A stretch of DNA of 64,000 nt from the IMG/VR virus record IMGVR_UViG_3300032770_000004, positions 79,375-143,374 of that record. One strand, written 5' to 3'. Every line of letters starts with the position of its first letter. The first letter of the stretch is position 1. The notes beneath the pieces are model-generated. The model was not told where the DNA came from, made no database searches, and saw only the letters and a program-made list of their open reading frames with translations. Of the stretch, positions 1 to 64,000 are shown one piece after another. This stretch comes from a virus. The position numbers and the translations under genes are program-made.

Positions 1-282
1 CCAGGAATGGGTCACGGGCCAATTGGAGCTGTACGTCAAGGCAATACAGGCATTCCTTTCCTTCAAGGTGTGAGGATCAGCCAGAAAATGGTCGGCGGTA
101 AGGTTCACCGAAGCATCGCTACGTTCCGTTTGGTCTCTTCGAAACAGAAGGGTTCGGGAAAATGGGTTCATCCAGGCATTGTTGCCAAAAGGTTCTTTGA
201 TGAAGCTGAACGCTGGGCTCTAGACCAATGGGAGACCCAAATCGTTCCTGCCATTCTCAACAAGTTAGGACAGACCCTCTGA
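1..282 (+). CDS. Partial (5'-truncated) phage neck/head-tail joining protein
   Basis: Frame is open from position 1. C-terminal FRLVSSKQ...WVHPG..AKRFF motif recalls myovirus neck/HK97 gp10-like proteins. Structural context. Confidence 0.5.
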   Translation, partial: PGMGHGPIGAVRQGNTGIPFLQGVRISQKMVGGKVHRSIATFRLVSSKQKGSGKWVHPGIVAKRFFDEAERWALDQWETQIVPAILNKLGQTL

Positions 283-609
283 GTGGTCTTTCTTGGCGTA
301 CTTGACGCTAGCTCGATTGAGTAGGTCTATGAGATTGGCAACTACGTCCATCAGGTCGGCGCCGCTAATCCTGTCATGCGGATAGGTCTCGTTGAAGCGT
401 TTTGCCTCTTCTTCCAATAAATCTATCATCTTAGAGCGGACATCGTAAATCCAATCGGTTCGATAGTTGCTGACATTCTCGCCTCTATCTAGTGCGGCCT
501 TGATTTCTAGCCGCTTCATACGGCCATATTGCATCTTGATTGCTGGATCCGTACGTACTCTGTACAGGACATTAGCCATGAATTGGACTTGGTCTTCTGT
601 GAGTTCCAT
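265..609 (-). CDS. Hypothetical protein (114 aa)
   Basis: Natural-looking helical ORF. Extended -10 (TGG-TATACT) lies 7 nt upstream of the ATG. Confidence 0.65.
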   Translation of the reverse strand: MELTEDQVQFMANVLYRVRTDPAIKMQYGRMKRLEIKAALDRGENVSNYRTDWIYDVRSKMIDLLEEEAKRFNETYPHDRISGADLMDVVANLIDLLNRASVKYAKKDHSEGLS

Positions 610-635
610 ACCGTCAAGTATACCAAATCCCGATG

Positions 636-641
636 TAATCT
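636..641 (+). promoter_or_regulatory. GTAATCT putative late promoter (first of about 15 intergenic copies)
   Basis: The same motif recurs upstream of nearly every late-gene start (see findings). Confidence 0.65.
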
Positions 642-679
642 AAGCCTCGTTGACGGTTAACCGTCTGGAGATTTAAACC

Positions 680-1132
680 ATGGCTAAATTTGGCGTCACC
701 TTGCAGCGCACCGCTTCTACCACACTCGCTGTCGGATCTCTGACTGCGGCTGCCTCGAACATGCGTCGCGCAAAGGTCTATGACTTTTTCCTCGGCTCGG
801 AAGCAACCCCTGCTGACAATGCATTCCTCTGGCAGGTACAGCGCTGCACAACCGCTGGTACTGCCGGTACTAACCCTACACCGCTAGCTCTCGATTCGGC
901 AGATACTTTGGCTTCGACTATCGTTGCTGGTCAGGCTCACACAGTTGACCCCACCGGTTCGACTGTCCTCATGTCGGTTCCTTTGAACCAGCGTGCCACC
1001 TTCCGTTGGGTCGCTGCCCCGGGTGGTGAACTCGTGATTCCTGCTACCGCCTCGAACGGTGTCAAGTGGGAGACTCCTACCGCTGGCGGTCTCGTCAGTG
1101 TTACTTGCTCGGTCCAGTACGAAGAGCAGTAA
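680..1132 (+). CDS. Putative virion appendage/decoration subunit (150 aa, Ala/Thr-rich beta protein)
   Basis: GGAG RBS, structural-protein composition, follows a TAATCT motif. Confidence 0.55.
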   Translation: MAKFGVTLQRTASTTLAVGSLTAAASNMRRAKVYDFFLGSEATPADNAFLWQVQRCTTAGTAGTNPTPLALDSADTLASTIVAGQAHTVDPTGSTVLMSVPLNQRATFRWVAAPGGELVIPATASNGVKWETPTAGGLVSVTCSVQYEEQ

Positions 1133-1141
1133 GAAGGTCAT

Positions 1142-1393
1142 ATGCGTAAGGTTCAAGGATACGCAATTATCACTGATCCGAACGCGCCAACAGTTGAGTT
1201 TGATACAATCACCTGTTGTCACTGTAACATTGTCGTTCGCGTCTATCCGGCGCCCGCCCCCATGGTTGGTGGGTTTTGCCGAATGTGCATGAAGTATACG
1301 TGCGACGCTTGCGCGGGGAAAGGCTGCACGCCTTTTGAGAAAAAGCTAGAGGCGATCGAATCGCATGAACGGTTCCTTCGTTCAATCGAATAA
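1142..1393 (+). CDS. Small Cys-rich (Zn-binding) protein
   Basis: CCHC, CRMC and CDAC..C motifs; AAGG RBS. Confidence 0.65.
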   Translation: MRKVQGYAIITDPNAPTVEFDTITCCHCNIVVRVYPAPAPMVGGFCRMCMKYTCDACAGKGCTPFEKKLEAIESHERFLRSIE

Positions 1394-1405
1394 GGATAAC
1401 CCTTC

Positions 1406-2398
1406 ATGGCAGATACGAAAATCACCGGCTTAACGCAATTGACTGGAGCCGGATCCACAGCAGATACCGATGACCTTGTCATTGTTGATGTCTCTGACAC
1501 GACAATGGCGGCATCTGGTACTGATAAGCGTATCACCGTAGCCGACGTATCTCAAGCGGTCTTTGAGCGCCCACCTCCTGTCTGGACTACAACTACTCCC
1601 GCCGTGCCCTCGGCTGGTGCCAAAATCTTCTCCCGAGTACGAGCCGGTAAGGCGCGTGCGGCACAGATTGGTCCGAGTGGGCTTGATTATCCGTTTCAAG
1701 CTGGAGTTGATGTCAATTCTTGTTGTTGGTTGAGACCCGCAGGTAACAGCACTACGGTTACTGCGATGGGTTTCCCCGCCCCAACTGCTATTGGTACTGC
1801 TACGACCGCTAACTGGGCGAACACGAACCTGCTCACATCGATGAAGAGAATTTCCTACATCTCTTCGACAACTGCTTCTTCTTCCGGTGGTATGAAGATT
1901 AACGTTCTGAACTTCTGGCGCGGCAACGCGGCAGGGCTCGGCGGATTCTACTTCTGCTGCCGTTTTGGTATTGCGGCCCAACCCACCAACTGGCGTATGT
2001 TCTGCGGCATGTACGGCAGCACCACCAACCCGAGCACCACCGCTGATCCGAGCGCCTGGACCGTTGGTGCGATTGGCGTATGCAAGTCGTCCGCCGATAC
2101 CAACCTCCAGTTCATCACCGTTGGTACCTCCGCAGCATTGTCATCGACAGGTCTCGGTCTTCCAAGCACAGCCCAAGTCGTCGAGGTACGCATCTTCGCC
2201 GCCCCGAACAGCAGCTCGGTAGGCATCTCGTGCGAAATTCTTAACGGTGTTGGCGGTCCAGTTGACTATACATACAGCAGCACTCAACTGCCAGCAATTA
2301 CTGCCGGTCTGCTTCCCATGCTTTGGGCCAACAACGGTGGCACAGCAGCGGCTGTCGACCCGCACCTGATGGGTATGTACGTCGAGACCGACTTCTAA
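1406..2398 (+). CDS. Putative fibre/receptor-binding appendage protein
   Basis: N-terminal MADTKITGL..DDLVIVDVS..TDKRIT docking-type motif, then a beta-rich lectin-like C-terminus. Confidence 0.55.
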   Translation: MADTKITGLTQLTGAGSTADTDDLVIVDVSDTTMAASGTDKRITVADVSQAVFERPPPVWTTTTPAVPSAGAKIFSRVRAGKARAAQIGPSGLDYPFQAGVDVNSCCWLRPAGNSTTVTAMGFPAPTAIGTATTANWANTNLLTSMKRISYISSTTASSSGGMKINVLNFWRGNAAGLGGFYFCCRFGIAAQPTNWRMFCGMYGSTTNPSTTADPSAWTVGAIGVCKSSADTNLQFITVGTSAALSSTGLGLPSTAQVVEVRIFAAPNSSSVGISCEILNGVGGPVDYTYSSTQLPAITAGLLPMLWANNGGTAAAVDPHLMGMYVETDF

Positions 2399-2414
2399 TA
2401 GGTAGGAGGGCTTC

Positions 2415-5400
2415 ATGGCCGACAGTTTCCTACTAGAAGACGGTACAAGTCACATCCTACTAGAAGATGGCTCAAGTAAGCTACTTCTAGAAGGTACACC
2501 ATCACCACCGTTTGATCCTTCAACGGGTTTCCCTTATCAGCAATCGGAAGCATTTCCGCATCGTTCGGCTGCGCGCAGCATAGCTCTAGTCTATGGAGCA
2601 TTTGTTCCGCCTCCGCAATTCGGTACTGCCGTTCGATTCAATGGCAATGATAACTCGGGCCTAGAGAACACGACAGTCCCGGGAATTGGCCCTACTAACT
2701 TCACTGTTGCTGTGTTCTTCTGGATGCCGTCGTTGCCGTCTGGCTCAGACGAAAGCATTTGGATGCTCCAAGACAACAGTGGAGGCACTCCAACTAACTG
2801 GATCAACCTTGAAGTCAACGGCACAGATTTGCCTGGCCATCTTGTATGCAGCAGCAGTCCAGCTGTTGACATCGACCTCGGCGCAGTTTCGGCCAACACG
2901 TGGTATTTCGCTGTCATCAGCGTGAATACTAGTGGCAATGGTGACGCATATGTCGGCAAGATAAACACCACTCTGACTCATACCTCGCTGAGCAGCTTGG
3001 CGACTGGCTGGACACCGACTGACTGGACAGTTGCGACAGACAACTTCACCGAGCCATTAAACGGCCGTATCACTGGTCTGAAGTTGTGGACTACTGCCCT
3101 AAGTTCTGGGCAGGCTTCCAGCGAAGCAACTTCAATCAGTCCTATCTATACACCGAATGTTTACGCGTGGTACAAGCTAGACCATTCAGCCACCAAGCTT
3201 ACGGATTGGAGTGGCAATGGCAATACACTGGTTGCTAGAGGTTCAGGAACCTGGGTAGACGAAGAAGGACCCTTCTTGCTCCCCGGTCCTTTCGATCCCC
3301 AGCTGTTTCCATGGAAAGTTCAACCTACAGATTTTTCTGTGGTTCCAACACAGAGAAGGCAGCTGCTCTCTAGTATTGCAGAGCCAATCTATGTTCCTGC
3401 CGTTGCTCCGTTTGATCCTTCAACAGGGTTCCCGTGGGAACCTCAAACGGAAGTCATTCGTGCTATCTATCGACGCCCCACTACGGAAACGTATGAAACG
3501 ATTTACATTCCAGGTGCGGCCCCGTTTGATCCTTCAACGGGATTCCCGTGGGAACAACTGCCGGATCCTGTACGTGCATCCCATAGAACCAGAGCAAGCG
3601 CTAGTTTCCTGTTCGAAACACTCTTAGATTTTGGACCCACTCCTAAGTGGTATCCTGACTATCCAGACTTCCCAGGACGCTCAGCCAAACGTCCAGTAAA
3701 CGTTGGTGGCTCGTTCCATCAGTTGTTGGATTATGGACCGTTACCGACATGGCTTCCTGACTATCCAGACTTCCCAGGACTTTCAGCCAAACGTCCAGTA
3801 AACGTTGGTGGCTCGTTCCATCAGTTGTTGGATTATGGACCAATTCCAAGATGGCTTCCTGACTATCCAGACTTCCCAGGACGCTCAGCCAAACGTCCAG
3901 TAAACGTTGGTGGCTCGTTCCATCAGTTGTTGGATTATGGACCGTTACCGACATGGCTTCCTGACTATCCAGATTTTGTTTGGGCAGCTCGGCGTCCAGT
4001 CAACACTGGCGGAAGCTTCCAGTCTTTGCTTGACTTTGGACCGCTACCGACATGGCTTCCTGACTATCCAGACTTTGCGCGTACGCGCCAGCCTTCGGTC
4101 GAGAAGGGATGGTTTGCTCTGGTCATCCAAGAGCACGAACCGATTACGGACTGGCTGCCTGAATATCCAGACTTCGCAGCTCGTGGACCACGCAAACCGG
4201 TCGCTGTCGGAGAGTTTGAGTGGATTTTCGTTGCTCCACAAACCGTTGCCGAGTTGTGGTATCCGGACTATCCAGACTTTGTTTGGGCAGCTCGACGTCC
4301 AGTCAACACTGGTGGTTTGTTCTGGACCAATCTAGAGTACGAACCGACAGATTGGTTCCCGGAATATCCCGCCTCCATCTTCCGCAAGACGCCTCCTCCG
4401 CACACGTGGAACGCGTTTATTGATGTTGCCCAAGGTTTCGCGCCTATTCTCTCTTGGGCTCCTGAGTATCCAGACTTTGCCCGAGCCCGCCATTCACTCG
4501 TCAATGAGGGTTGGAGCGCGTTTGTCAATGTTACTGCGTCTAGCGGATATGCACCGCTTGGATCCTGGTATCCTGACTATCCAGCATTCGTCTATGGACA
4601 AAAGACTATCGCCTCAAACCTTGCTTCAGTTCTAGTCAATGTCGACTATGTACCGAAGCTAGGATGGCTGTCTGAATACCCAGACATGGTTCCTAGAAAA
4701 CAGGGCATCGACCTTGTTTCGACAGGACCCACGTTTGTCAACGTTGACTATGTACCGAAGCTAGAATGGGCACCGAAATTCCCCGATGAAATGCCAACTC
4801 CGTTGAGCATGTCGGCAGCTCTTCGTGCTTCAGTAGGTGTCATCCATACTCAGGCTCCTCTTGTTCCGTTGGGTTCGTGGTACCCAAGCTATCCAGATCG
4901 AATCTTCCAGGATCCGCGTTGGGACGGTTGGTTCGCGTTTGTCAACATAGCAACAGCTACACAGACCAAACTCGACTGGCTGCCTGAAATCCCAGATTTC
5001 ACACAACGCCAGAAGATGGCTGTTCAGGGCGAAGTCTTTGAAACGCTTGGAAACCTCAACCAGGTAATCTTCCAGGCAAGGTTCGCTGAGCATATTCAAC
5101 GCGCCTTGTTCCTCAAGTCGCTGGAGCTTCCATTGCCTAATACACTTACCAGAATCTATGGAATCCATCAGTCCGACGTTGTCATTGCAAGCGCCATCAA
5201 GGTAGCTCTTGCTGATATGCGTGCCAATCCATGGACCCTGGATTACGTCTTCGCTTCTTTGCCGCAGGATCCAATCACCTGGAAGGAGTACGGCGAGAAG
5301 TCTGTACAGGCAGCCAAGGAATGGTTCCTTAAGACAGATATCGCCGTTATGGTAACTCCTCTCATGGATGAACTTAAGGCACCAGCCATTTCCATCACAC

Positions 5401-6122
5401 TTAAGGAATCGACCGAAGCAACCAACGAATCGACCCTCGGTGACGTTGACAGCGAGCCTATTGAAGACAACGACACCGTGTGGCCACCACTCTGCGCCCC
5501 ATTCACCCCAGCTTCGTACGTACCTTCTACCGGTGTCGTGACACTCCAGACAGCACCGGTTGACTTCTATCTTGCTCCCGGAATGTTCATTGTCGACAAA
5601 CGCGGCCAAGCCTATGAAATCTTGGATACTACTGACAGCTTGACGTTCAGCATCGCAGCTGATTCAGTTCCGGATCTCCGAGATTGTACCTTCAAGTCTT
5701 CGCGCCCCAACTACAAAGTTTCGGTTGAGTCTAGCTCGTTCCGCGAAGTCTACACTGTGGGCGTACATGTAGGCGCAGAGCCTGTGTACTGCACGTGGCT
5801 TCACAGCATCGTTTTGTTTGCTCTTCTCCGCTACAAGCAAGTTCTTCTTGAGGCTCGTGGATTTGAGCGATCCACCGTTTCTAGCACCGATTTTGAACGC
5901 AATCCTGCCTTCGAGACGGAAAACGTCTATAGCCGATACATTAATGTCAGCGGCTACGTCCGTCAGTACTGGCCGAAGAATGTCAGCATCAAGACCGACG
6001 CTGTCATTCCGTATGAAATCAAGGTTTCTGGCCAGGATGCCGATGTAAAGGTCGGCGGCGATGTTGACGACCTTCTTTGGATTGGCGACCAAGATATGAT
6101 CGATCCCAATAAGCGTAGGTAA
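2415..6122 (+). CDS. Fusion protein: LLEDG repeats + LamG-like domain + FDPSTGFPW and WxPDYPD repeats + C-terminal neck/tail-terminator-like domain
   Basis: AGGAGG RBS. LamG-like motifs (FTVAVFF, WYFAVIS, LNGRITGLKLWTTALS). About 14 W-x-P-(D/E)-Y-P-type repeats. Globular C-terminal ~320 aa. Confidence 0.65.
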   Translation: MADSFLLEDGTSHILLEDGSSKLLLEGTPSPPFDPSTGFPYQQSEAFPHRSAARSIALVYGAFVPPPQFGTAVRFNGNDNSGLENTTVPGIGPTNFTVAVFFWMPSLPSGSDESIWMLQDNSGGTPTNWINLEVNGTDLPGHLVCSSSPAVDIDLGAVSANTWYFAVISVNTSGNGDAYVGKINTTLTHTSLSSLATGWTPTDWTVATDNFTEPLNGRITGLKLWTTALSSGQASSEATSISPIYTPNVYAWYKLDHSATKLTDWSGNGNTLVARGSGTWVDEEGPFLLPGPFDPQLFPWKVQPTDFSVVPTQRRQLLSSIAEPIYVPAVAPFDPSTGFPWEPQTEVIRAIYRRPTTETYETIYIPGAAPFDPSTGFPWEQLPDPVRASHRTRASASFLFETLLDFGPTPKWYPDYPDFPGRSAKRPVNVGGSFHQLLDYGPLPTWLPDYPDFPGLSAKRPVNVGGSFHQLLDYGPIPRWLPDYPDFPGRSAKRPVNVGGSFHQLLDYGPLPTWLPDYPDFVWAARRPVNTGGSFQSLLDFGPLPTWLPDYPDFARTRQPSVEKGWFALVIQEHEPITDWLPEYPDFAARGPRKPVAVGEFEWIFVAPQTVAELWYPDYPDFVWAARRPVNTGGLFWTNLEYEPTDWFPEYPASIFRKTPPPHTWNAFIDVAQGFAPILSWAPEYPDFARARHSLVNEGWSAFVNVTASSGYAPLGSWYPDYPAFVYGQKTIASNLASVLVNVDYVPKLGWLSEYPDMVPRKQGIDLVSTGPTFVNVDYVPKLEWAPKFPDEMPTPLSMSAALRASVGVIHTQAPLVPLGSWYPSYPDRIFQDPRWDGWFAFVNIATATQTKLDWLPEIPDFTQRQKMAVQGEVFETLGNLNQVIFQARFAEHIQRALFLKSLELPLPNTLTRIYGIHQSDVVIASAIKVALADMRANPWTLDYVFASLPQDPITWKEYGEKSVQAAKEWFLKTDIAVMVTPLMDELKAPAISITLKESTEATNESTLGDVDSEPIEDNDTVWPPLCAPFTPASYVPSTGVVTLQTAPVDFYLAPGMFIVDKRGQAYEILDTTDSLTFSIAADSVPDLRDCTFKSSRPNYKVSVESSSFREVYTVGVHVGAEPVYCTWLHSIVLFALLRYKQVLLEARGFERSTVSSTDFERNPAFETENVYSRYINVSGYVRQYWPKNVSIKTDAVIPYEIKVSGQDADVKVGGDVDDLLWIGDQDMIDPNKRR
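3648..4080 (+). repeat. Intragenic tandem repeat, 102-bp (34-aa) unit
   Basis: Units start at 3648, 3750, 3852, 3954 and 4053. The first three are nearly identical at DNA level and all are in frame. Confidence 0.95.
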
Positions 6123-6139
6123 CGTGTAATCTTTTTCCT

Positions 6140-8533
6140 ATGCCGATTCCGGATCATCTTCGTCAACACCATATCTTTGCTGGTGGTAACTGGGGAGCAA
6201 TGTCGGGCGAAAAGCCCATGCATAAACCCATAGTTCCTGCAACTCACGAGAATCTCGTGCGTGCGCTGAAAGGTATGGGATTGAAGTTTGAAGAGACCCA
6301 TGGCAAATACGAACAGCCTGAACGTTCTGTCATCATTTACAATCCAAGTCGCCAACAGATGCGCCACCTTGGCAAGATGTTTGGCCAGGACAGCGTAGTT
6401 CACAGCCAGGGCGGTCAGCACAAACTCGTCTACACTAACGGACCCCACGAAGGAAAGGAACGTGGCACCGCTTTGACGGGAGAGCCGATTGAGTTCTTTG
6501 CCAATCCACCTGATGACTACTATACCCATCTTCCAGGCCATGGCTATTTCCGTGTGAACTTTGATTGGAACAAAGAGCCGGAAGGTGAACCTGTTCAGTC
6601 AGGCCTCGCTAAGGCTTGGCCTACTGAGAAGGAATCTAAGGCGAACCAAGAAACACATCGAGTAATTGGAGATCTCGCAGAAGAAAGGGGCAAGGTTATA
6701 GCTTCCCCACGCCCCGTCCATTCCAAGGATTTTGGAATCAATGCTCATAGAGCACCCTTTGGTGGTGGTGGGCTCTCGCTTCGTAATACTGCTATCTCGG
6801 GCGATAAGCGACATTATATGCCAGCCATATCTATCAACGACCAAGAACTTGAGCGTATGAATGAGTTGGCCACACCTCCAAATCCAGAAATGCGTTCCAC
6901 CTCTGAAAGATACGGTAACGCGGATCTCCTGAATTCAACTGCCGAACCACTAGAAGGAACTGAAACCTATTGGCAAAGCATTGGGGCACATTCCGCCCTG
7001 CCTCATCCTAATGCTTACCCCTGGCACGATGACAATTTGCCCGATTGGGATCGCGAAGATGCGCTTGCTCGCGCACGAAAGCTAAAGTTGATCAAGGCCG
7101 ATGAACAGCATCTAGAAGACCAGAATGCGCCAGTAGGAGTTTCGACATACGCAAAGTTCGCAGCTCCTTATGGTTCAGTCAATCCTTCGGCTCCATCCGA
7201 TCTGACTCATTATCCATACCACGGCAAGCTTCCTGAGATTGAAAATCTTGTGAAGCAGCATGGCTACAAAACTTACTATGCCGGTGGTAAGTATGGCAAG
7301 CCCGACCTTGTGAACAAGAACTACAACACGGGCCATCTGATGATTTACGATCCGACTCCTGGCTCTGGTGGCGACTTCAAACATGAAGAATACACCAAGG
7401 GTTGGCGACAGATTCACGAACTCGCCCATGCATTGACATATCCTGAGCTGAACAAAATCTACGGCGAAGGGCGTCGAATGGGCAAGCTTGGTATCCATCG
7501 CAATCTCAATGAAGCTATGCGAGCCGTTCACTGGGAATGGTTGGCTGCACACAAGCAGCGTGAACTGGGAGAGCAGCTTGGTATCCATATTCCAGATAAC
7601 GTATTCCACAAAGAACTGAATACTGTGATGCACGATGCCGTACATCGTGCTGTTACTGGCAAGTTCACTGAACCTTCTGGCGAAGGATTCACACCACATG
7701 AGCATAAGGTTCCATTGAGCCATGCCATGGATGTGCTACGCGATGAAGCCCAAAACATGGGCCTTCAGCATCGTCACCAGACACTCAAGCCCGCTGCTAT
7801 CGCTAAGCACGAAAAGCGCGAAGAATTACTGGCAAAGGCTTTTCCTCTTGAAAAGCGCTCCAAGAATGTACGCGAGCATCTTGCTTACACTACAGAAGAA
7901 CAACGTATAGCCCGCACGAAAGCCTTCCTACCAAAGATTGGCATCAACGTTCGCGATCCTGAAGCTCTGAACTTTCAGAGTATCAGAGAAGCCCCTCATT
8001 GGGTAAATAAAGAAGGACGTACAGTCAGTGTAGCAGAATCTAAACACGCCATTAATTCGGTACCGCCAGCATTACACGAAGCTGGCCATGCGCTTACCGC
8101 TCCGTACGGAAGATCCATCGAGCAACACCAAAAGGACATCGGTGAAGTAGACATGCCCATTTCACCTAGCCAGAAAATTGACGAGGGGATGGCCACTAAA
8201 ATGGGACACGACCTTGGTCGTCGAGCTGGTATTCCGCCCCAAATGAGCGATCCATATGGTACCAGAATTACGGCCCGTTCTCATGGTTATGACCCCAAAA
8301 CCATTCCTCACGCTAAAAGCAAGGTGCCGGATTTTCAACGCGGCGCGGTACGGGCGGCTATGCGTACTGAGTTAATGGATCAGGGTCTTGCTGGAATTCA
8401 GAATGGCAAGGTCATGCGCATCGGTACCGGCGAAGAAGGATCCGGCTACTTCGGTTACCGTTCTCTTAAAGACATTCACGCAAAAATTAACGCTAGAGCT
8501 ATGGGCTACGGCCCCAAGCCGAAGAAACCATAA
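6140..8533 (+). CDS. Multidomain putative internal virion protein: SAM-lyase/DUF3293-like N-terminus + two HExxH zincin-like domains
   Basis: GKY..ERS..GQDSV pattern; HELAH at 7415 and HEAGH at 8075; LAKA/LIKA/LEKR linkers; TAATCT 7 nt upstream. Confidence 0.55.
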   Translation: MPIPDHLRQHHIFAGGNWGAMSGEKPMHKPIVPATHENLVRALKGMGLKFEETHGKYEQPERSVIIYNPSRQQMRHLGKMFGQDSVVHSQGGQHKLVYTNGPHEGKERGTALTGEPIEFFANPPDDYYTHLPGHGYFRVNFDWNKEPEGEPVQSGLAKAWPTEKESKANQETHRVIGDLAEERGKVIASPRPVHSKDFGINAHRAPFGGGGLSLRNTAISGDKRHYMPAISINDQELERMNELATPPNPEMRSTSERYGNADLLNSTAEPLEGTETYWQSIGAHSALPHPNAYPWHDDNLPDWDREDALARARKLKLIKADEQHLEDQNAPVGVSTYAKFAAPYGSVNPSAPSDLTHYPYHGKLPEIENLVKQHGYKTYYAGGKYGKPDLVNKNYNTGHLMIYDPTPGSGGDFKHEEYTKGWRQIHELAHALTYPELNKIYGEGRRMGKLGIHRNLNEAMRAVHWEWLAAHKQRELGEQLGIHIPDNVFHKELNTVMHDAVHRAVTGKFTEPSGEGFTPHEHKVPLSHAMDVLRDEAQNMGLQHRHQTLKPAAIAKHEKREELLAKAFPLEKRSKNVREHLAYTTEEQRIARTKAFLPKIGINVRDPEALNFQSIREAPHWVNKEGRTVSVAESKHAINSVPPALHEAGHALTAPYGRSIEQHQKDIGEVDMPISPSQKIDEGMATKMGHDLGRRAGIPPQMSDPYGTRITARSHGYDPKTIPHAKSKVPDFQRGAVRAAMRTELMDQGLAGIQNGKVMRIGTGEEGSGYFGYRSLKDIHAKINARAMGYGPKPKKP

Positions 8534-8559
8534 TCTTTCAACGAGATGGGAATGTAAAC

Positions 8560-10404
8560 ATGTCCGAGAAAACCTATACAGTCGAAGAGCTTTTGGCCGC
8601 TTGGAAGAAGGTCGAGGCCGAGAAGATCCAGAAGTTCGAAGCAGAGCTAAAGATGCTCCGTGCTCGTGAGCTAAAGAAGGCACTCGTGCCTCCCCACAAG
8701 CATGACGAAGGCACCACTGCTAGTGGTGGTATTGAGGATGTTCCTTCGGACAAGATGACCGACAAGACAGAAGTTTCTGTTTCCGTCAGTGCTTCTGATG
8801 ATGATGGTGGATCCGTCAGTCGTTCGTTCAGCTTTGATACCAAAGACGCCAAGAAGGCCGAGAAGAAGGCCGAGAAGAAGGGTGCCATCTGCGCTAAGTG
8901 CGGAATGATGAAGTCCATGTGTAAGTGCAGCCTGATGAAGGATGTTGCTCCAAGCGGATTCATGAAAGCCATGGTCTCGGACGAAAAGGGCAAGCTTATT
9001 GATACCGGCAAGCGCGACGGTAGCAAGCTCGCTCATGATGCCAAAGAGAAGCAGTACAATGAAGGCACCGAGAGTGACCCGGGTTCTGGTGGAATCATTA
9101 CCAAGGGGCCCAAGGCCATTCGTAAGGCAGCTGCTCAAGGTGGCCCTGCTAAGACCAACACTAACGACGCCGCCAAGAAGATGGGGGCTCCCAAGCGTTC
9201 AGCTACTGAAATGCAGCCCGACTCAAAGCTTCCACAGGAACCCGAGAAGCTTAACACTCAGAAGGCTGAATTCCTTAGCAAGCCTCCCGTATCTGAAGCA
9301 CAGCGACGCGCGATGTTTGCCGCCGCTTCGGGACACAGCACTCTTGGTATCCCGAAGTCTGTAGGTAAGGAATTCTCGGATGCAGATCAGGGCGGAAAGC
9401 TTCCTGAGCACAAGAAGACCAAGAAAGACGAAGTGCCAATGGCAAAGGAACACATTGGTTTTGACAAGTTGAAGAACAAGCTTGCTCATAAGCCTGGGGT
9501 TTCTGATCCCGCTGCTGTAGCCGCTGCAATTGGCCGCAAGAAGTATGGTCAAGCAGAAATGAGTCGAGCTGCTCATGCCGGAAAGGCTGCCCATAAAGCA
9601 GAACCTCCAATGGCTAAGCCGCCTTCCGGAAAGAACATGGCTACGGCCGTTCCAACCAGCAAGCCGATGGCTGCCCCTAAGATGGGTATGATGAAAGAGG
9701 AAAAGGGTGCCGTAAATTCTGATCCTATCGAAAAGGCTGCTGATAAAGAATCCGTCTATCGCGAGCGATACGAGAAGGAACAGGCAGCCAAGCGTGCAGA
9801 AGCCGACAAGAAAGCTCATGCCGAACATGGCAAGATGAAAAATACCATTCGCAATCTTAGCCCCAATTCCCCCTTCAAGCGAGACCTTGCCGGTGGATCG
9901 CTTCGAGTGAACAAGGACGCTATCGCAGACGCAGGGCCGATGTCCGAAATGGCAGCTCCAGATTCGACTGGATATTCTATGCGATCAGAGCTTCCCATGA
10001 AGAAAGACTCGATGACCGAGACCAAGCCTATGGGTAAGCCGGGCATCTTTGGACGTCTCCATGGCGGAATGCATGCCGCAGGAAACGCGATGTCGAAACC
10101 TGCTGCTATGCCAATGGCCGCTCCCAAGCCTGCAATCCCTGCTATGGGTGCAGGTCCAGGACACGCTGCTCAGGCCCCAACTACTCCTGGTGCTATGGGA
10201 TCGCAAATCGCCAAACCTCTAGCTCCGATGCCAAAACTGAAGCCAGCTGCTGTTGCCGCAGGCGTCAAACAGTACGGACAAGGACTGCCAACAGCTCCAG
10301 GTGGTCCAGGCGCAGAAAAGACATCAGCAAGTCGTCCTTCTGCAATGACAACATCAATCAAAACCGCCCCGGCAACTGGAGCTACAGTGCCCGGGAAGAA
10401 GTAA
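8560..10404 (+). CDS. Low-complexity Lys/Ala/Pro/Met-rich putative internal head polyprotein
   Basis: Many hydrophobic-x-K-[ADSE] motifs; embedded small modules SEAQRRAMFAAA and GFDKL..DPAAVAAAIGRKKYG. Confidence 0.5.
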   Translation: MSEKTYTVEELLAAWKKVEAEKIQKFEAELKMLRARELKKALVPPHKHDEGTTASGGIEDVPSDKMTDKTEVSVSVSASDDDGGSVSRSFSFDTKDAKKAEKKAEKKGAICAKCGMMKSMCKCSLMKDVAPSGFMKAMVSDEKGKLIDTGKRDGSKLAHDAKEKQYNEGTESDPGSGGIITKGPKAIRKAAAQGGPAKTNTNDAAKKMGAPKRSATEMQPDSKLPQEPEKLNTQKAEFLSKPPVSEAQRRAMFAAASGHSTLGIPKSVGKEFSDADQGGKLPEHKKTKKDEVPMAKEHIGFDKLKNKLAHKPGVSDPAAVAAAIGRKKYGQAEMSRAAHAGKAAHKAEPPMAKPPSGKNMATAVPTSKPMAAPKMGMMKEEKGAVNSDPIEKAADKESVYRERYEKEQAAKRAEADKKAHAEHGKMKNTIRNLSPNSPFKRDLAGGSLRVNKDAIADAGPMSEMAAPDSTGYSMRSELPMKKDSMTETKPMGKPGIFGRLHGGMHAAGNAMSKPAAMPMAAPKPAIPAMGAGPGHAAQAPTTPGAMGSQIAKPLAPMPKLKPAAVAAGVKQYGQGLPTAPGGPGAEKTSASRPSAMTTSIKTAPATGATVPGKK

Positions 10405-10425
10405 TCTCTCGATTCGAGGACACAA

Positions 10426-12945
10426 ATGGCTAAGAGCTTAGTTACAGACGCCGGAACGCTAATCATCCCAGGCGCTTATGCAAAGTACAAGGTCGTATCG
10501 AACCCCTCTGGGCTCTCGACTACTGGCGTACTCATGCTCGTTGGTGAAGCCGACGCAGGCCCTGATTATACACTAGAAGCCGATCTCGAAGAGAACGCTT
10601 TCGGTCCTGATCAGCTCGCTGATGTCATCACGAAGTACAAGTCTGGTCCGTTAGTAGACGCTATGCGCTCTGCTGTCGCTGCCGCAAATGATCCTGATAT
10701 CGTCGGTTCGTTCAACCGTGCCATTCTAGTAAAGACTAATGTCTCCACTAAGGCCAGCGGAACCCTTCCTAAGGTTGGTGGTGGTACATACTCCGTAATC
10801 GCTGACCTAAGCTATGGAAAGCTTGGCAACCAGATTCTTTACCAGACCGTTCAAGCTCAAGCAGAAGTTGTTCCTTCAACGGGCGCTTTCACCTACATTC
10901 CTAACGCCGGAAGCGTTCAGTCCAGCTGGCGTGTAAATGGTGGTACTGCGGATTCACAGCTCTTCAACGCCAACGAATCGCCTTCCGCTTTTGTCACTGC
11001 TGTCGGTGCCCTTACAGGTCTCGCTGCTAGCGGCGGCGTGAATCGCGGTATCATTTCAGTCTCTGGGACCCTAGCGGTTCAGGCTGATCCTCCTGGAACC
11101 AATCTCCAGACCATTCTGCTGACTCGTTCTGTCAACTGGACGGTTCTCCCGGTTGTTGGCGATACTCTCATCATTCCTACCGGATCTGTAATTGCCGGTG
11201 GCAGCAATGTTAACGTCGGAGCTTATGTCATCACTGCCGTAACTTCTGCTACCTTGACTGCCGTCAAGCTCAGCGATGCCGGTAGCGGTGCTGCTGTCCC
11301 TGGTGTAGTTACCAACCCCGCTAACGTTTCGGCCGTTTCAATCGCAGCTGTAACTGATGCACAGGCTTGGAGCCCGGTGACAATTTCACTCACTGCCGCT
11401 ACGTCAATCAGTGGCGTCGGTAAGTCTCTTGAAATCTCGGAAGAGGCTGGTGGAACTGACCTTCTATCGCGCATGTTCTACGAGCTTGGAACTACTACGC
11501 CTGCTACCTACATCAGCAAGACCGGCGCTCCCCAGCTTCTGGTTAGCGCTGCTGAACGCGAAGTAACACTCAACACCAGCCGCTCTTCGGATTCGGTCAC
11601 TGAGTCTATCACTGCTGGTGGCGACATCGTTCTCAAGCTTTCGTACACTGGTACGACTGCTACTGTCACCATCACGCCGACCACCCTTACTACAACCGTC
11701 ACTGGCGGTACGGGCGGCAATCTATCTCTGACGTTGGCTGATTACGCCACCGTTTCGGACATGGTCACTTACATTAACACCCAGACCGGCTATACAGCTT
11801 CGGTTGGTACGGTGGCTCTTGGCTTCCTACCTCCTTCCGCTTTGGATCAGGTCGTGGCAGCCGGTATCTGCTCGGATTGGGGTGCCCAGAATGGTCGTAT
11901 CAAGGCCAATGCCTACGAATTCTACACTGCGGTTTCGCAGAACAGTGTTCTAGTGCAGATTGGTAATCCCGCAGCCCAACCCGCTCTTGGCCTACCCGAT
12001 GTCATGTCGGCTCCAGCTCTGTTGACGGGTGGTGGTCGTGGCGGAACTTCTGATACTCAGATTTCGAACGCGCTTCTCGCTCTTGAAGCTGTACAGGGCA
12101 ACTTCCTTGTGCCTCTCATTTCGCGAGACGCTACTCTAGACATTGCAGACGGTTTGACTGATAGTTCGTCAACCTATACCGTAGCTGCGACGCACGCGTC
12201 GTCGCTTAGCCATGTGCTTAAGCTCTCGACATTCAAGCGTCGTCGTAATCGTCAGGCCTTCCTGTCGATTGACTCGGACTTCACTACCAGCAAGAACACC
12301 GCTGCAAACATTGCCTCTTGGCGCTGCTCGATGACTTTCCAGGACTTCAAGCAGGTTGGTGGAGACGGATCCATTACTCAGTTCCAGGCATGGATGGGAG
12401 CTGTACTGGCCGCATCGATGCAGGCAGCTGGATTCTACAAGAACATCGAGTTCAAGGGAATCAACACGAGCGGAATCCTCTCGCGTGCCGGTGACTTCGA
12501 TGACCGTAACGACAGCCAGCTCGAAGATGCACTCGAATCGGGCCTCATGCCCGCCAAGCGTGCTCTGACTGGTGGTTACATCTGGGCTAGCGATCAGACT
12601 ACTTACGGACGCGACAACAACTTCGTCTTCAACAGCGTTCAGGCTGTTTATGCGGCCGACACCGTGTCTCTAACAACCGCTCAGCGAATGGAAACCGCTT
12701 TCGCTGGTCAATCGGTAGCTGACATTAGCCGTCCCGTTGCTCAAGCGTTCCTTGAAAGCATCATGGCCGACATGCTTCGTTTGAAGCTAATCGCCCCCTC
12801 CGATGATGCCCCCAAGGGCTTCAAGAATCCGAGCATTAAGATCATCGGTAACGCCATGTTGGTGTCGGTCGAAATCAAGCTCGCAACGGCTATTGATTTT
12901 ATTGCAATAGATTTTTTGGTAGCTCCGGTTGTGCAAGCCGCATAA
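10426..12945 (+). CDS. Contractile tail sheath protein
   Basis: IIPGAY N-terminus, LVGEADAG, sheath-type C-terminus (VSVEIKLATAIDFI); 839 aa; lies upstream of the tube gene. Confidence 0.9.
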   Translation: MAKSLVTDAGTLIIPGAYAKYKVVSNPSGLSTTGVLMLVGEADAGPDYTLEADLEENAFGPDQLADVITKYKSGPLVDAMRSAVAAANDPDIVGSFNRAILVKTNVSTKASGTLPKVGGGTYSVIADLSYGKLGNQILYQTVQAQAEVVPSTGAFTYIPNAGSVQSSWRVNGGTADSQLFNANESPSAFVTAVGALTGLAASGGVNRGIISVSGTLAVQADPPGTNLQTILLTRSVNWTVLPVVGDTLIIPTGSVIAGGSNVNVGAYVITAVTSATLTAVKLSDAGSGAAVPGVVTNPANVSAVSIAAVTDAQAWSPVTISLTAATSISGVGKSLEISEEAGGTDLLSRMFYELGTTTPATYISKTGAPQLLVSAAEREVTLNTSRSSDSVTESITAGGDIVLKLSYTGTTATVTITPTTLTTTVTGGTGGNLSLTLADYATVSDMVTYINTQTGYTASVGTVALGFLPPSALDQVVAAGICSDWGAQNGRIKANAYEFYTAVSQNSVLVQIGNPAAQPALGLPDVMSAPALLTGGGRGGTSDTQISNALLALEAVQGNFLVPLISRDATLDIADGLTDSSSTYTVAATHASSLSHVLKLSTFKRRRNRQAFLSIDSDFTTSKNTAANIASWRCSMTFQDFKQVGGDGSITQFQAWMGAVLAASMQAAGFYKNIEFKGINTSGILSRAGDFDDRNDSQLEDALESGLMPAKRALTGGYIWASDQTTYGRDNNFVFNSVQAVYAADTVSLTTAQRMETAFAGQSVADISRPVAQAFLESIMADMLRLKLIAPSDDAPKGFKNPSIKIIGNAMLVSVEIKLATAIDFIAIDFLVAPVVQAA

Positions 12946-12952
12946 GGTTTGA

Positions 12953-13411
12953 ATGAGTACTAAGACTTACTACGAAACGCACAAGGAAGAGATCAAGGCA
13001 AGGTCGCGCGCTTGGTATTGTGCGCATAAAGATGAAGCTGCTATTCGTAAGAAGGCCTATCACCTTAAGAACCTTGAAAAGGCCAAGGCAGATCAGAAAG
13101 CTTGGCGTAATGACAACAAGGATCGGATTCGCGGTAATCTATTGAAGCGAAAGTATGGAATTACTTTCGAACAGTACAAGGAGATGTTCGAAAAGCAAGA
13201 CGGTAAATGTGCCGTCTGTGAAGCGCCCGGAGCACTCCTAAATCAGTACGGGAAGGTCGGCCTTCATGTGGATCATAACCACGTGACTGGACAGGTCAGG
13301 CAACTTTTGTGCTCCAATTGCAATACAGCACTTGGATTGCTGAAAGAATCGCCAGACACGATCCGGAAACTACTGAGTTACGTCGAACGTAATTCGGAAA
13401 AAGTGGAGTAA
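12953..13411 (+). CDS. Endonuclease VII-type HNH homing endonuclease
   Basis: KYGIT..QDGKCAVC..LHVDHNHVTGQVRQLLCSNCNTALG. Confidence 0.9.
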   Translation: MSTKTYYETHKEEIKARSRAWYCAHKDEAAIRKKAYHLKNLEKAKADQKAWRNDNKDRIRGNLLKRKYGITFEQYKEMFEKQDGKCAVCEAPGALLNQYGKVGLHVDHNHVTGQVRQLLCSNCNTALGLLKESPDTIRKLLSYVERNSEKVE

Positions 13412-13417
13412 TATCAT

Positions 13418-13891
13418 ATGCCCGCACGCACTATGCATGGCGCCAGAGCTAAGGTGTTCATCGCCGATCCCAACAGCGGCAAGCCCCAGCTCGTCGGTAT
13501 TTTCAACAACGTATCATGGGGTCTAACCTATGATGTTCAGCCAGTGAACATTCTCGGACGCTTCTCGCCCGATGAACTCGTTTACACTGCACAAGAGCCT
13601 GTGACGGTTACTGCCTCTGGTTTCCGTGTAGTCAACTCTGGTCCTCATGTCATCGCCAAGGTTCCGAATCTGGTGGACCTTCTGACACACGAATACATCG
13701 AATTGTCGATTAGCGACCGTCTTAACCCCGGTCTTGATATCGCCCGCATTCACCACGTTCGCCCAACAGGCTACAGCACCACCCTCTCTGCCCGCGCGCT
13801 CGAAGAAGTCACCGTTACGTTCATGGGTCTACTTGTTGACGACGAAAGCACGACTAATACTGAAGCTCCTGACGCTGCTACACTTCCGTAA
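13418..13891 (+). CDS. Tail tube protein
   Basis: 157 aa after the sheath; HGARA..VQPVNILGRFSPDEL tube-like motifs. Confidence 0.8.
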   Translation: MPARTMHGARAKVFIADPNSGKPQLVGIFNNVSWGLTYDVQPVNILGRFSPDELVYTAQEPVTVTASGFRVVNSGPHVIAKVPNLVDLLTHEYIELSISDRLNPGLDIARIHHVRPTGYSTTLSARALEEVTVTFMGLLVDDESTTNTEAPDAATLP

Positions 13892-13919
13892 CATTCTGTA
13901 ATTAACTTTTACCCTCATT

Positions 13920-13950
13920 GGGCTACATGGGAGACCATGTAGCCCTTTTT
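13920..13950 (+). terminator. Intrinsic terminator after tail tube
   Basis: GGGCTACATGG-GAGA-CCATGTAGCCC-TTTTT: perfect 11-bp stem, GNRA loop, U-tract. Confidence 0.9.
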
Positions 13951-13959
13951 ATTACCATC

Positions 13960-13988
13960 TTGACCGAATACCACGATTCTGCTAGAAA
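13960..13988 (+). promoter_or_regulatory. Putative sigma70-type promoter of the kinase cluster
   Basis: TTGACC-17 bp-TAGAAA with TG extension, 8 nt before the ATG. Confidence 0.45.
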
Positions 13989-13996
13989 CTGGTGGC

Positions 13997-14533
13997 ATGA
14001 AAGTGCTCGGCAAATTTTTGAACAATGGTGCCTATAAGAGGGCTCACGAGATCGAAGGTTTCCCTAAGCAGGTGGCCTTGGTCATTGGTGGTTATCACGC
14101 TCGCCTATCTGACAAACAGCAATTCGAATTTTTGAAGGGGGAACACAGGCGACTGAGCATGTTGCGTCACGCTGGCGTGCCTACTATGAAGGCGCGAATC
14201 ATGCGCGTTTACAATCCGCACGAGAACAGGGAACAGTGGGCACTGATCATGTCCAAAATGAAGGCGTCCCTTCACGACCTTGGCGGGGTCCACGCGCTCA
14301 CTCTTAAGCAGTGGGCATCGTTTCTGAAGACCTTGCGCTGCCTCGCCAAGAGCAATCTGATTGTCCTAGACCTTCAATTCCTCGTGGGAAAGGACAAGGT
14401 AGTGGTCAATGATCCATCTGATGTCACCGTTCCTCCGAGCGACAACGAGGCCCCCAGGAATTGGGACGCGCGCGTCCACCGCGCCGAACAGCAATTCAAA
14501 TTTCTTTATCCCGATCAGGAGATCCCCCGTTAA
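13997..14533 (+). CDS. Minimal atypical protein kinase, HopBF1-like, paralog 1
   Basis: NNGAYK loop, E..RL..L...GVP, DLQFL, NDP. Confidence 0.65.
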   Translation: MKVLGKFLNNGAYKRAHEIEGFPKQVALVIGGYHARLSDKQQFEFLKGEHRRLSMLRHAGVPTMKARIMRVYNPHENREQWALIMSKMKASLHDLGGVHALTLKQWASFLKTLRCLAKSNLIVLDLQFLVGKDKVVVNDPSDVTVPPSDNEAPRNWDARVHRAEQQFKFLYPDQEIPR

Positions 14534-14536
14534 ATT

Positions 14537-15118
14537 ATGTCAAAACCATATGTATTAGTAGGGGAGCCACTTGGTGGCGGCGCCTATAAGGACTGCTATG
14601 ACATTGTGCAGGCTCCCGATTACGTGGCGCTCGTTCAGGCAGGTGGTGGTTCTGCCCAAAATGCCTTCGGAGGGTGTAAGTATCTTGCTCGCGAATTGGC
14701 TGGTCTGAAGAAGCTCGCAAAACTGGGTCTTCCTGTTTTGGAGGGCAAAATTAGGCGGGTGATCCTCAAAGGTGAACCCGGCGAACCGATTCGTCACAGT
14801 AAGGTGTGGGCTATTGTCGCGCCCAAATACGAATACTGGTGGTATGATGGCGGCGCATTCCCGAAGAAGCTTAAGCGTGGCCATTTCAAGGAACTTTTGA
14901 GGATCTATCGTACGCTCGAAAAGAACAAGGTAATCGTCAACGACCTCCAATTTCTCGCTAGAGGTACCGATGATGTTGTGATTGCTGATCCGCTTTCGAT
15001 AGGCCATCAATACGACAGCGGTTTTTATAGGGATGATATCCGGAGAATCACCAAAAGAATCAAAAACTTGGTAAGGAAAAAGAAAAATGGGAAAGGCAAG
15101 GCTCCTAAGAACAGGTGA
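14537..15118 (+). CDS. Minimal atypical protein kinase, HopBF1-like, paralog 2
   Basis: LGGGAYK, E..GL..L...GLP, DLQFL, ADP. Confidence 0.7.
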   Translation: MSKPYVLVGEPLGGGAYKDCYDIVQAPDYVALVQAGGGSAQNAFGGCKYLARELAGLKKLAKLGLPVLEGKIRRVILKGEPGEPIRHSKVWAIVAPKYEYWWYDGGAFPKKLKRGHFKELLRIYRTLEKNKVIVNDLQFLARGTDDVVIADPLSIGHQYDSGFYRDDIRRITKRIKNLVRKKKNGKGKAPKNR

Positions 15119-15614
15119 AATCCTCGGCACTGGCTGCTACAAAATCTGTTACGCTTTGGGGGGCGAGAAGAGCGGCAAGGCTGTGTTGCTAAATCGCTGG
15201 AATGAACACGATTCATCCCATACTCGTATGCTTTCTAAAAGAGAGCGTCCGTATCTACAGACTTTGCGCAAAGCAGGAGTACCTGTCATCAAGTATCAAG
15301 AGAGGCGCATACGCCATAAGGGAAAGATCACCATCGGCCTCGTCTGCAAGCGGTATGATTTTTCGTTCAAGGGGATGTGGCGAGTAGATCAGCTTAAAGA
15401 GGTTCATCTCTCGTCTCTTCAAAAAATTCGCGATAGCCTTAAGAAGGCGAATCTAAAGGTCACCGATCTCCAATTCTTGGCTACCAATTCTGGAGAAGTA
15501 GTGGTAGCTGATCCACTTAATGTCAGGAAACACGCTGAACATTTTGACACAGCCAGTTGGACTGACGTCCAAGGCTTTATCGATGCCATAACCAAAAGGG
15601 AAAAGGTCGCATGA
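15087..15614 (+). CDS. Minimal atypical protein kinase, HopBF1-like, paralog 3
   Basis: LGTGCYK, E..YL..L...GVP, DLQFL, ADP. Confidence 0.7.
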   Translation: MGKARLLRTGEILGTGCYKICYALGGEKSGKAVLLNRWNEHDSSHTRMLSKRERPYLQTLRKAGVPVIKYQERRIRHKGKITIGLVCKRYDFSFKGMWRVDQLKEVHLSSLQKIRDSLKKANLKVTDLQFLATNSGEVVVADPLNVRKHAEHFDTASWTDVQGFIDAITKREKVA

Positions 15615-15820
15615 TCGGCTACATTAGGAATACCCCACACGCGCTTATGGAGCTGGTAGGCATCAGACCCCTACCTGAGGCTCCAGGTGTTGAATATCAC
15701 GTCGTATTGGCCTGTTCTGGCGATCCTAGGGCCATTGCCGGTGCCACACGTCTCTTGGGAGTAGACCTACTATCGCCAGAATACGTTTATGAACGGAATG
15801 TCATCAAGTTAGGTAAGTAA
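15611..15820 (+). CDS. Hypothetical protein
   Basis: ATGA overlap with kinase 3. Confidence 0.55.
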   Translation: MIGYIRNTPHALMELVGIRPLPEAPGVEYHVVLACSGDPRAIAGATRLLGVDLLSPEYVYERNVIKLGK

Positions 15821-15831
15821 TCTTACTTGAC

Positions 15832-16113
15832 ATGGCACCTAAGCTCAATGAGTCTACATACGAACTTATCGATAGTCACGAAGGTCGATTGCAGCGCGTA
15901 GAAAGTACCGTTCAGGCTTTGGCAGTTGATGTCAAAGAGATCAGCGTCAAGCATGACGTGACCCAGGCGACCGTCGAGAAGGGGTTCGCTCAGATTTCTG
16001 AGATCCAGAAGAAGAAGCTAGAATGGCGCAGCAGCCTTGTTTCTGGAATCATCATAACCATAATCGGCGCCGCTATTTCTTTGGGTCTTGAAAGGCTCAT
16101 TGTCCACCACTAA
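15832..16113 (+). CDS. Coiled-coil + C-terminal TM protein (holin/antiholin-like)
   Basis: Heptad N-terminus, hydrophobic GIIITIIGAAISLG; TAATCT 8 nt upstream. Confidence 0.55.
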   Translation: MAPKLNESTYELIDSHEGRLQRVESTVQALAVDVKEISVKHDVTQATVEKGFAQISEIQKKKLEWRSSLVSGIIITIIGAAISLGLERLIVHH

Positions 16114-16358
16114 TGAACTTTCCAAAGAAGATCGAGAAGACACTCGTCTTTGCTTGGTCTAGCATATTGATGTTCGTGGTGATCCTGTTGGCTCAGTACC
16201 TTCCAGCAGTGAGCGCGCTGTACGGTACTTTTGTTACAGGTCTTGTCGGTCTAGCCACGGCATTCTTCGCCGGGCATGTCAGTGCCCAATGGGTTTCTTC
16301 TAAGACTGCTGACCGATCTGACCGACCCCCTGAACACGGGCCAAAAGTCGAGCCCTAA
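16113..16358 (+). CDS. Two-TM holin-like protein
   Basis: Two hydrophobic helices, charged tail, TAATG overlap. Confidence 0.55.
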   Translation: MNFPKKIEKTLVFAWSSILMFVVILLAQYLPAVSALYGTFVTGLVGLATAFFAGHVSAQWVSSKTADRSDRPPEHGPKVEP

Positions 16359-16968
16359 AGTCATCATCGTTCTCGTTGATTGTTCTGGTTAAGCCGACAA
16401 ATTCATGGCCTATAGCTTCTAGCTCTTCGCCAGTAGCCTTCTTTAGGCTTGGATATGTCTCGGTAATGGTGTTGAAGGGAATTTCCAGAAACTCAATGAG
16501 GTGCTGATGATAGCCCTTAGTTCCAATGAAGAATTGAGTTGGATAATTATTGAGACTGGTGGCTACGGGATAACTGATGTACGTATATTCAATGCGTTGA
16601 AGCGGCTGTGTCATTCTATTCAGATTTGGAAAAAGTTCTTGTTCTGTGAGTTCTCTTTCGATGTCTTCGAATAGATGATCAGTAGTATAGTTTGGACCAT
16701 CAGTTTCAGCTATAATGAACATGCCGCCGTTTGAAATCCACCAAGTCGAAACTAGTCCTAGATAGCCAATTTCGCGGCGAGTCGTTGCCGGATTCATGAC
16801 CTCAGACAGCCTTCGCTTGAAAATTAGGTTTGATTGGCGTGTATCTAGCTCAATTCTAAGGCCACCATTCAGACTTAGGAACTGATCTACCAAGATGGAG
16901 TCCTTGGCACTTTCGTAAGCTTTCAGTTGTAGCCAGGATGGATCTTCTTGTGGTGGAAGAGGGAACAT
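16300..16968 (-). CDS. Hypothetical protein with C-terminal baseplate-wedge-like helical motif
   Basis: ATGEELEAIG..VGLTR..ENDDDFRARL. Confidence 0.5.
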   Translation of the reverse strand: MFPLPPQEDPSWLQLKAYESAKDSILVDQFLSLNGGLRIELDTRQSNLIFKRRLSEVMNPATTRREIGYLGLVSTWWISNGGMFIIAETDGPNYTTDHLFEDIERELTEQELFPNLNRMTQPLQRIEYTYISYPVATSLNNYPTQFFIGTKGYHQHLIEFLEIPFNTITETYPSLKKATGEELEAIGHEFVGLTRTINENDDDFRARLLARVQGVGQIGQQS

Positions 16969-16972
16969 CCTC

Positions 16973-17086
16973 TCATTTTACCATAGACTCTGGAAGCGGC
17001 AATTGAGGCTGTGGCTTCAGACGCTCGCGTTCTTGGCGCTCTTTTTCGCGGCGAATCAACTCATCGATGATCCATGCAGGAAGCAT
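16973..17086 (-). CDS. Small protein, 37 aa (MLPAWIIDELIRREKERQER...), not in ORF track
   Basis: Translated by hand; GTAATCT lies 7 nt upstream on the minus strand. Confidence 0.6.
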   Translation of the reverse strand: MLPAWIIDELIRREKERQERERLKPQPQLPLPESMVK

Positions 17087-17141
17087 ATGAAGTAGATTAC
17101 ACCAAACCAAATCAGATTACTAGCCCGATAATCTAGCCTCT

Positions 17142-17888
17142 ATGCGCCTTATTCCGTTCCTGCTCCTAGTTATCATGGGCTGTTCAAGCACCATGGCTTC
17201 CGTAACGCCTAATGATCCAGCAATACCAGTTCTGCCTCCGTTTTCAGTACAAAGTACTGAACCAACTGATCCCGGTCCAACTCCTTCACTCGTAGAACCT
17301 AAACGAGATGCTGATGACAAACCACTCGTAGCTACTGTGTACTTCGAGGGCGACATTGGCCCAGAGGCAGTTAGAATCTTTGCCCAGCTCGTAGATGAGG
17401 TCCAGGCAAAAGATGTGGATTATTTGATTATTGACATCAGCAGCCCAGGTGGCGATGTCGAAGCTGGATACACCATTTCCAAGATGATCGAAATGTCACC
17501 TGCCAATATTGTCTGTGTAGTAGATGGAGAAGCCGATTCGATGGCATTCTTCATTCTTCAGAGCTGTGATCAGCGTTACATGACTAAGCGCAGTGTATTG
17601 ATGATCCACAATCCTGCATTCCAGGTTCATCCAAACGAACCTGAATATCCAGACTACTATAACAACAAGGCGGACTTTGCCAATGCTTCAGCAGATGCTC
17701 TGCTGGAACATGAGTCTTCAAAACTGAAGATCTCCAAGACCGAACTCGCCTCGCACATTCAAGGCTCGCGACAGTGGTGGTTAAATTGGAAGAAGGCCGA
17801 TGAAATTGGAGCTGTTGATGGCACAGTCAAGAGCGTTCAAGATGTGGCCAAAGACCTTCGAGCTGGCAAGAATGTTCACTTCGAATAA
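17142..17888 (+). CDS. ClpP/crotonase-fold serine protease with lipoprotein-like signal
   Basis: ISSPGG, ADSMA (Ser), MIH (His); N-terminal MRLIPFLLLVIMGC and Pro-rich linker. Confidence 0.8.
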   Translation: MRLIPFLLLVIMGCSSTMASVTPNDPAIPVLPPFSVQSTEPTDPGPTPSLVEPKRDADDKPLVATVYFEGDIGPEAVRIFAQLVDEVQAKDVDYLIIDISSPGGDVEAGYTISKMIEMSPANIVCVVDGEADSMAFFILQSCDQRYMTKRSVLMIHNPAFQVHPNEPEYPDYYNNKADFANASADALLEHESSKLKISKTELASHIQGSRQWWLNWKKADEIGAVDGTVKSVQDVAKDLRAGKNVHFE

Positions 17889-18268
17889 TCGAAAAATTTC
17901 CAGTGGATATTGTGATACTTCCTTCTGAGCGAATTCACTAATCCAGCACCACCACGGCTAATCGCGGTGACCGTGACTAAATGAGGAAGCTTTTCTCGAA
18001 GAACACGGATCCACATCTTTGTTCCTAGCTTCTTGCCGCGATACTTTTTGTCAACCCAGGTACCGTAAGCGTAAAGACGGCCACGTATTAAGTCGAATCG
18101 AAAGAAGCCGACGATTTTGCCGTTCTCCTGAGCAATAATGGCGTGATCAGAAGGACCCATCCCCCAACGACATAGCGTTCGATATGCCGCAACGGGAATA
18201 TTCTCTCGTCGCTTTTTGGATTCCTGACAGATGGCGTGGCTCTTATCCACTAAGTACAATCGAATCAT
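17876..18268 (-). CDS. GNAT acetyltransferase
   Basis: TWVDKKYRGKKLGTKM acetyl-CoA motif; start moved to the ATGA overlap at 18268. Confidence 0.8.
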   Translation of the reverse strand: MIRLYLVDKSHAICQESKKRRENIPVAAYRTLCRWGMGPSDHAIIAQENGKIVGFFRFDLIRGRLYAYGTWVDKKYRGKKLGTKMWIRVLREKLPHLVTVTAISRGGAGLVNSLRRKYHNIHWKFFDYSK

Positions 18269-19488
18269 CGGGTCCTGGCTAGGTCGCGGATTACGTCGTC
18301 GATAGGATTGGTTGCGAACCCCATTGGCCTCTTCTCTTGTAGAACAGGTGGCTTCCAACCGGCATCATAGGCCTTGGTGTAGATTTCGGCCAGAATGGTC
18401 GGCGCGGTGAAGGTTCCGGGCGTGCCAGTAAGGCGCTGAAAGACTTCGTTTGCCTTTTCAACGGCAAGAGCTTCGAAAGTGATCTCGGTCGAGAGACGTC
18501 CAGGCCGGGTGATCGCCTTGTCCAGATTATCGAGCTTGGCATTAGTAGTGGCTACAATTCGAATATCGAGAACAGCACCCATGATGCCATCACCCAGATT
18601 CAGAATCGAACTAATCGCAGAAAGATCTCCATCGGCTCGATTGACGAGGCATCTATCGGCATCTTCGATAAGAAGAACGATTGGCATCTTGCCTAGATCT
18701 TCACGAAGAGACGTTAGAGCACTGAGGGAGGTTGGATTGGCAAGGACAGCGATCTCGGCCGCTGGAGTGAGTACGAATCCAACGCCCCGAGTCTCTGCAA
18801 GTAGGCCACGAAGCGCGAACGTCTTGCCTGACCCAGGAACGCCAGCAAGAATGTGTAGACGTCCCTTGGGATTTTTGGCAACGAGATCTTCCTTAATTCT
18901 GTCATAGAGGACTAGCTCGTTTTCTGTATAGTTACCGCGCTCTAGTTTATGGCCACCGGTTCCAACAGGCAGAAACTCAATCCCTTTCGGAGTAGAGCAC
19001 ATCATGTAGATAGTGCCAGCTGGAGGCTCTGGATCTACTTGTGCAGCAATATCTTTCGATAGAGTTTCGAATAGACCTTCGTCGAAACTGATTAACGTGA
19101 ATGAGCCGTACTTCGTTTCTTCGGTTCCCCCTTCTTCGGGTTTCTCTCTTTCAAATCGGCAAAAGAACGCGCCGCCAGTAAAGAAGAAGATACTGGTGTC
19201 TTCGTGGTATTCTTCAAGATACTCAACATCGAATCGCGTAATGAAGTTTGGATTCTGGCCGAGATCCGTTAGCTTGCCGAGTATGTTATCAAGAATTTCC
19301 TTGGGCTTAATCTTCCAAGAACAATTCCATGTCTTTTTCTGTACGAGGCCGATCTTTGCGCCAGTAGCTCGTAATGACATCATTGCCGCAATGACATCTG
19401 CTGCCAAAGGTATTGAACGAGCCGTTAACGGAAGAAGCTCCCACCACTTGTTATGGTCATATCCACAAAAGTCTTTGAATAGTTTCAT
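18265..19488 (-). CDS. AAA+ ATPase
   Basis: Walker A GVPGSGKT, Walker B LLIEDAD, SRH TTN..LDKAITRPGR. Confidence 0.9.
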   Translation of the reverse strand: MKLFKDFCGYDHNKWWELLPLTARSIPLAADVIAAMMSLRATGAKIGLVQKKTWNCSWKIKPKEILDNILGKLTDLGQNPNFITRFDVEYLEEYHEDTSIFFFTGGAFFCRFEREKPEEGGTEETKYGSFTLISFDEGLFETLSKDIAAQVDPEPPAGTIYMMCSTPKGIEFLPVGTGGHKLERGNYTENELVLYDRIKEDLVAKNPKGRLHILAGVPGSGKTFALRGLLAETRGVGFVLTPAAEIAVLANPTSLSALTSLREDLGKMPIVLLIEDADRCLVNRADGDLSAISSILNLGDGIMGAVLDIRIVATTNAKLDNLDKAITRPGRLSTEITFEALAVEKANEVFQRLTGTPGTFTAPTILAEIYTKAYDAGWKPPVLQEKRPMGFATNPIDDVIRDLARTR

Positions 19489-19492
19489 TCAC

Positions 19493-19777
19493 TTACCGGA
19501 TGAGTTGAACGAGCGATTCGAGGCGACGCCCGCTGATGAAGAGAAGATAGTTGCCAGCATTACTTAGGAAATAGCCATCCAGACTTCGGATGAGATACCC
19601 AGCATGATAGCACGAGTCCACAGCTTCGCCATAGACCCTCTTGACGCTCTTTTCATCGCCATGAATAGGCCAGAGCACGGAAGCACGTTCGACCAGGGCG
19701 GCCTTGTTAGGCATTCCTTGATAGTAGGTCTTGAACCATTGGACGGCGCCAAGAACGGCGATTTGCTCGATTGTCAT
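19493..19777 (-). CDS. Hypothetical protein (possible winged helix)
   Basis: ATGA overlap with upstream gene, GGAGG RBS. Confidence 0.55.
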   Translation of the reverse strand: MTIEQIAVLGAVQWFKTYYQGMPNKAALVERASVLWPIHGDEKSVKRVYGEAVDSCYHAGYLIRSLDGYFLSNAGNYLLFISGRRLESLVQLIR

Positions 19778-20469
19778 TTTTCCTCCAGCCATTTTGTCAT
19801 CACACGGATCATCAGCTCGTTAAGAGCTTCCATGTTTGGGTGGACGGGGAGGGGACTGTCCTTTTCGGCCTTCTCCATCAGAGTACGGTAATACTTGAAA
19901 GTCTTGTCGAGCGTTTCCCAGGGAACCTTGCGAGCCTTGATTGACAACAGATCCTGGCGCTGCTCTTCATTCTGCTTGACCTGAAGCTTGCCGGTCAGTA
20001 GGGCGTTGTATCCAGTGTGAAGTAGACGAACCATGTGCATGGCATCCTTGCCATCGTAGTCGAATTCACTCGGGCCAGTGATGACTCGCTTGTAGTTGCT
20101 GGAGGCATAGCCAAGGTAGGTCTTGGCGATCTTCCGAGAAAGGAAAAGGTTGCGTTCCTTCAGAATCTCCTTGGCAAGAGGGGTCACGTAGATGTGATCG
20201 GAAGCTTCGGTGAACAAAACTTCCAGTACATTGGGATTGGCTTGGGCAGCGAGACTGAATGTCTTGCGCACTTCCCAAAGAGTGAAATCCAGGCCACCTT
20301 CCATCTTTTGGATGGTCTCCGGACCACTCAAGAATCCAAGCACATGTGCGTGTTTGGGGAAAAAGAATCCACGAAAGTCTTCGTCGCTTTCGGGAGTATT
20401 CAGGCCGTAACCGTAGCTTCCCGCGCGAGTTACATAAGCCTCTTTAGGTAGAACGCTAAGGTCCAACAT
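19774..20469 (-). CDS. Pol-beta superfamily nucleotidyltransferase (RlaP/YcgL-like)
   Basis: GSYGYGLNTPESDEDFRG; NPNVLEVL; KDAMHMVRLL. Confidence 0.85.
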   Translation of the reverse strand: MLDLSVLPKEAYVTRAGSYGYGLNTPESDEDFRGFFFPKHAHVLGFLSGPETIQKMEGGLDFTLWEVRKTFSLAAQANPNVLEVLFTEASDHIYVTPLAKEILKERNLFLSRKIAKTYLGYASSNYKRVITGPSEFDYDGKDAMHMVRLLHTGYNALLTGKLQVKQNEEQRQDLLSIKARKVPWETLDKTFKYYRTLMEKAEKDSPLPVHPNMEALNELMIRVMTKWLEEK

Positions 20470-20833
20470 ACTGAGTATCTCCCATCTTCATGAGGTAATC
20501 CCATTCCTGAAGGTCACCCCACGCATTCCTTACCACATCCTCCAACAATAATACAACTGGAATCTTGATTTTCGCCATTACAGCTGCTGCGTAGCGGTGC
20601 GAGCCTGTCAGAAGTTGAATGGGTTTGGTAATGTCCCATGTCGCTTTAGGCGAAAAGAGTGATCTCGGGCCACTGATGTGGACAAATGCCGAGAAATATC
20701 CCACCAGAGCAGGTTTGGTTGTATCCCATCCGAAGCGAGCAAACTGCTCGGCCAGATCGATGACTTGCTCTGGCCGAGCAACCCTATGGGGCGGTAGGCA
20801 ATCTTCGGTATCCACCCAAATTGGATCGGCCAT
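20456..20833 (-). CDS. Small ParB/sulfiredoxin-like protein
   Basis: LLTGSHRYAAA..IPV motif. Confidence 0.65.
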   Translation of the reverse strand: MADPIWVDTEDCLPPHRVARPEQVIDLAEQFARFGWDTTKPALVGYFSAFVHISGPRSLFSPKATWDITKPIQLLTGSHRYAAAVMAKIKIPVVLLLEDVVRNAWGDLQEWDYLMKMGDTQYVGP

Positions 20834-21393
20834 TACAGGATCCTCCCGAGTACATTCCGGGTGCCATACACACGTTCCTTGTAGGCCTTGACAATAGCTC
20901 GCTTACGCCGCCGCTCGTCGCGCTTACGAGTCCTTCGACGCTTGCGCGACTCGACCGGAGCATAGCGATCCCTTCCTGCTTTGGCTAGTTCATCGACCTT
21001 GTCATTGAAGATGTCTCCGGAGTGACCTCGCACCCAGCGCTTTACGGCGCCAGCTTCAGCGAATAGCTTCTGGAGGATCTTGACAATGTCCTTGTTGGCA
21101 TTTGCCTTGTACGTACAATCGGCCAGATTCAGAGTGTACTGGCTATCGCTCACCAGTTCCACGTCGTTGCCGATGTGCAACTTTCGGTCGATGACTGCTC
21201 GTAGACCCGAGATCGCAGCCTGTAGCTCCGCGATGTTGTTAGTGCCAACTGGGCCACCTTCGCTACCGGCTGTGATGATATCTTCCCAGTCAGTTACTAA
21301 CCAGCCCATGCCGATTGGACCAAGGGCTGCCCCCGTCGAGGAGCCATCGGTGTAAACTGAAATGGTCTTCCTCTTTGGGGGCTGATCGGTCAT
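20833..21393 (-). CDS. rnhA: Ribonuclease HI
   Basis: YTDGS, TNNIAEL, SDSQY, WVRGHSG..NDKVDELA. Confidence 0.92.
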   Translation of the reverse strand: MTDQPPKRKTISVYTDGSSTGAALGPIGMGWLVTDWEDIITAGSEGGPVGTNNIAELQAAISGLRAVIDRKLHIGNDVELVSDSQYTLNLADCTYKANANKDIVKILQKLFAEAGAVKRWVRGHSGDIFNDKVDELAKAGRDRYAPVESRKRRRTRKRDERRRKRAIVKAYKERVYGTRNVLGRIL

Positions 21394-21398
21394 GGCGG

Positions 21399-21875
21399 TT
21401 AGTTTAGCAGAGGTGGAGGTGTTTTCTTCGGGGCGGTGAAAGGATTGTTAAAATCGAAGTCGACCAGCTCGGCTCCCTTGAAAGCAGCGGCCAGCGCAGG
21501 AATGGCAGCGACCAACTTGTCACGAGCCTGGGCCTCTAGGTCGTTATTGGTATCGATAGTCGGAATGGCATCCCAGGGTCGGTTCTGAACAATGTCGGCA
21601 AGCAGATCGTAGAGATCTACTGACATCAGCACTCTGGACTTAGGGCGAGCGGCCATCTGAATGGCCCAAACATTGACAGCATCGAGCACGGCAGCGCAGT
21701 CTTTGTATGCCGTGACTGCTCCAGCGACGAGCCTGGGAAGCGCTTGGGTCTTGGTAGGATTCTCCTCGATAACCTTGCGGAAATTGCGGGCGAAATGGAC
21801 GCCGAGTTCGATAATAACCAAGTCTTTAAGCGACTTCAGCTGTTCCAGAGTGAGTGACAGTTGACGTACCTTCAT
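21399..21875 (-). CDS. Hypothetical protein
   Basis: Start moved to MKVRQ with GAGG RBS. Confidence 0.6.
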   Translation of the reverse strand: MKVRQLSLTLEQLKSLKDLVIIELGVHFARNFRKVIEENPTKTQALPRLVAGAVTAYKDCAAVLDAVNVWAIQMAARPKSRVLMSVDLYDLLADIVQNRPWDAIPTIDTNNDLEAQARDKLVAAIPALAAAFKGAELVDFDFNNPFTAPKKTPPPLLN

Positions 21876-22080
21876 AATTCCTCTCGTAGACCATACAGAA
21901 ATACTTCTTGTCAAGGAAAATCACGGTTTCAGCACCGTTACTTTCCTCGACCATCCACACCAGGAGATCGGACCACTCTCCTTCGTGGGTACCGCAATCC
22001 ATACCCTCACCCGTCTGGAGGTTTCGGTAGTAGACGCTGTAACCGCCATCTATTGTCACCACGTCGAATCGGGCTTGCAT
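21826..22080 (-). CDS. Hypothetical protein
   Basis: TTGACT-16-TAGTAT promoter 6 nt upstream of the ATG. Confidence 0.6.
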   Translation of the reverse strand: MQARFDVVTIDGGYSVYYRNLQTGEGMDCGTHEGEWSDLLVWMVEESNGAETVIFLDKKYFCMVYERNYEGTSTVTHSGTAEVA

Positions 22081-22086
22081 GATGAC

Positions 22087-22114
22087 ATACTACCGAACCT
22101 CCAGAGAAAGTCAA
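22087..22114 (-). promoter_or_regulatory. Sigma70-type promoter
   Basis: TTGACT-16 bp-TAGTAT. Confidence 0.55.
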
Positions 22115-22123
22115 CACCCCACT

Positions 22124-23002
22124 TTATGCAGTGGGACGAATCGTCTTCAGGGTGTCGAGGGTGTGGTTGATCGCGGTCAGGAAGAAGTCCACGATCTCGT
22201 CGTGCTTGGTGGTCTTGAGGTACTCGAAGTCGGAGTTGCCAGTCAGGTGGGCGTGGATGGCATAGAGCACCTTCGAAGCCACCTCGTCCTCCTTGTCGCG
22301 CGACTGGTTGAAGTTGCCCATGACGTACGCCATGAGCTTCTGACCAGCATGGGTCGTCGCACGGCCCGCTCGGATGTCCTCCACGAAGTTCTTGACCTTT
22401 TGGGGGAAAGCCTCGGCAGCCAGGGTGATCGCCCCCGCTACGGGGCCACGACCAAGCCCACCACGACCCTTGAATGCCATGGCGACCTTGAGTCCTCGCT
22501 CGAAATCGTGCCTCATCATGCCAGCGAGCACCGCACTCGTACCGGTGCGACGGTGATTGAGGATCTTCTTGATTCCGTTCAACGCCTTGACCTGGAAAGC
22601 CGAATCGGGATCGCCCGTTACGAGCCGCAGAACGTCGGCCGTGCTACGGGCCGCTCCTGTATCGATCGTGTCGCGAACGTCAGGATCGATGCCGAACTTC
22701 AGGTCCACCGTCATGGAGATGCCGGACTTGATGATCGCGAGAAGACGATGCTGCCCACTGAGCAGGTTTCCTTTCTTGTCGAAAAGAATCCGCTCGCCGT
22801 TGTACTTCCACTTACCGAGCTGGAGTTCCATTGCGTACTGATCGACTCGGGTTGCCTTCACCGGCCGATTGTGCGCGTTGTGGTTGTCGAGAAGGTACTG
22901 GGCGATGACAGGAGTAATGGTCACCCCGTCTACGCTCTGGGAAGTCAGAGGCACGTCGAAAGGAGCAGGCGCCTGGGACTTGTTGTGTCGAACGATCATC
23001 AT
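22124..23002 (-). CDS. ParB-like (xGQHR) protein
   Basis: NRPV..VDQYAMEL..GKW..NGE.ILFD..GNLLSGQHRLLAI; start at 23002 with AAGGA RBS. Confidence 0.8.
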   Translation of the reverse strand: MMIVRHNKSQAPAPFDVPLTSQSVDGVTITPVIAQYLLDNHNAHNRPVKATRVDQYAMELQLGKWKYNGERILFDKKGNLLSGQHRLLAIIKSGISMTVDLKFGIDPDVRDTIDTGAARSTADVLRLVTGDPDSAFQVKALNGIKKILNHRRTGTSAVLAGMMRHDFERGLKVAMAFKGRGGLGRGPVAGAITLAAEAFPQKVKNFVEDIRAGRATTHAGQKLMAYVMGNFNQSRDKEDEVASKVLYAIHAHLTGNSDFEYLKTTKHDEIVDFFLTAINHTLDTLKTIRPTA

Positions 23003-23026
23003 GGTTTTTCCTTTTTGGAAGGGTTG

Positions 23027-23067
23027 AACTTCTTCGGATGGCAACTAATGTACCATCCGAAGAAGTT
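23027..23067. repeat. Perfect 15-bp inverted repeat overlapping the promoter of the ParB-like gene
   Basis: AACTTCTTCGGATGG-11 nt-CCATCCGAAGAAGTT; minus-strand TTGCAC-17-TACATT with the -10 between the arms. Confidence 0.85.
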
Positions 23068-23079
23068 TTGTGCAAGACT

Positions 23080-23290
23080 TCAGATGTTGACCTCGGCAAA
23101 CAGGGTGTCGAGGGCGTCTTCGAACTTCGGGCCCGTGCCTTCAGCCTCGAAGGCGCTCTCTTCGTCGGTCACCTTGATGGTGATGCCTCGCCCCGTCGAA
23201 ATCGTGAAAACTGGAATGGAATCGGGGGTTCTTGGCGTTGCGGGTGACGAGGTAGGCGACGGCGCATCCCTTCTGGTTTTTCGGTACCGC
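23080..23290 (-). pseudogene. Start-less, frameshifted coding remnant
   Basis: Two codon-biased segments in different frames joined at a C5 run. Confidence 0.4.
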
Positions 23291-24514
23291 TTACTTCCAG
23301 CCCTCCGAAATCCAGCGACCGGCCAGCTGCTGGTAGCGGCGGGCCTCGGCCACCGTGGTCTCGCGGCCCAGAACCGCGTAGGCAGCCGCCACGTGAGCCG
23401 CGCTGCCCTGGGGGATGCGACCCAGGCGCTCCTCGGACTCCAGAACCCCCTGGAGCTTCGCGCGGTCGTCGCCCTCGAAACCGAACCCCTGCTCCTCGAT
23501 GGCGTCCAGAAGAATCGCGAACCGGGTCTGGGGGTCAACCTTGTTGAAGGTCTCCTCGGTCATGCCCTCGGGGAAGCGCTTCAGCGAGGCATCCCAGAGC
23601 GCGGGCAGCTCCTTCGCGGCCTCAGTGACCTTCGCGATGTCCGACTTCATGCGGTCAGCCGCGATCTTGGTCTTCTCCTCGGTGCCGAACCGGGCCGGGG
23701 CCGTGTGGCGTCGGCGAGTCGCGGTGCGGTCATCCTCGACGGTGACGTCCAGCTCGTGCGAGATCTGGCCAGCCGAGAAGTCCACCACGGTGTCGGTCAC
23801 CGAGAGGTACGCACCGCCCCAGAAGCTCAGCGAAGCGGCGCCGACCTCGGAGTTGCGGAAGTACACCACCGAGCGAACGACGCCGCAGCCGGTCGGGGTC
23901 GCGGTCGGGAGGATCACATGGCCGTTGGTCTGAGTGGCCGCGCGAGTCACCGAAGCGTTGCTGTTCTCGGGGAGCGAGGACTTGAGGACGTTCATCATGT
24001 TGCGGTCATCGAAGGCGGTCAGGCCGTGACGCGGAGTCACGACGGCGCGAATGGTCCGAACGTTCTTCTCCAGGGAGACGTAGGTGCGGAAGACCACCGG
24101 CTCGTTGCCGCGCACGGAGCGGTCGCGAATCTCGGCGTACATCATCGACCGGGTGCGGGGAGCGTACCACGCGAGGTTGTGCGACATGTAGCTGGGGTGG
24201 GCGACCTTCTGCATTGCCACGTTCACCAGCTGCGAAACCGCGTGCGGGGTGATCGCGTAGGCGGGAGCCGAAGGATCGCGACGGTCGACCGCCACGGCAC
24301 CATCGGTCGGGAACAGGCCAGTGGTCGGGAGGCGCACCAGGACGTCCTGGAGCTGCTCGCGGTCGATCTGGGCCTCCCAGCGGGCGAAAGTCGACAGCAT
24401 GGTATCGCGGGCCTGCATCCAGCGACCCAGGCCCTCGGAGGGGAGCCACGCGTCAAAGTTGAACGGGGTGCGGCTCGGAATCACGGGGGCGGTCTGCTCA
24501 GCGGGGGTGTTCAT
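23291..24514 (-). CDS. DUF932-like protein
   Basis: AITPHAVSQL, IRAVVTPRH..DDR, YFRNSEVGAASLSF pattern; strong GC3 bias. Confidence 0.6.
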   Translation of the reverse strand: MNTPAEQTAPVIPSRTPFNFDAWLPSEGLGRWMQARDTMLSTFARWEAQIDREQLQDVLVRLPTTGLFPTDGAVAVDRRDPSAPAYAITPHAVSQLVNVAMQKVAHPSYMSHNLAWYAPRTRSMMYAEIRDRSVRGNEPVVFRTYVSLEKNVRTIRAVVTPRHGLTAFDDRNMMNVLKSSLPENSNASVTRAATQTNGHVILPTATPTGCGVVRSVVYFRNSEVGAASLSFWGGAYLSVTDTVVDFSAGQISHELDVTVEDDRTATRRRHTAPARFGTEEKTKIAADRMKSDIAKVTEAAKELPALWDASLKRFPEGMTEETFNKVDPQTRFAILLDAIEEQGFGFEGDDRAKLQGVLESEERLGRIPQGSAAHVAAAYAVLGRETTVAEARRYQQLAGRWISEGWK

Positions 24515-24529
24515 TGTCTTGCCTTTCGT

Positions 24530-24576
24530 ACTGCGAGTATGGAAAGAGTATACAGCCGTCCTTTTGGAATGTCAAC
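24530..24576 (-). promoter_or_regulatory. Strong sigma70 promoter with conserved CCATACTCGCAGT leader (copy 1)
   Basis: TTGACA-17-TATACT followed by a 13-nt element shared with copy 2. Confidence 0.85.
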
Positions 24577-24594
24577 AGGGGTCGAACAATATTT

Positions 24595-25167
24595 TCAGCC
24601 ACCCAGCACGGTCCTGAAGTAGAAACCACCCAGACCCTTCTCGCAGGGCTCCCATTCACAGGTCATGCCATACTTGATACCCAGGAGCTTAGCCTCAGTC
24701 ACAGCTTCCCGGCTGGGCGAGGTGGTGCCCTGGGCGTCGACATCCTCGTAGCTCCAGCCGCAGCGGTCGGTATGCGTATCGAGGCACAGCACGGTATCAT
24801 TGAAGAGCTTTTCGAGGTAGCCCAGCTTCACGAGCTTGCCGAGCCGCTCGTTGGCATCATTCATGAATGCATCCATGTCGATCTTGATGGGCAACGCGAA
24901 AGAGGCGTCGTAGAGGTACCCGATCCGGGCGTTGTTGGTGGTGAAGTAGACCACGGCGAGAGCGCCCTCGGGCATGTTCGCCTCTTTCCGGGCGTAAACC
25001 CAGTGGCAACGACGGGAGGTGACATTCCCGTTGGGTTGACGCACGAAGTCACGGTCATTCATGTCCTGAACGAAGGCGTACACGTACAGCCGGTTGTAGT
25101 CCAGAATCGGGCAGTCGGTCAGGTTGGATTCAACAAACTTGTAGAGCTTCTTGTTCGCCATGTCCAT
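24595..25167 (-). CDS. Hypothetical early protein
   Basis: GC3-biased ORF with GAGG RBS, behind a consensus promoter. Confidence 0.75.
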   Translation of the reverse strand: MDMANKKLYKFVESNLTDCPILDYNRLYVYAFVQDMNDRDFVRQPNGNVTSRRCHWVYARKEANMPEGALAVVYFTTNNARIGYLYDASFALPIKIDMDAFMNDANERLGKLVKLGYLEKLFNDTVLCLDTHTDRCGWSYEDVDAQGTTSPSREAVTEAKLLGIKYGMTCEWEPCEKGLGGFYFRTVLGG

Positions 25168-25175
25168 CCTCGGTA

Positions 25176-25221
25176 ACTGCGAGTATGGTACAAGTATACA
25201 CTCCCCAAAAATAATGTCAAC
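25176..25221 (-). promoter_or_regulatory. Strong sigma70 promoter with conserved CCATACTCGCAGT leader (copy 2)
   Basis: TTGACA-16-TATACT followed by the same 13-nt element. Confidence 0.85.
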
Positions 25222-25224
25222 AGC

Positions 25225-25500
25225 CTACTTCACGTCTGCTTCAATCATCTTAATCGCTTCGTCAATTACTTGTCTGGCCCAGTCATCGAACGACATATCT
25301 GCTGGTTTTTCTAGCAAGTAAGTACTACCTTCAGCGCCGCCGTGCTTGCAATAGAACTCCACTACGCTGAATTGGACTCCACTGACTTCAAGAAGAGTGC
25401 TTACTCTCATCAGCAAGGCTTCCACTGAAGTAGCATACATCCGAGGGGCTTTGGCCGTATCAGTGAGCATCCTGATGATTTTAGGGGTTAGAGCATTCAT
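25225..25500 (-). CDS. Hypothetical protein
   Basis: ATGA overlap with upstream gene. Confidence 0.65.
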   Translation of the reverse strand: MNALTPKIIRMLTDTAKAPRMYATSVEALLMRVSTLLEVSGVQFSVVEFYCKHGGAEGSTYLLEKPADMSFDDWARQVIDEAIKMIEADVK

Positions 25501-25742
25501 TTTTTGGAAGCGTAAATCGGCGTTCGCTTAGGAGGGGGAAACTTAATGTTCCTAAATTCTTCAATGGTTATGCGCCCGGATAATAGATCTTGATAGGCCG
25601 AGGCAACGACTCCCGGATATTCGACCATCCAACCGATGATTTGACGGCGATCTCGCTGGATTACCTTGATCAGAATTGTTGTATAAATCACTATGGCAAA
25701 TGCCACCAACAACAAACCCCAAGCAGATCCGATGGTTAACAT
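25497..25742 (-). CDS. Small membrane protein
   Basis: N-terminal TM helix. Confidence 0.6.
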   Translation of the reverse strand: MLTIGSAWGLLLVAFAIVIYTTILIKVIQRDRRQIIGWMVEYPGVVASAYQDLLSGRITIEEFRNIKFPPPKRTPIYASKK

Positions 25743-25751
25743 AATCCCCGA

Positions 25752-25880
25752 CTACCGAGTCGCACAGTAGCAAGCCTTATTAAAGGAGGACACCGATGGC
25801 TTGAAACTCATTCGAGGAAAAACACCCCGTGGGGGCCAGGAGGAATCGAGGAACCCCACGGGGCGCGGGTGACACCGCTA
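25752..25880 (-). ncRNA. Candidate structured RNA downstream of Ro60/TROVE with UCCUCCU loops
   Basis: Four hairpins occupy most of the intergenic space; G-U pairs form only on the minus strand. Confidence 0.45.
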
Positions 25881-25888
25881 CAAACCGA

Positions 25889-27478
25889 TTATAGCTCGAC
25901 CTTGTTGATCAAGTCAACCCAGTGTTGACCATTCAGCTGTCCCTTGAGGAACAGAGAAACGATGTCAAACACGCGGTCGTTGAAGCCGCCGACATTCAGC
26001 ACGTCGGCCATCTTGTCGGGCACCTGAACTGTAGCGCCCGGCTGAATGTCGATGCAGACCAGCTTTGCGCCTGGGTTGCGCTTCTTGAAGGCTGCCCATT
26101 CTGCGGCCATGTCAGTACCTCCAATGTAATGAGAAGCGTAGGCCGAACGAGCGAAAGAAACCCAGGACTCATTGTCCGACACGAAAATGACAGCGTCGGC
26201 CTTTGCCTTGGTTTCATTCAGGTGACGAAGAGCAGCCGCACAGTCAGTGCCGCCACCAGGAAGCTCTAGGAGCTTGTTTGCGTTTGTCATCACTGAATCG
26301 CGAGCTTCGAGTTTGATTGGCACAACTTGCGTGTGGAATGGCAACACGGTGGCGTCTTCGTTCTTGCGAACGACCGAGGCAGCCATGAGAGAGGCGACAT
26401 CAACGCAACGTACTGCCGTCGTACCGCCGCCGCGATAACCCGTAACGGGAGCCCTCATAGAACCCGAAATGTCAACAGCAACAACCACCTTGCCGGGCAG
26501 CTCGGGAACATTCTCCGTAGAGATTTCCAAAGCGTCCTGAAGAGCGCCAGTGATCTTGGCGGGCAAGTCGGCAGCATTCATGTACGCAGTCAGAAGCTGG
26601 TACGGAAACACCTTGGACTTGACGATTGACTCGCGATCCTTCAACAGATCAGCGATCTTCTTGACCTGAGTTCCGCCGTCCAAATTGAACACGCCATTGC
26701 GCTTCAGCGTGTTGAGATTCATGCGGAGAGTCTGCCAGCCCATCGACTCGGCAAGAACAGCCCACTGATCAGCGGACATCTTGACGTTCGAAAGGAACTG
26801 GAAGTTGATCTCAGGAGGCGCACCGGCTGGGTCCTTCTTGAACTTCTCGAAGGCGGCGACCTGAGCGGGGAGCAGATTGACATCATACTCCTTATCGAGC
26901 AGGTAGGCGAACATGTTGTTCATCGCAGGCGTAGTCGCCTTGGGGTGAACCATCTTGATGACATCGGCCAGTGACGGATCGTTTCCGATCGACTGAGCAA
27001 ACAGCTTGGAAGGACCCAGGCCATTCAGCATGCGCTGAATTGCCTTCTTGACCGCAGTGCCGAAGCTCTTGCGGCCGACCTTGCCCGAGCGAACAACTTG
27101 AACGAAGTTGCGGAGCATCTTGACGTTGTCAATCACGCGGGGAAAAGCCTTCTTGAAGTACACAAGACCGGCATTGCCTTCGCGCTCGACGGTCAACGAT
27201 GCGACCAGGAGAGCGGGCATGTCCTTCATGTAGCCGAATTCACGAGCATACACGGCCAGCTTGGCGACGAATTCGGGGCTGCACTTGGAGATCAACTTCA
27301 GAGTCATGTCGAGCTGGGTTTCAGCATCGGCGTAGAAGGTGTTGTTGAGGCAGCCAGTCAGCACGTATTGTGCGAGGGCGTGTTCGTCAGTGGTCTGGTA
27401 AGCGACACCTCCAGCCTCGTTGACAGCGGTGGTGGCATCTAAAGTACGACCGGGGTTCTTGAAAACGTTCTTGTTCAT
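25889..27478 (-). CDS. rsr: Ro60/TROVE domain RNA-binding protein with vWA domain
   Basis: NEAGGVAY, TFYA, MNLNTL, VFPYQ, MIDAS DISGSM, GGTDC, SDNESW; GGAGG RBS. Confidence 0.92.
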   Translation of the reverse strand: MNKNVFKNPGRTLDATTAVNEAGGVAYQTTDEHALAQYVLTGCLNNTFYADAETQLDMTLKLISKCSPEFVAKLAVYAREFGYMKDMPALLVASLTVEREGNAGLVYFKKAFPRVIDNVKMLRNFVQVVRSGKVGRKSFGTAVKKAIQRMLNGLGPSKLFAQSIGNDPSLADVIKMVHPKATTPAMNNMFAYLLDKEYDVNLLPAQVAAFEKFKKDPAGAPPEINFQFLSNVKMSADQWAVLAESMGWQTLRMNLNTLKRNGVFNLDGGTQVKKIADLLKDRESIVKSKVFPYQLLTAYMNAADLPAKITGALQDALEISTENVPELPGKVVVAVDISGSMRAPVTGYRGGGTTAVRCVDVASLMAASVVRKNEDATVLPFHTQVVPIKLEARDSVMTNANKLLELPGGGTDCAAALRHLNETKAKADAVIFVSDNESWVSFARSAYASHYIGGTDMAAEWAAFKKRNPGAKLVCIDIQPGATVQVPDKMADVLNVGGFNDRVFDIVSLFLKGQLNGQHWVDLINKVEL

Positions 27479-27543
27479 CTTACTCCTCCATCTGACTTAT
27501 GTCAGCAAATTGTTGCGTTAGATTATAGCATCCTGGGTCTGTG

Positions 27544-28050
27544 TCAAGCCTTTTTCCGAATACCTGAGGTAATTTCGATGGGCAATCCACGAAGAAGTTC
27601 GTATAGCGGCTCATTCGCCTTAGGTAGATAAAAATTGCTGTCTTTGGCAACCTTATGGGCTTCTTCGCCCTTACAATACTTGCAATTTTCTAGTGGCACA
27701 CGGAAATCTCGATCGGGGACTCGAAAGTCTTCCAGACTTTTCTGATCACCAGCGATATAACCTGTAATCGTTGTGTATCCGTAGGAAACACTCAGAAGTG
27801 ACACTCCTACGATTGGAAACGAAAAGATGTGGGCACTATCATGCTCCCAGTCGGTTACATTTAGAAAGTACGAAGATAAGATCCAAGGATTTTCAGGCCT
27901 ATCGGGCCGCCAAAGCTTGATCTCCCCACACTTGATCCATTCGGCCATATCCCAGCTATGTCCAACTCGAATGACTGTTTCGATTTTAGATGCCCCACGA
28001 GAAAACTTTCGTAGATCATGCAAAAACAAGCTTTCTTTGAGTTTTTCCAT
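27544..28050 (-). CDS. Hypothetical protein
   Basis: 168-aa ORF with AAAGG RBS. Confidence 0.6.
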   Translation of the reverse strand: MEKLKESLFLHDLRKFSRGASKIETVIRVGHSWDMAEWIKCGEIKLWRPDRPENPWILSSYFLNVTDWEHDSAHIFSFPIVGVSLLSVSYGYTTITGYIAGDQKSLEDFRVPDRDFRVPLENCKYCKGEEAHKVAKDSNFYLPKANEPLYELLRGLPIEITSGIRKKA

Positions 28051-28161
28051 GGTACCTTTCTTAGGCTCAATGCCGACCTTTTGTCAAGCAAGGTAATCTG
28101 TACCACGAGGACATCGATCGGAGCACTTAGCCCCGGTGTCCAATTCCAACTTGAGGTATCC

Positions 28162-28560
28162 ATGCAGAAAACCGAAGAATTTACCGTTTCCATTCCCACA
28201 TCTGACGGAGATACTCTCCGAGGAAAATTCAAAATCAAACTACGCCTGAGTCATCGCGATCGTCTTCAGATGGACGAAATCCGCCGAAGCCTTCTTGGTA
28301 CCAAATCCTCCGAAGCAAGTCAAGAGGCTTACGGATTGGCAACAGCGCTAGCCAAGATTCAGGTCCATCTAATTGACGCTCCTAGTTGGTGGAAGGAGAA
28401 CTCCAACGGACTTGACTTCGAAGACGATGAGGTGGTTCTACGCGTGCTCGAAGCCCTTACAAAGGTTGAGAGTGACTATCAAGCCAAGATAAAGAAGGAT
28501 GCAGATGAGGCTCGTGGAGATCTCAAGAAGGAAATCCTTGAATCTAAGGAGCCTAAGTAA
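28162..28560 (+). CDS. Tail assembly chaperone
   Basis: GKFKIK, APSWW motifs; position before the tape measure; start moved to MQKTEEF with GAGG RBS. Confidence 0.65.
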   Translation: MQKTEEFTVSIPTSDGDTLRGKFKIKLRLSHRDRLQMDEIRRSLLGTKSSEASQEAYGLATALAKIQVHLIDAPSWWKENSNGLDFEDDEVVLRVLEALTKVESDYQAKIKKDADEARGDLKKEILESKEPK

Positions 28561-28823
28561 TGTACGGCTACAACTACCAATGGGTCCAGCAAGGCTGGCA
28601 ATGTCCCGTTTGTCAACGCGTATATTCCCCTTCGACGATGATGTGCCTTATGTGCCCTCCCAAGACAGAGGTTGCCACCACGTCAACAACCTATACGCCA
28701 TTTACACAAGTAGACTTAGACTACACCTGCCCACACGGTAAGGTTCTGGGATCGGGCTGTAATGAATGTGCGAGTGGTTGGTCCTTTACTACGACCATAA
28801 ATGACTCCAATAAAAACAAGTAA
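28560..28823 (+). CDS. Small Cys-rich protein
   Basis: GWQCPVCQRVYSP...CLMC; TAATG overlap. Confidence 0.65.
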   Translation: MYGYNYQWVQQGWQCPVCQRVYSPSTMMCLMCPPKTEVATTSTTYTPFTQVDLDYTCPHGKVLGSGCNECASGWSFTTTINDSNKNK

Positions 28824-28826
28824 TGA

Positions 28827-29333
28827 ATGTCCTGGATCAACGACCTCAAAGCATTAGCGATGCAATCGGTCCTCAAAGAGGATCTCGACTACCTTCTGCG
28901 TGATATTTTCCGTTGGTACTCCAAGGAGTTTGTCACTCCTTTACACGTTGTAGAGACACTTCCTTTAGAGGATGTTCTTCGGCACTATTATGAGGTTAAA
29001 TATGCCGAACTATCTGAACATGAACGGCTCGAAGAGATTGACCGTCTACTGTTGACAGAAGAGGCCCTCCGAATTCGCAAAGAACAGGAGGATGCTGATG
29101 ATGCCGATGCCTTTGAATATGCTAAGGCAGCTGAAAAGGTAGAGAAGTCTAAGGCACAAGCCAAAGAAGACCTGAAGCCACGTGTTGAACCTGAAGCTAC
29201 GCTACCAAAATTGAAGGACATGAAGGAACTCCCACAAGATATGGAGATCACCTTCATTGATGACAATGTAGATCCAGACGCCCTCTTGGAGGGCAGCTTC
29301 GGGCCGCCGTCCAAAAAGCCTAAGAACGGGTAA
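28827..29333 (+). CDS. Second tail assembly chaperone
   Basis: IFRWYSKEFVTPL..HYYE and acidic tail; position. Confidence 0.55.
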   Translation: MSWINDLKALAMQSVLKEDLDYLLRDIFRWYSKEFVTPLHVVETLPLEDVLRHYYEVKYAELSEHERLEEIDRLLLTEEALRIRKEQEDADDADAFEYAKAAEKVEKSKAQAKEDLKPRVEPEATLPKLKDMKELPQDMEITFIDDNVDPDALLEGSFGPPSKKPKNG

Positions 29334-29343
29334 TCTTTGAATT

Positions 29344-29847
29344 ATGTCGCGCATGTCCAAGGAATACAACCGCGAAGCTAATCGTCGCTATCGAGAGCGT
29401 CATGGCGAAGCTCTGAAACAACGCAAAGCGGAATGGTATCAAGCCAACAAGGACCCCGCTAAAGAGGCAGCCAGATATGCTGCCGATAGAGAAAATCAAC
29501 GCGCTAAAAGACGAGAATACTACCAAGCCAACAAAGAAAATGTTAAGGCCCAAGTCAAGGCCTACGCTCAAAGAAATCCAGATCTGATTGTTCGAAGAAA
29601 CCTTAAACAATATGGCTTGACTTTAGAGCAGTACCAGAAAATGGAAACCGACCAGAATGGACTATGTGCCATTTGTGGGAAACCACCGACAAAAGGCCGT
29701 AAGCGTTTAAGTGTGGATCATAACCATACCACCGGTAAGGTCCGTCAGTTGCTTTGTGGTCGATGTAACACTGCTATCGGAATGACAGATGAGAGCGTAG
29801 AAATACTCCATAAAATCATCGACTACCTCAAGAGACATAATCAATGA
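29344..29847 (+). CDS. Endonuclease VII-type HNH homing endonuclease
   Basis: YGLT..QNGLCAIC..LSVDHNHTTGKVRQLLCGRCNTAIG. Confidence 0.9.
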   Translation: MSRMSKEYNREANRRYRERHGEALKQRKAEWYQANKDPAKEAARYAADRENQRAKRREYYQANKENVKAQVKAYAQRNPDLIVRRNLKQYGLTLEQYQKMETDQNGLCAICGKPPTKGRKRLSVDHNHTTGKVRQLLCGRCNTAIGMTDESVEILHKIIDYLKRHNQ

Positions 29848-32288
29848 GTGCAGGTAAAGAGCTGAAATTCCAGTTCATTTTGGATGAATCATCGTTCCAA
29901 CGCGTCAAAAAAGCAATCCAAGACCTTACTAGCGAAATGCAGAAGTTCGCTAAGGCCATGCAACCTGCCCAAGGAGGTGGGTTCGGACTTCTTGGTGGCG
30001 CGAATGTTGGTCGCCCCGGAACCGCCGCTGCTACTGTCACTCAGGCCGCTGGCAAGTCAGGCTTGAATCCCATCACGCAGGTAGTCGCAGCTAATGCCGA
30101 TGCCTTTAAGTCATTGGCTTCAGCCGGTACGACAAGCCTAAAAGGCCTAACAGATGCTCTTAAGAGATCTGTCAATGATCAGCTCCGTGAAGTTCGTGGA
30201 CTCCAGCAAGCATTGGATCGTCTTGGCGCTACCTATAACAATCTTGGTGGCAAAGGTACGACTGCCATGGCCGTACAGAACAAGATGGTCCAGGTTGCTG
30301 GTCGTCTCCAAGCAGCTCGTGGCCAACTTGGAACTCTTCAAGGTATGCTGGGTCCTCAGCCCGAGTTGATGCCAGAAATACCAGGACCAGAAGGTCCGCA
30401 GGGCCGCAGCAGGTTTAGTCAGTGGATGTATTCTCCTGCCAATGCCCCAGGCGGCAAAGCTCAATTCTTCGGAGGCGCCATTAAGGGAATCGGTCCTACC
30501 TCAGCCACTGGTGTCGCTGCCATGGGTGGAATAATTGTGGGCGGAATCATGGCAGCCATGCACGAAGCAATGGCTGGAACTAGAATGTACTCTCAAGCCG
30601 AAGCGCGCCGAGGTGACTTGGTAGCCGGTGAAATTTCACGTCTACGTAGCGGCGACATTACGCGTATGATCGCTCGCCAGGACATGCGTCAAGCCGCTGA
30701 GCGTCGTGGTGACTTGGATGCCGAAACTGGCTTTCTTGCTAAGGCTACTACCATAAGCGGCGCCGGTCTGTCTGCTGCCAAAAATCTTATTGCTATGAAA
30801 GGCGGCGCTAGCGGAACTGAAGATTTGACAGATCCTGAAGCCGCGATGTATGCGAATTATCAAAAGAAAGTAGAACAGTATGAACGTAGCGGCGACTTTA
30901 TAAACAAGCGTCTTGCTCTTGAGCGATTCAATTCTGAGTTTGGAGCACGTGTCAGTACTGGCCGTATTTTAGGCGCCGGTCTTAATCGCAAGATAGGCCC
31001 AAAAATGACAGGTCTCGGTCTAGTCCCCGGCTTTGGCGGAATGGGTCTCGGCACTACAGCTCAAGATACCTATTTGATGCAAGAAGCTGGATTGCATCGT
31101 CAAGGATACTCGATGGAACAGCTAGCCGGTGCTGTTCAGCAAAGCCGCCAGCTTGGTTTAGGCGGTGCGTATGCTGGTGAAATGATGGGTGCAGGTGCCA
31201 TGGGATGGGGACAATGGGGAGCCATTCGAGCCGCCGCCGCTCGTGGTGGTAATGCCAATCTTGCCTTGACTGCCCTGGGAGCTACATCTAACACCGCAGC
31301 TGGAATGGAAATTGGCCAAACAGCTTTTGGATTTGATCCTCGTGGAACTACCAGTGGAATCGGCCTCATGAGAGCCATTCAGGGTGGCGGATTTGATTTT
31401 ACTGGCGGCGTCAACGACATGAATCTTGCTGCTCGAATCCAACTCGGAATGGGCGCAGGTGACATGATGGCACAGGGTTTTGACCCCTATCAGCGAGGAC
31501 GCAATCTTGTAAGTGCCATCGGCCTCGGTCGTGGTCTTGGTACATACGGACAAGACTATCTTGGCAATGGAATGTCCTTTAAGCAACTGATGGATGCTGC
31601 CCAAGGCAATATTACTATTACTGGTAAAGCCATGGGTATCACTTCTGGCATGGCTCGCCAGCAACTCCAAAACATGGCCGGAAGTGTTTTCGAAAGATAT
31701 GTAGATCAGGGCGAAAATACTCCCATGGCTCACGCAATTCGTTCGTTCCGTCGTAGCGGAAAGAGCCTTAGTGCGTTCTTAAGAACTAGCGATGCCTCCA
31801 CGCGTGAAGCAATGGGTGCGTTCCTGGGAAGAGAAACAGGCCAAGGCGAAGAAGCGGGTTTGGGTGCCATTGGGCTTCTTGCTGGTGTTGGCAATACAAA
31901 GTTGCGATCCGGGAAAGTACCATATGGTGCCCTTGGTGAAGTCGAAAAGAGTAGGCTCGGTGCCGAAGCAGATCAAATGATCAAAGATGGACAGACCATG
32001 GCCGAAATGTTCTCTCAGGCAAAAGAAACATTCAAGCAGATGGGCACAGAAATCGAAATCCAAAAGAAATGGGCTTCGAATCTTGATGAGACTGCGGAAG
32101 CTTTTACAAATGCTTTGCATGACCTCGCCGATACGGTAAATGATACCGTCAAGCAAATCCGTACTGGCCAGCCAGCTGGACCTAGGTCTAGTACGGTTAA
32201 GGCTGAAGCAGCTGCTGCCGCAGAATCTCGTCTGCGAAACAATGGCTATATCGGCCAGCGTACCAAATCGCATCCCGATTGGAAGTAA
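29844..32288 (+). CDS. Tape measure protein
   Basis: 814 aa, Gly/Ala/Met-rich helical protein after the chaperones. Confidence 0.7.
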   Translation: MSAGKELKFQFILDESSFQRVKKAIQDLTSEMQKFAKAMQPAQGGGFGLLGGANVGRPGTAAATVTQAAGKSGLNPITQVVAANADAFKSLASAGTTSLKGLTDALKRSVNDQLREVRGLQQALDRLGATYNNLGGKGTTAMAVQNKMVQVAGRLQAARGQLGTLQGMLGPQPELMPEIPGPEGPQGRSRFSQWMYSPANAPGGKAQFFGGAIKGIGPTSATGVAAMGGIIVGGIMAAMHEAMAGTRMYSQAEARRGDLVAGEISRLRSGDITRMIARQDMRQAAERRGDLDAETGFLAKATTISGAGLSAAKNLIAMKGGASGTEDLTDPEAAMYANYQKKVEQYERSGDFINKRLALERFNSEFGARVSTGRILGAGLNRKIGPKMTGLGLVPGFGGMGLGTTAQDTYLMQEAGLHRQGYSMEQLAGAVQQSRQLGLGGAYAGEMMGAGAMGWGQWGAIRAAAARGGNANLALTALGATSNTAAGMEIGQTAFGFDPRGTTSGIGLMRAIQGGGFDFTGGVNDMNLAARIQLGMGAGDMMAQGFDPYQRGRNLVSAIGLGRGLGTYGQDYLGNGMSFKQLMDAAQGNITITGKAMGITSGMARQQLQNMAGSVFERYVDQGENTPMAHAIRSFRRSGKSLSAFLRTSDASTREAMGAFLGRETGQGEEAGLGAIGLLAGVGNTKLRSGKVPYGALGEVEKSRLGAEADQMIKDGQTMAEMFSQAKETFKQMGTEIEIQKKWASNLDETAEAFTNALHDLADTVNDTVKQIRTGQPAGPRSSTVKAEAAAAAESRLRNNGYIGQRTKSHPDWK

Positions 32289-32291
32289 TCC

Positions 32292-34322
32292 ATGGCTCGA
32301 TACTATGATGTGCTATACGATTTCGGAGAGTTTCCACAGGACTCTGGTGGTGGCGATCAGTTTACCCCAGACAGTCTGACGACTTCTCCGTATGCCATCA
32401 TGGCTGTATATCGCTATCGATACCCAGTGACTTTCAGTCGTGCGCAGGGGGCTAGTTTTGCGACCGGAAGTGATGCCACGAACGCCTCTGTTCAGCTACG
32501 AGAACTCACCCTTATCGTGTGCGATGACATTCAGAATTTGCAAGTACAATTCACTAAGTCTAACCACATTAGCCAACTATCTGCCACACTTCTGCCCGGA
32601 ATGAACTATCTGACCGAAATGTTTCCTGGAGACTGGGTGATGTGTTGGATCGTCAACAACAAAGATTCCTTGACCAGTCTCATTGACAGGATCAAGAACA
32701 ATAAAGCATGTAATAAGTTTTATGATGGGTTGAAATTCATTGGGAAGATAACTTCCGTCAGGAAGAACATTCAGCAACAACCTAGCGGTGTTCGCCATTC
32801 GTCCTATCAGGTGAATGCAGCCGGATTCACAGAGTTTGATGCACAGCTCTATTTTGAACCATATCTAGCAGCAACCAATCCCAACATTGTGACTCAGTGG
32901 CTCAAGCAGACAGGCGCTGACATTGACAATCTTATCGCTTCTAATGGCCAGGGAATCAGCATTAACAAGATACTCCCCTCTCTTCTCGATGCATTCTACG
33001 GTAAAGGTATTCCATCAAACTCTGGAGCTAATGCTGATATTCAAGGCATGCCAAATAACCAGACCGGCATTACGGCCAACTCATTCATCATTCCAGCACC
33101 CGTAGCAAACGCGCTTGGTATTTCGCAGGGATCCAAACCCAACAATCAAGTAGGATGGAATGATATTTGTGAAGTGTTGCAAGGCATTCAAAAGTATCAA
33201 CTCAGCAGCGCATCTCTCCAAGCAAGCATCATTGTTGATCTCCAGAATGGGAAAGAGGGAGCTAATGGAAGATCTGTAGCCGACATCTTCACGCCAGATG
33301 GGGTACCAGATGGTTCACGTCTTCGTAGGCGCGAAACAAAGGATCCGTTATTGGGAGTGTTCCTGCCCAGTCCGCCACAATTTACTGGCCAAAGGACTGT
33401 TTGGTCCATCATGCAACAGTACCTAAATCCCACCATCAATGAGATGTATACCTGTTTGCGAGTGAATCCGGCAGGAGACGTGCTGCCTACAGTAGTTACT
33501 CGTCAGTTACCCTTTAGCTCGGGCCTGATCAGCGATCTCTATCGTCCCAAGTTTATCAAAGTGGCCACCGCAGACGATAGCGATACCGAACGAAGTACTA
33601 CTTCTGGAGAATCAGACACAGAATCTACTGCTCCTCATCAGCTAGCACTTACCAGATTCATGGAACTTCCCCGTTGGCGAATTCATCCCATCCTCATTCA
33701 ATCGGTAGACCTGGGACGTAGCGATGCGTTGCGTTTCAATTTTGTTCATGTATACGGCGAAACCGGCCTTCAATCGCAGGATAGAACCAGTTACATCGTT
33801 CGAGATCCTCCCGTTTCAGATGAAATTGACATCAGCCGTTCTGGTCTTCGTCCATACATGCAATCAGTCAACTGCGCACCGACAGATACTCTTAATCGCA
33901 AGGCGGGTGATTGGATGTACATTATCAGTGACATCATCATGGGCCAACACCTAATGCTGACAGGTACCATGACTACGAAGGGAATCCAATCTCCAATTTG
34001 TCCAGGAGACAACATTGAATTCGATGGTCACGTACTTCATATTGAGGCAGTTTCCCACAACTTCCAAATGACAGGAGATGGCAAGAAGTTTTTCCATACA
34101 TCACTGGCCCTTAGTCATGGCGTAAAGGCAGATCAGGAGCCTGAATATGGAGACTTGTCTCTCTTCACTGGTTCTACACAAGAAGACCTCACTCGCTTTG
34201 ATGCACATCCAGCTTCGGAGTATTCCTTCAGTCCAAATCAGCCCAGCGAGCCTTCGTCGGCTACGACGCCAGCCGGTGATTATGAACCCACCGACGATGG
34301 TTCTAATGGTACCTCTGCATGA
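32292..34322 (+). CDS. Baseplate hub protein
   Basis: Position; PGDWVM, NEMY, RQLPF, GLRP, HIEAVSH hub-type motifs. Confidence 0.7.
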   Translation: MARYYDVLYDFGEFPQDSGGGDQFTPDSLTTSPYAIMAVYRYRYPVTFSRAQGASFATGSDATNASVQLRELTLIVCDDIQNLQVQFTKSNHISQLSATLLPGMNYLTEMFPGDWVMCWIVNNKDSLTSLIDRIKNNKACNKFYDGLKFIGKITSVRKNIQQQPSGVRHSSYQVNAAGFTEFDAQLYFEPYLAATNPNIVTQWLKQTGADIDNLIASNGQGISINKILPSLLDAFYGKGIPSNSGANADIQGMPNNQTGITANSFIIPAPVANALGISQGSKPNNQVGWNDICEVLQGIQKYQLSSASLQASIIVDLQNGKEGANGRSVADIFTPDGVPDGSRLRRRETKDPLLGVFLPSPPQFTGQRTVWSIMQQYLNPTINEMYTCLRVNPAGDVLPTVVTRQLPFSSGLISDLYRPKFIKVATADDSDTERSTTSGESDTESTAPHQLALTRFMELPRWRIHPILIQSVDLGRSDALRFNFVHVYGETGLQSQDRTSYIVRDPPVSDEIDISRSGLRPYMQSVNCAPTDTLNRKAGDWMYIISDIIMGQHLMLTGTMTTKGIQSPICPGDNIEFDGHVLHIEAVSHNFQMTGDGKKFFHTSLALSHGVKADQEPEYGDLSLFTGSTQEDLTRFDAHPASEYSFSPNQPSEPSSATTPAGDYEPTDDGSNGTSA

Positions 34323-35443
34323 GCATGATTCTAGATGACAATACAGTTATCCCAAGCTATCTAAGCATTCGCCAGCGTGGAGGTGGGTCGAATGATGGTG
34401 GAACCACGCTTACTGACTACACGCTGCGCCTCGGTGAAGTGAAGAAAATCATCTACCATGACGATCCTCTCAGCTACGGCAAGAAGACCGTAGAGTATGA
34501 AATCGAGGTACAGTATCGAGACGGCAACGGTATTTATACTTCCAGTACCTATCGCGGAGCAACTATCAGTACACTCTTCGGAGGTATTGCGGATCGCTTC
34601 CATGCAACATTCCGAGCCGACAATTCTTCTAAAGATGCGGCAGTTGGAACCGGTAGCAAGGTACTCGTTCTATGTCTCGCTGGCGATCAACAGAAAGCCA
34701 TCATCCTTGGCGGCGTAGAAGACCCGACCGGCACGCGGACTGAAGAATCTTCAAGTGGCCACAATCTCTTCTTTGAATTCAACGGAATCCAGGCAACCAT
34801 CGACAAAGATGGTCAGCTCACCCTAAAATTCCGTGGTGCTACCAAACAAGACGGCACGCTAGTAGACGGAGCAGTGACAGATGCCGAAGGAACGCAAGTT
34901 ACCATTGACAAGCAAGGAACATTGACCGTCTCAACCCCTAGTCAGGCTCAATATCTACAGCTCGACCACCAGAACAAGAAGCTCAACTTCAAGGCGGATC
35001 AGGAGTGGAATGTCAACATCAACGGCAAGGTGAACGTACAGGCTGGCGACGATGTCACCATATCTACTTCTGGAGGCGCTGTAAATGTCAATGCGAGCGG
35101 TAACGTTGTCATTAAGTCTGCTGGCGTTAAGGTAGGTGCAGCTACTCAAGCCTGGATGATGGGAACAAATTACCGTAATGCCCAACAGACTCTTAATCAG
35201 ACTCTGGCAAACGTTTTCACTGTTCTAGCTACCCTTCATGCTACGGCCGGAGTCTCAATGCAGGTAGCCTCTGGTTTGAACGCAACACCAGTCTATGGCG
35301 GCATCTTAGCTCTTCCTGGCTTCTCGGCCGCATCGCAGGCAATTATTCAAATGGGTCCTCAGATTGCTCAAGGAATGGCAGCAATCCGCGCCTTCGAAGC
35401 TGGATCCGCCACCTACCTAAGTACCGTGAACACCAACGACTAA
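34319..35443 (+). CDS. Baseplate central spike (gpV/gp5-like)
   Basis: OB-fold (GSKVLVLCLAGD..IILG) followed by beta-helix-type repeats. Confidence 0.75.
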   Translation: MSMILDDNTVIPSYLSIRQRGGGSNDGGTTLTDYTLRLGEVKKIIYHDDPLSYGKKTVEYEIEVQYRDGNGIYTSSTYRGATISTLFGGIADRFHATFRADNSSKDAAVGTGSKVLVLCLAGDQQKAIILGGVEDPTGTRTEESSSGHNLFFEFNGIQATIDKDGQLTLKFRGATKQDGTLVDGAVTDAEGTQVTIDKQGTLTVSTPSQAQYLQLDHQNKKLNFKADQEWNVNINGKVNVQAGDDVTISTSGGAVNVNASGNVVIKSAGVKVGAATQAWMMGTNYRNAQQTLNQTLANVFTVLATLHATAGVSMQVASGLNATPVYGGILALPGFSAASQAIIQMGPQIAQGMAAIRAFEAGSATYLSTVNTND

Positions 35444-35446
35444 TTT

Positions 35447-36076
35447 ATGGCAACATTTCCAATCAGCGTAGCCGAGCAGACAATGCTCGATCAAATCAAA
35501 GCAGACGGCATTTCGATTAGCTCTCGTGGCGTGGCCGTAGATGTTGATGGTGACGGCACGGGTGATACGCCCTACATTACTGATTTGCCGATGCCAGTCA
35601 AGAACTGGGATACGCTGGTGCCTTCTGGTTCAATCCTTGAAAAGAAGGTAGCCGATGGACTTCGTGTGGCCGCACTTCCCATTGTTCGTCAGGTGATGCC
35701 AATAGGATGGCACGATGAGAATGTTGGTTTCGGCCACTCAATCAGCGGATCCAACGTTACACTCAACAAGTTCAGCATTCCACAGGACCAGATTCTCCAG
35801 GCCCCCAGACAAGTAATGGCAACCGTATCCTGGTCAGCCTACTCTACAGTGGCGAGCACTGGCGTCAGTTACTTCCTTGACGTAAATGGCACTCCTACTA
35901 CATCGATGCCATTCTATTTCAACGAAGCCAACTCGCACAGGTCCATGTCTGGCAACTGGTTGCTTACCATTCCAGCCGGTACAGTAACCATCACCTTCTA
36001 TGCAGTAAGAAGCTCTGGAACGGGTGTTATCACCATGGATTCCAACGACTTCTCATCCCTCACACTGATGGGGTAA
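35447..36076 (+). CDS. Baseplate-associated structural protein
   Basis: Position; beta-rich C-terminus. Confidence 0.5.
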   Translation: MATFPISVAEQTMLDQIKADGISISSRGVAVDVDGDGTGDTPYITDLPMPVKNWDTLVPSGSILEKKVADGLRVAALPIVRQVMPIGWHDENVGFGHSISGSNVTLNKFSIPQDQILQAPRQVMATVSWSAYSTVASTGVSYFLDVNGTPTTSMPFYFNEANSHRSMSGNWLLTIPAGTVTITFYAVRSSGTGVITMDSNDFSSLTLMG

Positions 36077-36087
36077 TCTTTTGACAT

Positions 36088-38643
36088 ATGGCTATTACTG
36101 ATGACAAGGTCAGGTTCTTTGGACCTGCTACGCTAGCGGCTAACGAAAATAAGGATCCGTTTGGTGCTGGTGGCACTTTCCAGTCGTCTACCTCCGTTCC
36201 GACCGATCCATTCTGGGATGTCGCATATTCTAGTGAGCTTAAGAATCGTTGGGATAAGGTTTATCCTTACCAGCTGCTTATTCTAGAACGCGTTAATGGA
36301 AGCTATAGCAATGCCAACATAAAGGCACGCTTCACTCTTCCTATTCCTCCCCAAGAACTGAATATCGATATGCCCTTCGCGATTGAAACAACAGTCACTA
36401 TGGGAGGTGTGATTGAAGAGCATAACGGCGCTCCCCTTAGGACAATTACGCTATCAGGAACGACAGGACTTCTGCCGCTTCGAGGCACGGTTGTTAAGCC
36501 AGGAATTCTTTCTCAAGCAACGACCATCTTTGCTGGTACATTCAGTGGCGTCAATACTATCACCAACTCTTTCAATCAAGCCGGGAACGTCCTTGGATTT
36601 GATGGCGTGACTCCTCCGAACGTCATTCCTGAGACAGACTTTGATGGAGATCTAGGCAACTCGACCGGATTCTATCAATTCATGCTCTTGCAACGATTCC
36701 TGGAGTCCTACATCACTCAGAAGAAGACGAACGAGGGTCGAAACCTACGACTCGCCTTCGCCATTTGGAAGGAACAGGAAGTCTACATTGTCAGTCCCGT
36801 TCTGTTTAGCCGCAGACGCAGCGCTGCGTCTCCAATGGAGTATATGTATACGCTCCAACTTCGAGCTTGGCGACGCATTACACTTGATGACAATCAAACG
36901 CAACCCTACAACAACTCCGTAGGTATTCGAGACATCAATAAACTTGCGCAGATTGCGAATGCCATCGATACAGGACGCAAAATCCTTGAAGGAGTACGCA
37001 ATACTCTTCAGGGTGTTCGTGCTGACATCCAGAACATTCTCTTTACTCCTCTTAGAGAGACTGGTCTCTTTGTCAAAGACATGATTGGCACCTCGCTTGT
37101 GGCTACCGACATGCCTTCCAACATCATGCAGGACTTCCGCGAAGGAATTCTAGAGCTGGTAACTCAAGGACAGGGAATCGACCAGCTTAGCCGCTCATTC
37201 AGTCGTGTGCCGCAGACCTATGAACAGACAGTGAGCGATATTCAAGAAGCCTTCCGAGACCTTGCTATCAGCAGCGGCAAGGCTGATACTGGAGCTGGCC
37301 AAGACCCAGCCAGCAAGCAAGCTGGTTTGTTCGGTGGAACACAAAATGCGAAGAACGCGGATCGCGCCAACAAGATTGCTGCCAATCCTCTTGATAACTT
37401 TAGCTTTTTCAACACCATTCGTATCTCTGACCTTAATCTACGTCCCGCTACTATCAAGAAAATCGAAGACGAGCGCACACGCGTACGCAACTATCGCCGC
37501 GAGGACTTCGAGAAATTCCGAGATCAGACTCTAACCGTCCTGGCCGACTTCAGCGATTTCGTAGGAGCAGGGAACAGTACCTACACCAAACTCTATGGAC
37601 TTCCTACACGCACCACGACTCGAACTCCTACTGATGATGAGTGGGATACCATTCACTCACTGAGTCAGCTCGCGCAGACCTATGACACCCTAGCTGCTTC
37701 GACGACCATCAACCAAGACGTCATTGATGACATTGAATATGTAGCCGGTCTAGCTACTCGCTCTGGCATCGCATTCCGTGTACCCAAGAGCAAGTTCGCC
37801 GTTCCATTCCCATACGGATATACGCTTGAACAATTGGCAGATCGCTACTTGGGAGACCCATTGCGCTGGCATGAAATCGCCACCCTCAATGGTCTCCAGG
37901 CACCTTACGTCGATGAAACAGGATTCCAGCTTCCACTTCTTGTGAATGGATCTGGAAACGATATTGTCATCAGCGATGCCAGCAACATTTTCGTTGGCCA
38001 GTTACTGTGGCTTTCCAGCTCGAACGTTCGTCGCGAGTCTCGTCGTGTTCAAAGAGTCGTTCAGACCGGTTCAGGCCAATTTGTTGTGACTCTCGATGGA
38101 GATTCGGATCTCGTTAAGTTCACCACAGTCGGCGCTTCGATTGTCCAGGGTTTCCTACCGAACACAGTTAATAGCCAGATGCAGATTTACATCCCATCCG
38201 ACATTGAACCTCCTGAAGAAGACTTCAGAGTCAAGAGCATTCCTGGCGTCGACTATTTCGATCCACTCGTACGTACGGGTGGGGTAGACTTATTGCTTAC
38301 CCAGTCTGGCGACCTTGTCATCACACCCGATGGTGATAGTCGTTTGGCCGTAGGTTTGACGAACTTAATCCAGAAGGTACGCTTGGCGCTCGCTACACCT
38401 CGTGGCAGCTTAATGCATCACCCCGACTATGGTATTGGCATCAAGCCGGGAACGAGTACCGCTGACATTTCAGCAAACGATCTTCTAAACAGCGCGGATC
38501 AGATGTTCAAGGATGACCCAGGATTTACTGGTGTCCAATCCGCAAGTGTCCGAAAAGACACGAATGCTGTGTATATGAAAATCGTAGTCGGCATTGCTGG
38601 CGGCACGATGTACATCCCAGTAGAAGTCCAAGCCAAACAATAA
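36088..38643 (+). CDS. Baseplate protein: tube-initiator-like + LysM + gp25-like fusion
   Basis: LPIPPQEL..ITLSGTTG; TLEQLADRYLGDPLRWHEIATLNGL; TPRGSLMHHPDYG. Confidence 0.75.
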   Translation: MAITDDKVRFFGPATLAANENKDPFGAGGTFQSSTSVPTDPFWDVAYSSELKNRWDKVYPYQLLILERVNGSYSNANIKARFTLPIPPQELNIDMPFAIETTVTMGGVIEEHNGAPLRTITLSGTTGLLPLRGTVVKPGILSQATTIFAGTFSGVNTITNSFNQAGNVLGFDGVTPPNVIPETDFDGDLGNSTGFYQFMLLQRFLESYITQKKTNEGRNLRLAFAIWKEQEVYIVSPVLFSRRRSAASPMEYMYTLQLRAWRRITLDDNQTQPYNNSVGIRDINKLAQIANAIDTGRKILEGVRNTLQGVRADIQNILFTPLRETGLFVKDMIGTSLVATDMPSNIMQDFREGILELVTQGQGIDQLSRSFSRVPQTYEQTVSDIQEAFRDLAISSGKADTGAGQDPASKQAGLFGGTQNAKNADRANKIAANPLDNFSFFNTIRISDLNLRPATIKKIEDERTRVRNYRREDFEKFRDQTLTVLADFSDFVGAGNSTYTKLYGLPTRTTTRTPTDDEWDTIHSLSQLAQTYDTLAASTTINQDVIDDIEYVAGLATRSGIAFRVPKSKFAVPFPYGYTLEQLADRYLGDPLRWHEIATLNGLQAPYVDETGFQLPLLVNGSGNDIVISDASNIFVGQLLWLSSSNVRRESRRVQRVVQTGSGQFVVTLDGDSDLVKFTTVGASIVQGFLPNTVNSQMQIYIPSDIEPPEEDFRVKSIPGVDYFDPLVRTGGVDLLLTQSGDLVITPDGDSRLAVGLTNLIQKVRLALATPRGSLMHHPDYGIGIKPGTSTADISANDLLNSADQMFKDDPGFTGVQSASVRKDTNAVYMKIVVGIAGGTMYIPVEVQAKQ

Positions 38644-38701
38644 TTGGCCGGGGTAATCTACATTCCATCCTGACAAGTAGTTCCTGAAGGATATCAATCC
38701 C

Positions 38702-39163
38702 ATGGCAGACAAATGGTATCAGACTTGTGTTCAATCAAAGCGATGCCCTAGATGCGGTAAGTCTAGGGGCTCATCGAAGTCGATCTATTGTCAAGCCTGT
38801 AGCGTCCATAACGCCAAACAAAAAATGATCCGTAAGAACGCGGGAGACTGTCCTAACCACAGGAACGTTAAGCGTCCGTGTGTTCTATGCAAATGGAGCA
38901 TCGCAGAAAGCTCACTTAGAAAATACGGAATTTCCTTAGAGGAGTTTGCTTGGATGGAACACGCACAAAATCGTTTGTGCGCGATTTGTCAACAGAGACC
39001 AGATTCTGGTCGAGATTTAGCCGTGGATCATGATCACGAAACCGGCCAAATTAGAGGACTACTTTGTGATCGATGCAACCCAGGTATCGGAATGTTCCCT
39101 AAGAAGGAAAATCTATTGCGAGCATACGAGTACCTGAAGAAGTTCGGAAAAGAAAATGGCTGA
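38702..39163 (+). CDS. Endonuclease VII-type HNH homing endonuclease with Cys-rich N-terminus
   Basis: KYGIS..CAIC..LAVDHDHETGQIRGLLCDRCN. Confidence 0.9.
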   Translation: MADKWYQTCVQSKRCPRCGKSRGSSKSIYCQACSVHNAKQKMIRKNAGDCPNHRNVKRPCVLCKWSIAESSLRKYGISLEEFAWMEHAQNRLCAICQQRPDSGRDLAVDHDHETGQIRGLLCDRCNPGIGMFPKKENLLRAYEYLKKFGKENG

Positions 39164-42100
39164 TATCCCAACTCCACGAAGCTACTCTCAGATCCTCGGA
39201 GAGATGGTTGACGCTCTTCTTTCGCGCCTCGGCCTTCCGAGTCTGCGAGTTGGCTCGCCTGCGCTTTCGATTCTAGAAGCCGCTGCCCAATCCGACCTTC
39301 GTAGCTCGCAAGACATTTTCAACCTTCTCAATTCCTTGAGTCTAGATCGTGCATCGGGCTTGGCGTTGGATCGCATCGGTGCCGATGAACAGGTTCCTCG
39401 CCTCGGTCAGACAGCCGCCTCAGGAGCCGTTGACATTAGCGATACTGCCTTCACTAAGATTTCAACGCTCATCTATCAGGGCCTTGGCTCTCCAATCGTA
39501 GGTACCATGACCTTGAATGTAGATGATGCTAGCCTTTTCCCGACTAGCGGCAACATCTACGTCGGTCGTGGCACTACCAATTACGAAGGACCCATTCCTT
39601 ACACTGCCACTACCAATGTCGGTAGCTATTGGGCACTGACTCTTGGAACTGGAACCACCAAATTCCACAATCTAGGAGAAGGAGTTGTACTTGCACAAGG
39701 CGGCAATCGAAACATTCCTGCTGGTACTCTAATGGCAACGCCACAAGGCAATGCTGGTACTGCTGTGCAGTTCTCGACCCTTTATGGCGCTACTATCCCC
39801 GATGGTGAAACACTAGTTCAGAACATTCCATCTGTTGCACGTGTTCCTGGGTCTATCGGCAACGTAATTGCTAACAGCGTTACCACATTTGTCTCTCCTC
39901 CGTTTACTACCGCTGCCGTCAATAACCCAGCTCCATTCGCCAACGGTCTTGATACTGAGGATGATCAGTCCTACCGTGAACGTATCCGCTCTGCTCGCAA
40001 TTCGCGCAGCAAGGGAACAGACCTTGCCATTCAGACTGGCGTTATTGGCATCACTGCCCTCGACGAGAATAAGCGCGTCCTAAGCGCGAGCATTGTCACA
40101 CGCGAAGACGAGCCCGTCACTCTCTACATCGACGACGGTACAGGATACGAGCCTATCTCTGAAGGAATCGCCTTTGAAATCATAGTAGACGATGCCTTGG
40201 GTGGCGAGCAGTATTTACAGCTGGCTAACGGTCGACCGGTTCAAAAAGCATCCATTGTCAGCGCACTTTCGGCTCCTTTTGTGCTTTCGGATAACTGTCA
40301 ACTTGCGGTTGAAGTTAGCGGTGTTAGAAGCACACATCAGTTCCCCGCTTCCGACTTCTCTGAAATCACCAATGCTAGCGCATTTGAAGTGGCAGCATCT
40401 ATCAACAGCGACCCCGCAATCAGCTGGTCGGCAAGCGCCACCAACAACGGCAATAATGTTCTCATCTTCGCCAAGGCTGACTCGAACGAGGATCTCCAGG
40501 TAGTTGCAGCAGATGCCGGTCTGATTGATGCCAACGACCTTCTTGGCTTCAATACCAATCCCGCCAAGACCCTTTGGCTCTACAAGAATGATGTTCTCCT
40601 TGAAAAGGATGGCGAGCTGGCCCTTCTTACTACCAAGCCACAAAGTCAGTGGTCTTCTATCGCCACGGGCGCGACTCTGAACATTTCGGTTGATGGTATT
40701 CCATTGACAATCACCATCAACGATGTCGACTTTATCAACGCCGGAACCTCCTACGTCAAGGTAGCTGCTACTAATTCTTTGGCGTCTTGGGCTCAGGTTT
40801 TGAACTATAAGATTCCAGGCGTCACCGTGACGGTTGATGGCGGATCTCTCGACTTTACTAGCAACAGTGGGCGAAGTTCGCGAGCAGCGATTGCCATCAC
40901 TGGCGGTTCCATGCAAGGTGCGATGTTTAGCACAATGACTGCCCAAGGCCGCAACAAGGACTATAGTCTGGATCGCAACCTTGGTCAAATTAAGCTAGAG
41001 ACACCACTCATAGCTGAAGATCGCCTAACCGCTGGAAGTCTCAATACTCGTGGTTTCGTGGTAACCCCAGCTTTCACTACCCATAATATTGCTTCTGTTG
41101 CCACCAGCGTTGCTGGCCAGAATGGCGCAGAACTTTGGGTGGTAGTTGATGGAAATGCTCAGATTGTCAATATCGGAGCTGGCATAGGTACATCATTAAC
41201 TGTAACCAATCCCACTTCTCCTACCTGGGGAAAACGCGTACGTTACAACAGTAACGCAGCCGCCAATCTCTTTGGTAACGCTCTAGAAGGTGACTGGGTT
41301 ATTGCGACAGACCTTGCATTTAACATTGCTAACCGTGGAGCATACCGTATCGCGGCAGTAGATGCTGGCGGTACCTGGATTGAAGTTGAACGTCCATCTT
41401 CGTGGTCCACTACTCAGGCTGCCTTCAATCTCTTGACGGGCGGAATGAAGGTCGTTCGTACCTTAGTAGAACCACAGCGTGTATTCATCACTACAGCCAA
41501 TAACTATACAGCCCTCAGTCTTGTGACGGCAATGCAGCCACAGCTTGATGGAGCAACCGCCGAAGTCTATCAAACCCAGCAGGTTCTTCTGCGCACCAAT
41601 AGCTTTACTGGAGGCGACATTGCGGTCGTAGCAGCCAATGACGAAGGCGTTCTCCTTGGCTTCCCCCTAACCGGAGCTGTGGCTAGCGGTATTAGCCACC
41701 TTGCAAGTATCGTCGCAAGCCATCCTCAGACTGGAACTCCTGGATTCAATAACTACACGGTATTTTCGGTCACTAGCTCAACAGTCATCAACTATGGATC
41801 CGGTACTGCTCCGAGCAGCAGCGGTATTCTCGTCGGACTCAAGGCTCTTGATGATACTAGCGGTACTAAGTATAGCAACAAGAACCACATTTCCGGTATC
41901 GCTTCACAGTCCGGTACTGTGCTGACATTACGTACCCCGGCACTAGAACAATGGCTACCGCAAGACCGCTTCTACGTATCGTCTTCATATGGAATCACTG
42001 CCCGAGATCAGATTGCGGTAGTGGTTGATGGCGATGAAATCAGCAAGCGTTATGTGATGAATATGTATCGTCGCGTAACCCCAGGCAGCACCACGTATGG

Positions 42101-44948
42101 TTCGACTAACGACTTCCATGACGCAGACAATGGTGGTGTTAGCTTGGCTGAAGCTTTTGGTACCAACTTCGATTGGTCAGACTTTGCCGTCCATATGAAA
42201 GCACGCGGCAAGGCCAACGGCATTATGTGGCGATACTATCGTCATGGCCCCGAAGGCAACTATGCTCGTGTCCAATACACTTACCCGACAGTTGCAAGTC
42301 AGGCCACATCAGTGGTGACTGTCAATACACGTCTTGATGATTACGTTGACATTGGCATCAGTCTTAGATCCGGCGCAGCACGTACCGGTGTTGGAATTCA
42401 CAACACATCAGCAATCGGCGCCATCGCTACTTCAGGACCGGACGTCAACAATCTTTATACCTACCTGTATGTAATGTACCTAGCAGTTTCGAGTGGCCAG
42501 CGTGTCATTCAGCTGAACTACACGGGCGGTAACGCAAATGTGTTTAGCGGCGTCGTCACGGGTGGCACTTCCGGAGCTACTGCGACAGTAGTTAGCGACA
42601 CCCCAGGAGGAACCGGTACTGGCGTGCTTATTCTAACAGGCCCAGTCGGTTCCTTTGTCAATGGCGAAACCATTACAGCTGGTTCTGCCTCTGCTACCAC
42701 TAACGGTACAATGTATGGTCTCACTACCCTAACTCTCACGCTTCCTTCGCCGGCTACAGACCATGGTTGGGCCGTTGGTAACATCATCTGGTTCCAGAGT
42801 ACCAATGTCAACTTCTCGTCGGGACCATACACTATCACTGCCCGTACAGCATCTAGCATCAGTTTCGTAGACGTTGCCACAACGCAAGGCGCTACAGCTA
42901 CGCCTGGGCGTGTAAGTCAGGATACACTTGGAGAAGTCACGCTCAATGGAAGTACAGTGGTCGTAGGCGACATCTTCACGATGACCCCCTCCCTTTCGAT
43001 GATTGTTGGAGCGCCTCCAGTATTTCAAACAATCAAGACCTTAACGCTCGGAAGTGACAGCTTTACGGGCCAATCACCTAATGCGGGAACTCCTACAACC
43101 ACGCTTTCGTGGTACTACATTGGAAACACTGCCAATGTCTCGTGGTATCCATTGGATTCAAGTAACACGCTTACGAACATCAATACCGACGTTAGCGGAT
43201 CTGCCAATACGCCAATCTCTGGATACATCTACGGAACTCCTTCGAGCACCATCCTTGCTGCAAGCTATGAAGCTCCTGGCAATGGCGGTATTGGAAATAC
43301 CTATCCTTGGTACAACCTCGTTGACGGCATCAACTACGTACTCTCTAACACGATGCCAGGATCGCCTTCGACCCAGGTCAATTTCACATTCAAGAATGCT
43401 ACGGATGGATCTCTATCGACGAATTCAGATTGGATTGATGAAGATGTTCGTCTTGTTCCGACCACCGTCGCAAACATCGTCAACTATCTCAACAGCGCTG
43501 CTATCGGCGGATTGTTTGAGGCAACCGAAATTGCTATTGCCCAAGACGGCCAGAAGCCGCAAATCACCACCATCACAGTTGGAAGCCAAGGTGACATCAA
43601 TGTCAGCGGCGGCAATGCCAACAACGTAGCGGTACCCATTGTTGGTAGCGCAGTTGTGGCGGCTGATACCTCCGTGGTTTCCGTCCTTGCTTCTGAAGCT
43701 GATGGACTGAGAGGAAATGCGTGGGTGCGCCTAGAGAATGCTGTGGTTGCTCCAAAGGCGATCATCACCAGTGCGACTGCGTTGACTAGTATCGACGCCA
43801 CGGGCGCAATCGTAGTAACGGGTACGAAGCTTTGGAAGTGGAGTGCTGATGGTGGATCCACAGAAGACATTGCATCGGCAAACTGGCAGATTGAACGTCA
43901 AGGAAACTACATGGCTTATGTTTGGACGGGCGCCAGTCCGTATACCAATTTCGCCAATGTAGCCGAAGGTGACTGGGTATACCTTACCAATTTCACCGGA
44001 ACGATGAATACCCTCAATACGGGTGTCTTCCGTGTAGTGCGAACCAACGGAGTAGATACTTTCTGGATCGAAAACCCAAACGGAGTAGAAGAGATTTCGA
44101 GTGCGGTTACGATGTTCTTTGACTACAACAGCGCTATCTACAACGATACGCTGATTATAAACACTCCATTGTGGGGTAGCGCCAACGTTGGTACGTGGAC
44201 CGTTCTTGCACCAGACCTTACCAATCAATACCGAATTCTTGTCAAAAGCTTGACAGGTCAAGTCCCCGTAGCGGCGGGTCCTGTAGCAGCTCTTGGAATC
44301 AACGCCGGATTGATCCAGGTCTATGAATCGAGCCCTTCACGCCTCACTAAGCAGATCAGTGGTATCGCCCCTAATGGAAGCTCGCTTGTTGACATCAAAT
44401 TCACGACTAAGGGCGGCTACCAGAATGTGGGTGCTGCATATGGCACGATTATCAGGGCTCTAGACAAACTCCAGTTTGGTATCGACCAGACAACGGGAGC
44501 CGTACAGTCTATCAATCCAGGTGTCGATGCCTATGTTCACAACGCAGGCCTAATTGCTGAAGCTAACAAGGTTGTCTATGGCGACGAGAGCGACAGCTCA
44601 AGCTATCCTGGAATTGCCGCTGCTGGAGCTAATATCAATATTAGTGGGCCAATTATTCGCAGGATTCAGGTCTCGTTTGCTGTCCGTGCCGCTACTGGCG
44701 TAGATACCCAAGACATTCGAGCCAAGGTACGATCGGCCGTTGCTTCTGTCATCAATCAAGCTGGCGTAGGTGAATCTATCGCTATCAGCAAACTAATTAC
44801 CGCAGCCCAGGGCATCAATGGAGTCGTGGGTATCACGGTACTCGCTCCTGTCTATGGAAGCGGCAACGATCTAATCCCAATTCAACCCTTTGAAAAGGCC
44901 TTGGTCTTGGACGTTGAACAAGACATCCAGGTCAGTCTCGTGGAGTAA
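39156..44948 (+). CDS. Giant baseplate J-like wedge protein (1930 aa)
   Basis: ASGLALDRIG, GSIGNV, NGLDTEDDQSYRERI, KGT; C-terminal YPGIAAAG..VGESIAIS. Confidence 0.85.
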   Translation: MADIPTPRSYSQILGEMVDALLSRLGLPSLRVGSPALSILEAAAQSDLRSSQDIFNLLNSLSLDRASGLALDRIGADEQVPRLGQTAASGAVDISDTAFTKISTLIYQGLGSPIVGTMTLNVDDASLFPTSGNIYVGRGTTNYEGPIPYTATTNVGSYWALTLGTGTTKFHNLGEGVVLAQGGNRNIPAGTLMATPQGNAGTAVQFSTLYGATIPDGETLVQNIPSVARVPGSIGNVIANSVTTFVSPPFTTAAVNNPAPFANGLDTEDDQSYRERIRSARNSRSKGTDLAIQTGVIGITALDENKRVLSASIVTREDEPVTLYIDDGTGYEPISEGIAFEIIVDDALGGEQYLQLANGRPVQKASIVSALSAPFVLSDNCQLAVEVSGVRSTHQFPASDFSEITNASAFEVAASINSDPAISWSASATNNGNNVLIFAKADSNEDLQVVAADAGLIDANDLLGFNTNPAKTLWLYKNDVLLEKDGELALLTTKPQSQWSSIATGATLNISVDGIPLTITINDVDFINAGTSYVKVAATNSLASWAQVLNYKIPGVTVTVDGGSLDFTSNSGRSSRAAIAITGGSMQGAMFSTMTAQGRNKDYSLDRNLGQIKLETPLIAEDRLTAGSLNTRGFVVTPAFTTHNIASVATSVAGQNGAELWVVVDGNAQIVNIGAGIGTSLTVTNPTSPTWGKRVRYNSNAAANLFGNALEGDWVIATDLAFNIANRGAYRIAAVDAGGTWIEVERPSSWSTTQAAFNLLTGGMKVVRTLVEPQRVFITTANNYTALSLVTAMQPQLDGATAEVYQTQQVLLRTNSFTGGDIAVVAANDEGVLLGFPLTGAVASGISHLASIVASHPQTGTPGFNNYTVFSVTSSTVINYGSGTAPSSSGILVGLKALDDTSGTKYSNKNHISGIASQSGTVLTLRTPALEQWLPQDRFYVSSSYGITARDQIAVVVDGDEISKRYVMNMYRRVTPGSTTYGSTNDFHDADNGGVSLAEAFGTNFDWSDFAVHMKARGKANGIMWRYYRHGPEGNYARVQYTYPTVASQATSVVTVNTRLDDYVDIGISLRSGAARTGVGIHNTSAIGAIATSGPDVNNLYTYLYVMYLAVSSGQRVIQLNYTGGNANVFSGVVTGGTSGATATVVSDTPGGTGTGVLILTGPVGSFVNGETITAGSASATTNGTMYGLTTLTLTLPSPATDHGWAVGNIIWFQSTNVNFSSGPYTITARTASSISFVDVATTQGATATPGRVSQDTLGEVTLNGSTVVVGDIFTMTPSLSMIVGAPPVFQTIKTLTLGSDSFTGQSPNAGTPTTTLSWYYIGNTANVSWYPLDSSNTLTNINTDVSGSANTPISGYIYGTPSSTILAASYEAPGNGGIGNTYPWYNLVDGINYVLSNTMPGSPSTQVNFTFKNATDGSLSTNSDWIDEDVRLVPTTVANIVNYLNSAAIGGLFEATEIAIAQDGQKPQITTITVGSQGDINVSGGNANNVAVPIVGSAVVAADTSVVSVLASEADGLRGNAWVRLENAVVAPKAIITSATALTSIDATGAIVVTGTKLWKWSADGGSTEDIASANWQIERQGNYMAYVWTGASPYTNFANVAEGDWVYLTNFTGTMNTLNTGVFRVVRTNGVDTFWIENPNGVEEISSAVTMFFDYNSAIYNDTLIINTPLWGSANVGTWTVLAPDLTNQYRILVKSLTGQVPVAAGPVAALGINAGLIQVYESSPSRLTKQISGIAPNGSSLVDIKFTTKGGYQNVGAAYGTIIRALDKLQFGIDQTTGAVQSINPGVDAYVHNAGLIAEANKVVYGDESDSSSYPGIAAAGANINISGPIIRRIQVSFAVRAATGVDTQDIRAKVRSAVASVINQAGVGESIAISKLITAAQGINGVVGITVLAPVYGSGNDLIPIQPFEKALVLDVEQDIQVSLVE

Positions 44949-44950
44949 TC

Positions 44951-45967
44951 ATGTCTCTTCCTGCACTTAGCAAAACATACTACGCATACGGAAACGCTAC
45001 TGCTCCAGCTACAGATACCGTAGGGCACATTGCTTCATCGAACGCCTTCCTGCTGAAGCAATTTCTCGTTGGTAACGCTGTTGTAGGTGGCTCGTCATAT
45101 GGCACCCGCAATCCCAACAGTCTTTGGACCATCATGGGCTGCTGCGATTCTACGCAAGTGAAGACAGATGGTACTGACCTCTGGACCGACTACACGAAGG
45201 TCGTCTGGGCGAATAGTGGGTCAGCACATTCGTGGATATGGTTGCGTAACACGACGATTGGCCGCGACATCGTGATTGATGCCAACTCCTCTGCCTTCAC
45301 GTCTATCCGCATCACTGGCTCACGCACCGCTGACGCTCCGTTCTCTGGTGGCACGACTACGGCTGGGCCGACCAGTACGTACGAGTATACGGCGAAGACT
45401 TATAGCAACGGTACGAACATCAACTCTCCGTGGATCGCTGACACGGTGACAAGTGCTACTAATTATGCGCATTTTTGCTGCCCGGGTGATGGCACATGGG
45501 CCTTCTACACCTCGCGCGGCGGGTCTGGATACTTCAACCAAGCGATCGAGATGGTGCAGACGACCAACGCTGCGTCGGCCGACCACTACAACACTTTTTG
45601 GATGTTGGACTCGGCCAGTGCCACGCGCGGTTGCTTCGCTGCTGGAAATCTGACGAGCAACAACACGGCGGTCGGCCGCACCTTCAATAACGCTACGGGC
45701 GCCAACGGCGGACTCAGCGCTGGAAATAACTTCGGCGGTAACGTCCTCAACTCAACGGGGCTCGACGCAGGTACATCGAACTACATGGCTGTCCCGATCC
45801 ATATCTACACGTTCACGGGAAGTGCCGCGTATCGAGGCCAGTGGCCGGATCACTACCATGTGGCGAATGCGCCGATTGGTGGAAGCTACCCTAGCGCTGC
45901 CGCACAAACACACGTAGTAGTTGGTGACGTAGTGTGTCCTTTCCCCGGCGTGAACCTTTTGACCTAA
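44951..45967 (+). CDS. Putative tail appendage/receptor-binding protein
   Basis: Thr/Ser/Gly/Asn-rich, in the baseplate operon. Confidence 0.5.
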   Translation: MSLPALSKTYYAYGNATAPATDTVGHIASSNAFLLKQFLVGNAVVGGSSYGTRNPNSLWTIMGCCDSTQVKTDGTDLWTDYTKVVWANSGSAHSWIWLRNTTIGRDIVIDANSSAFTSIRITGSRTADAPFSGGTTTAGPTSTYEYTAKTYSNGTNINSPWIADTVTSATNYAHFCCPGDGTWAFYTSRGGSGYFNQAIEMVQTTNAASADHYNTFWMLDSASATRGCFAAGNLTSNNTAVGRTFNNATGANGGLSAGNNFGGNVLNSTGLDAGTSNYMAVPIHIYTFTGSAAYRGQWPDHYHVANAPIGGSYPSAAAQTHVVVGDVVCPFPGVNLLT

Positions 45968-45977
45968 GAGATAAGCC

Positions 45978-46934
45978 GTGACAGACGTCTCCAATATCGC
46001 GCTCTATGGGGATCAGGGTCCTTACTTTGTTCCGCTTGCGCAGATTCAGCCTAACCTTTCAGGAATGTACCTGCTAGGTGCCGTTAACAAGCTGAGTCTT
46101 GATGCTGTCGTCACGTCTTCCAATCAATTTATAGTAACTCTAGGTGAGCTAGTTACTCGCGCATCGACTAGTGCTTCTGACTATTCTGTCAGTGGTCCAT
46201 CAACAATTACGGTGACAGGAGTTACTTGGAACAGCACAGATACGTTCATCACGTGTACCTATACCGGCGCTTTCGTAGCTGGTACATACACACTTTCAAT
46301 TACTGCCGATACCATTTCCGATTTGAACGGAAACTTCAACAGTAACTCTCCTATCCCGCTTCTAAACACGACGTTTTCCGTGCCAACGATGACCTATGTC
46401 AGTCCTACTGGCGGTGCGTCTACAATACATCTGACCTATTCGTTGCCTCCTTACATTTCTGGAGACGCCGCTGTACCTGCCAATTGGATCATCACGGGAA
46501 GTGGTGTACCGGTGACAGTCACGAGTGTCACGACATCGGGGAACGACATCGTCTTGGGCGTTACCGAGCAAACCCAGGGGGCTAGCTATCAGGTGACAAT
46601 GCCAGCTGGCATCAGCGGAATTTCAGGCGTTAGCTACATAGCGTTATCTGGATCTTTCGTTGCCAACTTCACCGGAACCGGTATTGCACCGACTATCCTA
46701 ATCGCCTTCCCAGAGAACGATGCATACAAAGTGGACGTAATCTTTAGTGAGGCGGTAGTGGACACCGAAGCTTTGGTTGCTGCTAATTACAGCATCAACA
46801 ATGGGTTGCAGGTGTACTCCGTGGATAAGCTAAGTGATAGCTCCTATCGTCTCCACACAAGCCAGCAAACCGCTGGAGTAGTGTACACCCTCATCGTTAG
46901 CAACATTCATGATCTCAAGGGGAATCTGATTTAA
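45978..46934 (+). CDS. Ig-like repeat structural protein
   Basis: Three Big-like units (DYSVSG, ANWIITG, ANYSIN; DLNGN/DLKGN ends). Confidence 0.65.
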   Translation: MTDVSNIALYGDQGPYFVPLAQIQPNLSGMYLLGAVNKLSLDAVVTSSNQFIVTLGELVTRASTSASDYSVSGPSTITVTGVTWNSTDTFITCTYTGAFVAGTYTLSITADTISDLNGNFNSNSPIPLLNTTFSVPTMTYVSPTGGASTIHLTYSLPPYISGDAAVPANWIITGSGVPVTVTSVTTSGNDIVLGVTEQTQGASYQVTMPAGISGISGVSYIALSGSFVANFTGTGIAPTILIAFPENDAYKVDVIFSEAVVDTEALVAANYSINNGLQVYSVDKLSDSSYRLHTSQQTAGVVYTLIVSNIHDLKGNLI

Positions 46935-46935
46935 A

Positions 46936-49900
46936 ATGCCAGCAACTACTACGTTCACAGGTATTGGAATTTCGCTTCAGTCTGTTACTCCACAGACTAA
47001 CGGATCTTCCTTGCTTGTGCGTTTTACAACAGTTCCACTTCAGGTAAGTCCACTTGGCGCTAATGATGCGTTGAATCCGGCTAACTATGCTCTTACGGGT
47101 CCTGGTTCTGCTGCCATTTCGAGTGTTTCATCGGTAGCTACGGATTCGCAATCTGTAGCCATCGCATTCAGTTCTCCACTTGCTGCTGGAACGTGGATAC
47201 TCACTGTAACGAATATTCAAACCCCCGGGGCCGTTGGCCTGATTCCGCCTACCAGCATGACCTTCTTGGTCACGGTTAGCGCCAATGCCACCTCATTGGC
47301 GGCTGGCGCTAGCAATGATGATGCAGAAAAAATCATTCGTAAGCACCTCAGTCAAGGAATGGCTGGTGACAACTGGAATGCTCTCATCGCGGGGCTAGCT
47401 AGTGGAGACGATGCAAACTGGACCAATGCCGAGCTTGCATTTGATCAGCTCTTTGAGATTTCCGCCAGCGGCGCTTATCTTGACCGTCTTGGCTCCAATC
47501 GCGGTATTGTTCGACCACCCGATGTCGGACTGAGCGATGACCTCTACCGCCAGCTCCTGATCGCCCTTAACAGCAACAAACTGACCCACGAAGCTCTCCG
47601 TGAAATCCTGGCTATCTTCTATGGCCAGGATGCATTGCGAGCCTGGGCAGAGACCTCGCTTGAGGAGCCATTTGCCCTTAAAGATGGATCTACGCTGACC
47701 TGGGAACTCGACGAAGATACGGACCTATCTACGACCTTCTCGGCTGAACAATTCACTCAAATCGAAGCCGCTACCGCACTCGAAGTCGCGTCCATACTAA
47801 CCAAAGCCATGGCCGATGCTGGTACCTTCGGCTATGCAGCGGCTGTTGTCAATCCAATTACTGGTGGCAAGCGAGTTCGCATCTATAGCGGCAGCCTGGG
47901 CCTTAAGTCTTTCGTACGCATTACTGGTGGAACAGCACAGCCCTTCGTTCGTTTCCCGCTCTACAAAGAGGTCTACAGTGGTACGGTCACTTCTGGACTT
48001 GGTTACAACTGGTCATATAGCAACCCTTCTCAGGGCGTTACCAGAATCTCGCTTACTACAGTCGGCCAGCCGCTAATCGATATCTCGTCAATTCAGGCGG
48101 GGGACTATGTAGTAATTGGCCCCAACATCAACGTAGCTTCGGGTTCGTACTCCATTACGGCTGTTGATTATTCGTGGAGCGGCACATCACTCACGCAATC
48201 GTTTGATCTCGATGTCGATTTGGGATTCGTTGGTTCTACTCTTCAAATAGGAAATGACGACTATCGCTTCTTCAACCCTCAGAAACAAACAATCCTTAAT
48301 GGATCCAGAACTGTGGTGGTTGCCCAGGTTCAGCCCGGTCAAGTCGATATTCAAATTCCTGCAACTACCCAGGCTGTCAGTAGAGGACCCAGAATCGCTG
48401 CATATGGTCGAGATAACGCAACCACATTGGCAGTGGAGAGCTACATCCGTGACACTGACGGAACGGTTACGCTCAATCTCAGCGAGAGCCTTGGTTCACC
48501 GCTCGCCGCCAATTCTCAAATCTTCCTAGAGGGCTTTAGGCCTGCGCTTAGTCGCCCATGGACTAGCCCCGGCGTACCTGGAACATACCCTGCTGTAGCT
48601 ACAGCAAACGCCAGTTATGGCACTTGTTGGACATCTACCCAGACTCCCCCGTCTGCAAATAAGCATTTCAGCAGAATGGTGGCGTTGCAGAACGATGACA
48701 TTCTGATTACCGGAGGACTCTCGTTCTCTGGTGGTGTCACTGCCGGTGAATCCGCGAAAGCTAATAGATTCCGTCTTGCATCAACCACTACCACGGTCAA
48801 TGACGGCAGTGAAGCCGATGGAGCATCGAGATTTTCGTATCAGTGGATCGCGACGGCAGATATGAATACGGCACGCCTGGAACACGCACAGTCCCTGCTT
48901 GCTGATGGGCGCGTATTGGTGACGGGTGGTCAGTCATCAACAGGAAGCGGGATAGTATTCAACGTTATCACCGCTAAGAATTCGCCAGAGATTTATTCTC
49001 CATCTACCAATACCTGGACCAATGTAGCCGCAATGTCTATGAAGCGTACGGGCCATCAACAGGTGACGATGAACAACAACAAAGTCATCGTGATTGGTGG
49101 CGCCTTTAACATGGGCACGGCCACGAATACTACCGAAATTTTCGATCCGTCAACTGGCGTATGGTCAGCTGGTGCTTCGATGTCCATTCCCAGATACCAG
49201 CACAAAGCGGTTGCTCTCTCTGATGGTCGAATCTTTGTGACTGGCGGACGCACGCTCGGCCAAACAATGGCTACGCCAAATACCTGTCTAGCGTACTGGA
49301 CAATGGATGACTCCAGCAATCCTACTTTTGTCAACGATTTAGTTGGTAGTTGGCCGCTGGCTGTGCATGGTAGCCCTACTATCATTGATGGAAAGGTTAA
49401 TTCGGCACGTGACTTCACTGTCTCTGGTTCATGGGCAGATGAAAATGGCTACCTGAATGATCCTACCGCTATTTCCCTGCTAACAGGCGAATGGACTATC
49501 GAATTCTGGCTTCCCGCTGGATCCGGAACAGACGGCGTACTATTCGCGTATGGAGGACCAACCGGCGTCCTTGCAGACAATCTACTTTTTGAAGTAGGTC
49601 TTGCCGGAGGTGCCATTTATTGGAAGTGGCAATATGGTGCTGGTGTGAATGTCACTGCCACGGCTACTACCACTTTGGCTGGATGGCAATATGTAGGAAC
49701 ATTCATTGCTGTCAGAAAGAAGTTCAATGGAACTAACTATGACGTTTCTTGGTTTCTCAATGGCGTCGTAATGGACACCTGGACAAACCAAACGAATTGT
49801 GCAGGCGGTACTAATGCACAATGGTTTATCTGTGCAGATCCTAAAACCTCACCTGTTGTGAATGGTGGATCGCGAGCTATTCTTGATGAAGCTCGTATCA

Positions 49901-51582
49901 GCAACGTCGCTCTTTTAGATTCCGATATCCTTAACGACTACTACACTACCTCAGGTTGGGTTGGTTTCTTGTGGGATATCGAAAACGTTGAGGGCGTAGC
50001 AACAGATAGAACCGCTTTCTATACTCCCGGTACTAATACCTGGACAGAAGGACCCAAAATGCAGTTCGGTAGAGCCCTGCATAACATGCATCTGCTACCA
50101 GATGGGAAAGTTTTGGTCTACGGAGGATATGGCCGCGATCTCACGACAGAACTCCCACCACAACATCAGGATGAAGTCACGACTTGGCCCAATCTGTCTG
50201 GCGTAACAATGTCGGCAGAGTATTGGGATCCAAATACCAATCGTTGGTATGCAACTGAAGCACCTTCACAGCTATATGTTGATGCATGTTCAGTTTATTT
50301 GCCAACTAGCAATCAGATTATAGTCACAAATCCTCGTAACACCGCACAATCAATTGACTATTCCCAAATTGGTGTTTACACTAATTCTATTCCTTTTAGG
50401 GTTGAGGCGTTCGATTGTACAAATAAGACCTGGAAAGTTCTTCCGATCCAAAATACATCGGATCAATATCTTTCCACCACCTATGGAATCCATGCAGGCA
50501 GCGATGTCGTACTGATTACAGGTGGAGTGAATGGAAGCCTTGTACCGTATCCTAATGCTACGCTTTTGACTCCAGGTGCCACACAGTTTGTAGGTGGTGG
50601 TCTAAACGGGCTCCATTCAGTCGTATCATCTACCACTGGATCTATCACCATCTCGACTCCGAGCTATCCATTCTTCTCGACCAATTTTGGAGACGCAGGT
50701 TATCAAGGCGGACAAGTTTTCGACACTACCAATTGGACATACAACGACCTATACACGAACTACACCTATCAGATTAGCAATTTTGTGCGTAGCTCTAACG
50801 TGGCGACGTTGACATTAAATACGACTGCCGGGCTCTCTGTCGGCCAGTCTGTATATGTCAACATCAATACCAATGTGCCGATGGGTATCAAAACCCTCAC
50901 GGCTGTAACACCTACAACTATCTCGTACGTTGATACTGGTACTGACATTGGCTCTACACCTACAACAGGCGTAGTTGATATCAATCAGAATCCCAATGCA
51001 GCGATCCGTATCGGCGCAGTAGCAACACAGCCCTCTACTGACCCTGGTCCATACATCTTTGATCCAAAACTCGGACTTTCTGTTCTCAGCACAGCTACTA
51101 CTCTTCAAACAGCTATTCTGACCGGCCAACAAGTAGGCACCTTGACGGTAGCAGACAACAGTGCGTTCCCTAACGCCGAAGGATATTTAGTCATTGACTT
51201 CGGAATGTCAACACAGAGCAGCCCCATCCGTTATCTAGGCAAGTTTGGAACAAACATGCTCATCGTTGATTTTAGTTATGTAGCCGAACATGACTTCACG
51301 GTTGGCTCTACTGTAACCCTTCTACAGGGAAGGAATCCGTTTGTACCTGCCATTCCTTTGGACTCGGCCAACTTCTACATCACCGGCTCTACTATTGGTC
51401 GTATCGCTGCCCAAAACTTCCTCGCTGGTGCTGCTGCGACTGGCATCACTTTGTCAATCGACGTGGTCTATCCAGGAGATCGCGGACTTGGAGCAGAAGG
51501 CTATCCCACCGAAAACGCATCCAAACTGTCAGATGTGGTCAGAATGTTCGGTGGAGATAACCTTGACGAGGAGGGCCTATGA
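46936..51582 (+). CDS. Baseplate wedge (gpI-like) with kelch propeller and LamG insertion
   Basis: ASGAYLDRLG..GLSDDLYR; kelch GG motifs (LADGRVLVTGG, EIYSPSTNTW); LamG (WTIEFW, ILDEARISNVAL). Confidence 0.75.
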   Translation: MPATTTFTGIGISLQSVTPQTNGSSLLVRFTTVPLQVSPLGANDALNPANYALTGPGSAAISSVSSVATDSQSVAIAFSSPLAAGTWILTVTNIQTPGAVGLIPPTSMTFLVTVSANATSLAAGASNDDAEKIIRKHLSQGMAGDNWNALIAGLASGDDANWTNAELAFDQLFEISASGAYLDRLGSNRGIVRPPDVGLSDDLYRQLLIALNSNKLTHEALREILAIFYGQDALRAWAETSLEEPFALKDGSTLTWELDEDTDLSTTFSAEQFTQIEAATALEVASILTKAMADAGTFGYAAAVVNPITGGKRVRIYSGSLGLKSFVRITGGTAQPFVRFPLYKEVYSGTVTSGLGYNWSYSNPSQGVTRISLTTVGQPLIDISSIQAGDYVVIGPNINVASGSYSITAVDYSWSGTSLTQSFDLDVDLGFVGSTLQIGNDDYRFFNPQKQTILNGSRTVVVAQVQPGQVDIQIPATTQAVSRGPRIAAYGRDNATTLAVESYIRDTDGTVTLNLSESLGSPLAANSQIFLEGFRPALSRPWTSPGVPGTYPAVATANASYGTCWTSTQTPPSANKHFSRMVALQNDDILITGGLSFSGGVTAGESAKANRFRLASTTTTVNDGSEADGASRFSYQWIATADMNTARLEHAQSLLADGRVLVTGGQSSTGSGIVFNVITAKNSPEIYSPSTNTWTNVAAMSMKRTGHQQVTMNNNKVIVIGGAFNMGTATNTTEIFDPSTGVWSAGASMSIPRYQHKAVALSDGRIFVTGGRTLGQTMATPNTCLAYWTMDDSSNPTFVNDLVGSWPLAVHGSPTIIDGKVNSARDFTVSGSWADENGYLNDPTAISLLTGEWTIEFWLPAGSGTDGVLFAYGGPTGVLADNLLFEVGLAGGAIYWKWQYGAGVNVTATATTTLAGWQYVGTFIAVRKKFNGTNYDVSWFLNGVVMDTWTNQTNCAGGTNAQWFICADPKTSPVVNGGSRAILDEARISNVALLDSDILNDYYTTSGWVGFLWDIENVEGVATDRTAFYTPGTNTWTEGPKMQFGRALHNMHLLPDGKVLVYGGYGRDLTTELPPQHQDEVTTWPNLSGVTMSAEYWDPNTNRWYATEAPSQLYVDACSVYLPTSNQIIVTNPRNTAQSIDYSQIGVYTNSIPFRVEAFDCTNKTWKVLPIQNTSDQYLSTTYGIHAGSDVVLITGGVNGSLVPYPNATLLTPGATQFVGGGLNGLHSVVSSTTGSITISTPSYPFFSTNFGDAGYQGGQVFDTTNWTYNDLYTNYTYQISNFVRSSNVATLTLNTTAGLSVGQSVYVNINTNVPMGIKTLTAVTPTTISYVDTGTDIGSTPTTGVVDINQNPNAAIRIGAVATQPSTDPGPYIFDPKLGLSVLSTATTLQTAILTGQQVGTLTVADNSAFPNAEGYLVIDFGMSTQSSPIRYLGKFGTNMLIVDFSYVAEHDFTVGSTVTLLQGRNPFVPAIPLDSANFYITGSTIGRIAAQNFLAGAAATGITLSIDVVYPGDRGLGAEGYPTENASKLSDVVRMFGGDNLDEEGL

Positions 51583-52007
51583 GAGCACGTTCGATAGTCA
51601 CAGCAGGTGTCATTTGTTACATTAATGGTAAGCCTTTCGGGCGCGTCAAGGACTTTAGATTTGAAAGTTCTACCGGCAAGAAGCCGCAGTACGCTGTCGA
51701 CACGCTTGAGCCATACGAGTTGATTCCCACTATTACCAGGGTTACGGGGAGCATGACACTTCAACGTACTGTAGGAGACGCAGGTGCAGAAGGAGCTGCC
51801 TTGACGGTTCGTTTCGAAGACCTCCCACGCGAGCGTTACTTTAGCGTTCAACTCATTGAACGAGTCAGTGATACCCTCATTTTCGAAGCAAAATACTGTG
51901 CAGTTACGCGTCAATCCTGGAGTTTCCCCGAGAAAGGGGTTGTCACCGGATCCGTGGAATTCGAAGCCATCGACTGGTCCAATGAACTTCGCCCAGCCCA
52001 GGCGTAA
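51579..52007 (+). CDS. Tail tube-like baseplate protein
   Basis: Similar in pattern to the tube protein (YINGKPFG, PYELIP). Confidence 0.6.
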   Translation: MRARSIVTAGVICYINGKPFGRVKDFRFESSTGKKPQYAVDTLEPYELIPTITRVTGSMTLQRTVGDAGAEGAALTVRFEDLPRERYFSVQLIERVSDTLIFEAKYCAVTRQSWSFPEKGVVTGSVEFEAIDWSNELRPAQA

Positions 52008-52032
52008 TCTTTGATCTATCGAGGTTTGATAG

Positions 52033-52431
52033 ATGAAAATTTGCAAGTGTGGTCAAGAATTTGAAGGAAAATGGAAGTGTGCTAAGTGCAAATCTCAGTA
52101 TCAGCACGATTGGTATCAGAAAAACAAACATAAAATTTATATAGATCCTCGTGCTAAAGCAAGCAAAAAGAAATGGCGAAACAAAAAGGCGGCAGAGTGG
52201 ACGAAGAAATATCACAATCTTAAGCGCGGACCTTGTGTGGATTGCGGTAAGACTTATCAACCCTGGCAAATGCAATTTGATCATATTGGTGATGACAAAT
52301 TCGATAATGTCGCCACAATGGTTCATGATTTCAAGCCCTTTGAAGAAATTGTAGCAGAGATTAAGAAATGCGATTTGGTTTGCGCAAATTGCCGTGCTGA
52401 TCGTACCTATAAACGTTTGCATTCCGAGTAA
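52033..52431 (+). CDS. HNH endonuclease
   Basis: PCVDCG..MQFDH..EIKKCDLVCANC. Confidence 0.85.
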   Translation: MKICKCGQEFEGKWKCAKCKSQYQHDWYQKNKHKIYIDPRAKASKKKWRNKKAAEWTKKYHNLKRGPCVDCGKTYQPWQMQFDHIGDDKFDNVATMVHDFKPFEEIVAEIKKCDLVCANCRADRTYKRLHSE

Positions 52432-52449
52432 TCTTAGGAGTATTCCCCA

Positions 52450-55047
52450 ATGGCTATCATTAGACAAGAAAATTGGCTGTCACAACAAAGAGTGGATTTG
52501 CCACATCTTCGTTCTATTGAGCTTGGAGTCGCAGGCGACTTCGACTCTCTTGTCGGCCGCGCAATGGCGGGCAGCAAAGCCTTGGTAGTTCGTGGCTTTT
52601 CGATGGCTAATATTGCCACTAGTTCTCCTGCGACAGGTCTTCAGGTATCAACAGCTAACGGCATTCTCTATAATGTCAACGCGACTGAAGCAGGAAGCAT
52701 TCTATGGGTTCCGGCCGATCGAGCCGTGGAAATCCTTAACCCGGCCACGAACTCTCGTGTAACAGGCAGCTGGACCCCTTCAGCGGTCAATTACGTAGGT
52801 ATTGACTTCACCAGAACAGCCGATGCATCCACGACCGATCTCGTTCAGTTCCTTGATGCCAATACGCTCGTAGAGACACCCAAGTCTGTTCCACTAGCAA
52901 GGACGCTTGACTACCAATTTGTCATCAGCACCATCCCATTCGCTGGTCAGCCAAATCTTGTTCCTCTTGCTATCGTCACCCTGAATTCCAGCAGCCAAAT
53001 GACGGCCGTTCAGGACGCACGTCCAATGATGTTCCGTTTGGGTTCTGGTGGCGATGCTCCAAACCGTCAAAACGCCTATCCATTCCCAGATGGTCGCTTC
53101 GAGAATTACTCAACCCTGAGCAATACCCTCTTCAGTGGTGGCGACAAAGCCATTTTGAGCCAGAAAGATTGGTTTGATGCTGCGATGACTCGCATCCAAG
53201 AAATTGGTGGTGGCGAATATTGGTATTCGGCCACAGCGGATCGCAACGTCAACATGATTACTCACGACTCGCCATTCAGTAACGGCGAGTACTTCAGCTG
53301 GAATCTTGGTACCCAGACAATTTCGTGGCAGAACATTCGGTTTGTCTTTGACAACAGTACCGGATGGTACAACGATGTCCAGGACGGTAGCCTTTCGCCT
53401 TTGGCTGATGGACAATGTATCTACGTCGACCTGGATCGCACCAAGAACGCTGTCGGTCTAATCGTTCAATCCGCTACCTTGACAACCCTTGGCCCCGGAG
53501 CTGTACCCGGTAGTCGCTGGATTCTAGCTTGGCGCAAAGGCAATGACATCTTTACGCGCGGTTGGCGTTATGCTGTAGGCACTACATTCCAGCCAGCTAC
53601 CGCTACGAGTCTGGGAGAAGTAGAACTGAATCAGACTCCAGCCAATAGTTTGGCTCCGGTTGTAGTGACTATTGGTGTAAACGGAAGCGTACTGGTTAAC
53701 GGAATTACTACTAACGTTGCAGGGGCTGGCTACTATGCCATTTCTGCAATCGGCGGAAACACCTCTGCAAACTCTACGGTAGCTGGTACTGGATTGATCG
53801 GTTTAGGGGGTAATGATAGCGGCAACACCGGAGGTGGCGGTACAGGCGTTAACGGATTAGGGGGTAATGGTTCTGGTACGAGCATTGGCGGCTATGGTGT
53901 TGTCGGTCAAGGTGGTACTGCGTCTGGAACTGCCAATCAAGGTATCGGCGGATACTTCAGCGGCGCGGCCGGTGCAGGTTCAGGTACGGCCGTAAACGGC
54001 GGTACCGGTGCCGTTGCCATAGGCGGTATCCCTGCTAGTTCAGGGAGTGGCGGCATTGGTCTTATCTCAACTGGTGGAGCTGCTACGAGCGGGAACGGAG
54101 GCTTGGGAGCCGAAATTTCTGGCGGCAATACAGCTACTGGTGTTTCGGCCGGTACTGGTTTGTTGCTCTTTGGCGGCAACGCCACTGGCGGTACTGGCAA
54201 CGGCGGAGTAGGTCTTTCCGTAACAGGTGGCTCTACGGCTGGAGGCGTGAGCGGTCACGCTATCGTAGCGGTTGCTCGCACATCAAGTGGGGCACTTGGC
54301 ATTCTGGTTCAAGATTTCAGCAGCATCAATAGTAATGTCCTTGCTGAAATTGACGGATACCTCAACATCGCTTCTGGCGCTCCAAGCACCAGTGCCAATA
54401 TCAAGAATTTGATCACATCCAAAAACATCAATAAGATGTGGGCAAATGTCTCTCTACAATCCAATACTTATACGATCATAGATGGTGTTGGAATACTTAG
54501 TTGCACGGTGCATTTGGGAGCCATCGATGTATCTTTCGCTGCCAACATGGCAGATACAAACTATGAAGTCGAGCTTTCGATGGGTCGTCCGACATACACC
54601 GGTATTGGTGGGATCCGCTTCGGAAATCTGCTCGTACCATACGTCATTAGTAAGCACGTAGGATTTGTCACGATCGGCTTCAAGACAAGCATGGAACTTC
54701 ATCTAGCGTATACCTCTAGAGGCACAACTGCCTTTGCTGGTGGCGATATCGTTACTGAAGCCACTAGCAATGCCAAGGCTGTGGTGATTGCAGACTCCAA
54801 TGCTGGGGGATCTTTGGCGGCTGCGGGCTATTTGACGGTTATGCCTATAACGGCACTCAGTTTCGCGGGTGGCTTAGCATTAAGTTCTAGCTCTGGATCT
54901 GCAACTAGCACAGCAATTGGTACCATCAGTGGTTTGTGGCCTACATATCCTGGCTACATTGACCCTTCTGCAAATGATCCATTTACTGGCGCTGCCGCTT
55001 TCGGTGGTGAAACCTTCTATATCTCCGTAATGGGAATGCAGGCATAA
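52450..55047 (+). CDS. Tail fibre protein with glycine-rich repeat region
   Basis: QQRVDLPHLRSIE baseplate-attachment-type N-terminus; repeated GxGG motifs at about 53750-54300. Confidence 0.7.
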   Translation: MAIIRQENWLSQQRVDLPHLRSIELGVAGDFDSLVGRAMAGSKALVVRGFSMANIATSSPATGLQVSTANGILYNVNATEAGSILWVPADRAVEILNPATNSRVTGSWTPSAVNYVGIDFTRTADASTTDLVQFLDANTLVETPKSVPLARTLDYQFVISTIPFAGQPNLVPLAIVTLNSSSQMTAVQDARPMMFRLGSGGDAPNRQNAYPFPDGRFENYSTLSNTLFSGGDKAILSQKDWFDAAMTRIQEIGGGEYWYSATADRNVNMITHDSPFSNGEYFSWNLGTQTISWQNIRFVFDNSTGWYNDVQDGSLSPLADGQCIYVDLDRTKNAVGLIVQSATLTTLGPGAVPGSRWILAWRKGNDIFTRGWRYAVGTTFQPATATSLGEVELNQTPANSLAPVVVTIGVNGSVLVNGITTNVAGAGYYAISAIGGNTSANSTVAGTGLIGLGGNDSGNTGGGGTGVNGLGGNGSGTSIGGYGVVGQGGTASGTANQGIGGYFSGAAGAGSGTAVNGGTGAVAIGGIPASSGSGGIGLISTGGAATSGNGGLGAEISGGNTATGVSAGTGLLLFGGNATGGTGNGGVGLSVTGGSTAGGVSGHAIVAVARTSSGALGILVQDFSSINSNVLAEIDGYLNIASGAPSTSANIKNLITSKNINKMWANVSLQSNTYTIIDGVGILSCTVHLGAIDVSFAANMADTNYEVELSMGRPTYTGIGGIRFGNLLVPYVISKHVGFVTIGFKTSMELHLAYTSRGTTAFAGGDIVTEATSNAKAVVIADSNAGGSLAAAGYLTVMPITALSFAGGLALSSSSGSATSTAIGTISGLWPTYPGYIDPSANDPFTGAAAFGGETFYISVMGMQA

Positions 55048-55048
55048 A

Positions 55049-55588
55049 ATGGCTGATTTTGAAGATGCAATCGGTGTCATACTAGCGCATGAGGGTGGCT
55101 GGTGTTCTGTTGCTGCGGATCCTGGTGGCGAGACCAATTATGGTATCAGCACCCTCATTATCGAACGCGAAGGCATCACCAATGAGCAACTTGGATTACC
55201 GCCAGGAAGAGATCCTGGTTGGATGAAAGCCATGTCCGTAGATGCAGCCAAGATGATCTACCAGAATCTATTTTGGAACAAATGGGAATATGGCGCTATT
55301 TCGGATCAGACAGCAGCTACCAAGCTCTTTGACTGTTCCGTCAACTGTGGGCCCAATAGAGCCCATTTAATGGCCCAGAAAGCCGCCAACGCCTGTGGCC
55401 AGAATATCGCTGAAGATGGAATTTTGGGACCCGCCACGGTCGCTGCTATTAACGCTTGCGATCCAAAGGCTTGGGTAACCGCGTTCGCCCAGGAAATGAC
55501 AGACTACTACACTAACCTTGTCAAGGCCCGTCCAAGTCTCGGGATCTTCTTGAAAAATTGGCTGCACCGAGCTTCTTGGGGCGTGTAA
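55049..55588 (+). CDS. Endolysin, glycoside hydrolase family 108 with peptidoglycan-binding C-terminus
   Basis: HEGGW..DPGGETNYGIS, FDCSVNCG, DGILGPAT, FLKNWLHR. Confidence 0.92.
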   Translation: MADFEDAIGVILAHEGGWCSVAADPGGETNYGISTLIIEREGITNEQLGLPPGRDPGWMKAMSVDAAKMIYQNLFWNKWEYGAISDQTAATKLFDCSVNCGPNRAHLMAQKAANACGQNIAEDGILGPATVAAINACDPKAWVTAFAQEMTDYYTNLVKARPSLGIFLKNWLHRASWGV

Positions 55589-55609
55589 TCTTATTGGAAG
55601 GAGAAAACC

Positions 55610-55957
55610 ATGGCAGGACGTCTAATCTCAGCTCTACACCTTACCATTACTGGTGCTACTAGTGGCGGCCAACTAACCATGGCTTCGACTGTTGGCCTTT
55701 ACAAGAATGCCAAGGCGTGGATTAGCAATACCGGTCAGACTAGTCGATTGGTGACGATCGCCCAGATAGTCGATTCCACACACGTTTTGGTCCGATTTGA
55801 TTTGGATCCACACGGTGGTGGCGTCGGTTCGACTCCTAACGACACCATTGGCATCTATCCGAACTACGGGTATAGCGACGTTTCGGCGTATAACGGCGGA
55901 ACGCTTGATCAGATGGATCAGTTCATCTACAACCCCAACGACGAGCCGCTGAGCTAA
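55610..55957 (+). CDS. Small late/structural protein
   Basis: TAATCT and AAGGAG upstream. Confidence 0.65.
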   Translation: MAGRLISALHLTITGATSGGQLTMASTVGLYKNAKAWISNTGQTSRLVTIAQIVDSTHVLVRFDLDPHGGGVGSTPNDTIGIYPNYGYSDVSAYNGGTLDQMDQFIYNPNDEPLS

Positions 55958-56305
55958 TTACTCATCGCTGTAGTCGTCGTCGTATCCCCAATCCTTCTCG
56001 AACTCGTACCAGTGATCGGCGCCAGCGCAGTCGCGCAGTGCGTCAAGAGCCCAATCCATCGGCGCATGGAGTACTTCAGATTCAGTTGGGAAAGCTGATT
56101 CGACCCGCATGAAAACGTCGTTGTTGTCGTTGAATCGAACCCCGGTGTAGTAGCGGCTATCGCCCTGGAGTGAGTTTTGGGTCATGAAGACGCGGAATCT
56201 CTCACGGGCATAGGGGAGGACAGCCAGAAGCGCCTTCTTCGTCTCTTCCGAGAGAAAAGGCGCCTGATAGTTGACTCCATTGCACCGCTTGAGGAAGTTG
56301 ATCAT
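55958..56305 (-). CDS. Hypothetical protein
   Basis: Start moved to MINFLK, 7 nt after the -10 element. Confidence 0.65.
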   Translation of the reverse strand: MINFLKRCNGVNYQAPFLSEETKKALLAVLPYARERFRVFMTQNSLQGDSRYYTGVRFNDNNDVFMRVESAFPTESEVLHAPMDWALDALRDCAGADHWYEFEKDWGYDDDYSDE

Positions 56306-56312
56306 GATGTAG

Positions 56313-56341
56313 ACTATACGCTTACTTCTTCGTATTGTCAA
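56313..56341 (-). promoter_or_regulatory. Sigma70 promoter
   Basis: TTGACA-17-TATAGT. Confidence 0.75.
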
Positions 56342-56762
56342 CACCCGCATCTGGCACAGAAATTTCCACCTTCTCCAGGTGCATCATCATGTCGATGCCG
56401 ATGAAGAACGGGCCAATCTTATGCCAATCGGTGTCACCCTCGCGCGCGTAGATGACGGCCATCTGTCCGTCGTCATTGCCAACGTTGACAATGATCGTAT
56501 CTTCATTGTCATCCTTGTCAGTAGAAAGACTAAAGAAGACGTTGTTAATCTTCAAACCGTCTTTCTCTTCCATCTTCTGGAAGAGAGGATTGGTATCAAG
56601 CGACTGAATGAACTTGGCACGCCACTGGTCCCTGGTGAGATGTTGCTTGGCCTTAGGATCGTTCTTGGCGGCCTTAAGGACCACAGAAGACTTAGTGGTG
56701 GTCGTGGTCGGGGTGGTAGGCGTCCCAGTAAACAGGACAGCAAGGAGGGGAAGGAGGATCAT
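56322..56762 (-). CDS. Secreted/membrane protein with Thr-rich linker
   Basis: Hydrophobic N-terminus followed by TPTTPTTTTT. Confidence 0.65.
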   Translation of the reverse strand: MILLPLLAVLFTGTPTTPTTTTTKSSVVLKAAKNDPKAKQHLTRDQWRAKFIQSLDTNPLFQKMEEKDGLKINNVFFSLSTDKDDNEDTIIVNVGNDDGQMAVIYAREGDTDWHKIGPFFIGIDMMMHLEKVEISVPDAGVDNTKK

Positions 56763-57259
56763 TTGATTTTACCTGACTTTTTGAGTTTGAGGATCGTACC
56801 CATGATGCGAGATCGATCCGCTGGTTTAAGGTGTTCTACGAAAATTTTCCCGTCAAGGTGTTCTAGCTCGTGCTGTAAACATTGTGCTCGAAGCCCAGTG
56901 GCGTGACACAATCCAGATTCCATCGTGTCGAGTTGGTATTTTACCACAACCTCTGGATACCTGTAAATCGTTTCGAATTGACCGGGTACACTCAGGCACC
57001 CTTCGTTCATTGGAACTTTCTTGCCGATAAATTCTGTAATTACTGGATTGACATATACTTCGCGACCAATACCAACGTCTACGATGACAATCCGTAAAGG
57101 AATTCCGACTTGAATGGCGGATAGCCCAATTCCACCAGCCTTCTTCATGGTAGCGTATAGCTCATTCAGAAAATCCTGATCAGGTTTGTCATCAACTTGT
57201 TTACTGACCTCTTTGAGCATTGGGTGGGGCCAGATCAAGATTTTGAGCGGTTCACCCAT
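56759..57259 (-). CDS. def: Peptide deformylase
   Basis: GIGLSAIQ, EGCLS, QHELEHLDG. Confidence 0.95.
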   Translation of the reverse strand: MGEPLKILIWPHPMLKEVSKQVDDKPDQDFLNELYATMKKAGGIGLSAIQVGIPLRIVIVDVGIGREVYVNPVITEFIGKKVPMNEGCLSVPGQFETIYRYPEVVVKYQLDTMESGLCHATGLRAQCLQHELEHLDGKIFVEHLKPADRSRIMGTILKLKKSGKIK

Positions 57260-57358
57260 GGTTATCTTCCTTGCTGTTCGAGCCCTCCTTGAGAATGCGC
57301 GAGGCGGCCTTCGCGTCTTCGACGGCAGGAAGATGCAGCCGCTTGGCGATGGTGGAAA

Positions 57359-57442
57359 TCACGGCGCCTTCTCCTGTTCGAGCACCTTGCGCGCGGCTTC
57401 GATGGCGGCATCTGTCACTCACGGCGCCTTCTCCTGTTCGAG
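57359..57442. repeat. 24-bp direct repeat, 60-bp period
   Basis: TCACGGCGCCTTCTCCTGTTCGAG at 57359 and 57419. Confidence 0.9.
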
Positions 57443-57712
57443 TTTGTCTGCTGCCCACGCGAGGCCCGCCGTTATCACAGACGGATCGCGCAGCCATGCC
57501 ACCACCCGCGCCCGAAACTCGCGCTCCCGCTCGGCCTTCTCACGCTCGTCGATCAGTTCCTCATTGCGTGCGGCGAGGTCGTGCTCGTTTCGCAGCGCGA
57601 CCTTCAGCTCCCGCTCGGCCCGCTTCCTGGCTGCGCGCTCGGCCGCAAGGGCGCGCACGGTGGCGAGCAACAACTCTTCTTCTGTGTACGGTTTTGGCGC
57701 GTCGTCGCTCAT
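57419..57712 (-). CDS. Coiled-coil hypothetical protein
   Basis: GC-rich ORF, ATGA overlap with the CCA-like gene. Confidence 0.65.
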   Translation of the reverse strand: MSDDAPKPYTEEELLLATVRALAAERAARKRAERELKVALRNEHDLAARNEELIDEREKAEREREFRARVVAWLRDPSVITAGLAWAADKLEQEKAP

Positions 57713-58416
57713 CGATCCTCCAGAGTGGGCTTCAGCCACAGCTTACCCGTAAAGATGGCTTGTTGAAACTCGATGCCCATGTTGTGTAGAAAGTCCAAAG
57801 TACCGATCGTGTCATGGGCCAAGCATCGAGTCAGCTCTTCTTGCTTCCTTTCGACGGAGATCTTGGTCTTCAGATTCTCCAGGACATGAAGATCCCACAT
57901 AGCCAGCTTGGTCTCTGAATGGATGCGGAATCCCTTAGTCAGAGAGAAACGCATCGCACGCATCACCCGCAGCGCATCCTCAGTAAAGCGGTCCAGAGGA
58001 TTCCCGACGCAGCGTAGAACCATGGCCTTCAGATCGGCCATGCCGTTGTGGGGGTCGATGAAGTTTCCATTCGAGTCCTTGGCAATAGCATTGACGGTGA
58101 AGTCACGGCGTGCCAGATCGTCCAGAAGAGTACCAGCCTCGACCTTGTCGGGGTGCCGACCGTCCGTGTAGCCGTATTCCTTGCGACACAGAACGAAATC
58201 AGCTGGTTGGTGACCCTTCAGATGGGCTCGAATGGTGAAGTGCTGAGGAGACTCCAGAAACACCTTGCCGTTGGCCTGTACCCACTCCAGCATGTGGGTG
58301 TAGGAATCGGCCTCGACAGCATAGTCGATATCCTTGGACCTCTTGCCCAGCAGCTCGTCGCGCACGGCGCCGCCAACCATGTAGAGCTTAACTTGCTTAT
58401 CGTGATGGTCGCTCAT
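57709..58416 (-). CDS. CCA-adding/poly(A) polymerase family nucleotidyltransferase (short form)
   Basis: VGGAVRD..DID, DLARRDFTVNA, EDALRVMRAMRF, SVER. Confidence 0.92.
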   Translation of the reverse strand: MSDHHDKQVKLYMVGGAVRDELLGKRSKDIDYAVEADSYTHMLEWVQANGKVFLESPQHFTIRAHLKGHQPADFVLCRKEYGYTDGRHPDKVEAGTLLDDLARRDFTVNAIAKDSNGNFIDPHNGMADLKAMVLRCVGNPLDRFTEDALRVMRAMRFSLTKGFRIHSETKLAMWDLHVLENLKTKISVERKQEELTRCLAHDTIGTLDFLHNMGIEFQQAIFTGKLWLKPTLEDR

Positions 58417-58532
58417 TACATGATCTCCGGATGGGGAATGTTAAAAACGTGACAGGCGACATGCAAACAGGTGCGAATCGCCCAAAGAACTTCCGGAGTG
58501 GTATAGGCGGCAAGTCGCATCAGGGAGTTCAT
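58416..58532 (-). CDS. Small ORF (38 aa), not in track
   Basis: MNSLMRLAAY...; its TAATG stop overlaps the CCA-like gene start. Confidence 0.45.
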   Translation of the reverse strand: MNSLMRLAAYTTPEVLWAIRTCLHVACHVFNIPHPEIM

Positions 58533-58615
58533 ATATCGGGAAAGTATCATGTCGGTAGATTACCTGTCAAGTGGGTCTATACAGATGGGTACTAGTGTAG
58601 TAATCTCAACTACAT

Positions 58616-59092
58616 ATGGACCAAAAAACTTGCAAAAAATGTGGACAACTTAAACCCATTGATCGTTTTTCCACTTTTAAAGGCCGAGATGGAACTATGC
58701 GTCCTCGCGGTACCTGTTGGGATTGTAGAGACAATAAAAATCGATACACAGCCGACATCCTAATTGCTTACAGGAAAAACTACAACCAGAAGAAACGTTC
58801 GCTAAAACGAGAACGAGACGTCCAAAGAAGGCTAGAAGGGAAAAAATATGTAGATCAGCAGAAAGCTAAACCTTGTATGGATTGCGGAGTTCAATGGCCT
58901 CCGGTAGCAATGGATTTCGATCATGTTAGAGGTCACAAATCCAGAAACGTAGCACAAATGGTTTCTGGAGCACTCAAACTGGATCTGATCAAAGAGGAAA
59001 TCGCCAAGTGTGACTTAGTTTGTGCTTGCTGCCATAGACTTCGAACGGCTGCTCGCAAGGAAAATTTGAGTCCTACAGCCAACAGATCTTAA
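58616..59092 (+). CDS. HNH endonuclease
   Basis: KTCKKC, PCMDCG..MDFDH..EIAKCDLVCACCHRLRT; TAATCT upstream. Confidence 0.85.
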   Translation: MDQKTCKKCGQLKPIDRFSTFKGRDGTMRPRGTCWDCRDNKNRYTADILIAYRKNYNQKKRSLKRERDVQRRLEGKKYVDQQKAKPCMDCGVQWPPVAMDFDHVRGHKSRNVAQMVSGALKLDLIKEEIAKCDLVCACCHRLRTAARKENLSPTANRS

Positions 59093-60338
59093 GCTTTTTT
59101 TTGCTTCGAGTTATTGCCGTATAGCACCATCTTCTGCCCTCTAAAGAATTCAGTCTGATTGTAGGTTCCATGACCACTAGGACGTTTCCAAATTCAGATC
59201 CCTGGCTCTTGTGGGCCGTAAGAGCGTATCCGAGATTGGCATTCAGGTAGACTGGGCGCTTACCGTCAGTGTCTTCCTTGTCGGGATGACCATACCACGT
59301 ATCAATCAACTTACGAGCGGCCTTCTTGCTCGCATAGACGCTCACGTCACCCATGGTACCAAAAGCCTCCTTGTCGGCGATCAGGACATTCTTTTTACCC
59401 CATGGTGTCATGATCTCGGTAATGTAGTAGTCGATGAACGTGCTTGCGTTGCGATAGCGATCCGTAACAGGATAGGGCAATCGATTGAGCTTGAAGGGCT
59501 TGAGCAACATCGGCATGATTTCGCCGTTGTAGACATCCAGCGCATAGTTGTTCTTGGTTACCAGGAGAGGTTCGTGGAGCTGAGGAACATCAGGAAAGCC
59601 CTTTATCTTGCGGATCCCGTTATTGATTTGGTGGCGAGTAATGTTGCGATGGCTGATGGTGGCACCCTCGTTCTCCCAGACTGTCAACGCCTCGGGATAA
59701 AGTTGGCTCGGTACGACCGTCTCCAGTTCTCCTAGGGCATCTTCAGCAAAGTTCTCGGTACGAACCTTCATACTAACGCGAATGATCGGACTGTCGAGCG
59801 CCTGACGCAAGACCTCAGTGAGTTGTACCTTGAAGTTGGCTGGAAAATCGGGACTGAAGACGCTGAATTTCTGCTTGATGACCTCTGGCTCTACCGGAGG
59901 AAGCTGAAAGCCATCGCCGATCAGCACGATGTTGAGCTGGAGGCGCTTGGCGTAGCTGTATAGGTCGCTGAAGACATCGAAACCGACCATGGAGGCTTCG
60001 TCGATAATCAGAACGCCACTACTGGGGATCTCAACGGTGCCTATCTCACGATGCTTGAAGGTGACGTCTCCAGTCTCTTCGTCTTCCTCGGGCTCATATT
60101 GCCATCTGTGGATGGTTTTAGCTTTTAATCCCGTAGCCTCTCGGACTCTAACGGCCGCTTTGCCAGTAGGCGTAAGAACGAATTGATCGTCCCATTCATC
60201 TCCAAGAATCTTTATGAGGGTGGTCTTACCAGTACCAGCATAGCCGCTTATGACACCAACACCGCCGCCTTCGGGATGTGTTTTCTTAAGATCCCTCACT
60301 GCTTGAATCGCAGCTTCTTGTCCTGCGGTTAATTTCAT
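59073..60338 (-). CDS. RecD/Dda-like SF1B helicase
   Basis: GYAGTGKT, PTGKAA, DEASM, GDGFQLPPV, TAHKSQGSE, YTAITR. Confidence 0.93.
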   Translation of the reverse strand: MKLTAGQEAAIQAVRDLKKTHPEGGGVGVISGYAGTGKTTLIKILGDEWDDQFVLTPTGKAAVRVREATGLKAKTIHRWQYEPEEDEETGDVTFKHREIGTVEIPSSGVLIIDEASMVGFDVFSDLYSYAKRLQLNIVLIGDGFQLPPVEPEVIKQKFSVFSPDFPANFKVQLTEVLRQALDSPIIRVSMKVRTENFAEDALGELETVVPSQLYPEALTVWENEGATISHRNITRHQINNGIRKIKGFPDVPQLHEPLLVTKNNYALDVYNGEIMPMLLKPFKLNRLPYPVTDRYRNASTFIDYYITEIMTPWGKKNVLIADKEAFGTMGDVSVYASKKAARKLIDTWYGHPDKEDTDGKRPVYLNANLGYALTAHKSQGSEFGNVLVVMEPTIRLNSLEGRRWCYTAITRSKKKLKICWL

Positions 60339-60390
60339 TGTGAAGAGCCATGGCGACGCAGATACTCTACGCGAGACTTGTTTGTGTCCA

Positions 60391-61140
60391 TCAAATTTCT
60401 ACCTTGATGCGGTTCCAGAAGTTGGGGTTCGCACCTTCGTTGGGGTAGCCCCCAGGATTGCAATATACGCGGAACCCAAAAACAGACTGATAGTCAAAAG
60501 GATCATGCGTATGCCCGTGGATCCAAAGCCTGGGAAGAGTTCCGGCTTTCTGCCATTCAAGGAGCTTGTCTTTGATATACGCACAAAAGAAAATATTCCC
60601 AGAGCTGTCTTTCCATTTGGCAGCGATAGATTCATCGGTTGGGAAATGGTGGGAGACCACGATGTCGCCTGGGCTTGTTGCCAAAAAGGCTTTATGCTGA
60701 ATGTCAATCTGAGTTTCAGCATCGTGGATCAGACGATAGTCGATGAATGATTTCTTGGCGTATTTGTCACCGCAATCTGGATACCAGAGAGTACCGCCAG
60801 TGAAAGTCAGCCCTTCAAAGGGAATGCGATCTCCAGGTAGAAGAACATTCAGGTTGGGGATCTTGATGCCTGACTTCAAGAAGATGTTGGCGCCAACAAT
60901 GCTTCGATAAAAGTACTCGTGGTTTCCCGGAGTATAAAACACCCAATGGTAGCGATTACAGAATTTTTGTAAGACGTCTATCATCGTAGCTTCGGTCTTG
61001 AGACTTCCGATGTCTCCGGCGAGCACGACAGCTCGGGGCTTGTCAGTCACAATCTGTCGATCAAGCTCTGCCCACCACGCCTGCTTTTGACCGGGTGCCA
61101 TGAACTCGAAATGTAGGTCACTCATTACATGTAGAATCAT
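60391..61140 (-). CDS. Calcineurin-like metallophosphoesterase
   Basis: SDLH, LAGD, GNHE, HH, HGHTH. Confidence 0.92.
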   Translation of the reverse strand: MILHVMSDLHFEFMAPGQKQAWWAELDRQIVTDKPRAVVLAGDIGSLKTEATMIDVLQKFCNRYHWVFYTPGNHEYFYRSIVGANIFLKSGIKIPNLNVLLPGDRIPFEGLTFTGGTLWYPDCGDKYAKKSFIDYRLIHDAETQIDIQHKAFLATSPGDIVVSHHFPTDESIAAKWKDSSGNIFFCAYIKDKLLEWQKAGTLPRLWIHGHTHDPFDYQSVFGFRVYCNPGGYPNEGANPNFWNRIKVEI

Positions 61141-61241
61141 CGGATGTGCCACCAAACGAGAACCCAATAGCATAGGTATCCCAAAAAAGCCATAATCGCT
61201 ACTGACAACAACATCAAGCCAGTTTCTTTGAAGGAATTCAT
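61137..61241 (-). CDS. Small single-TM protein (34 aa), not in track
   Basis: ATGA overlaps at both ends; hydrophobic core. Confidence 0.55.
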   Translation of the reverse strand: MNSFKETGLMLLSVAIMAFLGYLCYWVLVWWHIR

Positions 61242-62320
61242 GGAGTTCCAGGACTACTGCCGATCAGATTGATTGGAAGGTACTTACAGCTGAGCCCGCC
61301 GTCTTCGCCCGAATCGGCATCAATCTCACCAGCATACCACACTTCTTTGATGTTGGTGAAGAGGTGAGTACCCGTAAAGACTACGGTTCCACCGCAAGTG
61401 ATGGTGAGAGTGCCGGTAGGCAGGTCGGTGGATCCAGGCAGGTCGTACCAGTGAACAGCCACATAGTATGGATGGGTATTCACGGGTTGTACAATCTGGG
61501 TAATTTCAGGACCGGTGTCATAAATGTCATCATGGTTCAGGTGCGGATCATTGAAGCCGCCATCATCCCAGGTTGGATTGGACCCGCTGGTGCAATTCGC
61601 ATAGTAGCAATCGTGCGTCCAATCGGTGAACCAGCTGGTATAGGAACCACCGTTGTCAAGCGGGATACCTAGATGTAGGTCGAGATCTTCGTTATAGAGA
61701 TCCCATGTTAGCGTGGCGACAAGATCGCATCCTTCATCGATGATGCCATTACAGTTGTTGTCAATACCATCACAAATTTCGGGCGTTGGAGTCACAGCAC
61801 CTTCGCAATCACCATAGCCGCCGTCTTCGCAAAACTGCGTACCATACCGACAAGCGGTGTTGGGGTGTTCCAAATCTTGTGGATTCCCTGGATAGCAAGG
61901 CTGAGCTGGGATATTCTCGTCGATCAACCCATTGCAATTATCATCCCTGCCGTTACAGACTTCGGGCTGATTGAACTCCTCCGGGTGTGTTTGACAGACT
62001 TCCCAATGGCTGTCTCCGTCGCAGTCCTGCCAAGATTGAAAACCGCACTGATCACGGCACGCACGAGGAGCTGCGTTCCCAACTACGCCGTCACAGTCTA
62101 AATCCTGGTTGCCACAAGTCTCGGTGGTCGGCAAAACAGCGCCAATACAGGCGCTTGCTTCGCAATCGAACCAGCCGGGCTTACAGGCGCCACGTTCTAG
62201 GTTCTCGACGGTGATGTTTGGATCTGGGGAACAGGCCTGTCCACAATAGACATCGGGCCCAAGCTTCGAAGGTCGACAGCTAAAGAGAATCAGCAATAGA
62301 ATGCTAATCCTTTTTACCAT
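61238..62320 (-). CDS. Cys-rich lipoprotein with MopE-type (C-D/N-G-x-D-N-N-C-N-G) repeats and YfaP-like C-terminal domain
   Basis: Lipobox-like ILFSC; EVCNGRDDNCNGLIDE, EICDGIDNNCNGIIDEG; LTWD..DLDLH..GPE. Confidence 0.8.
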   Translation of the reverse strand: MVKRISILLLILFSCRPSKLGPDVYCGQACSPDPNITVENLERGACKPGWFDCEASACIGAVLPTTETCGNQDLDCDGVVGNAAPRACRDQCGFQSWQDCDGDSHWEVCQTHPEEFNQPEVCNGRDDNCNGLIDENIPAQPCYPGNPQDLEHPNTACRYGTQFCEDGGYGDCEGAVTPTPEICDGIDNNCNGIIDEGCDLVATLTWDLYNEDLDLHLGIPLDNGGSYTSWFTDWTHDCYYANCTSGSNPTWDDGGFNDPHLNHDDIYDTGPEITQIVQPVNTHPYYVAVHWYDLPGSTDLPTGTLTITCGGTVVFTGTHLFTNIKEVWYAGEIDADSGEDGGLSCKYLPINLIGSSPGTP

Positions 62321-62615
62321 CGATAGCTCCTTCCAGCGCTCCGGTTCCGACCAGCACCTCGCCCTCTGAATCTAGAATCTTTTCCTCAGTAGCGCAGACC
62401 GAGCAGATGTGGCCGTAGTCTCTTACTTCCCAAGCATCGTGCTCGGCTGCCTCAGCGAAAGTTCCAGGGAAGACTCCACGAATCGCCAAGACCACCTTCT
62501 CGCCGGGCTGAAGCTTCATCCCCAGAGTCTTGACCCAATCTTCGGGGACTTCAAAGGTTTTATTGGGATCCTGGCCAGGATTGCACTTGTCGCAGAATGT
62601 GGTTGTAACTTCCAT
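62304..62615 (-). CDS. Hypothetical Zn-binding protein
   Basis: CDKC and HICSVC. Confidence 0.65.
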   Translation of the reverse strand: MEVTTTFCDKCNPGQDPNKTFEVPEDWVKTLGMKLQPGEKVVLAIRGVFPGTFAEAAEHDAWEVRDYGHICSVCATEEKILDSEGEVLVGTGALEGAIDGKKD

Positions 62616-62911
62616 TAGGCTTTACCTCTGTACCCGCATTCCTTGCATACTAACATATTTCCGAACGGAAGTCGAATGACGCTGACCGAAGTCTGCTTAC
62701 AATCTGGGCATTCCAGTGGGTCTGGACGCTTAGGGAAGCCCTCAAGATCTTCTGCAACCTCAGTTTTATCCAGTATTTTCTGGATGGCCTTCTGGAGGCG
62801 CGATATCTGACGCTTCAGCTGATGATTCTCGCGCTTGGTTTCGGCAAGTAGCTTGTTGCGCTTCTTTTCTTCCTTTTGTTCCCGGTGCTGCGTACTGCGA
62901 TACTTAGGCAT
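62615..62911 (-). CDS. Coiled-coil + Zn-ribbon protein
   Basis: CPDC...CKECG. Confidence 0.7.
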   Translation of the reverse strand: MPKYRSTQHREQKEEKKRNKLLAETKRENHQLKRQISRLQKAIQKILDKTEVAEDLEGFPKRPDPLECPDCKQTSVSVIRLPFGNMLVCKECGYRGKA

Positions 62912-62912
62912 C

Positions 62913-63152
62913 TTACGCTCCTGTTGCATCCATCTCGATGATCCACTTTTCTCCGTCGTGCCACATCTTCATGGATTGGAAAGGGAGATTGCCACAATCC
63001 ATCAATCCTGGGGTTGATGTCAAAGTCTTCAATAGCTCGTACTGTCGCATCCTTGCTCCCATTGTCTTGGGGGTCGAAGGTTCATCCTCGATCCGAACGA
63101 CAAAGCGGCTTTCGGAGTCGTTGATGCGAACTTGCTTGAGCGTTTTGTTCAT
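62913..63152 (-). CDS. Hypothetical protein
   Basis: TAATG-coupled ORF. Confidence 0.65.
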   Translation of the reverse strand: MNKTLKQVRINDSESRFVVRIEDEPSTPKTMGARMRQYELLKTLTSTPGLMDCGNLPFQSMKMWHDGEKWIIEMDATGA

Positions 63153-63346
63153 TAGAACACCAAGTCTTCTGGAATGTCATCGTCTTCGAATTCTTCTTCG
63201 TCGACCTCAATCAGGCCGCGCTCAATAAGCTCGGTGACGACCTCCTGGACGATCTCTTGTCTAACTGGTTTAGTTACTACCTTCGGTGGTAAGTATTCAG
63301 CAAAAACATCTTGGACTGCTTCTTCGAATTCTGCACGTGTTGCCAT
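63152..63346 (-). CDS. Small acidic protein
   Basis: TAATG-coupled; Asp/Glu-rich C-terminus. Confidence 0.65.
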   Translation of the reverse strand: MATRAEFEEAVQDVFAEYLPPKVVTKPVRQEIVQEVVTELIERGLIEVDEEEFEDDDIPEDLVF

Positions 63347-63999
63347 TAAAAACTCCCTGCGTATGCCTCGTTGAAATTTTGCACTGCTTGCTTGATGATG
63401 TCGTTGGATTGACCGGTCGAGATCCGATAGAAATTTGGAGGGCCACCAAACGCAGTGCCATTGACCATCATAACCTTGGAGTCCTTTAGGGCCTTAGCAA
63501 ATTTCTCAAGAGAAACGACTCCGATCCATTGAAACATGCCAACGGTTTTTTGACAGTAACTGCCACGACCAGCGAGCCAAACAATTTCATTCGCGTTGTC
63601 AATATGTTGGGAATGAACTTTCTCGAAGATTTGGTCTCGAATTAGATGGGTGTTACGAAGAGTAGCCGCAACATGGTATTGACTGATGGTAGGTACGCCA
63701 CTGGTAGTCATTTCTACATACCGGCTAGCATGATCAGCCAAGAATTGGTCTTCAGTTACAAGCCAACCTAGACGGACACCGGGCGCTCCGAGCATCTTTC
63801 CAGCACTCCATACTGAAATCTTAGCGGGTACTGGAAGATCCGAGGGCCATCCGTACGCCCTATGTGCATAGGCAGCATCCCAAATGTCAACGGGCTGTGT
63901 GAAGTTCTTGACCAGAAATCGAAGCGACAGTTTGCCATCTGGATTGTTTGGAGAAGTGATTACTTTAATGCTATGATCCCAGAACTTCTTGGGCTTATT
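63346..63999 (-). CDS. PLP-dependent aminotransferase class I/II (partial, runs off window)
   Basis: The frame extends upstream of the track start: ITSPNNPDG, DAAY, SAGK..G.RLGW. Confidence 0.85.
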   Translation of the reverse strand, partial: NKPKKFWDHSIKVITSPNNPDGKLSLRFLVKNFTQPVDIWDAAYAHRAYGWPSDLPVPAKISVWSAGKMLGAPGVRLGWLVTEDQFLADHASRYVEMTTSGVPTISQYHVAATLRNTHLIRDQIFEKVHSQHIDNANEIVWLAGRGSYCQKTVGMFQWIGVVSLEKFAKALKDSKVMMVNGTAFGGPPNFYRISTGQSNDIIKQAVQNFNEAYAGSF

Positions 64000-64000
64000 G

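Follow-up and report, generated by a model that had tools for sequence, protein, structure and literature searches.

A tandem array of very small HopBF1-family kinases in an uncultured 170-kb relative of phage Mx1

What use would a bacteriophage have for three adjacent copies of a kinase from a family previously known from a single plant-pathogen effector, one that targets eukaryotic HSP90? The question arises from a 64,000-nt stretch of viral DNA (positions 79,375 to 143,374 of IMG/VR record IMGVR_UViG_3300032770_000004, hereafter the window), in which three adjacent plus-strand open reading frames (ORFs) are paralogs. We confirm that these three genes of an uncultured 170-kb Mx1 relative encode very small HopBF1-family protein kinases, and we weigh what such proteins might do during infection.

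RESULTS

Organization of the locus

The genes for kinase 1 (13997 to 14533; 178 aa, pI 9.86), kinase 2 (14537 to 15118; 193 aa, pI 9.93, with a Lys/Arg-rich C-terminal tail), and kinase 3 (15087 to 15614; 175 aa, pI 10.01) are tightly packed, with a gap of 3 nt between the first two and an overlap of 32 nt between the second and third. Over their entire length the proteins align at 28 to 32% identity with 30 invariant columns, which bears out their description in a first-pass annotation as three adjacent, divergent paralogs. Independent support for the gene calls comes from a near-identical phage contig recovered from another sample, which carries the same three genes (178, 192, and 175 aa). 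The array lies within the structural block, between the genes for the tail tube and the head protease; such a position inside a block of virion genes would fit packaged proteins too. A 69-aa ORF (15611 to 15820, plus strand) has a start codon that overlaps the kinase 3 stop codon (ATGA), and this ORF is probably cotranscribed with the array. It shares 47% identity with the gene that follows the array of a related phage, L004; we dropped the idea that it is a conserved partner or regulator of the kinases, as it is conserved only in L004 and lacks a clear counterpart in the related phages L015 and L006.

The 170-kb record is a complete genome bearing direct terminal repeats. A search for tyrosine integrases gave no match in it, in Mx1, or in the relative G001; the phage is presumably a lytic, Mx1-like myophage. 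Its tail sheath is 45% identical to that of Mx1, which is the sole basis for naming a myxobacterium, or a relative of one, as the probable host. Sequencing runs containing the locus comprise one DNA run (a wetland metagenome, maybe the source sample), with no RNA run listed.

Family membership and fold

A profile built from the three proteins and searched against the PDB matches only HopBF1 (8hoe and 6pwd; E of ~5e-9, query positions 8 to 155), with nothing besides these chains below an E of 0.1. AlphaFold models of the proteins (pLDDT 84 to 88) likewise have HopBF1 as their best structural match. For the kinase 1 model (AF2, pLDDT 84.5), the top Foldseek match is 6pwd (E of 6.9e-9, TM 0.67); for the kinase 2 model (AF2, pLDDT 87.7, pTM 0.84), VIA-align ranks 6pwd/6pwg first, with a Z of 14.3 and an rmsd of 3.4 to 3.9 across 163 to 164 residues (model residues 4 to 185 against HopBF1 chain residues 27 to 200), followed by OspG and Rio2 at a Z of 10.4. 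Kinases 1 to 3 gave no significant match to Pfam or PHROG models; the Pfam release scanned predates PF26324 (HopBF1_kinase). Precomputed hits to PF26324 exist for protein P0001, which is 98% identical to kinase 2, and more broadly for all three genes of the near-identical contig and for the arrays of L004 and L015.

The relationship to HopBF1 proposed in the first-pass annotation, which had named profile and Foldseek comparisons as its checks, thus stands at the level of the Pfam family, by profile as well as by fold, and HopBF1 tops both comparisons. Its label "HopBF1-like" is apt in the sense of common family membership, but not in the sense of orthology to the type III effector: the NCBIfam equivalog model for the latter (NF035942, T3SS_eff_HopBF1) has a cut-off of 200 bits, and kinases 1 to 3 score 13.8, 30.5, and 26.5 bits (the kinase 3 match, over residues 10 to 149 with an E of 3.5e-6, being well under that cut-off). 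Judged by these scores, the phage kinases are not HopBF1 orthologs.

This distance bears on the most literal transfer of HopBF1 function, raised in the first-pass annotation, namely, that the phage kinases phosphorylate HtpG, the bacterial HSP90 homolog, and thereby disable chaperone-dependent host functions or defenses. The common family, fold, and catalytic residues, together with the phosphorylation of HSP90 by HopBF1, speak for this analogy; a protein identity of only 17 to 20% and scores of 14 to 30 bits against a 200-bit equivalog cut-off speak against it, and the strong differences among the paralogs argue against any single common target. We regard HtpG as quite an improbable target.

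Catalytic residues

Every motif that the first-pass annotation had listed is found in the alignment of the three kinases: a Gly loop ending in YK (NNGAYK, GGGAYK, and GTGCYK), a beta3 strand (VALV or AVLL) that has no Lys, a helix-C motif of the form E-x3-L-x2-L-x3-G-[VL]-P, and both DLQFL and DP. The catalytic set comprises G11, K14, E49, D125, Q127, D139, and P140 in kinase 1 and G15, K18, E53, D136, Q138, D151, and P152 in kinase 2, and in all three kinases the catalytic residues match identical residues at the aligned positions of HopBF1. In family alignments of 29 and of 40 sequences, no variation occurs at the G, K, D, Q, D, and P. Moreover, the full set with the Glu (that is, the Gly-loop Gly and Lys, the helix-C Glu, D-x-Q, and DP) is intact without exception in the 17 copies carried by related phages and in that of Mx1, despite overall identities of ~20 to 57%.

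The kinase core begins at residues 4 to 8 and the Gly loop at residues 8 to 15, whereas the aligned HopBF1 positions are ~27 to 33; the phage proteins therefore have no secretion leader. Each would consist of little beyond an ATP-binding lobe and a catalytic core (~20 kDa), in which the ATP-contacting Lys is predicted to lie directly behind the glycine loop, in strand beta2 and not beta3, with a D-L-Q catalytic loop, DP instead of DFG, and no activation loop. From their sequences, the three proteins are best described as putatively constitutively active kinases of the HopBF1 family (PF26324). Kinase-fold enzymes can have nonprotein substrates or other chemistries.

A variable slot among related phages

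A search for related loci with a narrow kinase alignment recovered L006 alone, and relatives of the locus were therefore collected through the tail-tube protein. Across these phages, the slot behind the tail-tube gene holds five, four, three, two, one, or zero kinase copies. In Mx1 the slot is occupied by a tRNA array, and a single kinase copy sits elsewhere, beside a macro-domain gene and among small nonstructural genes; its product, accession WNM70255.1, is annotated as a "hypothetical protein" and was detected solely by profile search. Nucleotide searches of the locus (blastn) and translated searches with kinase 2, kinase 3, and a distant family member (tblastn) found no match among 50,697 isolate-phage records.

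The array of L004 contains an ortholog of each kinase: its gene 1 corresponds to kinase 1 (support 100/96), gene 4 to kinase 2 (98/97), and gene 5 to kinase 3 (98/96). Between the window and L004, the kinases are 37 to 55% identical, compared with 48% for a ClpP-like gene and 40% for a 222-aa gene. We considered faster divergence of the kinases as a sign of an arms race and dropped it: they diverge no faster than some nonstructural neighbors, and such a signature is therefore not shown.

Transcription signals

A terminator-like hairpin (13920 to 13945, plus strand; 11 pairs, 7 of them G-C, followed by T5) closes the tail-sheath/tail-tube unit upstream of the kinases, as the first-pass annotation had claimed, and all of the related phages that we inspected have an equivalent hairpin 3′ of their tube gene. 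Beyond it is a promoter-like element (13960 to 13988, plus strand; TTGACC-N17-TAGAAA) that ends 8 nt before the ATG of kinase 1. The further claim that the array has a promoter of its own fares less evenly. In its favor, L004 keeps the layout (TTGACC-N17-TACAGA-N8-ATG), the related phages L006, L007, L008, and L015 have TAnnnT hexamers 6 to 7 nt 5′ of the first kinase ATG, and a more permissive pattern class (TTGAC-N17-19-TANNNW) occurs more often in the window than expected (18 times versus 9.4 ± 2.8); against it, a strict sigma-70 scan called no promoter upstream of kinase 1. A separate host-type promoter for the kinase array is plausible on these sequence patterns. With so short a distance from the promoter-like element to the ATG, a transcript started there would have little or no leader. 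The late motif TAATCT, present before the genes at 15832 and 17142 and before the sheath gene, is absent at this element, and no terminator was found directly 3′ of the array. Taken together, the kinases would form an accessory cassette in a variable slot, read from a host-type and not from a late promoter; when this putative promoter is active is a guess.

These signals weigh on the possibility that the kinases are virion cargo, made late, packaged, and ejected with the DNA so as to act before phage gene expression, in the manner of T4 Alt or of the internal proteins of phages. The location of the array between the tail-tube and head-protease genes invites this explanation, as do the strongly basic character of most copies (common in DNA-associated internal proteins) and the existence of family members that serve as cargo domains in injection systems resembling phage tails (eCIS_core fusions). 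A 2,846-aa protein with four such kinase domains also adjoins tail-fiber-like genes, although its context may be bacterial, given that T9SS-type sorting domains are adjacent. However, a strong terminator separates the tube gene from the array, the array has a putative host-type promoter in place of the late motif of its neighbors, the proteins offer no N-terminal extension usable as a packaging or cleavage signal, and the Mx1 copy resides amid small nonstructural genes. On balance, packaging into the virion appears unlikely.

Toxins and injection-system cargo in the wider family

Outside phages, domains of the same family terminate RHS, filamentous-hemagglutinin/CDI, and eCIS_core/DUF4157 proteins; among the best 150 library hits, the kinase domain is C-terminal in 33 of the 57 long proteins. 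Among the RHS, filamentous-hemagglutinin, and eCIS toxin classes, some are aimed at bacteria. An unrelated phage-like contig carries two family members near a gene labeled Acb5.

Such a distribution, along with the status of HopBF1 as a type III effector tied to mobile elements, could mean that the phage genes are conversion genes, i.e., effectors or toxins that the bacterial host secretes against eukaryotes or competing bacteria. We consider this highly improbable in view of the features of the phage copies, which are standalone proteins of ~175 to 215 aa with neither an N-terminal leader nor a delivery domain, adjoin no conserved immunity-like partner, and occur in genomes (the complete genome studied here, Mx1, and G001) that yielded no tyrosine integrase.

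Charge and substrate type

From the very basic character of the three kinases, the first-pass annotation had reasoned that their targets may be associated with nucleic acids. The charge itself is as described (pI 9.86 to 10.01), but the argument about targets is weakened, since charge is not conserved: the family as a whole tends toward a high pI (values exceed 9 in 60% of 94 short hits), and less basic phage copies exist in Mx1 (pI 5.3), L015 (first copy, 5.4), and L007 (6.9). We accordingly dropped basic charge as a defining feature, as it is not kept across phage copies.

The same variation tells against a nonprotein substrate, according to which the enzymes would phosphorylate or nucleotidylate a small molecule, a signaling nucleotide, or the end of a nucleic acid, perhaps so as to neutralize a defense signal or an antibiotic-like metabolite of the host. 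Families of aminoglycoside, Kdo, and fructosamine kinases are among the nearest structural clusters (ESM Atlas), HopBF1 is itself distantly related to aminoglycoside phosphotransferases (reviews), the tiny C-lobe of the models leaves little surface for protein docking, and a high pI would suit nucleic acids. Yet the one family member that has been characterized acts on Ser residues of proteins, the best structures after HopBF1 are the protein kinases OspG, Rio, and JAK2, and three to five divergent paralogs are more readily reconciled with many protein targets than with a single small molecule. We give a nonprotein substrate only a small chance.

DISCUSSION

The reading that we favor, at a probability of roughly 60%, is that the array is an accessory cassette whose products are active kinases modifying proteins of the bacterium as infection proceeds, in the service of host takeover or anti-defense. 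With respect to activity, protein substrates, timing, and purpose, we infer that the kinases act within the infected bacterium, phosphorylating host and perhaps also phage proteins. By analogy with the unrelated T7 gp0.7, phosphorylation would switch off host functions or divert them, and defense systems may be among those affected. The paralogs appear to be old and to have very different surfaces, and therefore each probably has its own substrates. More tentatively, and with odds that fall somewhat short of even, these genes may represent a second, independent family of anti-host phage kinases after T7 gp0.7, in which Mx1-like phages deploy an expandable battery of zero to five paralogs that diverged long ago, each with a separate host or defense protein as its target, expressed from a leaderless, early transcript under a host-type promoter.

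If this is true, HopBF1 and the kinase domains that arm bacterial toxins would be kin to a weapon used by phages against their hosts. The finding also recasts the family: one small kinase module is common to type III effectors, to the tips of RHS, CDI, and eCIS toxins, and to phage genes. Phage kinases have lately been shown to be broad anti-defense weapons (T7 kinase, PMC13645617), with just the T7 family studied; the family described here is a second, unrelated family of minimal kinases that is common in uncultured phages, catalytically intact, and multiplied into diverged arrays. Mx1, on Myxococcus xanthus, is a cultured and genetically tractable system with one copy, such that the role of a HopBF1-type kinase inside a bacterium is directly testable.

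Comparison with known systems

Among known systems, the T7 kinase gp0.7 (T7K) and its homologs in the Autographiviridae are likewise phage-encoded kinases used against the host. T7K disarms defense systems through phosphorylation, has DP(V) in place of DFG, and reaches nucleic-acid-binding proteins via a DNA-binding tail (PMC13645617). The phage minikinases have the DP for DFG and the lack of a regulatory activation loop in common with T7K, and their basic tails could, by analogy, act like its DNA-binding tail. T7K, however, is a 359-aa protein with a shut-off domain and is encoded by one gene, whereas the minikinases are ~180 aa, lack a shut-off domain, and come as several paralogs. As the first-pass annotation had held, there is no resemblance to T7 gp0.7 in sequence: hhalign of gp0.7 against the 29-sequence family profile gives a probability of 2.8%, with the Gly loop alone aligned, and a PHROG search (including PHROG 2828, the T7 gp0.7 type) yielded no match at an E of ≤1. 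Equally in line with that annotation, the proteins are unlike Hanks-type kinases: Pkinase (PF00069) has no match at an E of ≤10 for kinases 1 to 3 and none genome-wide, the beta3 strand has no Lys, and only the general fold is common to both. In BFVD, a fold search turned up nothing but generic kinases from viruses of eukaryotes (E of ≥1.5e-5) and no phage entry resembling HopBF1, and PADLOC gave only weak, subthreshold matches to PD-T4-6 and BrxC, which we disregarded.

The minimal effector kinases OspG and NleH are stripped-down cores of similar size and rank second to HopBF1 in structural similarity (OspG, 4q5h, Z of 10.4 by VIA-align with kinase 2; NleH2 among the Foldseek matches of kinase 1), but they form a separate family with no sequence match and, as type III effectors, work inside eukaryotic cells. 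In polymorphic toxins and injection-system cargo, the kinase domain comes joined to delivery modules and is presumably exported, as opposed to the standalone phage kinases, which presumably act in the cell that produces them. With respect to its genomic setting, the array resembles phage morons in being an accessory cassette amid conserved structural genes, present in some relatives and absent from others, with an upstream terminator and its own (putative) host-type promoter; morons, as promoter-gene-terminator units, are classically temperate and expressed from prophages, whereas the phage carrying the kinase array has neither an integrase match nor a terminator directly downstream of the array.

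The closest known system remains HopBF1 of Pseudomonas syringae and Ewingella americana (6pwd, 6pwg, and 8hoe), a type III effector protein Ser kinase that phosphorylates HSP90 and is the only characterized member of the family (reviews). HopBF1 and the phage kinases have in common PF26324, a minimal kinase fold that spans the whole protein, a size of ~175 to 205 aa, and the layout of the active site (the Lys directly after the Gly loop, the helix-C Glu, D-L-Q-F-L, and DP for DFG). They differ in that their identity is merely 17 to 20%, that HopBF1 has an N-terminal leader of ~30 residues, and that the phage kinases are encoded by large, presumably lytic phages in tandem arrays of one to five diverged paralogs; and whereas the target of HopBF1 is eukaryotic HSP90, that of the phage kinases is presumably bacterial.

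Three tandem kinases of the HopBF1 family

Directly behind its tail-tube gene, the window carries three tandem plus-strand genes: kinase 1 (13997-14533, a 178-aa ORF), kinase 2 (14537-15118, 193 aa), and kinase 3 (15087-15614, 175 aa). Kinases 1 and 2 are separated by 3 nt, kinases 2 and 3 overlap by 32 nt, and the stop of kinase 3 is the start point of a 69-aa ORF. The three proteins are mutually 28 to 32% identical in an end-to-end alignment with 30 invariant columns, have calculated pIs of 9.9 to 10.0, and all contain the motifs listed in the first-pass annotation (a YK-ended Gly loop, a Lys-free β3, an E-x3-L-x2-L-x3-G-[VL]-P helix C, DLQFL, and DP). A near-identical contig, assembled from another sample, has the same three genes (178, 192, and 175 aa), and the differences between its middle protein and kinase 2 are confined to two surface loops. 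An antisense ORF of 191 aa (14555-15130, minus strand) covers almost all of kinase 2; no homolog supports this ORF, which most likely just shadows the coding strand.

Local Pfam and PHROG libraries gave no match to the three proteins. A profile built from them returned two matches in the PDB, both to the type III effector kinase HopBF1 (E about 5e-9, positions 8-155), with the third-ranked match at only E 0.25; in the alignment, the Gly-loop lysine, DLQFL, and DP pair with identical HopBF1 residues. AlphaFold gave confident models for kinase 1 (pLDDT 84.5) and kinase 2 (pLDDT 87.7, pTM 0.84). Foldseek placed HopBF1 (6pwd) on top (E 6.9e-9, TM 0.67), with JAK2, Rio1, and NleH2 lower, and VIA-align gave HopBF1 a Z of 14.3 over 164 residues, versus 10.4 for OspG and Rio2. 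Precomputed matches to PF26324 (HopBF1_kinase) in a large protein collection comprise P0001 (a protein 98% identical to kinase 2), the three genes of the near-identical contig, and related-phage orthologs. Because profile search, models, structure matches, and PF26324 agree, the HopBF1-like identity proposed from the sequence alone stands. In sequence, the three kinases are unrelated to T7 gp0.7 (hhalign probability, 2.8%). Scores against the NCBIfam HopBF1 equivalog model are 14 to 30 bits, below its cut-off of 200, and the phage kinases are without the ~30 residues that lie ahead of the kinase core in HopBF1. They are members of the HopBF1 family, yet not orthologs of the effector.

Conservation of catalytic residues

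In 29- and 40-member family alignments, invariance is limited to the glycine of the Gly loop, the lysine three positions after it, the catalytic-loop D and Q, and DP, with the helix-C glutamate close to invariant. All seven catalytic residues are kept in 17 of 17 related-phage copies and in the copy of Myxococcus phage Mx1, at overall identities down to about 20 to 30%. In the predicted models, the lysine sits at the start of strand β2, and β3 has no basic residue; WNK kinases use a lysine in β2 likewise. This pattern fits, and suggests, an active enzyme, one that may act on non-protein substrates, although we favor proteins as its targets.

Genomic setting and transcription signals

The virus record to which the window belongs is complete (169,962 bp, with direct terminal repeats) and contains no kinase copies beyond these three. 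Only one sequencing run was found to contain the locus, a wetland metagenome that is possibly the assembly's own source sample. The closest cultured phage is Mx1 (169,621 bp), with 45% identity across the whole tail sheath. The G+C content of the window (51%) is only weakly informative on the host, because Mx1 and its host differ in this respect (55.5% versus 68.8%; PMC10720576). Neither a tyrosine integrase nor a Hanks-type kinase was found in the window genome, Mx1, or a complete relative.

The array is preceded by the tail-sheath and tail-tube genes, with an endonuclease VII/HNH gene inserted between the two, and is followed by genes for small membrane proteins and a ClpP-like protease. In this setting, the kinases may be packaged in the virion; we prefer an action inside the infected cell. 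The endonuclease gene (12953-13411, plus strand) looks like a mobile homing endonuclease; the insertion recurs in the related loci L007 and L008 and is absent at that position in L004, L006, L009, L010, L013, and L016.

A good terminator (hairpin plus T5) occupies 13920-13945, and an equivalent hairpin stands behind the tube gene in every related phage inspected. A strict promoter scan ahead of the array called none. The layout TTGACC-N17-TAGAAA lies upstream of kinase 1, ending 8 nt from its ATG; the L004 counterpart reads TTGACC-N17-TACAGA-N8-ATG, and L006, L007, L008, and L015 have TAnnnT hexamers 6 to 7 nt ahead of the first kinase ATG. The window contains twice as many patterns of this class as shuffled sequence does. 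TAATCT, a putative late-promoter signal, occurs 8 to 9 nt ahead of the ATGs at 15832 and 17142 (15818-15831 and 17120-17141) and about 24 nt ahead of the sheath gene (about 10395-10405), and is absent ahead of the array; the copy at 15818 overlaps the stop codon of the 69-aa ORF. From the terminator, the promoter-like layout, and the missing TAATCT, the cassette is probably transcribed by the host's own polymerase and not as part of the late tail operon; the timing of its expression is inferred.

A variable slot behind the tail tube

We compared nine IMG/VR loci recovered via the tail-tube protein and four assembly contigs recovered via kinase matches (L004, L015, L016, and the near-identical contig). 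Behind the tube gene, L004 has five kinase copies, L015 four (its tube gene, labeled Phi812_tail_tube, is ~70% identical to that of the window), the window and the near-identical contig three, L006 two, L007 and L008/L011 one, and L009, L010, L012, and L013 none; the single copy of L016 is about 2 kb off the tube gene, in divergent orientation. G001, the complete genome holding L010, has no kinase copy anywhere. The Mx1 slot is filled by 15 tRNA genes and small ORFs (L005 13146-19699; Mx1 record 43464-50017), and the slot appears to be a hot spot of plasticity in the Mx1-like group generally. Mx1 has one intact kinase copy away from the slot (118538-119158, minus strand; WNM70255.1, annotated "hypothetical protein"; pI 5.3). 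This gene directly adjoins that of a macro-domain protein, WNM70256.1, amid small unannotated genes (L022 4039-5180; Mx1 record 118538-119679, minus strand).

In a maximum-likelihood tree, each window kinase pairs with one L004 gene (array numbers 1, 4, and 5; 98 to 100% bootstrap); the paralogs are therefore older than the split of these phages, with copies later lost or gained. Identity between the window and L004 is 93% for the tube, 83% for the sheath, and 55, 42, and 37% for the kinases, a divergence that is not exceptional because other non-structural neighbors are also 40 to 48% identical.

The wider family

The family profile matched 314 representatives at E ≤ 1e-3 among 1.84 billion. 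Among the best 150 of these (with one further cluster member added to the tally), 94 are stand-alone (≤260 aa) and 57 are longer, with the kinase at the C terminus in 33 of the 57. Among the N-terminal regions of these longer proteins are RHS, filamentous-haemagglutinin repeats, and the eCIS core domain, the usual bearers of exchangeable toxin tips. For the phage array, export of the kinases as effectors is a less likely reading than a role within the infected bacterium. All seven stand-alone members whose context was looked up are on phage-like contigs (five Mx1-like, two of other kinds), and the nearest ESM Atlas clusters are viral and unnamed. On one of the two other contigs, the kinase is beside a T4-type RNA ligase. 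The second (L023 1712-6464), unrelated to the Mx1-like group, consists of small same-strand genes; two of them encode HopBF1-family kinases of 155 and 178 aa, near a ribosomal L7/L12-like gene, an AAA_33 kinase, and a gene labeled Acb5.

P0005 (2846 aa; L017 8001-16541) has four HopBF1-type kinase domains within its last 1200 residues, with K, E, D-Q, and DP kept in all four; its neighbors are tail-fibre-like (Peptidase_S74) and T9SS sorting-domain genes, on a contig of 40% G+C that is phage or bacterial. A 395-aa bacterial protein (L018 8001-9188), adjoining tex in an ordinary chromosome of 72% G+C, combines a HopBF1-type kinase at its N terminus with a C-terminal half that lacks annotation. 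Because several matches of about 367 to 429 aa have this architecture, it suggests a cellular branch that is neither toxin nor phage.

Possible role and comparison with known systems

In our reading, the array supplies the phage with accessory mini-kinases that are active and unregulated and that serve takeover or counter-defence. These enzymes would work inside the infected cell, on proteins of the host and perhaps of the phage, with the diverged paralogs covering different targets; HtpG, put forward in the first-pass annotation, is possible but unsupported as a substrate. In the literature searched, HopBF1-type kinases are tied to phage biology solely via prophage carriage of effector genes. 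The kinase family is known; what is new is its carrier and its arrangement, and a cultured phage, Mx1, is available for testing. The closest functional precedent is the T7 kinase, in which DP(V) also replaces DFG and which disarms nucleic-acid-associated defence systems (PMC13645617).
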